The notes under the pieces are model-generated. The model was not told the origin of the DNA. It ran no database searches and worked only from the letters and a program-made list of their open reading frames with translations. Shown piece by piece: positions 1 to 64,000 of a DNA stretch of 64,000 nucleotides. The DNA is from Octopus vulgaris (taxonomy: Eukaryota). The first letter of the stretch is position 1. Every line of letters starts with the position of its first letter. Made by a program: the position numbers and the translations under genes. Location: contig OX597827.1 in NCBI GenBank assembly GCA_951406725.2, positions 55,800,001 to 55,864,000 on the forward strand, given 5' to 3'.

Positions 1-1014
1 ATTTCTGAGATCTGCTTTCGAAAGATTAATGAAAGTCTGTGTATCTGTCTATTGGAATTAAAAAGATCCAAAGACATTATCATTAGAAACCTTCCAAACA
101 AATCTATATTGTGTGTGTGTCTGCGTGTGTAAATGTGTATGTGTGCGCATCTCTGATTATGTGAGTGATTGTGTATGCATCTACATATATGTAATTATGT
201 ACATGTTAGCGTATATGTGTATATTTGAATATGTATGTGAGTGCATGTGTGTCAGTATACATGTGTCTCTGAATACATGTGCATGTGTGTGTGTGTGCAT
301 CTACACAGAGGTTGCTCTGTTTAAACATGTGTTAGTGCATGTGTAAGTGCGGACATATGCATGCTCTATCTCTAGGTATGCTTATGTGTGTGTGTGTGTG
401 TCTATGTGACCTTTAGAAACCTTTTATATACATAAATAGCTGGCAGATGAGACATACATGCCATTCTCCAAGAATATTAAACACATTCTTCAAAATCCCA
501 ACTGCTATGATCTATAACTAGATTAAGAAGGATCATCTTCATCTAGATCCGTTCATTTAATGCTCTCCCCACTATATCACTTCAAGGACCAGCTGCTCTC
601 ATACTTTAGTCTTCTCATAACAACCACTGCTGCTGCTTTCACCAAACTACTGCCACCACCATCACAACCACCATCGTCATCTAACCACCACTTCCAGCTT
701 TGATTGGTGTGAATGGCCTTTTCTATAAATCTACTACAGTTAGAATTCTTCTTTACCTACTCAAATTCCACACATAATGATTAATCTCTTCTTAGCACTA
801 CTTAGCAACATTCTCACAGAACTTCATCCCTCATCCATTGTTTCAAAGAATTAGTTCATCTATTTTGTCTCAGGTAGATTTCTCCCATTATTTCCTTCAA
901 CACCTAACCTAGCCTTCTCACCCACCTATCTGAATTGAATGATCTTATTTTGTTCTTAAGAATTACTTAGCATCAATATACTATGTCTTTCAATGAGATC
1001 CAAGTATTTTAGGG

Positions 1015-1315
1015 CAGTGGTTCTCAACCATTTTTTGCACATGGACTCCTTTGATTACTATTTTATTCTGGTGAACCCTCATCACCACTCGAAGATCAAA
1101 AATTAATTTTATAGATCTTTCTTTCAAAATTCCAATTCCGTTTTTCACACATCAAGTTGTGTATGCTGAACTATGTAAAACATTAGAGAAAAAAACCTAG
1201 GTGGTTTTTTTTTAATAAATACATCTTAAGTAACATTTTTTTATGGACCCTACTTTTTCACCCCCAGTTTACTATTTTGCTTGTATGGACCTCCAAAAGT
1301 CTTACTGGACCACTG
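1015..1315. mobile_element. hAT/Charlie-like MITE
   Basis: cagtggttctcaacc...gaccactg ends with 8-bp TSD ttttaggg/ttttagga. Related copy at about 42715-42958. Confidence 0.75.
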
Positions 1316-1651
1316 TTTTAGGAGAAAGTTACAGCAATGGTTTTCTGTTGCTTTTTGCCAGCTTATCTACAATTTACACAGCTAATCCGCTGCTTTCTCA
1401 AGTTTACTCTTGAAGCTCAAGGGCTATTTGGTTCTTAGGTAGAGAAATTGTTCACATGACACCAGGACACACCCTCCTCCAAGTTCTGTATGCCTTAGCC
1501 ACAGGATCATCTACAATTAAACCCATAACCTCGATAGATATTACCACCCTGGGCCAGAGCAGACCTGGGAGTAAAGGATACTAATGGTGAACTTCCGAGC
1601 TGGAACCTCATTATCAGATGCAGTTGAATGTCTTGCCCATAGTATTATTAC

Positions 1652-1682
1652 CTTATCACAAGAATTGTCATTAGAAGAAATT
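1652..1682 (-). CDS. Candidate 31-nt micro-exon
   Basis: Acceptor tatattttcag| and donor AAG|gtaata. Phase 2 entry gives RISSNDNSCDK, compatible with phase-2 exons A and B. Could be chance. Confidence 0.25.
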
Positions 1683-4230
1683 CTGAAAATATATCTTTAC
1701 ATCAGTTTCATTGAATAAACATAACATTATTGAGGCCAATAATGAAATGCTTAATAGCAACCTTATAAATTAAGCTTCCTGAATATTCAGATTTCAAGTG
1801 ATTGTGGGTGTGTCAGTTTATGTCGAAATTCTTTGTATGATCAGTGTTGTAGATATTACCATTTTATCTTTAATGTGAACTAGTCTAAAATTTAGAGACA
1901 GCAGAGTATTTGCTGAGGGAGATTTAGTTGGTATATTGAACAGATTAAGAACTTATGTAGAAGTTCCCCCATCTTGTTTATAGAAGAAGAGTGTTATAAC
2001 ATGTTCTTAATTTTCTTTTTGAAGGCTGAACACAGTTCTAGTAATTGTTTTGGATGGCCAAAGTCAGTTGTGATGGAGACAATCTTGTTCTCTTTCAATG
2101 TTATTTGTCTTAACAAGAAAAGCAATAAACTTAGATTTTTCTAGGTCTTCTACATTACTTTAAATGGATCAATATTATAGAATCAGTGTAAAACATCTTG
2201 TATTCAAACTCCTCAATTCACAGTACCACTTATTCCAACTCCTCTATTTGTAACTAGACTAACATATCACATACACAGCCAATGAGATTCATCTACTTTT
2301 AGCACTATAACCTGCAAGTTTGAGTTTAAAGGCTATAGTTATGCTGCTGTAGATCTTTTATATTATTTATTAAAGTAGTTACAAACAAACACTAGACAAA
2401 ACAAAATTTTAAAACAGACTGTTTTTGTCCAAAGGTTAAAAGGATATGAAAATAATAAACTATAAAAATATGATAAAAGAGCATCAGGAACATATATATA
2501 TTAAACAGAGAGGGACAAAACTATTTTTAGCACAACATAATAGCCAATTTCCTTACATAAATATTTAAAGAAAGTTTTGGTATAAAAACAGGATTTGAGA
2601 TAAGGTTATTATGTTTAGATTTATGAATGTATTTATGAAAAAACAAATAAATAAATAAGTTTTTAGTCTAACACAGCAAATATAACACAGACCAGACTGG
2701 TCTGCTATAGTTTTGATGTCCAGTAATAGAGTTTTAGCAAGGTTGACTGAGAAGTGCATAATAATATATAGCAGTTTATGTTTTGCTGAGCAGTTAGACA
2801 TTTTTCTCTAGCTAATATAGCATTTGAATTTGGACTTAAAGTTAATTTTCAGCACCTGTTCTTTATTTAAAAAAAAAGAGTATCTGAAAAGATATAACAT
2901 GAATTTCTTAATCAGAAGTTATTTAAGGTGGCTTTAAGCATTAATGGATTAGATCATTCATTCATTTGCTTATTTGTCATCATCATAAGTTTTGCTAAAA
3001 AAAGATTTTTTTCAATATAGACTGGATAACTTAGCAAACTCGGGCAGCTGAGTCAAATATTCAACCATTAATATTAAAGCTGAATTTTTATCCTTAAATA
3101 TTTAACCACAAAACAGCCACTTTATACACCACTCCATGTAGACCAAAAGCAAAGTCAAATTTACTTCTTTCATACCAATCAGATCTCTATAAAAACTGGT
3201 GTTTAGTTTGTTTTCATTAACATTAAAGCAAATGAGAAAGAAATCTACCTCTGAACTAGACACTAATCTAATGAAGATAACTTTCTCTAACAAAGATCAA
3301 AATTACGAAACAGTAGAATGGAAACCACGAAGCAATACATGCAAATATATTTCTCAACTTTCCACCTTCCAAGCTGTAGCTACTGAATCCGGTTCCTTGT
3401 TAATACAGTCTCTACCAACTTTTCAAAATCCTCCTGCCTGTCAATCCACAACTTAAAGGATTCTGTAAGCTGCTTTATCACACAGAAAGTCACCAGAAGT
3501 GCTGCTCACTTGGCCACACTGTAGTTAATCAAACATCCTTCCAAATCCTCTTCTTTCACTCTGTCAATCTCATACATTATACTTACAGTCATAAAATACA
3601 AAAATATCTCTGATCATGCTAATCCAGCAAAGGAACTAGTCACGATGGTGTTCATATCATAAATAAAGCAACCCAGAGCTGGCACTTATCCTGGCCAAAG
3701 TCTATAAGCTTTTTCTCTTTACAAAGATCCATTTCAACCTTTAGAAGGATGTTACCATGCATACTATTCACCAAAAAGAGCCAACCTCTCTGAGCCAGCC
3801 GACTAATACCCAATTGCCAGAATAGCAACAACAAATGCCAACATCATCACTATTTCTCTCAAGTAGTGACAAGCATGTAATATTAACATTCACAGACATA
3901 CATACACAGACTTCCTGCAGTTTCCATTTCTCAAATTCACTCATAAGGCATCAGTTGGGCTAGGGCTACAGTAGAAAACACTTAACCAAGGTACCATGCA
4001 GTAGGACCAAAACCAAAACTTCCTAACTACACACCCATGCTAGTCTTTTTATAGTAAAGTAGTGTATGTAATTCATTTGATGAATAAATGTGTCAATGAG
4101 TAACATCAGAGAAAATTGGTACGGAGAATGGGTCTGAATTATGTATCAGTTTACAGAGATTCACTAGTGCATGCATCCTTGTGTACATATTATATATACT
4201 CAACGGACGCTAAACGATGATGATGATATA

Positions 4231-5090
4231 CGAGGAGGTACCCAAAGTAACTGGCAATGTTCTCCATTGCAGTTCAGGCTTCTGCCAATAGAAGTCACTT
4301 GATGTGACCCTCAGGCATCAGTATGCCGACTGGCATTGTTGAGTGAAGTCATACTGCCACATGGTGCAACTTTGCAGTGCTTCGCCCCTGTTCGTCAATT
4401 TTTGCAATGGCTGAAACAAAGGAACAGTGTGCTTCCATGAAATTCTGTTTTCTACTGGGGAATACAGTGGCTGAAACAATTGCCATGCTTCAAACAACTT
4501 ACAAGACACTGTGCCATGAGCAAAACATGAGTTTACGAGTGGTTTTCATGCTTTAGAAATGGTTGCTTGTCGATTGAAGACCAATCTTGTTCAGGGAATC
4601 CATCAACCTCCTGAACAAATGAAAACATTATGAAAATTCATGAACTGATATTGGAGGACCATCACTGAACAATTGACAAACTTGTTGATATGACTGGTGT
4701 GTCCTGGAGCTCCAGCCAATAATTTTGAGCAAGGAATTGTGAATGAAAAGAGTTGCAGCAAAGTCTGTGTCTCACTTGCTCATGGAAGATCAAAAGCTGT
4801 CATGACTGAATGTGTGTTGTGAACTAAAACAATAGTTGGAAATTGATTTGGATCTTTTTTCAAAGGTCATCACTGGTGATGAAAGCTGGTGCTATGGAAT
4901 TTGCAGATGCGGAAGTGTTAAAAGGCATCATTTTGCAAGAGTTCCAGCACTGCTTCGAACAGTGGAAAACGCATTTGGGCTGATCCGTTGCTTCAACTGG
5001 AGAATACTTTGAAGATGATAAATGTACAAATAAAACTAAGTGAATAAAATAATATTGCAAAATTCTGGTTTCTTTTTGGTTGGCCCCTCG
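4231..5090 (+). mobile_element. Mariner transposon fossil, internally deleted
   Basis: TA-flanked TIRs cgaggagg.../...cccctcg. Broken transposase with VYEWFSCFRNG, MKRVAAK, VITGDESWCYG and C-terminal GEYFEDDK. Confidence 0.85.
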
Positions 5091-8000
5091 TATACTCAGA
5101 TGAAGTGGTAAGAAAGGATCTTCAGACATTAGGCCTCACAGAGGGGATGACTAGGGGCTGAGACCTCTTGTGGTTTGCTATGCTTGAGAAGACATGTCAA
5201 GCTAAGTAAAATTGTGGCTGTCTTTGCATACAGACACGTCCCCTATATCCCTCTTCAACTGAGTGATCTTAACCTTTGCAGGATTGTGGGTGCTGGTGTC
5301 ACATAAAAAGTACCTGTGCCAGTGCTACCCATCCTGGTGCCATGTGAAAGCACTGGTGCCATGTAAAAACACCCAGTACACTCTCTAAGGTGGTTGGCAT
5401 TAGGAAAGGCATCCAGCCCATAGAAACCATGCCAAGACAGACAGACACGGAGCCTAGGCAGCTCTTCAGCTGGCCATTTTCTGTCAAGCTGTCAAACCCA
5501 TGCAAAACGGACATTAAATAATGATGAGGATGATGATAATCTGCTTACAGGAATCACTGTTTCTAAAAAAATATTGCTTCTTAAAGCATGGATCATTCAA
5601 AGTATAATCCATTAGGAAGAAAAAAAACATAAAAACTTGTGCAAACAAGATATCAAATGCAAACAATTTGACAAATCACTCTTTAGAGAAATTTAATTGA
5701 ATTGAGATGTGATGTGGCTGCTGACATGTTCTTAGACAATAAATGTTGGTTGATTGATTGATTGGAATCTTTCATTGGCACTGATCAAATAAAGAATGGT
5801 ATACAATCAAGAAATAACCATTATAATACTTGCAGAAAAAAAACAAGTCATTTTTATATGTGGTTCAGCATACTCCTGGTTTAATTAGCTTTCTAGTTGA
5901 AACCAATTTCACATTTATGCTGAGCTAGTCAATCTTTGATAGGTTTATATCATAGACTATTTTATAATAGCACCCAAGATGGTACAGCAGTGACTGATGA
6001 TAAGACTTTAAGTATGAAATTTTTAATAAGCTCAAGACTTTCTCAAAAGTATCACTATTTAGTAGAAATGGAGAATAAAAAAAAATTATAGGTCCCAGCA
6101 GCATGTATCCATTTTAGCAGGAAAATATGTCCTGAGTTTATCCAGGATATTGACAATAGGTCCAGGACATCAATAATAGCTTCAGTTGGTTCACTGTCAA
6201 GCAGCTCAAGTTGATGGGATCTAGACATGTGGTGTATAAAGATAGAGGGCAGTCCAGCAAGACCAGGGAGAACAGTCATATTAAGAACAATTGCTGTGAA
6301 GTTAAAAAAAAATTAAAAACTACAATTAATATTCAGTAGATTTGGAGGAACTTCATTATTTTCCTCAAAGCCTCTATCAGAGGAAAACTTAAACTGGAGT
6401 TTTAGGTGAGCAGGGATTTATCAGACTGGAAGCATGAAACTTCCATAGTAATCAGTGTACCACTTTCAAATTCTTTCAGTCTGTCTATTTTAAGATCTAG
6501 TGGAATAAATAAAGACTGTTAAATCTCTTGGTGATTTATGCTAGTTTTTAGAATAACAAATTTAGCTAATGGGATAATTGTCCCTGAAAGTAGAAAGGAA
6601 GAAGAACAAATATATATGGTAAACAAGTAACTTAGTATGTGTCATGTATATTTATTACAGTGTTTCTACAGCTGGATGCCCTTCCTAACGCCAACCACTC
6701 CGTGAAAGCACCCACTACACTCACGGAGTGGTTGGCATTAGGAACGGCATCCAGCTGTAGAAACACTGCCAGATCAGACTGGAGCCTGGTGCAGCCTCCT
6801 GACTTCCCAGATCCCGGTCAAACTGTCCAACCTGTGCTAGCACAGAAAACGGATGTTAAATGATGATGATGATGATGTATATAAATATCATCATCATCAT
6901 CATTTGTTAATGTCCATTCTCTATGCCAGCATGGGTTGGACAGTTTGACAGGAGTTGATCAGCTGGAGAGCTGCCCAGGCTCCATTTGTTTGTTTTTGAA
7001 TGGTTTCTATGGCTGGATATCCTTCCTAATGCTGACCACTTCACAGAGTGCACTGGGTGCCTTTATGTGGCACCGGCACAGATGCTTTTACACAGCACTA
7101 GCACAGGCACTTTTACATGGCACCACCACAAGTGCTTTTATTGTGGCACCGGCACGAGCGCTTTTACATAGCACTGGCATGGGTGTTTTTAAACAACACC
7201 AGCACAGATACTTTTATATGCCACCAACACCCATGAGCCCACAACACTAAGATCTATTACCTGAGAGAGTGATGTAGAAGACATGCCTGTATGCAAGGAT
7301 ATCCATGATTTTACTTAGCTTGGTGTATCTTATAAATATACAATGTATAATACACACATACAATGTATATTTTATATCTAAGGCACAATGGGTATGTGAT
7401 TAAGTTACCAGGTTATTGACTTCACAGGCATAAATTCAAATTTAGCTATAGTTATTGGGTTGTGTTCTTGAGCAAGGTGCATAATTCTGATTGCCTTCAA
7501 ATCAGCTTGATCGCAATGAGCTCCTTTGCTTACTTCACATACAAGTGGCTAGCAGTGTCTAAAGGTGTCCAGCTATAAAATAAATTGCTCCAACAGTATC
7601 CAAAATTTAAATGTGGAAAAATGGAGATAAAACAGTGGAAAAGAGGAACTATTATCTAATAACAAGAATTTTCAAGAATACATCAAATATGACAAGTGAA
7701 ATAATGTTGGTCTATTTATTTTTTTTCCTTGATTCCAAATCAATCATTAATGATCATATTTGCTAGTAATGTAATGCTTATTTGCTCTATTACTGGCAGA
7801 TCAAGGTAGATCGAGCAACATTGATCAGGTGCCTCAGTATTGTGTTATAAAATGTCAATAGTCAGAGTCTATATGATAAACTTGTGTTTCCTGTTGAAAT
7901 GAGTATAATATTTAGATACAGCCATAGAATCATTGTTTTAGTAGTAGTGTATTCAAACACCCACCCACACCCCTACACATATCTGCATACACACTCACAT

Positions 8001-10973
8001 AAACTCTCTCTCTCTCTCTCTTTCTCTCAAGACACTGAAACACATCAATGAGAAAACTGAAGCTAATTTTTTTCCTTTCTAGCCGATTAAAGCATCATAT
8101 AATGAAATAATGATTTATTCAGTATACGCAAATAGCTTTGGCTAGGATTCAGTAGAGATCATTAACGGATGGTTGGCAAACAATATACGAAAAAGATAAA
8201 AACAAAAGACTAAATAAATAAAAGATAACCCACACACCCTCAAAACACATGCCATCTATCACAAACTGCCCGTGTCAGCATTTGCTGCAAAGGCAGTTGA
8301 TGAGAGCAAAGTGTGAAGAAAATGAAGAACAAGTTTATCCAATTTATTGGGTGAAGACCTCCACTGCTCTGAGGAAAGCTTTGTCAACAGGAGGTTTGAT
8401 CAATCTGATGGAGAAACCATTCAATATCAAAATATAGAATCATTAGTATAACACTCCAGCCTCTGGCATGTAGTTGCATTGTCTGATACTATTATGGCCT
8501 ATGCTCCTTGGAGTTAGGTGGGCTTGTGCCAACTTCGCTTAGTGATTCTCTTCCCCTCATCACCTCTGTTGTATCTATCCCACTCCCAAGCCTGCACTAG
8601 CCACTACATGCACCCCTTCCTTCCCAAAACCTCAACCTTCAGGAAATTCCCTTACTGCTCATGTCTTTCATACAAATGCTGACTTGCAAAAGTTAAAGAG
8701 GAACTCTAATGGCATCAATCTTATTGGTTTGAGAGGACCTGTAAAGACTATTGGCATTATCCCTTCCTCCAGACCCAGCAACTGAAAACAAAAAGCCTAA
8801 TGGGTAATTAGCATGGCTCTTAAAATTTTTACATTCTGAGTTCAAATCCTAGTAAATTAAATTTTGCCTTTCGTCCTTCCAGGGTGGATAAGTAGTTAAA
8901 ATCAAGTGCCAGCAAGGTACTAAGTCAATATATATCCCTAAAACAGATCCTAGATATGAATGGATAAAATCAGTGAAATCAGTTAAATATAATTTTATAG
9001 GAAGTCTAAAACAATGCCTAAAACTATGTAGACTAAAAGTGTATGAGTTCATCCATACACACCTATGCATGTGTGTGTACATATGCATGCATGTATGTGT
9101 TTACTTTATATCATTGTTCTTTGCTCTCTTTTTTTTATACACCTCTCTTCCATTCCACCCTCACATCTAATCACCTCACTTTTCTCCTTTTTCCTTCACT
9201 CTTCATGGCTTATCTTTTTATTCTTTTATTGCTTGCTCCTTCCATTCAATTTATTTTCACTTATAAATTAACAGGCTAAGATTTTAAATGAAATGGTATA
9301 AGGCATTATAAGCACCAAAACAGATCAACAGGTACACCAACATCAGTAGACTTGTGAACTCTCTTTTTTTTTTTTCCATTGCAAATTGTAGCTTATAACA
9401 CTTAATACCACTGCGTTCATTTTATTTTTAGTAATTCTCTCATTCAGTTACATTTAGTCCCCAGTGACTTTGCAAATAGAAGCAAATTTTGAAATTTTGA
9501 AAGCTGCTTGTTGATTCACACTGTTCTATGACAAAAGAGTTTTAAACTGCCATTAAGAAAACAGGTCCAGAAACACACCAAATAAGTAAGAAATGACAAG
9601 AGCACTCTTCCTTCGATTTTTTATATAGGCTTGTGGTCTCACATTTATAGGGGTTAAAGAGAATTTGTAATTCTCATTCCTTTCTTAAAAGTATTATTGG
9701 AATAAGACCATTTATTTTATATTGCAAGCAGACATCCTCAACTTAGAGTCTTCCTCTTCAGAGCCAGTAAATACTTCAGCCCCAAAACTACTGAACCTTA
9801 GCAAAACTCAAGAAAAACCCACAATGGAATAATATTCACACATGTGGGCTAGTGGATCTACTTCACACAAAGACATACATCCAACGAAAAGCTACTTGAC
9901 TGATTGGTATCAAATCATACACATATACACCCAATCTCTGGTTCACAAAATGCTGCAGTTTCTCATTTTGCCTTTTCTAGTGCTACTAATGTTGGAGATG
10001 CTGCACAGCAGTGACTGGATTCGGAATCACTTTCAACTGGGCACTCCTGATTTGATTGTTTCACCTCCTCTTATTCTCCATATTGTGTCCTGACCCTCCC
10101 GCCAAAATCATTTCTCCCCATGGTTTCAGCCCTCTGCAGTTCCCTCCCTGAAATTGTTGACTTCCATCAGGTCAAGTGAAATATCAACAGTGTCAATCTC
10201 ACTGGTCATGGAGGGCACAAAAAGTGCAGCCCTTTCCTCCAAAACAGCCTAAGACCTAATCAATGTTTAAAAAGCAGTAAAGATGTGAAACCACTGAGAT
10301 GTGATACTAACAGATATTAAGATCACAAAACTAACAATTATAGGTTAGCATAAATAATGTGAAAAAAAAAAAAAAGAAAATTGGATTGTTGATATGATGT
10401 TTGTATAAAGAACAAAGAATCAGGTTTGTTGCTTTTCAAATAATGAATGCTTCAAAATGAAGATAACTTCTTGAGATTATATGATCTTCAAAGGAAGATT
10501 ATATCAAAGCCGTTTCTCCATAGTGTTTCTCAAACAAATATAACACAAGATAGTGTGTTCTTTTAACAGCTGGATCATCTAACGAATGTAGAATTTATCC
10601 CCACTCAGTAATACAACAAAACACTTGTATCATAGTTTGAACTCATGAGTTATGAACTGCTAACCAAATATTTTATCTACTTGGCTATTTCATCACTTTT
10701 ATGGTACTTTTGTTTTGGAAGTTCATATTTTTTTTAGTTCAAATATTGTAAATATTGATTTTACTATTTCATATTTCCTTATAAGAATAAAATAATCAGA
10801 CAGAAATGCTGAGGGGTTGATTCTATTAGTTATATACTTTTCTTCTTACAGAATGTTTCTCATAATTGGTCAAAGGAAATCATTGATTAATTGACGACAA
10901 TTCACTCAGCTGGGAAGACAAAAAGATAGAAAGGAAATCGTCAATACCGTTTGAAGCTGGTAGTATATATCAA

Positions 10974-11004
<31 letters not shown>

Positions 11005-11907
11005 AAGAGAGAGAGTTAATGTGCGTGCAGTTCTGGTACCATACTACAGATTATAGCCAATGATAAAAGTACAATTTTTCAATGCTATTCCAATTTAAGG
11101 AAGGTGAAGAGAGATGAAAAAAAAAAGAGATTTCATATAAAAACTTGCTAAATGCTAAATTCAGGCTTGCCTCCAAGTGTTCATGAATTGCTTGCACCAA
11201 TACAAAACAAGAGAAAGAAAGATTATCGAAAAAGAAAAAAAAAATAACAAAACAGATGCTGACTTGACTGACAGTCAGACAAACAGGTTGATGGTGAAAG
11301 CAAAGAGGATCTATTGAAAGTCAAACCAAGCAAGACACACAACCTGTCTGGTCGAAAAGATAGATATTAAATTACTAGTACTTAATGGTGTTTTGTTGCA
11401 GTACTACAATGCGCTATAGAACATACATATACGTACTGTACTACAGAACATACATAAGACCACTAGGCCACGTGCCCTGTGAGGGCATGTGGCTTAGTGC
11501 TTAGGGTGTTGCACTCATGGTCACAAGATCGTGGCTTCAATTCCTGGACCTGGCAATCTATTGTATTTTTGAGTAAAATACCTCTTTTTATACTGCTCTA
11601 CAATCACTTCAACATTTGATGTATGGCACACCATGCACTTGTATATAGGACTTGTATATAGGTAATGTTGATTTGATAGAAGGAGTGAACTATCACATAA
11701 CACAAACATTTACTCTTTTACTCGTTTCAGTCATTTGACTGCAGCCATGCTGGAGCACTGCCTTTAGTTGAGCAAATCGACCCTAGGACTTATTCTTTGT
11801 AAGCCTAGTACTTATTCTCTCTTTTGTCGAACCACTAAGTTACGGGGATGTAAAAACACCAGCATCGGTTGTCAAGTGATGTTGGGGGAACAAACACAGA
11901 CACACAA

Positions 11908-11938
<31 letters not shown>

Positions 11939-12229
11939 CACATATACATATATACGACTGGCTTCTTTCAGTTTCCGTCTACCAAATCCACTCACAAGGC
12001 TTTGGTCGGCCCGAGGCTATAGTTGAAGACACTTGCCCAAGGTGCCACACAGTGGGACTGAACCCGGAACCATGTGCTTGGTAAGCAAGCTACTTACCAC
12101 ACAGCCACTCCTGCACCTATTTGATCACTATAAACAATCTGTGCAGGTTGTTCAGCAAGAAATCACAGAATATTCATCTGTTGTCTACAACAGGAGAGTC
12201 CATAATTCATGATATAAATATTTTTTAAT

Positions 12230-12305
12230 TGGCTTCCCTGGCAGGGAATTGAACCCCAGTTTCCTGCATGACAAGCAGGGATACTTAGCACTTACTATAC
12301 TACTA
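12230..12305 (-). pseudogene. tRNA-Asp(GTC) pseudogene / retrocopy with encoded CCA
   Basis: Minus strand reads tagtatagtaagtgctaagtatccctgcttGTCatgcaggaaactggggttcaattccctgccagggaagCCA. This matches eukaryotic tRNA-Asp with CpG-decay substitutions and a degraded 5' acceptor strand. Confidence 0.8.
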
Positions 12306-12430
12306 TAAATTTTTAGCAACACTGTATGGACAGATAGATGTGAACACTTTGTTTTCATATACGATATCTTTGTGAATGGAAAAAGGGCATCTGCCAAACT
12401 GGTATCAACCCTGTGTTGAGGATTCATAAA

Positions 12431-12648
12431 CCCTTTAAGGCCAGGTGTGGTTTAGTGACACAACATGCTTTCTTCCACAGAGGACAGGTGTGGCTTACTG
12501 ACACACAGCTAAATTCTGATGACAGGTATGGTATATAATCCACATTTGTGTTATAAGTTATTTGATTGATTATCATCTTGTATTTTTACCTTTTTTTTTT
12601 TGGCATCCCACATAAAAAGACTAGCTGCTTATACCCAACCTTAAAGGG
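12431..12648. mobile_element. piggyBac-type MITE (third family)
   Basis: ccctttaagg / ccttaaaggg TIRs with taaa/ttaa flanks. Confidence 0.6.
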
Positions 12649-12799
12649 TTAAAGACCAAAGAAATATTATATGAAATTACTATATATAAAGATGTGTTTA
12701 TAGCTGTCTACACAGTGTTAGTAACGGACTCTACTGAAAAATTCTCTAATCCAGTATAGCATTGAAACAAATAACAAATTTGCAATTTATTAATCAAAC

Positions 12800-13745
12800 T
12801 TGCTGTAAGACTGTCTTCATATGTATAAATTGGTCTAATTTACTTAAGCCCTTTGTAATGTTGGGATTATAAGTAGAGACTGGATGCTGTCATTGATGAA
12901 ATCCCTACATAGGATTGAAACTAGGCCAGTTGAAATGTCTTTTTTGTTCATGAAGATACTACATATGAAGACGAGTTAAGATTTGTCTCTTATATAGTGT
13001 TGGCTAAAACTGATATTCTCTGAAGTATATATCATCATTTAACATGTACTTTTCAGTCCTAGCATGGGTTGGATGGAATTTGTGGAGGTGGGTTCTCTAG
13101 AGCCAGATACCCTACTGTCACCAACCCTCACCTATTTCCAAGCATGTTCCCTTATCTGTTCCCTTTGGCCAGATATATTTTCACAGAAGAGAGGAAATGA
13201 AGGGAACTGCTTACATAGCAGTGACATTTGTTTACAACTATCAGGGTAAGACACATACATACATATATATATATGATGGGCTTCTCTCAGTTTCTGTCAA
13301 CCAAATCCACTCACAAAGCTTTGGTCAGCCTGGGACTGTAATCAAAGACATTTGCCAAAGATGCTATGCAGTGGGATTGAACCTGAGACCATGTGGTTGG
13401 GAAAAAAACTTCTTGCCATACAGCCACATAATAACATTGAAACAAAACACTAATAGTGCACCAGTAATTTACTAACCAAGCCATCTGCCAAGAATGTATT
13501 ATATAAATTGGTCTATCTAATTTACTTAAGCCTTTAATGGTAATAGGTTTATAAGAAATGTCTGTGAGAACAGTTAAAGAGAATACTCAGCCACTCATGA
13601 AATCCTAACACAGTACTGAAAATAGCCTAACTGAAACCATTTTTTGCTTTTCTGTCTACAAAGATATTGTTTATGAAGACATGGCATTTACATTTGTTTA
13701 TGACATGTAGTTTGGTTAAAACCTATAAATATGTTCTACAGTACA
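12800..13745 (+). repeat. Old tandem duplication (about 12800-13015 vs 13490-13745) separated by SINE insertions
   Basis: Shared blocks tataaattggtcta, taatttacttaagcc, atgaaatcc, tatgaagac, ttgg(c/t)taaaac. Confidence 0.6.
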
Positions 13746-14046
13746 AAATAGTATTGGAGTAAAACACTATTAATGCACCAGCACTAAATAACTAAAATTG
13801 GTAATGATGCATTCCAGAAATAGCTGTATCCTCTTATTAGACTGAGTGCATTTTATGACACAGGTGGAGGGCAACAGTACACTAATGTTACTTATTTTGT
13901 CAGCCTTGAGAAATACGAGAGGCATGATTTTTCATTAAGAACTAAAAACCAACAAACAGCAAGGCTTGCCTCTTCACCTTCCCAATTTTAATATTTGAGA
14001 CACAAGGAGACACAAAAAACACATACGCACACATATATAAATATAT

Positions 14047-14435
14047 ATAAGAAAATGAGATGACAAAAGGAATAAATGATTATCTTATGAACTTCATTAG
14101 TATACAGTTGTTTCTGGTACAAGATGCAGTGAACGCATAGTTGAGTGCCCAAGTAACATCTTATAGCTTCATCAGAGCCTCAAATATGAGGTGTCCAATA
14201 CGAGGCTCCAATGAAGTTATTAGGTGTTATTCATGCACTCAACTACGAGTCCACTGCATCTTATAGCAGAAACAGCTGTAAGCTAATGAAGTTCATAAGA
14301 TAATCATTTATTCCTTTGTCATCTCATTTTCTTATTACCACTTTGTACTCAACTAATGCCTTGTTCTGAAGCAAATGTATATTGAGTTCTACATCAGGTT
14401 ATTGATCTTGCAATGCCAAAGTAAAATATCAAATA
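14047..14435. mobile_element. Fold-back Penelope-like/retrozyme-type element with two inverted hammerhead copies
   Basis: Imperfect inverted arms of about 135 bp (14047-14181 / 14202-14335) next to (TA)n. Consensus of the arms is ggct CTGATGA a gctataagatg...catcttatagc a GAAA cagctg TA agc. Confidence 0.7.
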
Positions 14436-15768
14436 CATATATCATCATCATTTAACATCTGTTGACCATACTGGCACAGGTTGGATGGTTTGACTAGGCT
14501 GGCATCCTGGAAGGCTGCCCCAGGATCCAGTCTGATTTGGCATGGTTTTCTATGGCTGGATGCCCTTCCTAACACCAACCAGAGTGTAATGGGTGTTTTT
14601 ACATGCCACCAGCACAGGTACCATTTGTGTGACACCAGTATCTGCCGTGACTGCAATTTTACTCAGCTTGATGGGTCTTCTTCTCAAGCACAATATAATG
14701 CCAAAGATCTTGGTCATTGCCTCTGTGAGGCCCAACACTCAAAAGGAGCTCGGCTACTTTGCTTCCATAAGGTTCCAAAGGTACTCAGCTACTTTGCCTC
14801 TGTGAGGCCCAACATGACAAGCTCTTTCAGTTTGAGTACTAAAACCACAAGGTCTTGCTTTGCCTGAGGCTATAATAGAAGACACTTGCTCAAGATGTCA
14901 CACAGCAGGACCGAAACTAAGTGGTTGATAAGTGAACTTCTTAACACAGTCACAAAATGAAGTATTGGGGGAAAAAAATCTATAGTAATATATGACTGAG
15001 GTATTCTGTGATTTATTGGATTTAAATGAGTCTTGAGTCGTCTAATTTTTGGGTGGAATGTATTATGAAAAGAATTGGTGGTTTCTTTTGATATGAAGAG
15101 GAGATATAGGTAATTAAAGTGACCCAGTATATTGCTGGTAATTATTTTGTCACAGGATATATATCAATGTGATTGACATAGATGTGTCAGCCACTAAAGA
15201 AAGAACTTCTAAATGTTTGCTCCACTTGCTAGAAGCAGTAAACAAATGAAATCTCTGATATACAAAAAGATGGGATTGAAACAACTGGAATGTTTTCAAT
15301 CACAGGTTTGCTCAGTTAGAGATGACCTGGGGCTAAACAGCACTACAACAATGTGATTGGCATTCATTCAATCAATCATAAATAATATAAATCATTCAGT
15401 TTAATTTAAAAAAAAAAAGAGGTGTGCCTACATATTGTTGTGTGTTTATGTTGTGACATACCAATTACAAACAGCTATGAGAAGATATTTGCATATTTCT
15501 GAAGAAATACTCTTTTTACTCTTTTACTTGTTTCAGTCATTTGACTGTGGCCATGCTGGAGCACTGCCTATAGTCGAGCAAATCAACCCCAGGACTTATT
15601 CTTTGCAAGCCTAGTACTTATTCTATCTGTCTCTTTTGTCAAACCACTAATTTATGGGGATGTAAACACACCAACATCGGTTGTCAAGCGATGTTGGGGG
15701 GACAGAAACACAAACAAACAAATGTAAAAAAGAAATGTAAATCAGAAAGAGAAATTAATAAAGGCAGC

Positions 15769-15801
<33 letters not shown>

Positions 15802-16011
15802 CCTGTTTACTAAAGGCACAAAGCCTGAAATTTGTGGGTAGGGGACTCACCCCAGTGTTTCACTGGTGCTTAATTTATCGACCTCAAAAGGCTGAAAGGA
15901 AAGGTCAACTTTGGTGGAATTTGAACTCAGAATGTAGCAACTGACAAAATACCACTAAGCATTTCACCCAGTGTGCTAACAATTCTGCTATCTTGCCACC
16001 ACCACCACCAC

Positions 16012-16044
<33 letters not shown>

Positions 16045-16260
16045 CTTTTCTACTGGAGTCACAAAGCCTCAAATCTGTGAGGAGGGGACTAGTCGGATAC
16101 ACTGACACCAGTGTTTCACAGGTACTTAATTTATTGACCGTGAAAGGATTGAAAGGTAAAGTCAACCACGGCAGAATTTGAACTCAAAATGTAAGGGAGG
16201 ATGAAATGCTGTTAAGCATTTTGCCCAGCGTGCTAACAATTCTGCCAGCTCGCTGCCTTA

Positions 16261-16293
<33 letters not shown>

Positions 16294-18299
16294 CCCTGCA
16301 AGAAGTGCAAAAGATTGTGTTAACTGGTACATCACACGTATTGAGAAGAGCATTGTCGATGTGAGAACTATTACTACCCATGTATTTTAATTTAACTTTA
16401 TTTCTATAAAAAAAAAAAAAAATGAACAAACTAGTGAGTTTAGTTTAATGGCCTACCAATGTATACTATGAGTTTCTTTGCCCTAGGAGTCGGGAAGACA
16501 CTCGGCAAGAAATGGAAGCAAATTTGAAAGAAGAAAAAAAAATAATAATAATTAATGAGAATTATAATAAATATAATTATATCGAAGAAAATTTTTTATT
16601 AATGAACAAATAGCCCATGTTAGGTGTGTATTATGTATGTATGTGTGTGTGTGAGTAAGCATCATGCAGGATTGTGTGTGTGTACGCACACACACTCATA
16701 CACAAGTTATAGTAAGATATGCAAGGCAAACGACACTTAATGACTTAATGATCGTTTGATTGTTGCAGCTGCTGTACAAGTAGCAACAATTCCTCAACAG
16801 CACAGGACCATACTTATTGTGAAGCTGTCTGATGCTGCTGCACTGCAGTGAAATAAGCAAACAAACAAATAAATGAATGAACACACACACACTCATACAC
16901 ACAGAGATAATACATACTCACACATACTTTGTAAATATGAACACAAACACATAAATAAATTTCTTAAGCACAGTTGAGTGGAAAGCAGGACATTAAAGTA
17001 GATAGTAATAGAAGCAAGCACACACACACACACACACATTAGATGACGCTGAAAGAAGCAGAGAATACCTGATTGTTTAAGAAACTACATTCAGATTCTC
17101 AAGGGCTCCGAAAGTGATCCATTACACCTTATACCCAAACAGTATATATAATATTTAAGAAGTAAAACTTCTGAGATAATTTAGCCATTTAAACCCTGTG
17201 AATTCGGCTAATGGGACCAACCACAAACTCCATAAAAATACAGGATTTATGTAGCTATTTTACATTTTTTTAATTACTCGTTTATAGCCATTGGAAGTTA
17301 TTTTCCTATTAACAACAAGCTAATATATAAAGGGTTTAAGGTAGCAACCTGGGCAAAATGCTTAGCAGTATTTCATCTGTCTTTACATTCTGAGTTCAAA
17401 TTCTGCCGAGGTCGACTTTGCCTTTTATCCTTTCAAGGTTGATAAAATAAATACCAGCTGAGCACTGGGGTTGATGTAATTAACTTACCCCTTCCCTTAA
17501 ATTGCTGGCCTTGTGCCAAAATTTGAAACCAACAAATAAATGGTTTATAAATAATGAACACTGTTTAACATCCTGTCCCTTGCTGGCATGGACTGGATAG
17601 TTTGACAGGATACGATGGGTCTTAGGACTGCATCGTGCTCCAGTGTCTGCTTCGGTATGGTTTCTACAGCTAGATGCATTTCCTAATGTTTATGTGTTTT
17701 TAAAATGAGAAAGAGATTTAGCAAAAATTTGCAATCAACAAGCAATCAATAAATAAATCATTATGTGTCTCAGTTAAACATAAGAAAAAGAACATCTTTA
17801 AATAAAGAGAGATGAAAAGGGAAAAATGGGGCACTTCACAGATATGCTGAAGAAAACAGAAGCAAAAAAAAAAAAAATTAAATTAACTTTGGATTTCAGG
17901 CAAGAATTGAAAGTTTTGAATAATGTTATTTAACATACTAATAACAAGTTACATGTATAATAATACATTAAACTGACCCAGTATATTATTAGGCTAGGCT
18001 CACAAAATCAATTTTACACACACCACGACATGCATGTGTGTGTGTGTGTGGGGGGTATAAATATATATAATCTCTAACTCCAGATGAAATATCCCAAGAA
18101 TAAAGAAATCTCCAAAATTGACATACCATGAAAAAGAGTCTGAATGTGTAGGGAGATGTGAACAACTGAGGACATATCTTTCTGCCTCAATAAGAATCAT
18201 CACCAAAGCAGATGCAACATATAAACACACACACACATATATGTACACATACAAACACATCATCCCTCCTATATATACACATACAAACACAGATATATT

Positions 18300-19779
18300 C
18301 AGGGTTTGAACAGAATAATGTAAACACTGCTTACTATTAACTATATTTTTTTTATTGAAAATATGACAAATTCAAAACTGTTTGAGTCTTTATATGCATG
18401 TGTTCATATGCATCATTTGTGCCTTCTACTTCTTAATATAGACCTCTGTTTTTCTTTTTTGTTTTTCGTGTTGATATTTATGTCTAATTAAATTAAAATG
18501 TGTAACTTATCCGATTTCCAAACGAGACAAATTGTTAGAGTACAGATAGCTCGCAGTTTAGTTACTAAAACTGCTGAATTGTTCAAGGTTATGGGAGGGA
18601 CATTCTCTAAAATCTTGTTGGCATTCCATATCCAATGTCAGCTCTGGCAAACATATTCTGGACAGAAGGCAAAGTTCCACAAAAAGGGACCACAAAATAG
18701 TGAAGCATATTGTGTCTAAAGACCATGGAACAACACCAGCAAAAGTGATAGCAGAGCGAAACCACCACTTTACCAACCCTGAATCAACCACCAAAACCAT
18801 ATGTCATGAGCTCCATAAAGCTGAATACCATGAAGGGGCTGCAATTGCTAAACCTGTCCTCCATCAACATTGATAAGAGGAGAAAAACTGAGTCCAGACT
18901 ATCAGAAGTGGTCAGTGGTTTAAAGAAACAATGATAAATCTGATAAATCATTATTTATCTATTTACCCCAATTTGGGACAAATTCATGTCTGGAGACATC
19001 ACAAAGAAGCCTTTGACCCTGGTTGCTTGGCCCCTACCATGAAGTAGGTGGCTCGGCAGTTATGGAGGTGGCTTGGAAGTTATTTGGACAGCCATATCAG
19101 GGTGTTCTATTGGCCCTTTAGTTGTTCTGCTTAAGAGTTAATGCCAAGGATTATCTGAGAATTTTGGCTGATCGTGTCCATTCTATGGTACAGACATTGT
19201 TCCAGGATGGTAGCACAATCTTTTAGAATGATAATAGACTGATTCACATAGTTAATTTTATTCAAAATTGGTACAAAGAACACAAAAATGAAGCAGACCA
19301 CTAAAGACTGGCTTCTTCCAGTTAATGGGTTTTAATATAATCAAACATTTATTGTGTATTTAGGAGCAACAAGTGGTGAGCTACTTCCTTCTGTCATCAT
19401 TACTAAAAGACCTGAAGCAGGTTTTACTTGAAATATGGCTTAAAATTCTGCTAACAGCCACTCAGAACCTATACTAGTCAATTCCTCAATATATTAAAGC
19501 TGTGATTGACACCAAAGGTGGACCAACACCATATTAACCCTTTAGTGTTCAGATTTTTGTCAAATGTATCGCTTATTTATTCACACAATATCTTGTAGCT
19601 TTAAGATTTCAATAGTATGTTTGTATATTTTTAGGATGACATTCTAGGATATGTGTGAGAGGCTGGATCTGGCCCATCTCATCTGTTTAGGCCAGATACA
19701 GGTGGTTTAAATGCTTAAGGGTTAAATAAAATATAACTTCCATTTGGCAAGGTATTTCCAATATTTCATTCAAACCCTG
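18300..19779 (+). mobile_element. Tc1-like transposon fossil
   Basis: TIRs cagggtttgaa.../...ttcaaaccctg. Frameshifted transposase from MCNLSDFQTRQIV..VTKTAELF (18498) to KGGPTPY* (19537). Confidence 0.85.
19538..19721. mobile_element. piggyBac-type MITE nested in the Tc1 element
   Basis: TTAA-CCCTT...AAGGG-TTAA ends. Related copy at 48853-49454 (interrupted by LINE/SINE pieces) and a partial copy near 55490-55660. Confidence 0.75.
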
Positions 19780-19890
19780 TCTATGCATATATATCTACAT
19801 ATGGGTATATATAAACATACATACATACACACACATACATACATATATATATATACACACACACAAACTCATTACATAAGTATGTATGTA

Positions 19891-19940
<50 letters not shown>

Positions 19941-20458
19941 TTACATACACAAACATCATAATCACCATCATCATCATTATTTAATATCTGTTTTTCATGT
20001 TGGCATGGATTTGACTGTTTGACATGATCCCACAAGTCAGAGGAATATGTCAAGCACCAACATCTACTTTGGTATGGTTTCTATGGCTGGAATGCCCTTC
20101 ATACTGCCAATGACTTCACTAAGTGCACTGGGTGCATTTTTTGTGACAGTGACACCAGTGAAGTCATCGACTAACTTGCAAAACGAAGAAAAAAGAAGAA
20201 ACCCCAGGTAGAGGTGGCTTTAAGAAAAGTATTGGGATTAAAGTATGATACAAGAACAGGCACAAGTGTCTTGCTTTTGAAGAGATGCACAGCTTCCTCA
20301 CTTTATAATAGGAGTGGGTGGGAGTAGATGGAAAGAAGCTAAAGACATTGGTGGTAAGGTGTCAGTGTATACTCTCAAAATATAAGAAGGTGAGTATAAA
20401 AGAGAATAGGGACTGAGGATGAGGAAATACAGATGTATAATGTCATAAGAGAGTGACA

Positions 20459-20493
<35 letters not shown>

Positions 20494-20497
<4 letters not shown>

Positions 20498-20712
20498 AGA
20501 GTTTACGAAACAAAAAAAGACGAAGACAGGTGGTGTACAAAACAAACAGATGTATTAGTATAACGCTCAGGAACAGAAAAAGTCTATTACATTTCGAGCC
20601 TACGCTCTTCTACAGAAAGGGACAAAGAAAAAACAAGGAGAGAAACAAGGAGAGAAAAAATGTGTGTAGTGGCTAACGATCTATCATGGCGACTGCCAGA
20701 CAGAAGGGTCAT
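20494..20712 (-). mobile_element. Short element in (TA)n with minimal hammerhead-like motif
   Basis: TA-rich tracts on both sides. Minus strand 20619-20583 reads ttt CTGTAGA a gagc-gtag-gctc GAAA tgt aa taga (core variant, stem III essentially absent). Confidence 0.5.
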
Positions 20713-21039
20713 ATATTATATTATATTACATTATATATATAGTGAAAGTGCACCTGGTGGTTAGGCTGTTGCACTCATGATCACTAGATCATAAATTTGA
20801 TTCCCTGATGGTGCATTGTGTTCTTCAGTAAAACACTTCATTTCACATTGCTCCAGTTCACTTTTGATCAGGAAGGAATGTTGGCCTGCTTACCTAGCCA
20901 GCAGGGTGGCATCATTTGAAGGCTAAAACTATGCAAAAGTACACTGTGACCAGCAATGCGTAACGACATCTGATAGCCTGGTCAGTCATGCGATATATAT
21001 GTATACACACACACATATGTATGTATATATATGACCAAA

Positions 21040-21830
21040 GTATTGATAAGTAAGAAAACAGACAAATCACAGATCCTTCAGTGAGATGGCACTGCTTGAT
21101 ATGTAGAAAAGGTGTAGCCAGTGCAAGCTATGGACACATAAGAGGTACAGCAGTATCACTGGAAGACTAACAGAAAATAGTCTTTACATGTGACAAATGT
21201 GCAGGTAGACACCAGGAATGTAGAAAAAATAAACTCCCTCAAATGTCAGGGGAGATCCTTAGAAGTAGTAAATAGTTTCCATTACTTAGGGAACCAAGTT
21301 AGTAGTGGAGTGTGGTTGTTCCAAAAGCATAGCTGCTAGAATAAGAATAGGCTGGGTGAAGTTCAGAGAGCTACTACTTCTGTTAGTAATGAAGAGCTTC
21401 TCCCTCAGAATGAAAGGCAGGTTGTATGATGTTTGTATATGAACAGCTGTGCTACAAGGCAGTGAGACAAGGGCTGTGACTACTGAGGATTTGTGAAGGA
21501 AATGAAGCCAGTATGCTCCACTTGATGGCAATGTCAGTGTGCATATACAACAGAATGTAAGTGATTTGGTAGAAAAATTTGGTATGAGGCATCAGATGTA
21601 GTATGCAAGAGAGAAGACTGCACTGGTATAGCCATGTAATGCATATGAATAAAGACAGTTGCATCAAGTGATGCCTCTAACTATAGAGGGAACATGTGGA
21701 AGGAGTAGACCCAGGAAGACATGGGATGAAGTGGTGAGAAAGGATCCACAGATGGGCCTCACAGAGGAGCTGACAGGGGATCAAGACTCCTGGTGTTTTG
21801 CTGTACTTGAAAAGACATCAAGCTAAGTAA
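21040..21830 (+). mobile_element. RTE-clade LINE 3' fragment (degenerate)
   Basis: Fragments LEVVNSFHYLG, ARIRIGWVKFRELL, LKGRLYDVC, RRLHWYSHV, GRPRKTWDEVVRKD. Confidence 0.75.
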
Positions 21831-22127
21831 AAGCATGATTGTCCTTGTATACAGGCTGTTCCCTGCATCCATCTCCAGCTGAGCATTTCTAACCTTGCAG
21901 GCTCGTAGGTCCTGATGCCACATAAAAAGCACCCATACTGGTGCCGCGTAAATGCACCTGTACTGGTGCTGCATAAAAGCAGCCAGTAGACTCTGTAAAG
22001 TGGTTAGTTTTACAAAGGGCCTCAGCTGCAGAAACCATGCCAAAACAGAGCCTGGGCAGCTCTTCAGCTGGCCAGCTCCTGTCAAACTGTCCAGCTCATG
22101 CCAGTATGGAAAATGGATGTCTGCTGC

Positions 22128-22177
<50 letters not shown>

Positions 22178-23184
22178 CAAAATTTAATTTTGTAGTATTA
22201 ATTTACGGTAATATTATTACCTTTACCCATATAATACAATAGATGAACTGATTGTTTGACAATTTTTAACATCTATGTATTAGTCTTGTTGGGTACCTAT
22301 CTGGCAGTATATTGGATATATATTATCCCATGGTGGGTTGAATTTTCAACCCCTATCTCATTTTATAACCTATATATATACATATATATGTTCTTCCTTA
22401 GTTCCTTTGTCTCCATATGGAGTAGAGGACAAGGAAAAGAAATCTCCACTTGTCTCAATATTTGGCAATAGATTGCAGTTTTCCCCATGTAAAGCAAGAG
22501 CTTCAGTCTCTGTGGTCCTTCTCCATGTTCTTTTCAGAATTCCATGTCTCCATTTCCCTTGGGGATGCTCATTGAAGGGTTTGCCTTATAATGCTGGAAA
22601 CCAGTCTCTGTAGAAAGTGAGCCAGCCCCTGTATTCCCTCCTCTTGATCTTGGTCTTGATAGGTTGTTGGTTCATTAGCTCCCAGAATAGCATCTGAACC
22701 TGTCTTAACTCTTCACCTAAAAGATGTCCCACAGACATTCATTCACAAATGCTTTAAGTTTGTTGATGGAGAATTTTGTGATTCACCAGATTTCACATAC
22801 ATACAGCAGAAATATCTTCATATTCATGTTAAAAATCCTGTGTTTTGTTTGTGATCTCCAAATGATCTGTAATCACCAAATGGGTCTGAGCATTCTGAAG
22901 GCAGCTGGCAGAAAGTTCAGGGCACAAAAATATATATGAATTCCATTTTGTCAACAATAAATAGACACACACATATGTATACATATATATATGTTAATTG
23001 TATGTTTATATCATGGAAGATGAATGTAAAAAGATGATGTAAATCCTTCTGAATGAATTTGGTAGGCAGAAATTCTGTTGTGTGTATATGCATGCGTGAG
23101 AGTGCTTATGACTCCCGTGATAGATAGGAAGGAAAAAATACAACTATAAAAGCAATGTGTTTGGGGACAGTCAAAGGTAGTGCA

Positions 23185-23233
23185 TAGCTGCTGATGAATG
23201 ATTCCGAAATGAGTTGAAATATACATACAGGTA
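23185..23233 (+). ncRNA. Degenerate type I hammerhead motif
   Basis: tagctg CTGATGA atgattc-cgaaat-gagtt GAAA tataca TA caggta. Stem I has one mismatch and stem III is near-palindromic. A fold-back tail follows at 23297-23392. Confidence 0.5.
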
Positions 23234-23759
23234 TTCCCCACTTTTCAGTCTGCATACATTGATCAGAAGAACTGTTACAATCATAACACATGGTGTTGGC
23301 TAAAAACCCATAGATATGTTCTATGGTACATCATACATAAATGTATATCAATAGATGTATGATATACTTCTATCTGTAGTTTTTGGTCAAAATTTCTGAA
23401 CATGAGTGCTCCATTGATCAATCAGCTAAACAACCAGGATCATTGAATTAGCATGTAAATGGCTGAGAACCCTTAATGTCATTGCCAGTTGGAATCAGCA
23501 TCACACAATGTGACAAGTTTGGACTTTCAATTACAAGTACAATCTCTCTGATAGGCTTCTACAAGGTTTCTATCCACCCAAAAGAAACTGACAGAATAAG
23601 TACTAGGTTAATAAAAAAAAAGGTAAGTCCTGGGGTCAATTCATTTGACTAAAAAGCCCTTCAAAATAGTCCCAAAGCAATGACTGAAACAAGTGAAAAA
23701 CAAAAGATAAAAGAAAACTAAAAATTAAAATGGAAAAAAGCAAAACAAATGAATTTATC

Positions 23760-24420
23760 TGACAATCCAATATATAAGATATATTTCAGTTGGTAGGGAA
23801 TTCCTCCTTGATCCAGATTGAAAAGATCAATTGGAGCAGCTGCACTGTGGCCTTAGGGTTGAAAGGTTCTTTAGAGATATCTGGTTCTGATATTCAATTG
23901 TTCTTGAGAGGCATTTTGCTTTTCAGATTTCTGCCTGGTTTGGTGGCTTGCAGTTTATAAAAAGGTTAACTAGCACTGGTCAAATTAAGCAGTTCTTTGA
24001 AGAATTATGCCCATTTGTTCAGCTGCAGGTCCACATCAGCAATGACATTAACCTCTCTGTCACAAAAAGGGCAGTTGTTTCTCTGGATTTTACCATTCAT
24101 CTTCCTCATGGTGTAATAAAACCACATGCCATGGCCACTTTGTCTACCAGGTCACCAATGTACCTGTACTTTTCTACTCAGATGCTGTCCTTGACTTCCT
24201 TGGAGTATGCTTCTTGGATAGTAGTTTTGACACGTCTTATTTGCCTTGTATTGACCATGGCTTTTTTCCAGGTTTCTGGTCCCAATCTTTCTCAGTTTTT
24301 GTGCATATATACATTTCTTGTGCTGTTGCTTCATATTTTCAATCACCTCATTATATGCAGTGTTCACAATTTCCTTGAAGCTTCTTCAGAGTGCAATCTT
24401 CCATGTCATTAGTCTATTTG
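23760..24420 (-). mobile_element. Degenerate LINE ORF2 fragment (pre-RT region)
   Basis: Minus-strand peptides KWA*FFKELLN and LIFSIWIKEEFP are typical of non-LTR ORF2; many stops. Confidence 0.55.
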
Positions 24421-27336
24421 GCTGAGCTTACTTTTTAAAAATATTGTGCAAAAGAACATATGATAGGTACCTTATCTGCAGCAGATACAGAATCAATGTC
24501 ACACTCATCAATACACAAGGCTGTCACACAAATGACAAACCCAGAATGGCTACCACTTATCATTTTCCCAAATTACAGCTGAATAGTAGAATTCTATTAC
24601 AAATCAGTAACAGATGTAAGATCTCATATAAGTGAGATCTTGCTGCATGTAATCAAACGATATGCTTAGCAACTACAGAAACACATCTAATTAGTAAACA
24701 TAGCAGACACAGAGATGCACATACCGAAGCATGTTATATTCTGTATTGAAAGAAAAGGAAAATAATCATGGCAGAGTTACCATGTACTGCTGTGAAGCTG
24801 TCATCCTCCTAGTGTTGCTGGCACATACAAACTAAAAAACTCAATTTGTCTTACACCAATAGTATATATTAAGAAATTCAATGTAATTATATTTACAATA
24901 TACTATTTATTGGCTACTTCTAATCATGCTGGTAAATTTGAACATAGCCTGAGAAAGACAGAAGGTTTAATAACCAGACAATTACCAATATATTGACGTC
25001 ATTATTATCATCTTAATACCCACTTTTTCATGCCTGAATGGATCAGATGGAATTTTGTAGAGGTGGATTTTCTATGGCTGGATGCCCTTCCTGTTACCAA
25101 CCCTCACCTGTTTCCAAATAAGGTAATACTACCCCATAACCAGACATGTTTTTTATGGAAAATTGAGAATGAAGGACACTACTTGTAAATGACATTCGTT
25201 TATAATTATCATACAATGGAGATGGTAACACACACAGGCACTCACACAATGGGCTTCTTTCAGTTTCCACCTGCCAAATCCACTAACAAGGCTTTGGCCA
25301 GCCTGAAGCTATAACAGAAGATACTTGCCCAAGGAATTGAACCAAGAATCATGAGGTTGGGAAACAAACTTCTTACCACACTGCCACATCTGTGCCTACA
25401 ATATACCTGTCTCTTAACTTCCCCACTGCCAAATGGTTTGTAGACCACACTCTCTTTGGAATGTCGCTACATGAACAAAGGTAAGTAGAAATATCTATTT
25501 GAATTTTCTATCACACTGTTTATAGAACAATGTATATGCCACTCAACTAAGGGCAAAAACATTTTAGATCTCTACTTCACAAATAACAAACATGGCATTC
25601 ATCCATAAAATGAAAGTGAGCCGATGATTTTCTCAGATCAACTTCAATCTATTGCCCAAACCATAGATATGTACCCAACAAGACATGTATGATCTTGCCT
25701 TAACATTCATAAGGTTTGTTAAAAATCAATCCAAAAAGAAAACTTCAAATAGAATTCACCTGGAAGTCTCTCTATGCAAAATGACATTAAAACAAAATTT
25801 ATGTCAATAATGCAAATCATGATGTATCATTTGTTCCAAAGTGAAGGGCCAATATACACAAAAATATCCCAAAGGTAGAAAAGTCCATTGGATATGAACA
25901 TCTCAAATCACTTAAATGAACAAAATGAAGATAGTAAGGAGCCCCATTTAAAATGAACACTCCCAGATCAAAAACAAATATGGGTTCCTTGTGAAAACAA
26001 AGGGACACAAAGAAAAACTAGAGTTATAGAAAATATAAAAATTAACCCAAAGGCTTTCTATAATTTTGCAGAAGAGACACACTGAGTGTTACAAAATAGG
26101 GACATTGAGAGAAATAGCTCAACTACAGACACATGTACCAGGTAAACATGCATATATATATGTACATATCTATGTATATATATACTGTATCTATCTACAC
26201 ACATGTATATACACACATATATATATATTTGTATACATATATGTCCTTAAATCCTTAAAGATGTTTTAGCCATGCTGGGGCACCACCGCTGGATAAATGT
26301 ATACATGTTAATTTAATAAAGAAATATAGAGGTAGAATGTTAATATAAAAACAAATACATTACAGGTGATAGACAAACATGCTTGTAATAAAAAGATGTG
26401 TGAACCTAAAATGGAACTATTATTGGTATAATTGTAATAAATAATGTGTAAGGAAACAACAAGTAGGAGTATTAGTGTACTGCCTGTCAATTCCATTATG
26501 GAATTCAAAGAACAAGAAGTGTATATTGGCCCTTCACTTTGGGTTTCTGGCCTCTTTTTTGTATCTCTCTCTCACTCTCTTTCTCTGGGTAACAATGTAC
26601 CTCCTCCTCTATAGCAAGACACCTATTTCTGCCTCTCTATTTCTCTGTCACATTCTAACATTTCATTATCTGATATTGGACCACCTCCTCTAATGTCCCC
26701 TCTGTTGTGGCAAGACACCTGCTTCTGTCTCACTGTCTCTTTGTCACACTCTAGCCTTTTGCCCTCTGACATGTGTTCCCCTCCTCAAATGCTTCTCTCA
26801 TAATTCCTTGTTTTACGAGTTACTTGGTTACCCTGCCAGTGCTGGTGCCATGTTAAAAGCATCCAGTCCACATTGTGATGTGGTTGACATTTGGAAGGGC
26901 ATTCAACTGTAAAACTTATGCCAAAACTAACCTCACCTGTGCTAGTGCCACATAAAAAGCACTGAGTCCACTCCATGGAGTTAGGAAGGGCATCCAGCCA
27001 TAAAATCCCTGCCAAAACAGACACAATGGTTTAGGGTAGGTTTTTTTCTACCTGGCTGGCTCCAGTCAACCGTCCTACCCATGCATGCATGGAAGATGGA
27101 CGTTAAACGATGATTATATATATATATATATATGCACAAACACACACAAACACATATACAATACATACACACACACTGTTTGTATATAGATATTCAATGC
27201 ACCAGCAAGGTCGCTGTCTAATGACTGAAACAAGTAAAAGATATATATATATATATATATACATTCATATATTTTTATAAAGACTAGACACATATATTCA
27301 TACACACACATATATATGTATATGTATGTGCGTGAG

Positions 27337-27371
<35 letters not shown>

Positions 27372-27580
27372 ATGTGAGTGTGTGTAGCTACAATTTATGC
27401 ATATATTATATACATAGGTAAGTACATCTACATACATGTTTAGATATATAAATACACACGCATATATATGTACATATATCCATAAACACTTGTGTATGCG
27501 TGTATGCACATACATATGTCTTTATAAACATAAACATTGGGTCACTCATGTTTGACACTCGTAACGTAGTCTAGTACAAC

Positions 27581-27651
27581 CTGTTGCATGGTCAGGTCAA
27601 CGGCGATCAAGCTGGCTCCCCTCATCAGGTTTTGCTTGGTGAGTACAGTTG
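27581..27651 (-). CDS. Candidate small exon downstream of exon B
   Basis: Acceptor ttttatcttgttgggtttctag|, donor CAG|gttgta, CpG-retaining island among microsatellites. Entered in phase 2 it reads SNCTHQAKPDEGSQLDRR* (stop 27599-27597). In phase 1 it is open throughout. Confidence 0.35.
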
Positions 27652-27874
27652 CTAGAAACCCAACAAGATAAAAAAATAATATCTATCAAAAAATCAGATG
27701 AAGCCATGATTTGTGCAGGCGCACACACACACACACGTACATATAAGGAAATGCTTATAAAAATACACACACATTTACATGTGTATATCTGTAAATGTGT
27801 GTGTGTGGATAGATAGATAGATAGATAGATGGATACATACATTTACAGATAAATGTATCACTCTTTCTTTCATA

Positions 27875-27915
27875 AATATATATATATATATATATAAATA
27901 CATATACATAGATGT

Positions 27916-27954
<39 letters not shown>

Positions 27955-27992
27955 AATATACATATATATATATAATATGTATACATAAATGT

Positions 27993-28027
<35 letters not shown>

Positions 28028-28036
28028 CATAAATGT

Positions 28037-28073
<37 letters not shown>

Positions 28074-28445
28074 AATGTATACATATATACATATATATAT
28101 ACATAAATGTATACATATATACATATATATAAATGTATACATATATACATAAATATATACATAAATGTATACATATATACATATATATATATATATAAAT
28201 AAATGTATACATATATATATACATAAATGTATACATATATACATATATATATATATACACATAAATATATATACATAAATGTATACATATATATATAAAT
28301 ATATATACATATATGTACATATATGCACACACACACAAATACGTACATATACACACATAGAATATACAGTTAAGTACATATACGCACATACTTATATATG
28401 TATGTATATATATACACACACACACACACATATATATATATACAC
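27875..28445. repeat. Compound (TA)n / tatacataaatg minisatellite
   Basis: Unit atacataaatgtatacatat repeated with variable (TA)n spacers, almost stop-free on the minus strand. This is the source of the long spurious YI-rich ORFs. Confidence 0.9.
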
Positions 28446-28528
28446 ATTTATTAAATGTGTTTGTGTTCGTGTTTTTTTGTTTGTATGTGTGCGTTGGTAT
28501 GTAGGTGCTGATGCATATATCTATATAC

Positions 28529-28809
28529 CTGATAACAAAACTGATGCTGCCGGGTTCTCCTGCTTCGAGAACCTGTACCAAACCATCACGGTCCTTGAAA
28601 ATGTCACTGAGTCGTCTGTCGTTGAAGATATCTGCCATTTGGTAGGCCAACAAAGGAGAGGCGATGTCTTCGACGGCCTCTCCTCTACCGAACAGCTCGA
28701 GCGATTTTTGATCATCAGACATGCAACTGACTCCAAGTTCCATAATAATAAAAATAATAACAGCAGCATCAATAATAATAGCAATAGCAGAATAAATTTG
28801 GCATAACAT
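28529..28809 (-). CDS. Candidate alternative first coding exon (B), probably of the same unidentified gene
   Basis: Open frame [93 protein letters not shown](R/S), ending at donor CAG|gtatat (phase 2). NNC-GNN codon pattern is typical of a real frame. The start could instead be ATG 28743 or 28722. Confidence 0.65.
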
Positions 28810-30792
28810 TTCAGCAGAATAGCCCAAACCGAGAATCTCATTGGTCTATTGTAATAATGCGATTCTACGCGCTGCTAGTTCAAAACACCGAAATAAAAAA
28901 TAATATTCCCTCATAATATTTATATAATTACAACAAAACCGTAATGAAAGCAAAAATAATAATTATAGGTGAATAAATAAATAAATAAGAATCTGCGAAT
29001 ATTAAATAGCAGCACTACCTGAGTGACTGAATGCAATGTTATCTTGTGATGTGATGTTACTTATCGTCAGATGGCCTGTCCTATGTTAAACATACTAACG
29101 CAATGTTATAAGATTCTGGATGCATATCCTCTCTTAACGAAGTCGAACAGCCTTCTTTACCACATTATTTAATTACCATAGTGTAGAATCTACAGTTGCA
29201 GGCTGCTATCAAATATGCTCTCTATCCTCACGCGATCGATCGATAAAATGCGTACCAGTAATACACTAGGTTCAATTCAATTTCTATAGCCCTCGTCTTT
29301 GCCCCCCTACACTCACCACCACCACCACCATCCATAGAGGAATTGTTTTTGCATAATAGCAATCAATATCAGCTAATATATATATAAATACGTCGCTGCT
29401 AACGAGATAGTCGTTTATTATTCAGACGAAGACTGATAGCGTACGTACCAGTAATTAGATTGTGTATCATTACTGCTCATTAAGATTCTTGTATATAATG
29501 GAAACAGCTTTTTTTTTTTAAATTCTGAAATGATACTAACGATAAGCTAATACGAATAAGTGTGTGTATATATGTACACTCAAACACACACATGCACGCA
29601 CATACTCGCATACACATATATATGTGTGTGTGTGGTGTCCACTTAAGATGTCAAGCGGTTGTTTCTGCGGTATTCGAGAAACGGAAGGGAAACTTTAAAA
29701 CGAGACAACGAAGAACAGTGGACGGATTAAATTACAATTTTTAGTACTATTTTTGTACTTGAATTAATACAATTCTTCCATTCACAAAATATCAACTTAT
29801 TTTCCGCATTGGCAAGCAACTCCCTTCACACTGTACATTCACCATGACATTGCCAACCGAAGGGAGGGCTCCTGACGCAGTTTGCTCGACTGGTAGAATG
29901 GTGTAGAAATAGCAGCCACACCCTAACATCTTCAAAAAACAAAAAAGAAAGGATACATTGGACAATGACGTCCTTAGATATACAGAAAAATGAGTTGGTC
30001 TTAACTAGAACCCATCGGATCATAGGTTTGCTCCATCAGAGTTGACCAGTGGCTAAAAGAACTAACGGAAATCTGCTAGAAATAGCAGCCAAATCTCTCA
30101 AATTAGACCCCACAGTCTTAGAAAAAGACATATTGAATAATGTATTCCTGCGTGTACTATGCCTGCTAAAAAGAGGGACTGGCCACTACGAGAATGATTT
30201 TATCTTAGGTTGTTTAACCCCCCAGCTTCGCTATGATCAAGCAAGAGATAACCAGAACCATTCCAGCTATCATCATCTCGTCTTTTTTGTATATACAAGG
30301 GTTACACTGTCCAATATATCCATCCTCTTTTAAAGAGATTAGGCTGCTGTTTCTAACAGGTTGAACGAACAATAACATGCAAGTGGAATTTGTATTTAAA
30401 AACAAATAATAATAATAATAATAATAATAAAAACTGAGCAGAAACCCATCGGCTCGTCGAACTAACAGCTACATGGTTCGATATCAGTATAGAAGAGTTC
30501 CATCGTTGGCTCATAATTAATCAGATGTCTATTTGATCAGTGCCACCTAGGGCTATAAACATCAACAACCTTGACATTGCGGTGTTTTTTTTTTTTTTTT
30601 TTTTATCGTTATTTTTAACACAGTATATCAAAATGAAACTGCTCCGTCATTGAAAAATTACGAACATTTGAATTGTTTAAAATAATATATATTAATTTGT
30701 GAGCGAACATGCTTCTAGTCAGAAAGATTCAAGCAATCAAACTTTGAACCAAACCCAAAAATATTTTCTGAAAATTGTTAGGTCAAGTGACG

Positions 30793-30847
<55 letters not shown>

Positions 30848-30949
30848 TGTATATATATATGTATACACACACGTAAAATAATTACATATATATCAATATA
30901 CATATAATTACATCCTAGTGCACATATGTAAAAATGCATACGTAAATAC

Positions 30950-30991
<42 letters not shown>

Positions 30992-31034
30992 TACGTGTAT
31001 ATATGAATGCACATAGACATAAACTTACACTCAC

Positions 31035-31140
31035 ATATGGGCAGAAGTAAAGAATACGCACACACCCCGTTTTCGGCGTCACTCTAACCCTAAATGCCCA
31101 AAACGGGTGGTGTGCGTATTCTTTACCTTCGCCTACATAT
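31035..31140. mobile_element. Small hairpin MITE with a TAACCC motif in the loop
   Basis: Imperfect inverted arms of about 45 bp (gtaaagaatacgcaca / tgtgcgtattctttac) around cactctaaccctaa. Confidence 0.65.
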
Positions 31141-31207
31141 AAATACACACACAAATATATGTATATTAATATCTATAAATATACATATACGTATATTATT
31201 AGTAATG

Positions 31208-31504
31208 ACTAGCAGTATCGCCCGGCGTTGCTCGGGTTTGTAAGGGAAATAACTATATAAGCATTTTTAGAGAGTTACTTCCCTTATATAATAGCGAAAA
31301 AATGCATTAAAATGGAAAAAATTATGGTAAATTTTTTTAAATCGTAGACTCATCGTAGACGCGCGCTAATACCCAGAAGGGCTCGATATGAATCACGACT
31401 ATAAGATACCCGGTTTTGGTTAAACTGCACCGCAAAATGTGGGAGTAGTTAGGAATCTAAATCGTAGGAGACAGACACACAACTTCTCTTTTATATATAA
31501 AGAT
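31208..31504. mobile_element. Helentron/DINE-1-like non-autonomous element
   Basis: ACTAG terminus followed by GC hairpin cccggc-gtt-gctcggg; other end ttttatatataaagat. Truncated copy at about 60786-60890. Confidence 0.55.
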
Positions 31505-31519
31505 TACTCCGTCGCCCTC

Positions 31520-31870
31520 CTATAATAGAACAGATAAGGCAGTTTTCCTTCACCTGGTGGCTGTGGCGAAAGAGGTTGTCTGGTGGACGAGGCTAAAAGG
31601 CACGAGGGCAGAGACATTCCTCTCGTTGAATCCTCATCGACTTTTTCAAGTTTCACTAGAAAAGGAACGTGACAATGGAGAGGGATGTACTGTCCTCCAG
31701 TGAATTTATTGAAAGGTGGGTGAAGGTTGCGAAAATAGCAGGAGTGGTTGGTACTGCTCTAAGGAGGTACTTGCCCTTTGTGTTCAAAGATGGCTTGGAC
31801 AGTTGGGTTTCTCGATTATCCCTAGAGGTCCTCCTGTATCATCCTTCCCCTACCTTCTATCTTTTATGAC
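31520..31870 (+). mobile_element. L1/Tx1-like LINE 3' end
   Basis: LVAVAKEVVWWTR and ERDVLSSSEFIERWVKVAK resemble Tx1-type ORF2 C-termini. Confidence 0.5.
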
Positions 31871-33139
31871 ATACATATATCCTTTACATGTTTCAGTCAT
31901 CAGACTGCAGTCATGTTGGGAGAAAAGCCTTGAAGAATTTTAGTTCGAATGAATCAACTCCAGTATTTAATTTTGAAGCCTTGTATGTACTCTTTTGCTG
32001 AACCACTAAGTTACTGGGACATAAACACATCAACACCATTGTCAAGTGGTGGGGGACAAACACAAACTTCATCCAGTTTCCATCTACCAAATCCACTCAC
32101 AAGGTTTTGGTTGGCCTGAGACAATAGAAGATACTCGCCAAAGGTGCCATGTAGTGGGACAGAACCCATAACCATGTGGTTGGGAAACAAGTTTCTTACC
32201 ACACAGCCACACCAATATACATATATTTTTCTTTACTTGTTTCAGTCATTTGACTGCAGCCATGCTGGAGCACCGCCTTTAGTCGAGCAAATCGACCCTG
32301 GGACTTATTCTTTGTAAGCCCAGTACTTATTCTATCGGTCTCTTTTGCTGAAACGCTAAGTGACGGGGACGTAAACATACCAGCATTGGTTGTCAAGCAA
32401 TGCTAGGGGGACAAACACAGACACACAAACACACATATATATATACGACAGGCTTCTTTCAGTTTCCGTCTACCAAATCCACTCACAAGGCATTGGTCGG
32501 CCCGGGGCTATAGCAGAAGACACTTGCCCAAGATGCTACGCAGTGGGACTGAACCTGGAACCATGTGGTTGGTTAGCAAGCTACTTACCACACAGCCACT
32601 CCTATATTTTTTTTTTACCATTTCATTATATGTAAACCTCCACACTTTATGTCCGTCTTTGTATTGTACCCCTCATTCTTCAACCTGGTGCCAAATAAAA
32701 AAAACTGATAGAATCATTAGCATACCAGGTAAAATGTTTAGTGGTATTTCGTCCATCTTGACATTCTGAGTTAAGATTCTGCTGAAGTCGATTTTGTCTT
32801 TCATCCTTTCGGTGTCAATAAGATAAGTACCAGTTGAATCCTGGGGTTGATTTAATCGACTTAATCCCTCCCCTGAAGTTGCTGGTCTTGGGCCAAAACT
32901 TGAAACCATTATTATTAAGGTGGCCTGCTTGTAGAATTGCTAGCATACCAGGTAAAATGCTTAGCAGCACTTCGTCTTTATGTTCTGAGTTCAAATTCTG
33001 CTGAGAACAGCTTTGCCTTTTCATCCTTTCAGAGTTGATAAAGTAAGTACCAGCTGAGCACCAAGGTCCATGTAATCAACTAGCTCCCTCTCACAAAATT
33101 TTAGGCCATGTGCCAATAGTAGAAAGAATTATCAAATGG

Positions 33140-33479
33140 AAATTGTAGTTGTGATACCTGTGCCAGTGGCACGTAAAAAGCACCATCCAAACGTGGCCAA
33201 TGCCAGCGCTGCCTTGACTGGCTTCTGTGCCGGTGGCACGTAAAAAGCACCAACCGATCGTGGCCGCTGCCAGCCTCCCCTGGCACCTGTGCCAGTGGCA
33301 CGTAAAAAGCACCCACTACACTCACAGAGTGGCTGGCGTTAGGAAGGGCATCCAGCTGTAGGAACACTGCCAGATCAGATTGGAGCCTGGTGCAGCCACC
33401 TGGCTTCCCAGACCCCAGTCGAACCGTCCAACCCGTGCTAGCATGGAAAACGGACGTTAAATGATGATGATGATGATGA
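33140..33479 (+). mobile_element. SINE family 3 (V-domain-like core, (ATG)n tail)
   Basis: ggcgttaggaagggcatccagctgtag core, ...ggacgttaaatgatgatg tail. Copies at about 5290-5540, 6660-7250, 14440-14820(-), 21860-22130, 26820-27113, 46369-46552, 49020-49282. Confidence 0.85.
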
Positions 33480-34115
33480 ACATTGACAGAATTGATGTAA
33501 AGGTCAGGAGTTTCATACCTAGCACTTATCAAGTTTCATGCACATAACTCTTGGCTATTGAATCACTTTTTAATTGATACTGATTAAAGATAATTCTTTC
33601 TACTATAGGCAAAAGGCATGAAATTTTTTTTTTGGGGGGGAGGGGCATGTTGATTACATTAACCACAAAGCTCAACTGGTACTTATTTCATTGACTGGGA
33701 AAGGACACATGGCAAAGACCATCTCAGATGAATATGAAATCAGAACATAAAAATGGCAGACATGCGGCAAAGCATGCTAACAGTGTTGTCTGCTGTATAA
33801 ATAAATACCAAAGGATAAATTTATGGTGATTAAGAGCTCCATAACACGTTACACACCAAGGTACATAGAAGTTAATTCAAACAGGACTGACTTGCATGTT
33901 TATGCATAATCAGCTACAATAGTCTTTAAGAGCAACATATTTAGCAGAAAAGCATAAGTTTCACATACACTTCATATTTTCATTGTGCTCAAAAGTTGTT
34001 TCACTAAAATAAACACCATCAAATGTTACTAATAGAGAAAACATTAGAAAGGGGAAAAGGACCAAATAATGCTAAAATATAGGTATCAGCATATATATAT
34101 ATATATATATATATA

Positions 34116-34298
34116 CTTTATTTAAAGCAGCAGAAAATTCAACAAAACCTAGCAAAAACTGTCCGACGAACGGCAACGGGAAACTCAGAGTAACAGGTTT
34201 TGTTGAATTTTCTGCTGCTTTAAATAAAGCATATTACTCTACCACCGGTATTTGAGTACTCTTTTTTCCACCTTGTTTCACATTTATGTGTTTACTCC

Positions 34299-34300
<2 letters not shown>
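34116..34300 (+). mobile_element. Hammerhead-bearing element in (TA)n with perfect 35-bp inverted duplication
   Basis: 34116-34150 is the reverse complement of 34195-34229. TA tracts on both flanks. Confidence 0.7.
34159..34196 (+). ncRNA. Minimal type I hammerhead motif (core variant CCGACGA)
   Basis: Stem I ctgt/acag; CCGACGA 34163-69; cg-GCAA-cg stem II; GAAA; ctc-a-gag stem III; GUA triplet (after 34192). Confidence 0.65.
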
Positions 34301-34333
<33 letters not shown>

Positions 34334-34581
34334 CTGTTCAGATGTTTTGCGCTCTTGTCCCATTTTGTATTTTATACTAGCATGGAAAACGGACGTTAAA
34401 CGATGATGATGATACATAAACTACAAAATGGGACAACAAAACATTTAGATAGATGATACAAAGAAAACAAGGACAGGTCATTCAAAGTTTTCTTTCCTCA
34501 GCCGAGTACCAGATTATCTTTGCAATTTCGGCTGATATATATATATATATACCCATACATACATACACACTTATCCATATA

Positions 34582-34805
34582 CAGTAATTCCTTGACTATC
34601 ACAGGTGTTGCTTTCCAAAACAACCCTGCGATAGGTGAAAATCCTTGAAGTAGAAACAGTACTGTACTGTATACTTTTTTTTATTATTTTTATAATTTGT
34701 ACATATTTATTTTATTATAAATGCAAAACAATACTAGGGAAGGATCCATGTGAGCTTAAATAATAAACCATGATAGGTGAACCGCGATAGGGCGAGGAAT
34801 TTTTG
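34582..34805. mobile_element. Tigger/pogo-like MITE
   Basis: TA-flanked; cagtaattccttgactatc start and gatagggcgaggaatttttg end are degenerate TIRs. Confidence 0.6.
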
Positions 34806-35011
34806 TATTTAGTTTTTTTTTTGTCCTTCCTCTTCTTTTTGGTGTTTTCTATGTCTCAATTAATTTAAACCAGTAACAGTTATCTGTTTAAAATAATGAG
34901 ACATTCCTGGTGATTTGGGTAAACCGTTTTGAAAATTAATTTAATGCCTTTTCAATTATGTATCACAATTACAAAATTATACATTCGGTAGTGTTTATCT
35001 TACTGGAATAC

Positions 35012-35043
<32 letters not shown>

Positions 35044-36106
35044 CCAAGTTTGCATGATTGTGTATAGAAGAATATATTAATCAATGAAATTCCAACTAAG
35101 TCTGGTTTCCATGTTTTATTATTTTCAATTTGTGAAAACAGCAAATAATAAACATGAAAACCATACTTAGTTGGAATTTCATTGACTAATTATATATATA
35201 TATAAATATATATATATACACACCACACACACATACATATATCATCATCAGTTAACATCTGTTTACCATGCTGGTATGGGTTGGATGGTTTGTCAGGAGC
35301 TGGCAAGGCTGGGGGTTGCATCAGGTTCCATTGTCTGTCATGGCATGGTTTTTACAGCAACACCAACCACTTTGCAGAATGTACTGAGTGGTTTTTATGT
35401 GGCACCAGCACCAACAGGGTTGCCAAGTACCTTGGAAGATAAAAGCCCCTCAACTGGGGGTGGGAGTGAGTAGCATTGATGGGCTATGGTTTGTGCCAGT
35501 TGAGGGATTAAAGGTATAGAGGGGCAGGTATAGGTGTCTTGCTGTAGAGTAGATACATGGATACTCCAGTTGGAAAAGAAAAGAAAGTGAGTTAGAGCGT
35601 AATATAAAGACAGTGATAGTGACAGAGATTACAACCAAAATTTATCAGGACATGTCCTTGAGGGACAATAAGGGTGGTGAGAATAGGTGAGGTGATATAG
35701 AGGGTTGGGTTGGGTGAGTGAGCAGGGGAGATGACTGTAGTAAATGATGGAGAGAAACATAGGAGAGCCTCCTGGGTGGTAGATATGAGGGCTTTGAAGA
35801 TGTAAACCCCTCAACTGTGGTGGTGGGGGCGAGTAGTATTGAATGAGTGTGGCCTTGTGCTAGTTGAAAAAAATAAGGTATAGGTGTCTTGCTGTAGAGC
35901 AGACACATGGATACCTCAGTTGGATAAAAATGGAGAGTGAGTTACAGAGTAAGATAAAATCTTTTACAGGGCACAGAAAATCTAAGGGGCCGCTGCAATA
36001 AGTGTGTGAATATGTTGAATAAAATCATAATAAACTGATTCTGTATTTTCTTTTACCCAAAGCCAGGCAACTTTTCAGCACCCCCTCATGTATATGTATA
36101 TATATG

Positions 36107-36144
<38 letters not shown>

Positions 36145-36152
<8 letters not shown>

Positions 36153-36613
36153 AATATAAGAGAGTTACCGTTAAGTGGTTAACTCTAGTGCTAAAAATAG
36201 CTCCTTATTCTGGTATAGCCACCGCGTATGCAATCGATTGGACCGCATGGGTACTTGATGCTCGTGAGGGTCCAATAAATTGTACCGAAGACAAATGCTG
36301 CTGATGACTTATATGTGAGTATAATTGCATATTATATTGATAAAGAAACAATTGTTCAGCATTAATCTATCTTTTCGTTGTGTTTCATTTTCCTTACGTT
36401 GAGGGTAATGTTATTTCTTTGTGGAAATAACTTCGGTGGCTATACCAGAATAAGGAGCTATTTTTAGCACTAGAGTTAACCACTTAACGGTAACTCTCTT
36501 ATATTTATGTATAAATTTGTATTGTTTCCCTGGTTTTTATGTGCTAAGCCACTTGGTGTTAAACTGATGGTATTATTAAATTAATATCTAATTTTTCACC
36601 CTTAATTATGAAT
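36145..36613 (+). mobile_element. Hammerhead-bearing element in (TA)n with perfect 80-bp inverted duplication
   Basis: 36145-36224 is the exact reverse complement of 36434-36513. TA tracts on both flanks. Confidence 0.75.
36294..36363 (+). ncRNA. Type I hammerhead ribozyme (minimal, dimer-type stem III)
   Basis: Stem I aatgctg/cagcatt (7 bp); CTGATGA 36301-07; stem II ttat...ataa; GAAA 36345-48; palindromic CAATTG; triplet GUU (after 36356). Confidence 0.85.
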
Positions 36614-36884
36614 TTATATATATATATATATAGGTGCAGGAGTGACTGTGTGATAAGTAGCTTGCTTACCAACCACATGGTTCCGGGTTCAGTCCCTCTG
36701 CGTGGCATCTTGGGCAAGTGACTTCAACTATAGCCTCGGGCTGACCAAAGCCTTGTGAGTGGATTTGGTCAACGGAAACTGAAAGAAGCCCATCGTGTAT
36801 ATACATATATCTTTTAAAAATGCATTTTCAAACCTTCTTTCGTATATAATTCCACTCATGCGGTACCCTACAACTCCACTTTGT

Positions 36885-36927
<43 letters not shown>

Positions 36928-37603
36928 TTGTGTGTCTGTGTTTGTCCCCCCACCATCGCTTGACAACCAATGTTGGTGTGTTCATGTCCCTGTAACTTAG
37001 CGGTTCAGCAAAAAGAGACCGATAGAATAAGGACCAGGCTTATAAAGAATAAGTCCTGAGGTCGATTCTTTCAACTAAAGGCAGTGCTCCAGCATGGCTG
37101 CAGTCAAATGACTGAAACAAATAAAAGGATAAAAGAATATATATGTGTGTGTGTATACACACACACATCAGAAAAAAAAAAAGCATGTATAGAATTTCTT
37201 ATCCATAATTGTTTGGACAAAGATTCAAAAATGCTTATTATTTTTACTTTTGAATCTGTCTGAAGAATTACAGATAGGGGATACTATGTGTTTTTTGTTT
37301 TTTTTATATACATGTAGATCTTTGTTATTCCTATCTTGTAATGAAACACCTGTAACATAGAATTAATAATACACCAAATTTTTCCAGTCTTCTGTTTCGA
37401 TGTGTAATAATTCTGCCAACTGAATGCACCAAAAATGTCAACTACTATGTATATCACATTTAAAACAAAACACCTATATACATATATATTGGATGAATGT
37501 GAGCATACAGGTGTGCTTCACAAGGACACAGCTTGGATTATAACCACTTACATTTCACTATATAGATAGATACATTCAAATATGTGCCCACATATACATA
37601 TAT

Positions 37604-37650
<47 letters not shown>

Positions 37651-37801
37651 GATATATTCATATATGTACACACACACATATATATATATATATACACATA
37701 CATACACACACATATATATATATATATACACATACATACACATGTATATATATCTTTTATCTTTTACTTGTTTCTGTCATTTGACTGTGGCCATGCTGGA
37801 G

Positions 37802-37851
<50 letters not shown>

Positions 37852-38907
37852 GAAACGAGTGTGTGCGTGTGTGTAATTATATACACATATGCGTATATAT
37901 GTAACATGCAGAGAAAGTGTTAAAAAGGTGTATTGGCAGAAAAGATAAGGGCTCGTCTGAAAAAAAGGGTTTTGCCAGATTAGATCAAAATGCTATGCTA
38001 TAGAAATTGTGTAAGTGGAAAAAAAAAACAAGATCTATGCTTGTCATATAATAAATAGGAAAGGGAAAAATACGATACCTAGTTAAGTCGGATTTTCTAT
38101 GGAGCAAGCTAATTTAATTATAGAAGACAGCTTGTTGGCGAAGATGTTTGTAAACTAATTTATGAAAACCAGAAGACCCTTGCGCGAAGGTTTGTAACAC
38201 AGGAAATAACACAGAAAAAGGTCGTCTATATTTTGTAGGAAAACAAAACTTTTATTGAGAAACGAAACTGCAGAAGCCTGGCCATGCTGTCGTATATAAG
38301 CATGATACCACTGAGAACTATTCCTCAATTTTCTGAACCCTAAACCACCCGAACACTACTTTTCCTGAAATCGATATGCAACTACATCTAAATAACAGAC
38401 ATTATTAATTTGGAGGGGAAACGGCTTCGTAACTAGGGAATTTTATATTTATATATGTATAGCTGTGTACGTGTGTGCGTGTGTATGTACAACAGAGAAG
38501 GCTAACTAAATTGAATGTCACCACACAATTTCGAAGTTGATAAGAAGGATGACCCTTTCACCTAAAGTTATCATGTTAGTTGTTTACAACCGAAATAACA
38601 GCAAAGACATGGATGGATTGACAAATGAGAAACAAGAGGGGTGTCTCCCTTCTTAATGAAGGTGCTACTTGTTATATTTTACATAGGCATTAATTAATGT
38701 AAAAAGCGACAATTAAGATGTAAAAGTTTAAAAGAAGTTGGCATTTAAACAGGAAATTATCCATGAGAAATAAATGAAATTGAATAGTTGTCTGAAATTA
38801 TTATTACTCGAGGAGTGATTTGTCAGAAAAGGACAAAAAGGAATTGTTTTCGAGTGGGAAGTAAAGTTTGACTTGGGTTTCAAATGCTATGACGTGAAGA
38901 AGTTTAC

Positions 38908-39089
38908 CTGAGAGTGGTGGCCAGTGGACCGTCGGCAGATTCGATTTCCGTAATAAGGTGATCGTGATGGGCTTTGATGGCTTCTTCTCGAACCAAGTCA
39001 GCATCTTTGACAGTCGTCTCACCCATTTTTTCCCATTGTTTGTATTGAAATGTTTTGGGGGGAGGTACTCCACGATCGGCAGTCGCCAT
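38908..39089 (-). CDS. First coding exon (A) of an unidentified minus-strand gene
   Basis: ATG at 39089, open to a strong donor CAG|gtaaac (phase 2). Encodes MATADRGVPPPKTFQYKQWEKMGETTVKDADLVREEAIKAHHDHLITEIESADGPLATTL(R/S). Higher GC and retained CpG, preceded by a GA-rich leader and a promoter-like region. Confidence 0.7.
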
Positions 39090-39700
39090 ACTGGCTTCAA
39101 CTCTCTCTCTATTCCCCCCTCTAGCTTTATATCTCTCTCTCTCCTTCACTCTCAACTTCCCCCCTGTATTTTTGTATCGCTCTCTCTCCCTCACTCTTGA
39201 CTGCCCCCGTCTATCTTTGTATCTCTCTCCCTCGCTCTCAACTTCCCCCTCCTACTCTGTCATTGTATTTCTCTCTCTTTCTCTCTCATTTAAGCTTTCT
39301 ATTTCTCTTCTGTTATGCTTTTGCTGCTAAGAACACATAATACACGTCTGCGCAATACTGACATCCGTCAACTAATCCCTTGTCAAAATTCAGTTTCACC
39401 TTTCTCGACCCGGAAGTACTTGTAACACGGCATCAATAACATATGTTACATTTGGATGCCCTCCACTACTTCTCTGTTTATTCTCCCGCCTCCTTAAATA
39501 TATGTATATATCATGAAAAAGCACTTTTTTAGCTTTTACATTGCCCATGATATTTGACTTTTTGGCATGAGTTATGTTTTCTTTAATTCCGCTTCCTCGT
39601 CCGCGGCTGTTAAACAAAATTGTCAAAATACTGTATGAGAAGGGTAAAGGAAACGAGGATCGTGTTACTCTTGTTAGTCATATATTTTAATTAGCTTGCG
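39090..39700. promoter_or_regulatory. CpG-retaining promoter region, possibly bidirectional
   Basis: Immediately upstream of exon A. ETS-type motif CCGGAAGT at 39410-39417, TTCCGCTTCC near 39587, CT/GA tract 39100-39310, CpGs not depleted. Confidence 0.5.
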
Positions 39701-39989
39701 AAATATTGAAATCAGTACTGTTATAAAAGGCATGGGTGATCTCAAAACCAGGAGAAGATAGTGAAAGGTAATGATATTATCACGGTAGATCGAGTTTCTC
39801 TGAGGACAGATCTGTGGATACCGTTATTCCCCCCCACCCCCTTTTTTTTTTTAAGAAAGCATATAACGTTAGGAAATATAGTATAATTCGGAAAGTGACG
39901 TGTCAATGCTTTCTGGAATTTAATTCGCAATGGGGCCAATTATTTTCAGACTTTCTTGATCTGTTAACTGGTGTTCACACAAGGATGTA

Positions 39990-40040
<51 letters not shown>

Positions 40041-40041
40041 A

Positions 40042-40196
40042 TTATATGCAGTTAAGTCCTTGTCCGGTCATAGAGTGACCAATGATTTCGCATCCATAAA
40101 GGGCCTAGTTCCATAGACAGGGCTAGCCTCTAGGCCCTTTATAGATGCGAAACCTTTGGTCACTCTATGACCGAACACAGACTTAACTGCATATAA
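40042..40196. mobile_element. Fold-back palindrome made of two 5'-truncated hammerhead halves
   Basis: Inverted arms of about 66 bp. The right arm tttatagatgcGAAAcctttggTCactctatgaccg is homologous to the 3' half of the 40536 ribozyme. Confidence 0.7.
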
Positions 40197-40395
40197 ATAC
40201 ATTACTGCTTTAGAGCGTGCTTCTTTTTTGGGAACATGATACACTGAAGAATTGTAATCTTTTCGTTCTTGGTACGGGGGATTAAAATTTTTGCTCATTA
40301 CCCCGACTTCAATTAATGTGTATCAGTGAGAATTTGTTGTTGTAGTTGTCTTCTGGCTGCTATTTTTAGCGTACCGGTGCTACCTGTACTACCTT

Positions 40396-40492
40396 GCAAC
40401 AGGACCTCCGTAATGCCATGATGGACCGTGAAGTCTGGCGTAGCATGGTAAATTCCATTGTCCCGACCACGGTCGAACAATGATGATGAATG
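40396..40492 (+). mobile_element. 97-bp 5'-truncated RTE insertion with intact TSD
   Basis: QQDLRNAMMDREVWRSMVNSIVPTTVEQ* plus (TGA)n tail, flanked by actacctt at 40388-95 and 40493-500. Confidence 0.8.
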
Positions 40493-40535
40493 ACTACCTT
40501 TAATTATTAATAATCTTATATGCCGATGACCAGTT

Positions 40536-40596
40536 GAGTCTGACGAGTCACCTATACGGCTAAGCGCTTTATAGGTGCGAAACCTAATGGTCACTC
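40536..40596 (+). ncRNA. Type I hammerhead ribozyme, canonical core
   Basis: Stem I gagt/actc; CTGACGA 40540-46; stem II g(t)cacctata/tataggtgc; GAAA 40579-82; stem III cc-taat-gg; cleavage triplet GUC (after 40592). Confidence 0.85.
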
Positions 40597-43067
40597 TGAC
40601 CGGCCATAACAATCAACTTTCCCAGTATATATGTATCTGAAAATACTTGGAAAGACTGTTTTTAAAATTATGTGCTGGAGAAACAAACATTTGCTCGACC
40701 GAATTGGCATCAATGACACGAAAATGATACTTAAATCATTTTATGTAACCATACATATCTAACTGATATAATTTAAACTTAATATATAAGGAACGTATTC
40801 AACTGAATAAATATACATTTCTTTTAATACGTTTTTTTTTTATTAATAATCGGTAGAAGTTACAGGGACTCAAGTACCGAGAATTTCATGCATTGAAAAT
40901 TCTGCTGATTATTGATAAAAAAAAAATCCTATAAATACTCATGTTTCAAGTTCTGTTTTCCTGTTGGCATCACCAAACCCATTTGTATTAATTTCTTTTT
41001 CATCTTTAGTAGTAGTAATTTAATTTTCTCCATTTCTAAATTTACCTCCCCCTACTTATGGGACAAGACCCTGAAATATTTGTTTTATTAGGTTTTATTA
41101 ATTTTTTCATTTTATTTTTTTCTTTTTCTCAAAGTTAATAAATCGTGAAGAATATTTACTTTTTATTTTTGGTGAGTGATAATCTTATTATCACCACCAT
41201 CTAACATTTGGGTACCGTCAGCGGAGCCCACCCCGTTGCAAGTTTTCACTTTCAGGTCTGAGGATCTCCTTCCGAACTGAAAAATCACCATGGGCTTTGC
41301 TCTCCCTCTGCCTCAGAGTCGAAAGAAAAATAATTAAAAAGATACTGTTATGATAAACCCTCCACGTTGTGGTTCGACCTGCTAGAAACAGCAACCAAAT
41401 CTCATCACAACCTACTATTTTAGAAAAAAAAGCAGGATGGATACATTGGATAATGTAATTTAAAAAAACCTGATTTGTTACGACTGGAACAAACCAGGTT
41501 CTTTATCGTAAGCCAGCGCAATCGTGATTAACCTGATTCTAAACAAAGTGTTTCATGACATTTGACAACTTGACTAACAATAGAACTGGTGCTTATGTAC
41601 AAATGTCTACACACAAGGCCAAGTAATGTATATACGTAAATGTAGTTCAATGAATGAAACTAATACGAAAACATCTGAAATTTTTATGGAAAAAGAAGCG
41701 GTTTAAAAGAAAAGCTTACAAACTTAATTAGGCTTCGGTTTTCATACGAACACAAACTGGTGAATTCTGAGAACGACTAAAATGATGGATGCAAAGTTCT
41801 GAATTAAAATCTTCCACTAAACTTTAGTCAGAATTTATGTTCCTAACACTAGCTTAATGATAACTAAGTTATTTTGATAAATTCTTTGTTATATTTAAAA
41901 TTAACTGAAAGAAACACAGCATCTCAACAGAAATGTTGTAACAAAAGAGCTAAGAAGAAATTAAGAATTAAAATCAAATCGTACATTGACAAATTTTGAT
42001 TTAAATGACCATCTAGTCATGAATGTATGTATATACTTTAAAAGTTCCATTTTTAATCCATCGAAAGCTTTTGCCGATCCCGTATAAATTTAACTTGTCA
42101 AATTAGTTACGATGCCTTCTCGTGTATCAAATTTAGTTTTGTGCGCACAAACATCGCCGAAGGATAAAGTAAGGAAGGTTAATAGAAATACGTCTACATC
42201 AACAAGTGCTCAAACACCCAATACAATCGATGTTATTTTGCGTCATCTGCAGTTATTTTGTCTTGAAACCACCGATGAGTCACCATCTTCTAACTCGGTT
42301 TTCAAATGACACTGCTTGACATGAAATACAGCCTAGCCGGTTTATCTAGTAAAAATAAACACCCACAATATATAAATTTGACTAACAATAACGAGAATTT
42401 TAAACCTAACATTTATAAGAATCAGTTTAGGATATTTAGGATTAAACTAAAGATGTTTCTGAATATAATGCGGTCAAACTGTGATACCAAGGGATAAAAT
42501 AGTGGGGGAGAAAAATGATTGTTATTTAGACTCAGATCAAACCGAATTCAACCTAGCTAATATCAGAGAAGTTCCAGTCGTGGCTATCACGTCTTATTTT
42601 CAGACATGGTGTATCTATGACTACATTATCCAAAGTATTCTTTTTTCAAGCTGAAAGATCTGAGTTTAGTAAGATTTTGCTGCTATTTCTGATAGATAGT
42701 GCGACCACTTTGAGTAGTGGTTCTCAACCAGTTATGGCCTGTGGATCCCTCTGATTCATATTTTACTTGGGTGGACCCTCATAGCCATTCGATGTACATA
42801 AAAAAAATTCTATTGTATTTTCATAATTAAATACTATTAGGAACTGCATAAAAATTGTTAGAATATTTTGTATATTGTAAAAGTATAACCAATTTAGTGA
42901 AGATAAATTTTAACAAAATCTTATATGAACCCCAGCTGAAATTGTTAGTTGAGAATCAAGCGGAAAAGGGTGAGACAAAAAAGGCACAGTGTATGTGTGC
43001 GCGTGCACACATACACACACGCCGATATACAAAAGTCAATAGGCATCCTCTCTATGACGGCGAGCTG

Positions 43068-43615
43068 GCAGAAACGTTAGCACGCCGCACGAAATGCGTA
43101 GACGTGTTTCGTCTGCCGTTACGTTCTGAGTTCAAATTCCGCCGAGGTCGACTTTTCCTTTCGGGGGTCGATAAATTAAGTACCAGTTACGCACTGGAGT
43201 CGATGTAATCGACTTAATTCTTTTATAAGGCGGCAAGCCGGCAGAAACGTTAGCGCGCTAGGCGAGATGCTTAGCGGTATTTCGTCTGTCGTTACGTTCT
43301 GAGTTCAAATTCCGCCGAGGTCGACTTTGTCTTTCATCCTTCCGGGATCGATAAATTAAGTACCAGTTACGCACTGGAGTCGATGTAATCGACTTAATCC
43401 GTTTGTTTGTCCTCTCTGTGTTTAGCCCCTTGTGGGTAGTAAAGAAATAGGTATTTCGTCTGCCGCTACGTTCTGAGTTCAAATTCCGCCGAGGTCAACT
43501 TTGCCTTTCATCCTTTCGGGGTCGATTAAATAAGTACCAGTTGCGTACTGGAGTAGTTCTAATCGACTGTCCCCCACCCTCTTCCAAAATTTCGGGCCTT
43601 GTGCCTAGAGTAAAA
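43068..43615 (+). mobile_element. Tandem trimer of SINE family 2 (Meta-domain-like core)
   Basis: Three consecutive units with ctgagttcaaattccgccgaggtcgac...tttcggggtcgataaattaagtaccag. Other copies at about 15800-16260(-), 17345-17530(+), 32700-33130(+), 55755-55938(-), 60370-60585(-), 63200-63415(-). Confidence 0.85.
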
Positions 43616-43663
43616 AAAAATATGCATGCTCTGTCTCTATCTGTCCGTTTGTCTCTCTCTCTT

Positions 43664-43694
<31 letters not shown>

Positions 43695-45047
43695 AACGTA
43701 TGATCAGTAAACAAGCGACTGAAAATACCATGTTTAATATTAACGGTGAAACTATTTTCGTTCACCTTCACATTCCTTCTAGGGGAAAAAATTGTAATAA
43801 AAGAATTTTACCCACTGAATGTCGTTACAGGAAAGCTTCAAGATAATTAAACGTTTTTATTGTTAGAAATATCGCATAAGCAACTCTAACCATCTATGAC
43901 ACTACAATGCTAATTGCAATAAATGAAAATTAACCGCGAATTATTATCGATCTACTTGTAATTGTATTAGAAATTGTTGTTTAGCCAAGGTCAAGTCTGA
44001 TCGCTCAGACATGTGACCAAAATATTCCAGCCATAGCCTTTCTGTCTTTTCAGCTGGGTGGAGTACTACCTTATTTAATATCGCCTTTCCTTTACTGTAC
44101 AATTAATGTCAAGTTTTAATTGTTGCAAATGTATTAAGTTGTACTGGTCGAGAAATTCTCAAGAGATTGCGATATTTGCAGATACAGACCACTCCTAGTG
44201 TAACAGTTGAAATAACGAACAAAATTTTAAATGCATTAAGACAGAATGTGCTTGAAGTCTTTGCAAAACTAAAAGAATTTTTTTTAATTACGACAAAGTT
44301 ACAAAATTTTAATTTTGAAGATACTTTGAGTGACCTCCCTTTAATATTTCATCGCTATAGTTCTTTCATTCAAGATTCTCATCCATACCAGTAAAACCGC
44401 ATTATACCTGCACTTTTAAGCCTGGACTGAAATCAATCAATCAATCAATAATTTCTCATTATGTATCAATCAGATAAATATTGAAAGCAACTAGGATAGA
44501 ACCAATTGTTTGAAAATATATAACCAGAGATACATTTATGAATAAGAGATTAACCCTATTGACTTTGGGGAAGGACAAATTTAAGGTTGACAATAATGCC
44601 TGTTTCAGAGGTGTCAAAAATCTAAATGAAGTGAAATAGATATAACGATGAAGCAAGAATTGTTGACTTATTCAGCTTCAAAGGTTGCTGCCAATGTTTA
44701 GTCTTGCAAAATTGAGATGATGTATATCATCATCATTGTTATTTTAAAGGTCACTTTTTCATGCCTGCATGGATTGTACAGAATTTATTGAGGTAGATTT
44801 TCTATGGTTGGATGCCTTTCCTAGTACCAACCCTCATGTATTTCCGAGCAAGATAATGTTTCTCCATGGTCAAACATTTTTTTCACAAAACAATGGAAAT
44901 GAATGACACTGCTTGTATGACAGTAATACTCGTTTACAACTGTCATGTGATGTCAAGACAAGGATATATAAACATATACACAGTCTCACACACACACATT
45001 ATATATATATATATATTACCACACAGCCACTCCTACGCCTATATATA

Positions 45048-45081
<34 letters not shown>

Positions 45082-45089
45082 TATATATA

Positions 45090-45470
45090 GGCGTAGGAGT
45101 GGCTGTGTGCTAAGTAGCTTGCTTACGAACCACATGGTTCTGGGTTCAGTCCCTCTGCGTGGCACCTTGGGCAAGTGTCTTCTACTATAGCCTCGGGCCG
45201 ACCAAAGCCTTGTGAGTGGATTTGGTAGACAGAAGACCGTCGTGTATATGTATGTGTGTGTTTGTGCGTCTGTGTTTGTCCCACCAACATCACTTAACAA
45301 CCGATGCTGGTGTGTTTATGTCCCAGTAACTTAGCAGTTTGGCAAAAGAGACCAATAGAATAAGTACTAGGCTTACAATGAATAAGTCCTGGAGTAGATT
45401 TGCTTGACTAAAGGCGGTGCTCCAGCATGGCCACAGTCACATGACTGAAACAAGTAAAAGGGTAAATGAG
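45090..45470 (+). mobile_element. tRNA-derived SINE family 1 (representative copy)
   Basis: Head ggcgtaggagtggctgtgtg.taag...ggttcagtccc (A/B boxes), internal (TG)n, tail atgactgaaacaagtaaaag. Other copies at 11712-12118(-), 31885-32212(-), 32228-32603(-), 36633-37135(+), partials at about 15510, 51850, 58010. Confidence 0.9.
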
Positions 45471-45939
45471 AGAGCATATACACAGAGACATACATAAATA
45501 TATTTATAAATGACAGGTTTCTTTCAGTTTCTGTCAACTAGATCCATTCACAAGTCTGTTTGGTGTAGCATTATAGTAGAACTTGTTCAACATGCCATAG
45601 AGTAAGGCTGAACTCGAAACCATGTGGTTGGGAAGCTAACTTCTTAACTATACAGTCATTCCTGTGTACACACACACATACACACAATTATCTTATGATT
45701 CTTCATGAGTCAGACCTTATCTAGACTTGCTACAAATCACCCTTTTCTCTTACAAGTGTAAGTTATGAACACCAAAGGTCTTTTAATTTAAAAATAGAAA
45801 AAAGATCTTGTAACAAACCACACAGCTAATCAAATCTAAGTAATTTTCAGAAAAAATTTAATAAATGACTGATTTAATACTTATGGTTTGAATTTTTTTT
45901 TTCTTTTTTTTTGTTATCTCAGAATACGCAAAGGATTTA

Positions 45940-46922
45940 ATGTAGCCTCAGAAGAAAAAGTGCATGGGAGTTAAATCTGGTGACTGTGGCGCCCATTCAA
46001 TTGGCACACAATGCCTGAGACATCTTCTGGGAAAATGTTCATTCTGAAAATCACGAACAAGAAAATGTATGTGAGGCATCATCTTGTTGCTAAACATGAC
46101 CAGATATGAATCACCTGTCACAGAGCTCTCAAAATAAAGTGGTCCAATTATTTGATTGTGCCAAATTTTTTTAAAGCATATACAAACAAGTAGAAACACC
46201 ACCCACTGGGCAGTTTTTATGAAGGGAGGGCCTCATATTGTGTGTGTGTGTGTATTACTGAGACTAAACATCACAGTTCTCAAGTTGTATTTATCTTATC
46301 TTTCTTCACAGGTGTTATCCATTATTTGTAAGACATATATGTAAACATATGAATATATGTTTTCTTACGTAAAAAGCACCCACTACACTCACGGAGTGGT
46401 TGGCGTTAGGAAGGGCATCCAGCCGTAGAAACACTGCCAGATTTGACTGGGCCTGATGAAGCCTTCTGGCTTCACAGACCCCAGTAGAACTGTCCAACCC
46501 ATGCTAGCATGGAAAGCGGATGCTAAACGATGATGATGATGATGATGATGATTAAAGCTGGAGACGTCCATGTTGATGCACTGCTTTGTGTATGTGTCTA
46601 TATACAGGGTGGCCATAAAGTCATGCACCATCCTGCAATATGTGAAATTGCAAAATTCCCTTTTTTTTTAATCTCTTTTCATAACTGCCGATATTACACA
46701 CAAACCAATCCTCATTGGATGGAGGCAGATAATCAACAAGGTTGGGTCAAGGTAATGGTGTAGTGTGGGATTTGGCACAATCAAATAATTGGACCACTTT
46801 ATTTTGAGGGCTCTGTGACAGGTGATTCATATCTGGATATGCTTAGTAACAAGATGATGCCTCACATACATTCACTTGTTCATGATTTTCAGAATGGAAA
46901 TTTTCCCAGATGTCTCAGGCAT
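45940..46922. mobile_element. Two inverted fragments of a Tc1/mariner-family transposase
   Basis: 46011-46166 is inverted relative to 46770-46922. Minus frame contains EWAPQSPDLTPMHFF (WPxxSPDL motif). TIR-like tacagggtggcc at about 46604. Confidence 0.75.
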
Positions 46923-47094
46923 CGTTGTTTAAAAAAATGTCCGTTTCCATGGTTTTGTTTTTATGTTTTCGTTTCTCATTGTGTTCAATGTTTTTTTGGT
47001 GTCCTGAACCCATATATGCATGTATATGTACATATAGATGTAGGTACATACATATATGTATGTATATATGCATATCTTTTATTTATTATTTCGT

Positions 47095-47139
<45 letters not shown>

Positions 47140-47765
47140 ACTATGTTTTCCAGTCTGTCCTTTTAAGATGGAAAGTTCTGATTTCAGGGAAATTTGACTG
47201 CTGTATCCACCAGGTTGCATGCCTATGAGAGAATCTTCCCTTGTTGGCTCTATGAAAACTTTGTTGAGAAACTAAACAATGATAAAATATATTCTAAATC
47301 TGAAAATCCCAGTAGTATATCAGGAAATACATTATTCAATATAGCTTTATTTATTATATATTGTAATATGTGAGTGTTTTGGTTGCTATTTTCTACAGAT
47401 TGAATGGCCACTTGTTAAAAAAAAAATATGCAAATGACCAATAGTGTTCTTTTCATTTGTCCGATTTATACTTTCTTTCATATCTTTTTTCATGAGGTGA
47501 TTGAACTGCAAGCAGGCTTAGCAGTTCATTACTTCTTTGAAGTTGTTGCATTTAGATATGATCTCAGTTTTGTCTTAGGGTAGTGAGGTTTTCTTTTAGC
47601 CCAATACATACATATAAATCATCACTATAATAAGATTGCACTGTCATTGTATACATATCTTGCATTGTCAGATAATAAGTAACTCAAAACATTATTCAGC
47701 TACTCTATTAATGGTATTTAAATTAAATACAAGTTATTCCTGTGATTTTATTTGTTCATCTTCAG

Positions 47766-47850
47766 ATTAACAGCAACAGCCTACGAGCTAAAAAAGATTG
47801 ATGACAGTCTCCTCAGTGGTAGAGATTACATTATGGCCCAGCTAACCTAA
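47766..47850 (+). CDS. Probable terminal coding exon of an unidentified plus-strand gene
   Basis: Acceptor tttgttcatcttcag|, phase 2, LTATAYELKKIDDSLLSGRDYIMAQLT* followed by AATAAA at 47856-47861. Upstream exons not resolved. Confidence 0.45.
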
Positions 47851-49509
47851 CTGTAAATAAATTCACCACTAAACAATAATGCTGGTGCCTTATGAGCCAA
47901 AGAAGGCACTTCTACATGAATGCTCAAAATTCAAGAAATAGTAACCATATCTCCTTCAAATTACATGAAACCATATCCAAAAGGAAGGAAATATGATTTG
48001 TAACAGCATTTGAATATTTTATAGACTTTAGACAGACACACAAACACATTATGTTGATCTCAGCAGCATTTGAACTCGGAAAGTAAAGACGGATGAAATG
48101 CTACTAAGCATTTTGCTTGGCATGCTAATAATTCTGCCAGCATACAATAATGCAAAGAGACACAGCTAGACCAATGATGCAATTAGTTCTTCTGGGTGTT
48201 CAATTGGCTCATGTTATGTTACGCTTTGCTAAAGAAAACCAACTTTTGTTATGTAAACTATATTAAACTGAGAGATTTGACATATTGAGTTGGAAAACTT
48301 TGGTTAGCTAAGGTTATCTATGTAATTGATAGACAAAAACTTCACCTAAGAAGTGTTAAAAATCTAAAATTAGTAATTAAAGGAAATAACTTCAAAATCA
48401 ACCACTCAAATTTATGGAAGATAAAGATGTAAGAGCCAAAATGGGAATGGCTCTTACAATAGGTTAAGATTTAACAAAGTTTGGTTCACAGTAATGTCTG
48501 TAGCAAGAATCTGTTGGAATGTCTTCATTACAGACAGAATCATGTCATGCTTGAAAGAATCTCTTGTTATTATTATTTAGTCAAGGTCAGCCCTGATCCG
48601 GTATGCAAAATGATCAAAAGCATTCCACCCATGGCTGTCTTGCTTTTAAAGGGCATATGGGAGTACATTTTCTAATGCAATCTTTTGTTATTTAAGATGG
48701 TGGAATATGAGTTGAGATAGATTTAGCTGCTATTTCTAGCAAATTGAGAAACCATGTAGAGGCATCCTCCTTGATACCTCTATGTAGGTGCGATGCACTG
48801 TCAATGCTTGTGAAAATTTATGAACTGATGAATATGATATCATATAAGTTAACCCGTTAGCATTAAGATTACTTTGTCAAATGTAATGTTTATTTCTTCA
48901 CATCGATCTCTCATTGTGGAAGGGGCAGACCCAGGTAGACATGGAACAAAGTGGTGAGAAAGGATCTTCAGATGTTGGGCCTCACAGGTGGGGATGACAG
49001 GATCCTTGCATACAGGTATGTCCCCTGTATCCCTCTACAGCTGGGTATTCGTAATCTTGCAGGCTTGTAGGTGCTGGTGCAACACAAATGCACCCATGTC
49101 AGTGCTGCATAACAGTACCCAGTACACTCTGTAAAGTGGTTGGTGTTCGGAAGAGCATCCAGTCATAAAAACCAAGCCAAAATAGACATGGAGCTGGGGC
49201 AGTTCTTCAGATGGCCCACTCATGTCAAACTGTCCAACCAGCATGGAAAGCAAACATTAAATAATGATGATGATGATGATGATTGTTTTGAAATAAACAT
49301 GCATTTATTTCGTAGCTTCAAGATTTTAACGATGCGATTGTTTATTTTTTAGAACAACATTGTAAGATAGATGTGAGAGGTTGAATGTGGTCAGTTTGAA
49401 CAAAAGACAGGCAGAACTTTTTTGCCTGATGTGGCCAGTTCAAATGTGAAAGGGTTAATGTCTAAAAATAAACTTATGGGAAGTTATGCTGCAAAGTATT
49501 TATTAGTTC

Positions 49510-50022
49510 TAAGAGAGGCAGAATTCTGGTTTATGCATTCTATATAACCCTTCATAACTTCCCTATTTTTTTTGAATTTTCAGAAAATGTTCGTGAATTT
49601 GTGTTTTACGCATGGGAAATCATACGACTAAGCTAAAACCAGAATTGAAAAAAAAAAAAAAATTTGTGATTTAAGGTGTATTTAGCTGTTATTTTTAGCA
49701 CATCTCACAGCCATCTCATACTGTTCTTGTTTGTTTTGTCACTGATGCTTTGATGTTTTTCAATATCCTGGTCTATAGCTGAGATTTAAACCAAAAATTC
49801 AGACTGTCTGTATATTTAACTGTGATTTAAAAACAAAATAGTTTGAAAAATGTTTTTAAATAATTTTTTTTTAAAACCTCAAAAGATTCAAAAACATTTT
49901 TTTTTTTTTCATAATCATGAAATCCCATGTGTAGAACACAAATTCGCAAACATTTTCTAAAAATTCTAAAGTGAAAATGTTACAAGAGGTTATATGGGAT
50001 GCATAAAGTACAATTCCACCCT
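49510..50022. mobile_element. Old MITE with long (about 110 bp) degenerate TIRs
   Basis: tttatgcattctatataacc...gaatttgtgttttacgcatggga is mirrored by tcccatgtgtagaacacaaattc...ggttatatgggatgcataaa. Confidence 0.65.
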
Positions 50023-50729
50023 AAGGAGAGGAGGTAATATCCAAACCATTTATTGCATATATTTTGTTTCAATGAAAAATTTCATTTTCTTTTTTTTTTT
50101 TTTAATTAATAAATAAAAAATAAAGAGTCATGGAGATATAAATATCCACTGAACACTTGAGAATAAACAAAAAAACTATTCCCTCGCCAAAAAAAAAAAA
50201 AAACCAAATAATTATTACATATGTCTTTTAAAATAGTAATTTTCAAAATGTTCAGTTTATTTGAAAATGCTAGTATAAGAAAAAAAATATGTAAAAATGA
50301 GAGAGGTGGCTATTTTAAAGATTGAACATTTTTTTTAGTTCACGAAGCACTATGCAATTTTTAAAACTTGAAGGATTTCTTGTATGGACAAGATATGTTC
50401 AGGCATTGTTCAGAAAATAAATGAATAAATATGTCTACACAGGATCAGTTTTCCATTTTTTTCTTTCCTTTTTTTTCTTTTTATTATTTGCATTTTTTTT
50501 TGTTTGTTTTTCTAAATCAGTGCCAAAGTCTGAAAGCAGTAATTCAGAAGAATTTCGATTGCTGTTCACAACCAACAAATGCACAAAAAGAGTTCTTTCG
50601 ACTGCTCTAAAATTGTTTATTTAAAATCATTATGTATATATATATATATACACACACAAACATATGTACCCATATACATATGTGTATACATATATATATA
50701 TATATATATACATATATACTCATATCCAT

Positions 50730-50765
<36 letters not shown>

Positions 50766-51683
50766 CTACACACACACACAAACACATGCACATATATACA
50801 CATATATAGCTATACATCCACACACACATATATATACATAGCTATACCCACACATACCTGCATGTCTGTGTGCATGTATCGAATATGTGTGTGTGTGTGT
50901 ATGTGTCTATATATATAAATTTATGCATACTCCTAAATATATATATTCACATATGTTATATATAAAGAGAGTGGATCCATGTAAATGAAAGTATTTTTTT
51001 TATAAAAATAAGATGAGTTTATGCAATCTTGATGAACAATATATTTTTTGTTTTAGCAAATTCTAATGGTTTGCAAAAAGAACTTTCAAAGTAGATTTTG
51101 AAGTTTGAATATATAAACTCAACCGATTTTCGTTTTTCTTCTTTTCACTGACTCATGATGCACACATGTATACGTTCATTTACAGAAAATCATAAAGAAA
51201 CACATACAGCTTCACAGTCATCCAGTGTTTACATTCTATAGAATTATATGTACAGAAACACGTGTATTATATACCTCTTTAGTGAACTCATATTTGTGAA
51301 GAATATAGGAGATCTTGCTGAAAAATTCACACACTAATTTGTATGTGCACTCACACACACACACACACACACACACTGGCATGCATGTACACACTCATAC
51401 ACACACACAAATATATATTGTGAAAATAATGCAAGATTAAAAGGAAGTAGTTACTTTAACAGAAGATAGGACTTTGTGGCTATTATTTAGTTGGTATGTC
51501 AAATTTTTTGGAAACCATAACCCCATGTTCTTCTAATGTTCCTCATACCTCCAAAAAGTCCTTTCTTTGTACCGATGTATATGTTTGTGTGTATGTGTGT
51601 GTAGCTTCATTCCATGAATTTTTTTTTCGCTTGTTTTAGATGATATGATAAACACCTTGTTTTTTTTGTTTTTTTTAAAGATG

Positions 51684-51767
51684 TCACTGGCTCTGTTGTT
51701 CAAGCTGCAGTTTTCGATTCTCTCGTGAGAGACGAGATATTTCCTTACCCAGTGTATCAAGGCTGTC
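51684..51767 (-). CDS. CCDC186: CCDC186 terminal coding exon
   Basis: Acceptor ctttctctccacag|, phase 0, DSLDTLGKEISRLSRENRKLQLEQQSQ* (TGA at 51686-51684). Continues the previous exon like vertebrate ENLQTLGTEIERL. An AT-rich putative 3'UTR follows. Confidence 0.9.
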   Translation of the reverse strand, partial: DSLDTLGKEISRLSRENRKLQLEQQSQ

Positions 51768-52523
51768 CTGTGGAGAGAAAGAGAGAGACACATCAAAGTA
51801 ATTATTACAGAAAAATTAAAAATAGATTTTCTTTTTATTGTGATTATTTAGCTTTTAATTGTTTTAGCCATTGGACTGAAGCCATGCTGGAGCACCACCT
51901 TGGATAGTTTAGTCAAATAAATCAACCCAATACTTATTCTGTTTGTCTCTTTTGCCAAACTACTAAGTTACAAGGATGTAAACAAACCAACACCAGTTAT
52001 CGAACAGTAGCGCGAGATAAACATAACACACACACATACACACACGCTAACATATATATATGAATTATAAGGCACTAAAAGAGAATGACTCTCCCCAGAC
52101 AGTACAGAAATATATATATATATTGTCCTAGGTGCTGTGCAGTATGGCTGAACCCAATACCATATGGTTGGGAAATAAGTGTCTTAACCTCATAGCCATG
52201 CCTGTACCTATGTAACTGATTAGTTTAGCATTTATTTTTCCTTGAGAAAGCACAATTCACAATTACAGGACTGCAAATGTCTGTAAAAGGATATAATATT
52301 GTTTCAAACATAGGCACAAAGCTTGAGGATTGGAGGGAGTAGGTAAGTCAATTCTTGATTCATTCTTTAATTTATTGATCCTGAAGAATAAAGAGTTGGA
52401 ATAAATACTACAAGGCATTTTGCCCAATACTCCTGATGACTCAACACCTTTTTTGAAAGGAATTAATGATTTCCAGCACAGATACAAAACCACAAATTTT
52501 CAGAAGTAGGGCTAGTTGATTAA

Positions 52524-52745
52524 CTCTTTTGATACCAACCTGGCTGAAACTGTCTCTGGCTCTGTGGTACAAATGTCTTGTTTTCAAAAGTTCTGAATTA
52601 AAATCTTCCACCAAACCTTAGTCACAATTTATGTTCCTAACACTAGCTTAATGATAACTAAGTTATTTTATTAAATTCTTTGTTATATTTAAAATTAATT
52701 GAAAGAAACATGGAGCATCTCAACAGAAATATGGTAACAAAAGGG
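52524..52745. mobile_element. piggyBac-type MITE (second family)
   Basis: TTAA flanks, ctcttttgatacca / tggtaacaaaaggg TIRs. Partial homologue at about 41790-41953. Confidence 0.7.
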
Positions 52746-53732
52746 TTAAACCAACCCTAATACGTGGCTGGTATTCATTTTACCAATCTCAGCAGGGTGA
52801 GAAGCTAAGTTATCATGGTAGGATTAGAACTTTGACTGCAAACGCATACAACTACATACTTATTATCCTAGTTAGCCTTACTGAATTAAAAATAAAGGGG
52901 TAAAAATCCATAATTTGAGGAAATTAATGATGGCCTGTGTTGGCTAACAATTAATTCATGACAAAAGTTCATAAAAGGATTGATAAATTTAATTACTGTA
53001 AAAAGTGGAGAATATAATATTTCTGGTCTTTGCACTTTGAGAGTTAAAGAAAAGGAAAAGAAAGTGGTGTTGTCACAATTCAAGTGACAACACTTTTTTC
53101 TTTCTTACTCTTAAGTGAAGGGTAGTGATTCCTAAGCACTTCTATGAAATAAAAATAGGCAACATTTCTACTTCACAGTTGAGGAGTTTGCTATAGAAAG
53201 ACCAATGAGTTATAAAAACAAGAAATAGATCATCTAAGTAATGGAAAGTGGATGCAAGTTCCTAAAATCAAAAAAAAAAAAATGAACAAAAAAAAGAGGG
53301 GGTAACCCATTCATTTATCATGAATACCTGAAGAATGTGATATATTTTATGTTAATCTACAATATTTCATGCAATATATTTGGCATGATCTATTGTTGGA
53401 AGGATATTTGGCTAATTAACACAGGAATTTTTGTTACATTAAATTAAAGCAGTACAAAATATATTTAAGGCTAAATTAAAACCTGGCATCTGAAGAAACT
53501 GGTGATGGTTTGTATCAGTAACAATGAGCCAATAAAAGAGTTCATGCAAGAGTTTAAGAATTTCAATATTTTCACCTCTCACAGTAACTGAACTTATGAA
53601 AAGGTGTTAGAAACACAAATTTGGAGAAGAAGAAACTCTAACAGAAAGCAAAATATTTCAGTAAAAATGTACCCTGATAAGCACAAAACAAAAGAATTCA
53701 TTAATGTAGCTTTGTTTTCCTTATATTCTTTA

Positions 53733-53930
<198 letters not shown>

Positions 53931-56900
53931 TCAACAAAGAGGAGAAGTGTAAGAAAAGAGTTAATGAGAGAAAAATAGTAAAAGAGAGAGATTGAAAAGA
54001 AAGCAATTTGTAAATATTAAAAAATAAGAAAACATGAGAAAAAAGCAACCAGAAATTCTTGACCAATGTAAAAGCCACCTTATAAATGATTTTGAGACAT
54101 GAAAATAATGCTATGTTAAAAAAGAATTGATAATTGGTAGTGGTAAATAAAGAGCAAAGAGGAAAATCAGTTTTGAAAGCAAGCATGCACAAAGAACACA
54201 ATTAAAAGTTGGACTAGGAGAGTTATGAAAGCAGAAGCATGCATAAAATCATTTCCCCTAAACCATTAATTAGATTTTATTTCTTGTAATTCTGAAAGAA
54301 ATATGAGATTTAAAAGCCAGAAGAATTAGATGAACAAAGCCTGGTTAATTTCTTTTACTCCTAATGGAAAAAAAATATCTGACCCGACACAAATCAAAAA
54401 TATTAATTCCAGATATGAGATAAAGAGAAAGGTATAAGTAATATGTTGTAGAGAGTGCTAGGAGGCAAAATCTGTGAATATTTCAAGGTCTAGAGAATAG
54501 AAGGGAGCTGACAAACCTTCAGTTGTGATACTTGGTCATAAAATCGATTCTGAGAGGGCTACAGGAAGAAAAATACAAAGTATCATAACAGTAAGAAAAT
54601 GTCTGCCTTCAAGATGAGACAAGTGACAGAAAGCTAACTGAGAGTTATGAATGGTTGTTTAGTTTACTTTCAGAGGAATTCTACTTCTGAAACAAAATAA
54701 CACTTACAATGAGTATATTATTTTATTATTTATGTATCAACTTCTGCCAAGCAGATCAAGTTACAACTTCTTTATACTTTTTATTAGGTGTGAAACCTTA
54801 AAGAAGTTATAGCGTGAAACCTTGAAAAAGTTATAGCTCCTATGTTTATCAATAGATATTAGCCAGATAAGTGTTTTATGAAAGACTGAGAAATGATAGG
54901 GCACAAGAGAAATACACTTGAAAGAGCAAATGTAAAACTATCAGAAAACTCAGCGACTGAATGATTGATATGCATCAAGAAAAGCCAATATCTATAAACC
55001 ATTTTTACCAACAGTGAAATGCTACATTAGTTCTCTTTGGACAATTCATTGACATTTCAGTGTTTTATGCAATCATATGACACAAATTAAAGAAAATATG
55101 ACTAAGTAAGGGCGATAAGACTGTTAAAAGATTTAAGAACCTTCAAACTGTGAGAAGAAATCATGACAATGATGACAGAAAATAGAGCAGACGAAAACTC
55201 TGCTAGTTCCCAAGATTTCCTAATCAAAACATAAACTGGTTGATTATTAGGGAACAACCCAAGTTTTTAATAAGAACAGATGTATAAAATCCTTTGGATT
55301 ACTAGAATGCCGCTGATAATCCATCCTTATGTACTTTACATAGAACATATAAATCTAGCACATCTCTCAAAACTAAACTCATGAAAAATCTTGACAGCAT
55401 CATTCTACACTCTGAGTTCAAATCCTACCAAGAATGAGTTTGCCTTTCATCATTTGGATACAATAACTAAATACCAGTGATACGCTAAAGTCACATTGTT
55501 TTGAAATAAACACACATTATCTTGTAGCCTCAAGATTTCAGTAGTGTGTTTGTATATTTTAAGAATGACAGTGTAGTATAGGTGTGAGAAGTTGGATCTG
55601 GTCAGTTTTAACATTAAACATGTAGAATATTTGAGCCGGATTAAATGCTAAAGAGTTAAAGAATCAGTATCAGAGTCAGTAAATCTTTCTCATAAACTCT
55701 GTGTTTTTTTTTTCATTTAATATTCTTTTATTCTTTTACTTGTTTCAGTCATAAACTTAGAGGGGACAAACAAGGACAGACAAAGGGATTAAGTCGATTA
55801 CATCGACCCCAGTGTGTAACTGGTACTTAATTTATCGACCCCAAAAGGATGAAAGGCAAAGTCAACCTCGGCAGAATAAGAACTCAGAACGTAACGGCAG
55901 ACAAAATACCACTAAGCACTTTGCCCGGAGTGCTAACGTTTCTACTAGCTCACCACCTTGTGTGTTAATTTAGTACATAATCTTCCTTTTTAAGATGCAA
56001 ATTGTAATTATTTTGGTCATGTGCAAATGATACTTTTGTAAGTGAAGAATACTAATGAACATTAAACTATATAATGAAAACTTGAATGACTCTCTAGAAA
56101 TAAGGTTCAATTAGGGCAAGACACCAAAAGGAAGTAGCTTTTTTTTTTATAGACATTAATGATAAAGTCGCTTGAGTAAGTTTCTTAGCCTTATGTACAT
56201 TAAGTAAACAAATATACTTCTCAAGATAACAATCTCAAGAAACCCATACATCAAATTCAACACAAAGGAACATTTGAATTCCCTAAAATATAAGGAGGCA
56301 ACAGCTGTGAATTAAACAAGACTTTAGTTAAAAATGGGCTTTTTTTCAATAGATACATTAACATAAAAACTAGGAATTTCATGCACTCTAAAAAAACAGC
56401 CAACTTACCAACAAAACAAAAGAAGCTTGTAGTCAACAAAGATTATCAACAAAAATCATGCTATATTCTAAAGAAACTTTCAATGCAAAACACAACATGC
56501 AGGAATTACAAGGACCAAATAATAATATATTTTGATCAGGCCAATCTAATTTTCCTAAGAGAGATGTACAATCAATTGAATCAGCCTTCAATATATTACT
56601 TGTACCTATTTTATCAAACCTAAGTAGAAGAAAAGCAAAATTAACTTTGGTATGACTTGAACTCCAAGTGTAAAAGAATGGAACTAGATATATTAGAGCG
56701 ATAAGTCAAGTACTCTACATTTCCAACAACTTAAAAAAATATTTAATACAAAATAAAAATGCTGAGTTGAAATTTTAACTAACTTAACATACAGACACTA
56801 AGAAGTTCACAAATATGCTACCAGTGACTAATGTAATAAACATATTGGTTCAAAGTAAAAAAAAAAAAATGAAAGTTGGCTTTTATCTTGCAATAATTAC

Positions 56901-59359
56901 AGTGTTCACACATTTTACTCAAACACTAATACTGAAGGGGCAAAATACAACATAAAAAAAAAAAAATCAATGGAAATATATTATAAACAGACAGGTATCA
57001 TCAAAGACAATACGCGAATAAAAAAATATTCAAAGAATTTACCAACTCACACTCTTATATAACTCATCATACTATTTTCTTTAGCCAATTAATGAAAATG
57101 TTTCTCATTAAAACCTCACCTCAAGCTAACACTCCAGTGTTGCAAACCTTAGCGATAAAGTCACATGACATTGAAAGATCAATTTAATTACAACCTGAGA
57201 AAATCCATTATTCTAATTATACTAAACAATATTTTAGTCTATAGTTCAAGATACAAAAATGCAAAGTACCTACAATAACAAAAGCTTAAATTACAGAAAG
57301 TATATTTTAGGATTGATCAGTACCACAAAATATACATGGAGAATAAAATCAAATAAATTTATCCAACACTAGAATTGGCATGTATCATTTTGAAATAAAC
57401 AGAGTGAACAAAAATTTCAGTGAATATGACAGACTTTACTATCTTATTTACATATTGTTGGACTAACAAGCGTTTATAACTATAGAAGATCATAAACCTT
57501 CTCTAAAATTTTAGCAGCTAACATCCCCAAGGGTAATACAATCAATAATGTAAAGGCAATGAACTAAACAGCAAAACAGAAGTTATTTGAAAAATAAATA
57601 AATAAAAACCTGAAATTACGTAAGGGCAAAAAATAAATAAATAAAAAATGAAGTGCTTGCTATAATAAAATAAAAGAGAAGAAAGGGAAGAAGCAATGAC
57701 AAACCACACTGGAAATAACATATAATCTCACATAGTTTCCAAATTAACCTAGAAAAATGTCAGGATGAACCTGCTTAAAATCCGCTGCTGTATTTACTTC
57801 AAAGGAATGCAAACGTTTTTGATACAGCAATAACAATTTTGTTATAAAATATTTTAGTTGTTTAAGACAGAAAGAATGGGAGAGGATTATTTAGAGCTAC
57901 ATTTTGCTGAGCATGATATCTGTTGTATTGTATTTTTGTCACAAGACAGCTTGAGACTGAATATTGAGCTTCAGTGATTTTTTTTGCTTATTTTTTTTAT
58001 AATACTATCTTATCTTTTACTTGCTTTAGTCATTAGACAGCAGCCTTGCTGGGGAACTGCTTTGGTGAATTTTTAGCCAAATGAACTGACGCCAGTACTT
58101 ATTAATTTTTTAAAGCCTGGTACTTAATCTTTCAGGCTCTTTTGCCAAACCACTAAGTGATAGGGATGTAAACACACCAACACCAGTTGTCAAGCAGTGG
58201 TGGGGGACAAACACAGACCTGCATACACAATCACACACACACATAAACGTAGATGTTCTGTTAGAACAAACTATACTGCAGTAGATACTATGAGAAAAAT
58301 TCTTATATTGGCTTTTGGTGCAAAATGCACTTTTAATTCCTGCCACCTCCAGCACTGAAACCACAGATCATCTCTGTTTAAGTGGGGATAAATATAACTT
58401 TTGGTCCACAGATGTGCTGTTTCCTATCTTGATTTATTATATTAAAACAACACTGGCTTCCACTCCTCAAAATTAATTGCTTAACATCTCTGCAAAAGTC
58501 CAAACAATATACTGATTTCTCATCTCATTCCTCCATTCCACATCTCACTCACACCTTTCAGGCTTTCTGTTAATTACTTTGTCCAAATCTCAACCTGCAA
58601 TTGTCTAAGTTTAATACCAACCGTATCAATATCATTAGTCACAGTGTGTCTCCTTTTAACTAACCCATTGCAAAAGATAAACAGTTAATATTTTCACTCT
58701 AATCACTTAGTGGAGAGCTATAAAAATCAGCAATGAAAGAAGAAATTTGTATTGTGATGAAACTCAAAAATTCCAAGGAAGACACAAAAAATTTTCAGCA
58801 TAAGCCTATTATATAAAGAAATGAATGAATTTGTGTTCCATTCTCAGTTTTATTGTATAAATATTTATCTTGCTTTTTTTTACTCTTCAAAATCAACTGT
58901 AATAGTTGTTGGTGACATGCAAACATAACAGTGCTGATAAAGGAGACAAAATTATTGCAGCAACAGAAACAAGCATGCATATATATATACATTATCAGTC
59001 AGACACATTTGCATGTTGTTCATTTGTGTGTGCATGTGTGTCTGTGTATGTGTGTGTGTGTGCATGTGTGTGTGTGTGTGTGTGTGTGTGTACATATATA
59101 TATTATCTGATGAAATGGACGTACTACACACCCAGGACAGTTTAAGTCATATGGCACTGAATCAAACTATTATTAAAAATATATGCAGTTCCTACCAAAC
59201 TAATGCCACTTTCTTTCATTTGTCCACTCATTCAGTCATTTACACACACATTTCCATTGGTAAAAATGAACTCAGTATAAAAGTAGAGTGCAATAATTTA
59301 TTTAGGCAACCCCATTGGCCCAATACTTTGGAGCTTTCCTTATGTGGTTCTACCTCAAT

Positions 59360-60200
59360 GCCATACCAACCGCCCTCACACCATCTTGCCCTGTTTTGGG
59401 CATCCTCCCTTTTGAAGCCAACCCTCCCAATCTCTTCCTCCACATTTTCCTCAGTCCATCTCACTTTTGTAGTCCATTTACCTAAAAATCAAGCACCTTC
59501 CTCAGAACATGCTGCTCATCCCTTCTCAACACATGCCCATACCACTGCACTTCATTCACCTTGCTAGCTGTTCCACCAATTCCTCCAACCCCAGCATCCC
59601 CATCAAGTCCTCTTCTTATGAAATAGCTTCACACCACACATTTCTCTCACCATTGCTCTCTCAGTCCTTCTCAAAATTGTCATCTCTCTCTCAGACACCA
59701 TGTCTCACTCCCATACGGCATTGCAGCTCTCACACAACTCCTATAGACCCTTCCTTTCATCTTCAATGAGAACCTTTTCCCATATAACAATGCTCCACAA
59801 TCCCTGAACTTCACCCAGCCAAGTCTCGCTCTTGCTGTCACATCCACCACTTACATCCACCCTATCTCCCAAATAACAAAACCCTCTCACCATTTCCACC
59901 TCATCACATAACATTTCCACTGGTTCCACCAGCCCTCCAGCTCCTTTTTCACATCTTCCACAAACAAACTCTCTTGCCAGTTTTGGGGTCACCTACTTCA
60001 TTTTCGGACATCTACCATGAATCCATTTCTCATATCTCGTATACAACACTGCATTTGCCATTACCCTCCTTCCACATACCCACATGGATCCACCTTACTA
60101 ACTAACTAACACTTCTCCTTCGACCCTGCACACAATCACCTTTGGCTTACTGAAGTTTACTTTCAAAGCATTGCATTCAAATGCTTCCTTCCATTTCAGT
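59360..60200 (-). mobile_element. RTE-clade LINE 3' fragment
   Basis: Minus frames give zinc-finger-like FVCGRCEK, VEMVRGFCYLGDRV and C-terminal EDAQNRARW. Confidence 0.75.
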
Positions 60201-60736
60201 TTCTCTCTACAAATCCACTCACAAATGTTCAGTCAGCCCGGGGCTATGCCTAAGGTGCCAGCAGTGGCACTGAACCTGAAACGATGTGGTTGGGGAGCAA
60301 ACTTAACTACACAACAAATAACACACACACACACATATATATAACATAAATAAATAATATATGAATATATAATCTTTTCTACTCTAGGCACAAGGGCCGA
60401 AATTTTTGGGGGAGGGGCAGTCAATTAAATCGACCCCAATATGTGACTGGTACTTCATTCATCGACCCCCAAAAGGATGAAAGGCAAAGTTGACCTCGGC
60501 AGAATTTGAACTCAGAACGTCAAGTCATATGAAATACCGCTAAATATTTTGGCCAGCATGTTAACGTTTCTGCCAGCTCACCTTATAAATATATATATAT
60601 ATATATAATCATTGTCATCATTTAATGTCCATTGTGCATGCTGGCATGAGTTGGACAGTGTGACAAGAGGTGGCAACTTGGAAAGTTTGATTTGGCATGG
60701 CTTCTACAGCTGGATACCCTTCCTATCGCCAATATA

Positions 60737-60787
<51 letters not shown>

Positions 60788-60884
60788 TAGCGGCGTTGCT
60801 AGGTTTTAGGAATAACTATAAAGCATTTTTAGAGTTATAGCCAAAAATACAAATGGAAAAAATTATGGTAAATTTTTTTGAGAG

Positions 60885-60933
<49 letters not shown>

Positions 60934-63456
60934 CATATATTACATACATATACACATGTTATAATAGATACATTATATATGTGCATTATATTCAGTTTGA
61001 AATATTACTGTTCCTAAATCTATCAATATTAATCTATTAACATTTAAAAGATATTTCAGCTCTATCTTCAGAAGAAAAGGATTTATAAAATGCCATATTT
61101 TCATATACTTTACTTTGGGTTACAAAGGACCATGGTAGTGCCGGTGATTTTTTTTTTGTTCTTTCTTTGCTGGATTCATATATTATTCCCTAATTAAGTC
61201 TTGTAGTTTTTGTAGCAAATTTCAAATGTGCTGTATGTAAATCTGTCCTCATTTATCACTGGTTCAATCTTTACTGATCTGATATAACAGTACTCTCAAC
61301 TGTGAGCCATGTTATGTTCATTGTGTATTAATCTATGATTGCATGGGTTGGTGATCAGTCATATTTTTCTGCTTGCACTGCAAAAACACACCCCAGGGAC
61401 CACCCACAATACTCAGCTACCCAGAATGCTCTGTCTTGCTTGTGTTTATATGATTATGTTGCCAATTCACCCGGAGGAAGGAAATGTTTATATTGCGAAT
61501 CAAAGAATAAATATTTATACTGTTGAAGTTAATGGAAAATCTTGACTCTTTCTTCAATTAATATTTGATGTAAAGGATGTGAGCAGCACCCATCCAGTGC
61601 GGGAACCTCTCATCCTGTTACAGTTGTGTTGTATTTTTTATATGGATTTAAATACTCATACCCATCAACTTGGGACCAATGAACAGAAAAAATACAATAG
61701 TTCCTAATCATAACAAATGACATAGACAAGTGTATTCTCTACAGAAAAGGTAGAGATGATCAAGAAAATATGTAACTGTGTCAAGAATCACAGCTGTGAG
61801 CCATGGGTTGGGAGTCAATGAATCTACCACTCATTTCATTTACAAAATGCAAGGATATGATTCATTTATCACTGTGTTCTTTTTACTTTTTGCAATCAAA
61901 CCCCTGTGATAAATGAAGATAGACATATCACTGTGTTGATTTTTTTCTTTTTTGGCTTGTATTTTTTCTGTTAGCAAAACCTTCATCGACACATCAGCTT
62001 TATGGAATTGTAATGCTGTTGATTCCCGTTTTTCTATAATTTTTGTTTCATGTGCTGTATTGTAGTGTGTTGCACAACAATATTGTTGTGTGTTACACTC
62101 ATAGGCTCAGGAACAGGGTACAAGGTGGCTATGAAATTGCTCTGAGAATCTTCCTAAGAAACTTCATCACCAAAATGAACAAACAGAAACGATTTTTGAA
62201 CTGATTTGAAACATTAATTTTCCATTATTGGATTTGCCTGATTTGACTGATGTAAAAATATCATAATAACAACTATTATTTTACCTGTGTTTGTTTTGAT
62301 ATAAAGAGTGAAAAAAAATTGACCTTGCTTGTAAAAGATTTTGGAGATGGGTTTGCAACCCCAAAGTAAATTTTGTTCCTGCACTTATTGTTACACATCA
62401 AGGAGCCAACATGCAATCTATTTTTGTAGCTCATGCAACAAAAATCAATAAAAAACATTAGTTGACAATACTATAATGTTAGGTGTGTATGGAGGCTTTG
62501 CTAACAGTAAACTATAAGCCAAAAATCAACACATGAAATGAATTATATAAAGTACCGAACTAAACTGTTGAATAACTTTTAAATCTGGAGCTGAACTAAA
62601 AGAAAAGAAAGACAAAGAAGTAAAAATCACTAGCACTCCCCTGATCCTTTGTAACCTAATGCAAAGTATATGAAAAAAAAACACCATTCTAAAATTGTCT
62701 TATTCTGAAGATAGAGCCAAGAAAGCTCCCAAAACATTAATGGACTCATAATGGATTTAGGAATACTAATGTTCCAAACAGAACATAAAGAACTAAAAAG
62801 AAATATGAAAAATCTTCAATAATAAAAAAAAAAGCAAACTCATAATTGTGTCCTTAAAATCTACAAGATTTTCCATGACTGTATAATGAGAAGGTTGGAA
62901 TTTTACAAAGGAAAGAGACATCTGACAAAGTTCTTTACATCATCTTAATATGAAAAAGTGCATATATGTATGTTCCAAGTTTTAGGTCACAAGTTTGCTC
63001 CTAGCTGACTGAAATTTTGCATAAGGAAACAATCTTTTCAAGAAAAATGTCATAGGCTATAGCTTTAAAAGTTTTTTCAGCTTGTGCTGCTGGATAAGTC
63101 TTGATCATGATTTTGATGATAAGCCTTTTCATTTACCCATCACAACAAATCTTAGTATGATGTAATCAAAAAGTCAATAGTTTGTTCCAGACAGAATATC
63201 CTTCCTCCTACAGGGACAAAGGCCTGAAATTTTGGGGGAGGGAGTTAGTTGATTACATTGACCCCAGTGCTCAACTGGTACTTATTTCATTGAGCCCAAA
63301 AGGATGAAAAGCAAAGTTGAGTTCAGCAGCAATTAAATTCAGAACATAAAAGATGGATGAAATGCCACTAAGTATCTTGTCTAATGTGCTAACAATCTTG
63401 CCAGCTCACTGCCTTGTCCCAGACAGAATACAATATCAAATATTAAAATTGAAGTA

Positions 63457-63664
63457 GAGATGCAGCATGGAATTTTTATCAGTGAACAGGTCTCGGTCAC
63501 AAAGTGATGAAAATATTTTGACAAATTAAATTTAAATGTTGAAGTGAATCTAATGGTTTTTGTGTGTTTCTTAAATGGTTTATAAACACCTTCCACGCTG
63601 CAATTGTTTTCGTTCCAGCACACGATCTCAGATCAGGTCACTTGCTATGCGAGTCCATCTCTGT
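63457..63664 (+). mobile_element. Short insertion with 11-bp target-site duplication and degenerate hammerhead-like fold
   Basis: aaattgaagta occurs at 63446-56 and 63665-75; short inverted ends agagatg/catctct; internal tttatca...gtcac-aaa-gtgat GAAA atat TT tgacaaa. Confidence 0.55.
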
Positions 63665-64000
63665 AAATTGAAGTACTTTTTCCTAAAACATTCTCAAATT
63701 CAGTAACATTCATTTTTGTGGCTTCATTAACACTGTTAGTAATTACATTAAGCTCATTAAAAGTTTCATGTTTAAATGTATATCATTTAAGAGCAAAAAA
63801 AAAAAAACTCTTTTTTTTTCATTCCTACAGTTTTGATCATAGGTGATTAAATAAATAGAAATAATGTTCAGTTATCAGTATACTCTTGTTTTTAAACTAA
63901 GTGATGCCATATCATCATCATCATCATCACCATAAATTTGAGGTATTTTTTACCACGATAGGACTGATCTACATTATACCATCTCTCTAAGTGTCATCTA

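Follow-up and report, generated by a model that had tools for sequence, protein, structure and literature searches.

A hammerhead-bearing repeat with a perfect inverted duplication in an octopus (TA)n tract: probable insertion by Penelope-like machinery

What process leaves a short, non-coding piece of DNA inside a TA microsatellite, with 80 of its own nucleotides repeated in the opposite orientation and a hammerhead ribozyme motif between the two arms? The question is posed by an element of Octopus vulgaris at positions 36145-36613 of the window (the whole stretch of DNA that was analysed, 64 kb in length). An earlier note on this DNA had described a perfect 80-bp inverted duplication set between TA repeats, and both parts of that description hold. 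Reverse-complemented, the left arm (36145-36224) agrees with 36434-36513 without a mismatch (80 of 80; blastn E 4e-37), the match stopping at both ends, and the element lies between a (TA)n microsatellite to the left of the target site (36091-36144; Tandem Repeats Finder array 36091-36158) and (TA)9 to the right (36615-36632). Because the ends of the element merge with (TA)n they are uncertain by a few bases, and no target-site duplication was readable within the flanking repeats. The minus-strand left arm is an inverted, 5′-truncated and tail-less copy of the element's 3′ part, with its 3′ end toward the left microsatellite. At the inversion junction (36224|36225) it meets a direct, plus-strand copy of about 389 nt (36225-36613), the 3′ end or pLTR-like part of a repeat family. 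This direct copy is multicopy throughout its length, and six-frame translation gave no open reading frame of note. It contains the segment duplicated in the inverted arm (36434-36513, plus strand), separated from that arm by a 209-nt spacer, and an optional 3′ "tail" of about 100 nt (36514-36613, plus strand). No relative of the element was found elsewhere in the window, nor any tandem copy; the window holds one unit and one hammerhead.

Other repeats surround the element. A SINE-like repeat (36632-36800, plus strand) follows it directly on the right, after (TA)9, and has nine other copies in the window at 71-92% identity; the copy at 45089 likewise has a TA run before it. About 120 nt from the head of another SINE-like copy (12118-11950) there is a weak Rfam tRNA match (12234-12309, minus strand; 30.4 bits against a gathering score of 29), which is probably a tRNA-derived repeat or pseudogene. 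Roughly 200 nt to the left of the element, 35431-35608 and 35792-35958 form a decayed direct duplication with a spacing of about 350-360 nt and 76-86% identity in three blocks, and the scanned frames over it had no Pfam match. Farther away are 2.6 tandem copies of a 174-nt unit (43107-43568), apparently a dispersed repeat, and a compound TA-rich microsatellite of about 570 nt (27872-28440).

The abundance of the element was assessed in public sequencing runs, 20 of the 24 listed containing part of it (10 studies, three organism labels). Four runs, X1, X12, X4, and X2, carrying organism labels A and B, were compared with it in detail at 80% likeness; run types were guessed, X12 and X4 being large and DNA-like, and the comparison left out the left flank and 36602-36645, a repeat region that includes the right junction. 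None of the runs listed with the element was marked as RNA, which, the types being guesses, has no bearing on expression. The earlier note had named a single-copy element without relatives as a case against its own reading. Instead, matching contigs numbered 484 in X12 and 629 in X4, with 77 and 127 of these at least 99% alike. Depth summed over contigs (not to be read as copy number) was 89-fold (X12) and 186-fold (X4) higher over 36549-36582 than over 36226-36293, and about 10-fold higher at the hammerhead than over 36226-36293. In X4, depth was 52 in the bin 36209-36225 and 1190 in the next bin. This gradient shows strong 5′ truncation across copies. It also overturns the description of the tail as unique, given that the tail is the family's commonest part, as expected of a retroelement that is copied from its 3′ end and shortened at its 5′ end. 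In several contigs from different runs the match starts at 36534 or 36454, which suggests more distant subfamilies with only the last 80-160 nt in common. No loose end at 36225 was present among the loose ends listed. Exact motif scans of metagenome contigs and viral contigs gave no match.

Other copies differ from this one in where the inversion falls. In X1 contig 3, an inverted piece (36601-36533) is joined to a direct piece starting at 36429; the contig is identical to this copy over 122 letters, and X4 has the same joint. In X1 contig 1, TA is followed by an inverted piece with its end at the 36513 boundary, then by three additional letters and a direct piece starting at 36534, while a loose end in X4 runs from about 36513 into (TA)n. 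Insertion into (TA)n is thus seen on both sides of this locus, in X1 contig 1, and at the X4 loose end. The boundary at 36513 is a recurrent internal 3′ end, and 7 of the 16 listed X12 and X4 pieces cross 36513|36514 from arm into tail. The family ends 3′ at either of two positions about 100 nt from each other, 36513 and about 36613, the outer one being taken from this locus alone. Since other copies have other inversion points and still others end at 36513 on (TA)n, the inverted arm is no constant component of the family but is made anew in each insertion.

Taken together, the 3′-biased abundance, the copy-specific inversion points, and the recurrent internal 3′ end support a Penelope-type insertion, and the interpretation offered in the earlier note is borne out in outline. 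We consider it very likely that this is a stump inserted by the machinery of an endonuclease-bearing Penelope-like element (PLE). By analogy with described systems (Arkhipova et al., 2013, PMC3846280; Craig et al., 2021, PMC8557442; Frangieh et al., 2024, PMC11167929), a reverse transcriptase/GIY-YIG protein from a PLE at another locus would nick the (TA)n tract and prime on the family RNA, and reverse transcription would start at either of two sites in the 3′ part of that RNA (about 36613 and about 36513). Each end of the target would receive a 5′-truncated cDNA. The longer, of about 389 nt, would include the tail and the shorter, of 80 nt, would lack it, and their head-to-head joining would give a perfect inverted repeat. 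The hammerhead would travel as cargo of the family. Which PLE clade supplied the protein is a more tentative matter: the Hydra clade is perhaps a little short of an even bet, with Neptune or another clade otherwise. Neither this copy nor the 150 window frames scanned contained an open reading frame with reverse transcriptase and GIY-YIG domains, and thus no PLE protein could be tied to the family from within the window. The scan took in the longest 150 among the window's 242 low-repeat frames, and none matched Pfam. The Naiad clade was tried and rejected, since the element has a full hammerhead with stem I and no by-eye likeness to three octopus Naiad 3′ ends.

Perfect arms beside a microsatellite are also what an assembly error or a library fold-back would leave, and none of the listed pieces spans the whole stretch, nor did a DNA-like run show a crossing of the inversion junction. 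That the inverted arm is such an artefact is nevertheless close to negligible in our estimate. Contig 2 of run X1 spans the junction, with 25 matching letters and 22 letters differing solely by A-to-G changes on the arm side, and 214 letters on the other. It carries all five letters that set this copy apart from the family majority (see below), X1 being possibly from the same animal as the window, and the same kind of joint occurs at other loci. Those other loci also weigh against a MITE or fold-back DNA transposon (36145-36513) with 78-80-bp terminal inverted repeats and a TA duplication, lying beside an unrelated 100-nt repeat. The inverted repeats do look terminal and are perfect, the 209-nt spacer fits, and TA is present at both outer ends. 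In other copies, though, the inversion points lie elsewhere and there are no fixed terminal inverted repeats, the right arm usually continues into the tail, X4 rarely shows the arm-loop junction, and abundance is biased to the 3′ end and not symmetric; we regard this origin as highly improbable.

A closer relative of the preferred reading is that the element is one isolated unit (solo monomer) of a non-LTR retrozyme. Such a 390-nt hammerhead repeat would exist mainly as tandem arrays and would be cut to monomers, circularised, and re-inserted by a PLE acting in trans. The unit length falls within the 150-450 bp given for such elements, which also have type I hammerheads and low GC (PMC7229834), and animal retrozymes are reported to come from PLE ends and to include solo monomers (bioRxiv 10.64898/2026.07.22.740005). 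Tandem arrays would be covered evenly, whereas depth here differs by about 90-190-fold along the unit. A gradient this steep argues against tandem arrays as the main form, although the region of a head-to-tail joint (36602-36645) was outside the comparison. The window has no tandem copy, and the ends of copies do not lie at the predicted cut site. A retrozyme origin is accordingly quite unlikely, though clearly less so than either of the two explanations above.

An imperfect hairpin (36225-36287, plus strand; -27.6 kcal/mol, z -4.55, 0 of 200 shuffles as good) opens the direct copy, adjoining the inversion junction; the shorter hairpin pointed out earlier (attggacc...ggtccaat) proves to be part of it. 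The hammerhead follows at 36294-36363 (plus strand), and between it and the right arm are two more small hairpins (36364-36433, plus strand; z -2.74, 3 of 200 shuffles as good). A 7-bp stem I pairs 36294-36300 with 36357-36363 (pair probabilities 0.87-0.95 in the whole-element ensemble), CUGAUGA is at 36301-36307, GAAA at 36345-36348, and a GUU site at 36354-36356, so that cleavage is predicted at 36356|36357. The motif thus has the CUGANGA and GAAA boxes, the NUH site, and the stem I closing of a type I hammerhead, as recognised from sequence, descriptor scan, and fold. The earlier note had listed the 7-bp stem I and both boxes; the palindrome that it gave as six nucleotides is in fact eight (36348-36355, plus strand). 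The stem II region between the boxes is 37 nt long, and its canonical G10.1-C11.1 closing pair is absent, with a C.A mismatch in that place. This was the only match in the window with a 7-bp stem I. A descriptor of the same stringency had 0 matches in 60 simulated 64-kb windows, and one with a looser stem III had 5. Rfam models reported no hammerhead here at the gathering score or at E up to 10, and the hammerhead fold alone was no better than shuffles (z -0.77).

The palindrome forms stem III and can also pair between two copies, with an intermolecular duplex energy of -6.4 kcal/mol and an intramolecular pair probability of about 0.015. Dimer-dependent cleavage, as the earlier note predicted, fits this weak stem III and the literature. 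A lone copy likely cuts poorly and would need a second copy, through the palindrome, or a PLE protein. With a single hammerhead at the locus, this copy is therefore most likely not an efficient self-cutter, and it is unlikely to move without outside help. X1 contig 2 extends through the predicted cut site as uncut sequence.

Relatives that lacked the catalytic core had been named as a second case against the Penelope reading. The boxes are kept in the relatives seen: CUGAUGA is intact in 3 of the 3 covering loose ends among those listed, and no variants in 36345-36359 appear among the 40 of 49 rows listed. Variation is found around the boxes. In outer stem I, 36360 is changed from C to G in 44 and 66% of depth and 36361 from A to G in 42 and 59%, while the base preceding GAAA is changed from A to T in 29 and 50%. 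Stem II has an 8-nt insertion at 36310 in half of the X12 depth, and relatives have U or A at both stem II closing positions. In a single contig, X2 contig 15, two pairs of stem I have changed in both strands (G-C to U.G and U-A to C-G) without loss of pairing; its stem I ends at 5 bp and its stem II is closed by U.U. The odd features of this hammerhead fall inside the range of the PLE hammerheads listed in File S2 (PMC8557442) and are not necessarily lesions.

The absence of mismatches between the arms had been taken to indicate a recent insertion. This stands in part: 0 mismatches in 80 positions are compatible with a fairly young copy, but they only bound the divergence below 3.7% (95%). 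Given a distance of 0.09 for 25 million years (PMC13282606), the bound is roughly 5 million years at the implied rate, unless the arms have been homogenised. Moreover, the joint of a sister insertion is present under two organism labels, which argues against assuming a very recent, polymorphic insertion. In the loop, this copy differs from the family majority at five positions (36259, 36382, 36388, 36403, and 36428). Had all five differences arisen after insertion, the probability of identical arms would be 0.02, and most of the minority letters were therefore probably inherited from a minor source lineage. No contig in X12 or X4 has this copy's letter at 36259, which is no evidence of polymorphism because contigs lose rare variants.

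Over 36200-36438, X1 contig 2 (261 nt, depth 3) departs from the window at a single position. As it has all five minority letters and spans the inversion junction, it probably derives from this locus, and X1 may derive from the window's own source animal. Its 22 loose letters, compared with 36178-36199, show 7 of 9 A read as G and 0 of 13 other letters changed, in a cluster at 36181-36199 (plus strand) with a chance of about 1e-5 under random substitution with transition bias. At one of the seven changed positions, 36194 (partner 36464), a common DNA variant exists as well, and four further A in 36200-36224 are essentially unchanged. This cluster, in one contig of a run whose type is guessed, suggests ADAR hyper-editing (A to I) of plus-strand RNA folded on its arms. 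Plus-strand read-through RNA would fold into the 80-bp duplex, and we think it quite likely that this duplex is edited by ADAR.

Taken alone, the locus is of little importance, as it cleanly illustrates a mode of insertion that is already known. With two 3′ ends 100 nt apart and inversion at differing points, its family lends itself to tests of how inverted copies arise and of the role of the weak PLE hammerhead. Such insertions can also supply perfect double-stranded RNA to host editing enzymes. A bolder possibility, which we hold to be unlikely, is that this is an undescribed, still-mobile lineage of (TA)n-targeting PLEs with priming sites 100 nt apart and a long-stem hammerhead, spreading chiefly as short stumps that encode no protein and have their 5′ end fixed by the hairpin at 36225. 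The perfect RNA duplex of each insertion would then be edited by the strong ADAR activity of the host, and the edited RNA would be either lost as a template or copied back. If this were true, host editing would shape transposon sequence and would help explain the high variability of PLE ends.

Among known systems, the closest likeness is to endonuclease-bearing PLEs. An inverted 5′-truncated copy and an optional tail have been described (Arkhipova et al., 2013, PMC3846280; Craig et al., 2021, PMC8557442), and the tail has been equated with the distance between two internal initiation sites at an AT-rich target (Frangieh et al., 2024, PMC11167929). This element has the same head-to-head arrangement of an inverted, 5′-truncated copy and a direct copy, an optional tail at one end, strong 5′ truncation, a terminal-repeat hammerhead, a palindrome near the inversion junction, and an AT-rich target. 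It differs in that this copy is without an open reading frame and in its tail of about 100 nt, in contrast to the 30-40 nt of the tails described (PMC8557442, PMC11167929). A preference for (TA)n is shared with Naiads, a microsatellite bias is also reported in Neptune (PMC8557442), and 26 of the 27 Hydra families listed in File S2 of that work prefer (TA)n. Among 25 Hydra-clade families there, 10 have a GUU site and 14 have a U.U closing, many of the listed PLE hammerheads are also without the G10.1-C11.1 closing, and one Chara element has a C.A closing together with an 8-nt palindrome. The element resembles the Hydra clade in its (TA)n target, GUU site, 3′-proximal hammerhead, and unpaired stem II closing (U.U in one relative). 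On the other hand, its 37 nt between the boxes are more than in any of the 25 Hydra hammerheads of File S2, its hammerhead lies about 250-320 nt from the end, and the clade is defined by its protein, for which no counterpart was found among the window frames scanned. Compared by eye, the element is unlike the 3′ ends of Hydra-1_Obim, Naiad_Obim, Naiad_Ovul, and Naiad_Omin, and three short motifs from it are absent from the text of the PMC8557442 supplement, where line breaks can hide matches.

PLE hammerheads have been reported as weak in monomeric form, working as dimers or with protein (Cervera and de la Pena, 2014, PMC4209133; PMC11167929), and as dispensable for insertion in vitro. The present motif agrees with those of PMC4209133 in its type I fold, its palindromic positions 15.2-16.2 and loop 3, and the expectation of dimeric working and low activity. 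It departs from them in having no G10.1-C11.1 pair, which is called highly conserved in that work, a 7-bp stem I, and a stem II region of 37 nt (45 nt in relatives with the 8-nt insertion). Non-LTR retrozymes (PMC7229834; Li et al., 2026, preprint) are likewise short, non-coding, related to PLE ends, and equipped with a type I hammerhead, whereas the element here is not tandem, its depth is uneven along the unit, and its repetition is inverted, not direct. Both PLE repeats and self-folding repeats have already been reported to undergo editing, with a mean of 6.6 sites per hyper-edited read, massive editing of a lizard Penelope, and octopus named among the top editors (Porath et al., 2017, PMC5625713). 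The clustered A-to-G changes seen here (7 sites) are of the same kind, in a self-folding repeat; the difference is that the duplex is made by the insertion process inside one copy, with one contig in support. In the literature covered by our search, neither this family nor any cephalopod PLE hammerhead other than those of Craig et al. was found described; repeat databases were outside that search, as was an O. vulgaris library with 190 Penelope-like families (PMC13282606), and these may well contain it. The insertion pattern itself is already described, and this family differs from it in its longer tail and longer stem II.

Follow-up and report, generated by a model that had tools for sequence, protein, structure and literature searches.

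What might a complete hammerhead motif be doing beside a promoter in an octopus genome? The motif in question lies on the forward strand of a 64,000-nucleotide stretch of Octopus vulgaris DNA (contig OX597827.1, positions 55,800,001 to 55,864,000; hereafter "the window"), and a preliminary description had read it as a self-folding ribozyme that could cut nascent RNA. Our results point to another answer: the motif is very probably the 3' end of an old, decayed retrotransposon of the Hydra clade of Penelope-like elements and, as such, likely a neutral remnant without a host role. The features on which this argument draws are collected in Table 1.

Table 1. Features around the hammerhead motif (window coordinates)
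Feature	Position	Strand	Remarks
CpG-rich zone	38001..42500		observed/expected 0.61-1.17 (whole window: 0.35)
Likely first coding exon of a minus-strand gene	38908..39250	-	open for 61 codons from ATG 39091; a GT donor lies immediately to the left of 38908
Separate second insertion of family A, with the inverted pair 40042-40108 / 40130-40196	40042..40240		arms 91% complementary; hammerhead represented by its 3' half only
3' end of a young, unrelated LINE, tailed by (TGA)n	40396..40492	+	many copies at 97-100%; in longer ones the sequence continues into an RT-type C-terminal frame
Family A end piece, truncated 5', from the pseudo-LTR region of a Hydra-clade Penelope-like element	40516..40621	+	83% over 108 nt to locus L014; no RT or endonuclease left
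Long helix I extension of the family, 5' arm (decayed)	40516..40535	+	6 substitutions; 24-mer occurs once with at most 2 mismatches
Type I hammerhead	40536..40596	+	helices, core and GUC; predicted cut 40592/40593
Inserted T, private to the window copy	40585..40585	+	near-palindromic 3-nt loop III of the family becomes a 4-nt loop; gap in 98% of 87 copies

Anatomy of the motif

As read from the sequence, helix I consists of four pairs (GAGT at 40536-40539 with ACTC at 40593-40596) and is followed on the plus strand by the core CTGACGA (40540-40546). Helix II is closed by the pair G40547-C40578, next to which T40548 is bulged; eight more pairs (40549-40556 with 40570-40577) lie beyond the bulge, and the 13-nt loop that caps the helix has room for three extra pairs, so that helix II reaches a total of 9-12. 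The strand then returns through GAAA (40579-40582) to helix III, which reads CC-TAAT-GG at 40583-40590 (two pairs plus A15.1-U16.1, with a 4-nt loop), and to the GUC triplet, with cleavage predicted after C40592. The type I consensus (C3-U4-G5-A6-N7-G8-A9, G12-A13-A14-A15.1 and U16.1-H17, with three helices of which helix I is open) is present throughout, and the original reading of a hammerhead with a GUC site is borne out, since all core bases and helices can be located in the sequence.

A resemblance to the hammerhead pattern could also arise by chance, and Rfam indeed returned no hammerhead match for the motif, either at its gathering score or at E<=10. However, a strict descriptor matched once in the window as against once across 60 resampled windows, a rarity that argues that the motif is not due to chance, and the same architecture is common to the whole family described below and to its published sister. 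On both grounds we rejected the chance reading, whose probability is negligible. The motif is thus a genuine hammerhead ribozyme motif, its cleavage being predicted. The unconstrained fold of 40510-40616 differs from a hammerhead (z -1.26). Elsewhere in the window, a second type I hammerhead, from a different family, occupies 36295-36362, with its core at 36301-36307, a palindromic loop III and six pairs in helix I, within an element that has an inverted duplication in (TA)n; the strict descriptor missed it and, therefore, undercounts.

The element behind the motif

A search of the species' own genome with the motif gave 756 first-look candidates, the best 40 of which, once scored, yielded at least 45 matches on 19 contigs, with identities of 80-89% if the window's match to itself is set aside. 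The preliminary description had recognized the motif but missed this origin as a many-copy transposon end. Some members of the family, which we call family A, share at least 500 bases of upstream sequence, in which an RT thumb and a cysteine linker can be read ahead of a GIY-YIG endonuclease. Among 29 loci picked by this upstream DNA only, 20 carry a same-sense motif downstream, placing a sense hammerhead at the 3' end, in the pseudo-LTR position, as is typical of endonuclease-bearing (EN+) Penelope-like elements. The longer copies L086, L088 and L076 contain an RT followed by a C-terminal GIY-YIG domain, and in the first two of them RT, linker, endonuclease and hammerhead succeed each other in one direction, interrupted by stops and frameshifts. 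All family A copies examined are broken. An opposite-strand partial copy adjoins the motif in 10 of the 29 other family A loci fetched, but not at the window copy; such inverted partial copies beside insertions are described for Penelope-like elements in the part of PMC8557442 used here. Partial tandems with two direct pseudo-LTRs are present in a young relative, whereas none were seen in the fetched family A loci.

The window copy belongs to this family and retains only the last 106 bases of the element. The window holds no remains of an RT or endonuclease, and a tblastn search of it with an intact relative found nothing below E 0.74. Pfam gave nothing useful for either the family A pieces or the intact relative; the Atlas neighbours of the latter carry GIY-YIG and RVT_1 in some of their members. 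In several family A loci (L035, L037, L052, L054 and L059), a long, low-complexity stretch rich in Asn, Ser and Thr separates the cysteine linker from the GIY-YIG domain; it is absent from the young family. At least two subfamilies exist, differing in loop II and in the 3' tail.

The Hydra clade is defined by N-terminal RWK and DKT motifs, a linker of the CxCx5C type, an endonuclease with CxxC and CxH around its residues E and N, terminal hammerheads and (TA)n targets (PMC8557442, in part). In family A, the CxCx5C linker is complete in L086 and L053, its last cysteine having decayed in the other copies, and the endonucleases of L037, L035, L046 and L052 show CxxC before E and CxH after N, with no CCHH. 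The RWK and DKT motifs occur in the relatives L070, L075 and L081-L084; the hammerhead-linked copies end short of that region. A Naiad assignment was rejected, as the endonuclease is C-terminal. In the supplement of PMC8557442, as far as it was available, the record of Hydra-1_Obim includes a sense hammerhead with acca-a-tggt as its helix III; this word occurs there once and is shared by family A. Locus L075, which shows 39-65% protein identity to the family A pieces, matches that record closely by eye and on this basis is this genome's form of Hydra-1_Obim. Judged by motifs and by identity to L075, family A would be an old sister family of the published Hydra-1_Obim, although it may already have been named elsewhere. 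Both have an RT, a CxCx5C-type linker, a GIY-YIG domain with CxxC and CxH around E and N, and a sense 3' hammerhead, and copies of both end beside (TA)n-type tracts. Family A differs in the long low-complexity linker-to-GIY-YIG stretch, the core CTGACGA, a bulged, longer helix II and a long helix I extension. The genome also contains a young, intact Hydra family (loci L081-L084, e.g. L083:1899-4049:- and L082 4449-4520) with a 717-residue frame and partial tandem and inverted copies, whose hammerhead is of its own type, with a palindromic helix III and, in each of the ten copies seen, a C at the U4 position.

The family A motif also resembles the minimal metazoan Penelope hammerheads, which, in the part of PMC4209133 considered, are type I, combine a long helix II with a short helix I, have G10.1-C11.1, an additional nucleotide where helix II begins and a small palindromic helix III, and mostly occur as scattered single copies. 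The bulge follows G10.1 here and precedes it there, and in the window copy the palindrome is lost through the inserted T. This same T gives the window copy a helix III of two pairs and a four-base cap, as in HHR_Amex2 and invertebrate retrozymes; however, unlike the non-LTR retrozymes, with their type I hammerheads of canonical form, covered in PMC7229834 (in part), it lacks tandem 200-400 bp units, the 6-pair/4-pair geometry and any sign of amplification. The motif is single, and the neighbouring family A insertion has no 5' core half, so that the tandem hammerhead units characteristic of retrozymes are absent.

Decay, helix III and predicted folding

Among 87 distinct near-full copies (window included), the core is kept in 21, and core plus all three helices in four, the window copy being one; the other three of 86 are equally canonical. 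For 22 copies, the loci had been selected through endonuclease DNA or RT protein (the motif search had matched three of them as well); here, non-CpG sites of the core differ at 26 of 194 positions, other non-CpG sites at 129 of 1281 and CpG sites at 103 of 262. No covariation was detected in an alignment of the window copy with 45 of the 55 copies that have the 5' arm, ten having been dropped for indels or heavy decay: 82% of its cells pair in the family structure, and its score of 0.146 compares with 0.147 after shuffling, 281 of 500 shuffles being as high. Given the lack of covariation and a core kept no better than the rest, family A copies appear to decay neutrally from a master sequence, with no sign of selection. 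In this alignment (A1), the preferred consensus pairing of the family joins columns 57-64 with 71-79, i.e. the 3' strand of helix II with helix III, which would block the active fold. Columns 2-20 with 88-101 form helix I as a long rod of four pairs, a 3x2 internal loop and then seven and six pairs, which extends close to the ends of the copies.

Within 40530-40610, the window copy is closer to the majority letters than any other of the 87 copies (it differs at 3 of 80 sites, against a median of 12.5%, and at 1 of 68 non-CpG sites), and its changes are concentrated outside the core. Over 40516-40611 it carries eight substitutions, tied third to sixth of 57. The low divergence of the core region would look like the pattern expected under selection, but this copy was chosen for being canonical and served as the search query. 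Its outer helix I is less well preserved. The extension originally proposed, gtt/gac plus gccg/cggc, does pair in a constrained fold, but in a private register on a decayed arm: majority letters form 6 of 7 and 6 of 6 pairs in the two family segments, the window copy 4 of 7 and 4 of 6. Nor are its CpGs fully intact, as had been stated. Four of the five family CpGs in 40530-40610 are kept, but the fifth reads CA at 40549-40550; further upstream, 40527-40528 reads TG, where C and G are the commonest family letters. At least four of five CpGs are kept in 28 of 59 copies in CpG-rich loci as opposed to 1 of 28 in CpG-poor loci, a locus figure that counts the copy's own few CpGs. CpG retention in the window copy may thus be attributed to its CpG-rich surroundings.

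The inserted T is found in the window copy alone. Exact genome matches number 49 for the family-type helix III and one, the window itself, for the window form. The insertion is predicted to stabilize helix III by about 2 kcal/mol (-1.5 as compared with +0.4 kcal/mol without it) and to weaken the self-dimer (predicted energy from -8.2 to -4.8). In models that leave out tertiary contacts and Mg2+, the predicted share of the active fold is 3% for the motif alone and 0.2-0.3% with flanks, as against 0.16% and 0.004%, respectively, without the T; the gap to the active fold, 2-4 kcal/mol, is smallest for the window copy among the 21 core-intact copies folded. In the part of PMC7229834 consulted for this purpose, HHR_Amex2 from axolotl, with a two-pair, four-base helix III, was cut to 22% in an hour as a monomer, a loop contact also being present. 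By analogy, monomer folding of the window copy is reasonable. The claim of a real stem III that allows the motif to act as a monomer therefore holds in part: the size of the stem would permit some monomer cleavage, but the stem is owed to a private T and the active fold is predicted at 0.2-3%. In contrast, the suggested loop I-loop II tertiary contact finds no support, because the canonical contact geometry, as given in the part of PMC4209133 cited, combines a 6-pair helix I with a 4-pair helix II, whereas helix II has 9-12 pairs here instead of the four required for fast type I cleavage.

Promoter setting and possible roles

The motif lies about 1.3-1.4 kb from the expressed first exon, on the divergent side of the promoter and outside the minus-strand transcript. 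In three of four putative RNA runs, contigs end their match at 38908 and continue elsewhere, and 39269-39735 is covered in all four at low depth and without strand information; the RNA labels of these runs are guesses, and contigs cannot reveal RNA ends. Since the contigs end at a minus-strand GT donor below the 61-codon frame, the promoter zone would drive a minus-strand gene. The 61-codon exon (38908-39091) has no match in Pfam, Atlas or a large protein search. The proposed promoter at 39.1-39.7 kb is supported, but the one spliced transcript observed from it runs on the minus strand, directed away from the motif, rather than in the sense of a plus-strand gene. Cleavage by the motif of pre-mRNA from a plus-strand gene that would end at 47850 is unsupported: spliced promoter contigs are minus-strand, and no plus-strand splice joint occurs among the contig matches listed. 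The plus-strand gene itself is putative and unproven. Its presumed 27-residue last-exon peptide matched nothing in PDB or Pfam, no convincing chain of exons emerged from a simple scan for splice sites, and 47659-48053 is covered in three runs by low-depth, unstranded contigs, one of them unspliced across 47766. RNA-type coverage of the hammerhead bin is largely repeat-derived, and its uncovered parts prove nothing. In three DNA-type runs (organisms A, C and D), contigs join the 3' end of the motif to its unique flank with 2-4 differing letters in 780-900, too close for a test of conservation. Among openly readable papers, we found no test of a cephalopod hammerhead.

Several other insertions surround the motif. 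The LINE end directly 5' of it, which we take to be RTE-like, is flanked by an 8-bp target duplication (40388-40395 / 40493-40500). The second family A insertion adjoins a (TG)n(TA)n tract at 39976-40042, and its arms share private letters, indicating one insertion event or conversion between the arms. A dimer of the motif with the half motif at 40146-40165 is possible on paper, but that half sits inside a 67-pair inverted repeat. A small inverted repeat with 33-base arms and poly(T)/poly(A) ends lies at 40832-40926 (a few copies, judged by DNA depth), and a weak tRNA match just above the Rfam threshold at 12234-12309 on the minus strand is probably a tRNA-derived repeat.

These data are compatible with a simple history. 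The ancestor may have had a weak, palindromic helix III and a tandem precursor RNA that was cut as a dimer, as the literature suggests (PMC4209133, in part). Reverse transcription, which in such elements would have started at the 3' end, may have stopped early, leaving only the 106-base end. The copy probably landed in a CpG-rich, presumably unmethylated promoter flank, where it would have escaped most CpG decay, and a chance T insertion may have stabilized its helix III afterwards. If the plus strand is read, either by divergent transcription or by read-through, C40592 could be cleaved slowly and incidentally, also in a divergent transcript, but such cleavage would be limited by the predicted rarity of the active fold and the missing tertiary contact.

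A stricter form of this explanation holds that the motif is intact but effectively inactive and never cuts, with competing pairings and short helices prevailing. The free fold is indeed not a hammerhead, helix III prefers the 3' strand of helix II as its partner in the family alignment, and single minimal Penelope motifs remained uncut in vitro, dimers being cut weakly, in the experiments covered by the cited part of PMC4209133. However, no more than 2-4 kcal/mol separate the motif from its active fold in the models, and a motif with a helix III of the same size was cut as a monomer, to the extent noted above for HHR_Amex2 (PMC7229834, in part), which makes complete inactivity improbable. Conversely, the host may have kept a copy capable of monomer cleavage for cutting plus-strand RNA, divergent or read-through, that originates at the 39 kb promoter, or an intron in a plus-strand gene. 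At its first step, this exaptation would have turned a dimer-dependent hammerhead into a stand-alone one through the one-base insertion in loop III and a re-registered helix I, with the host keeping it to cut upstream antisense or read-through RNA. The lowest core-region divergence of the 87 copies, the best predicted active fold, the proximity to the expressed first exon and a helix III that resembles invertebrate monomer-active motifs (PMC7229834, in part) would fit such a role. Set against these points are the ascertainment of the window copy, the three other copies that are equally canonical, the contextual explanation of CpG retention, the decayed 5' arm of helix I, a helix II too long for the known contact and a spliced transcript seen on the opposite strand, and we consider either version of a host role unlikely, if slightly less so than complete inactivity. 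It is about as improbable as the latter that the motif is a unit of a still-mobile non-autonomous element (a retrozyme or miniature Penelope), transcribed, cut and copied by an active relative. The intact young Hydra family could supply the machinery, and retrozymes have been proposed to derive from Penelope ends (10.64898/2026.07.22.740005, in part). Yet the window copy is single, without a tandem, the hammerhead of the young family differs, and the private letters of the window copy occur nowhere else in the genome, which implies that it has left no detectable daughters. This reading is thus largely refuted.

We therefore return to the retrotransposon remnant. Hammerhead motifs of such elements are scattered by the thousand through animal genomes; the window motif is likely an ordinary new copy of a known kind of element, and as a remnant it has little significance. 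Its value is that of a one-letter experiment of nature on the way in which helix III governs the choice between dimer and monomer cleavage. If the motif were conserved and active in cells, it would represent a rare transposon ribozyme taken over for the control of promoter-side transcripts.
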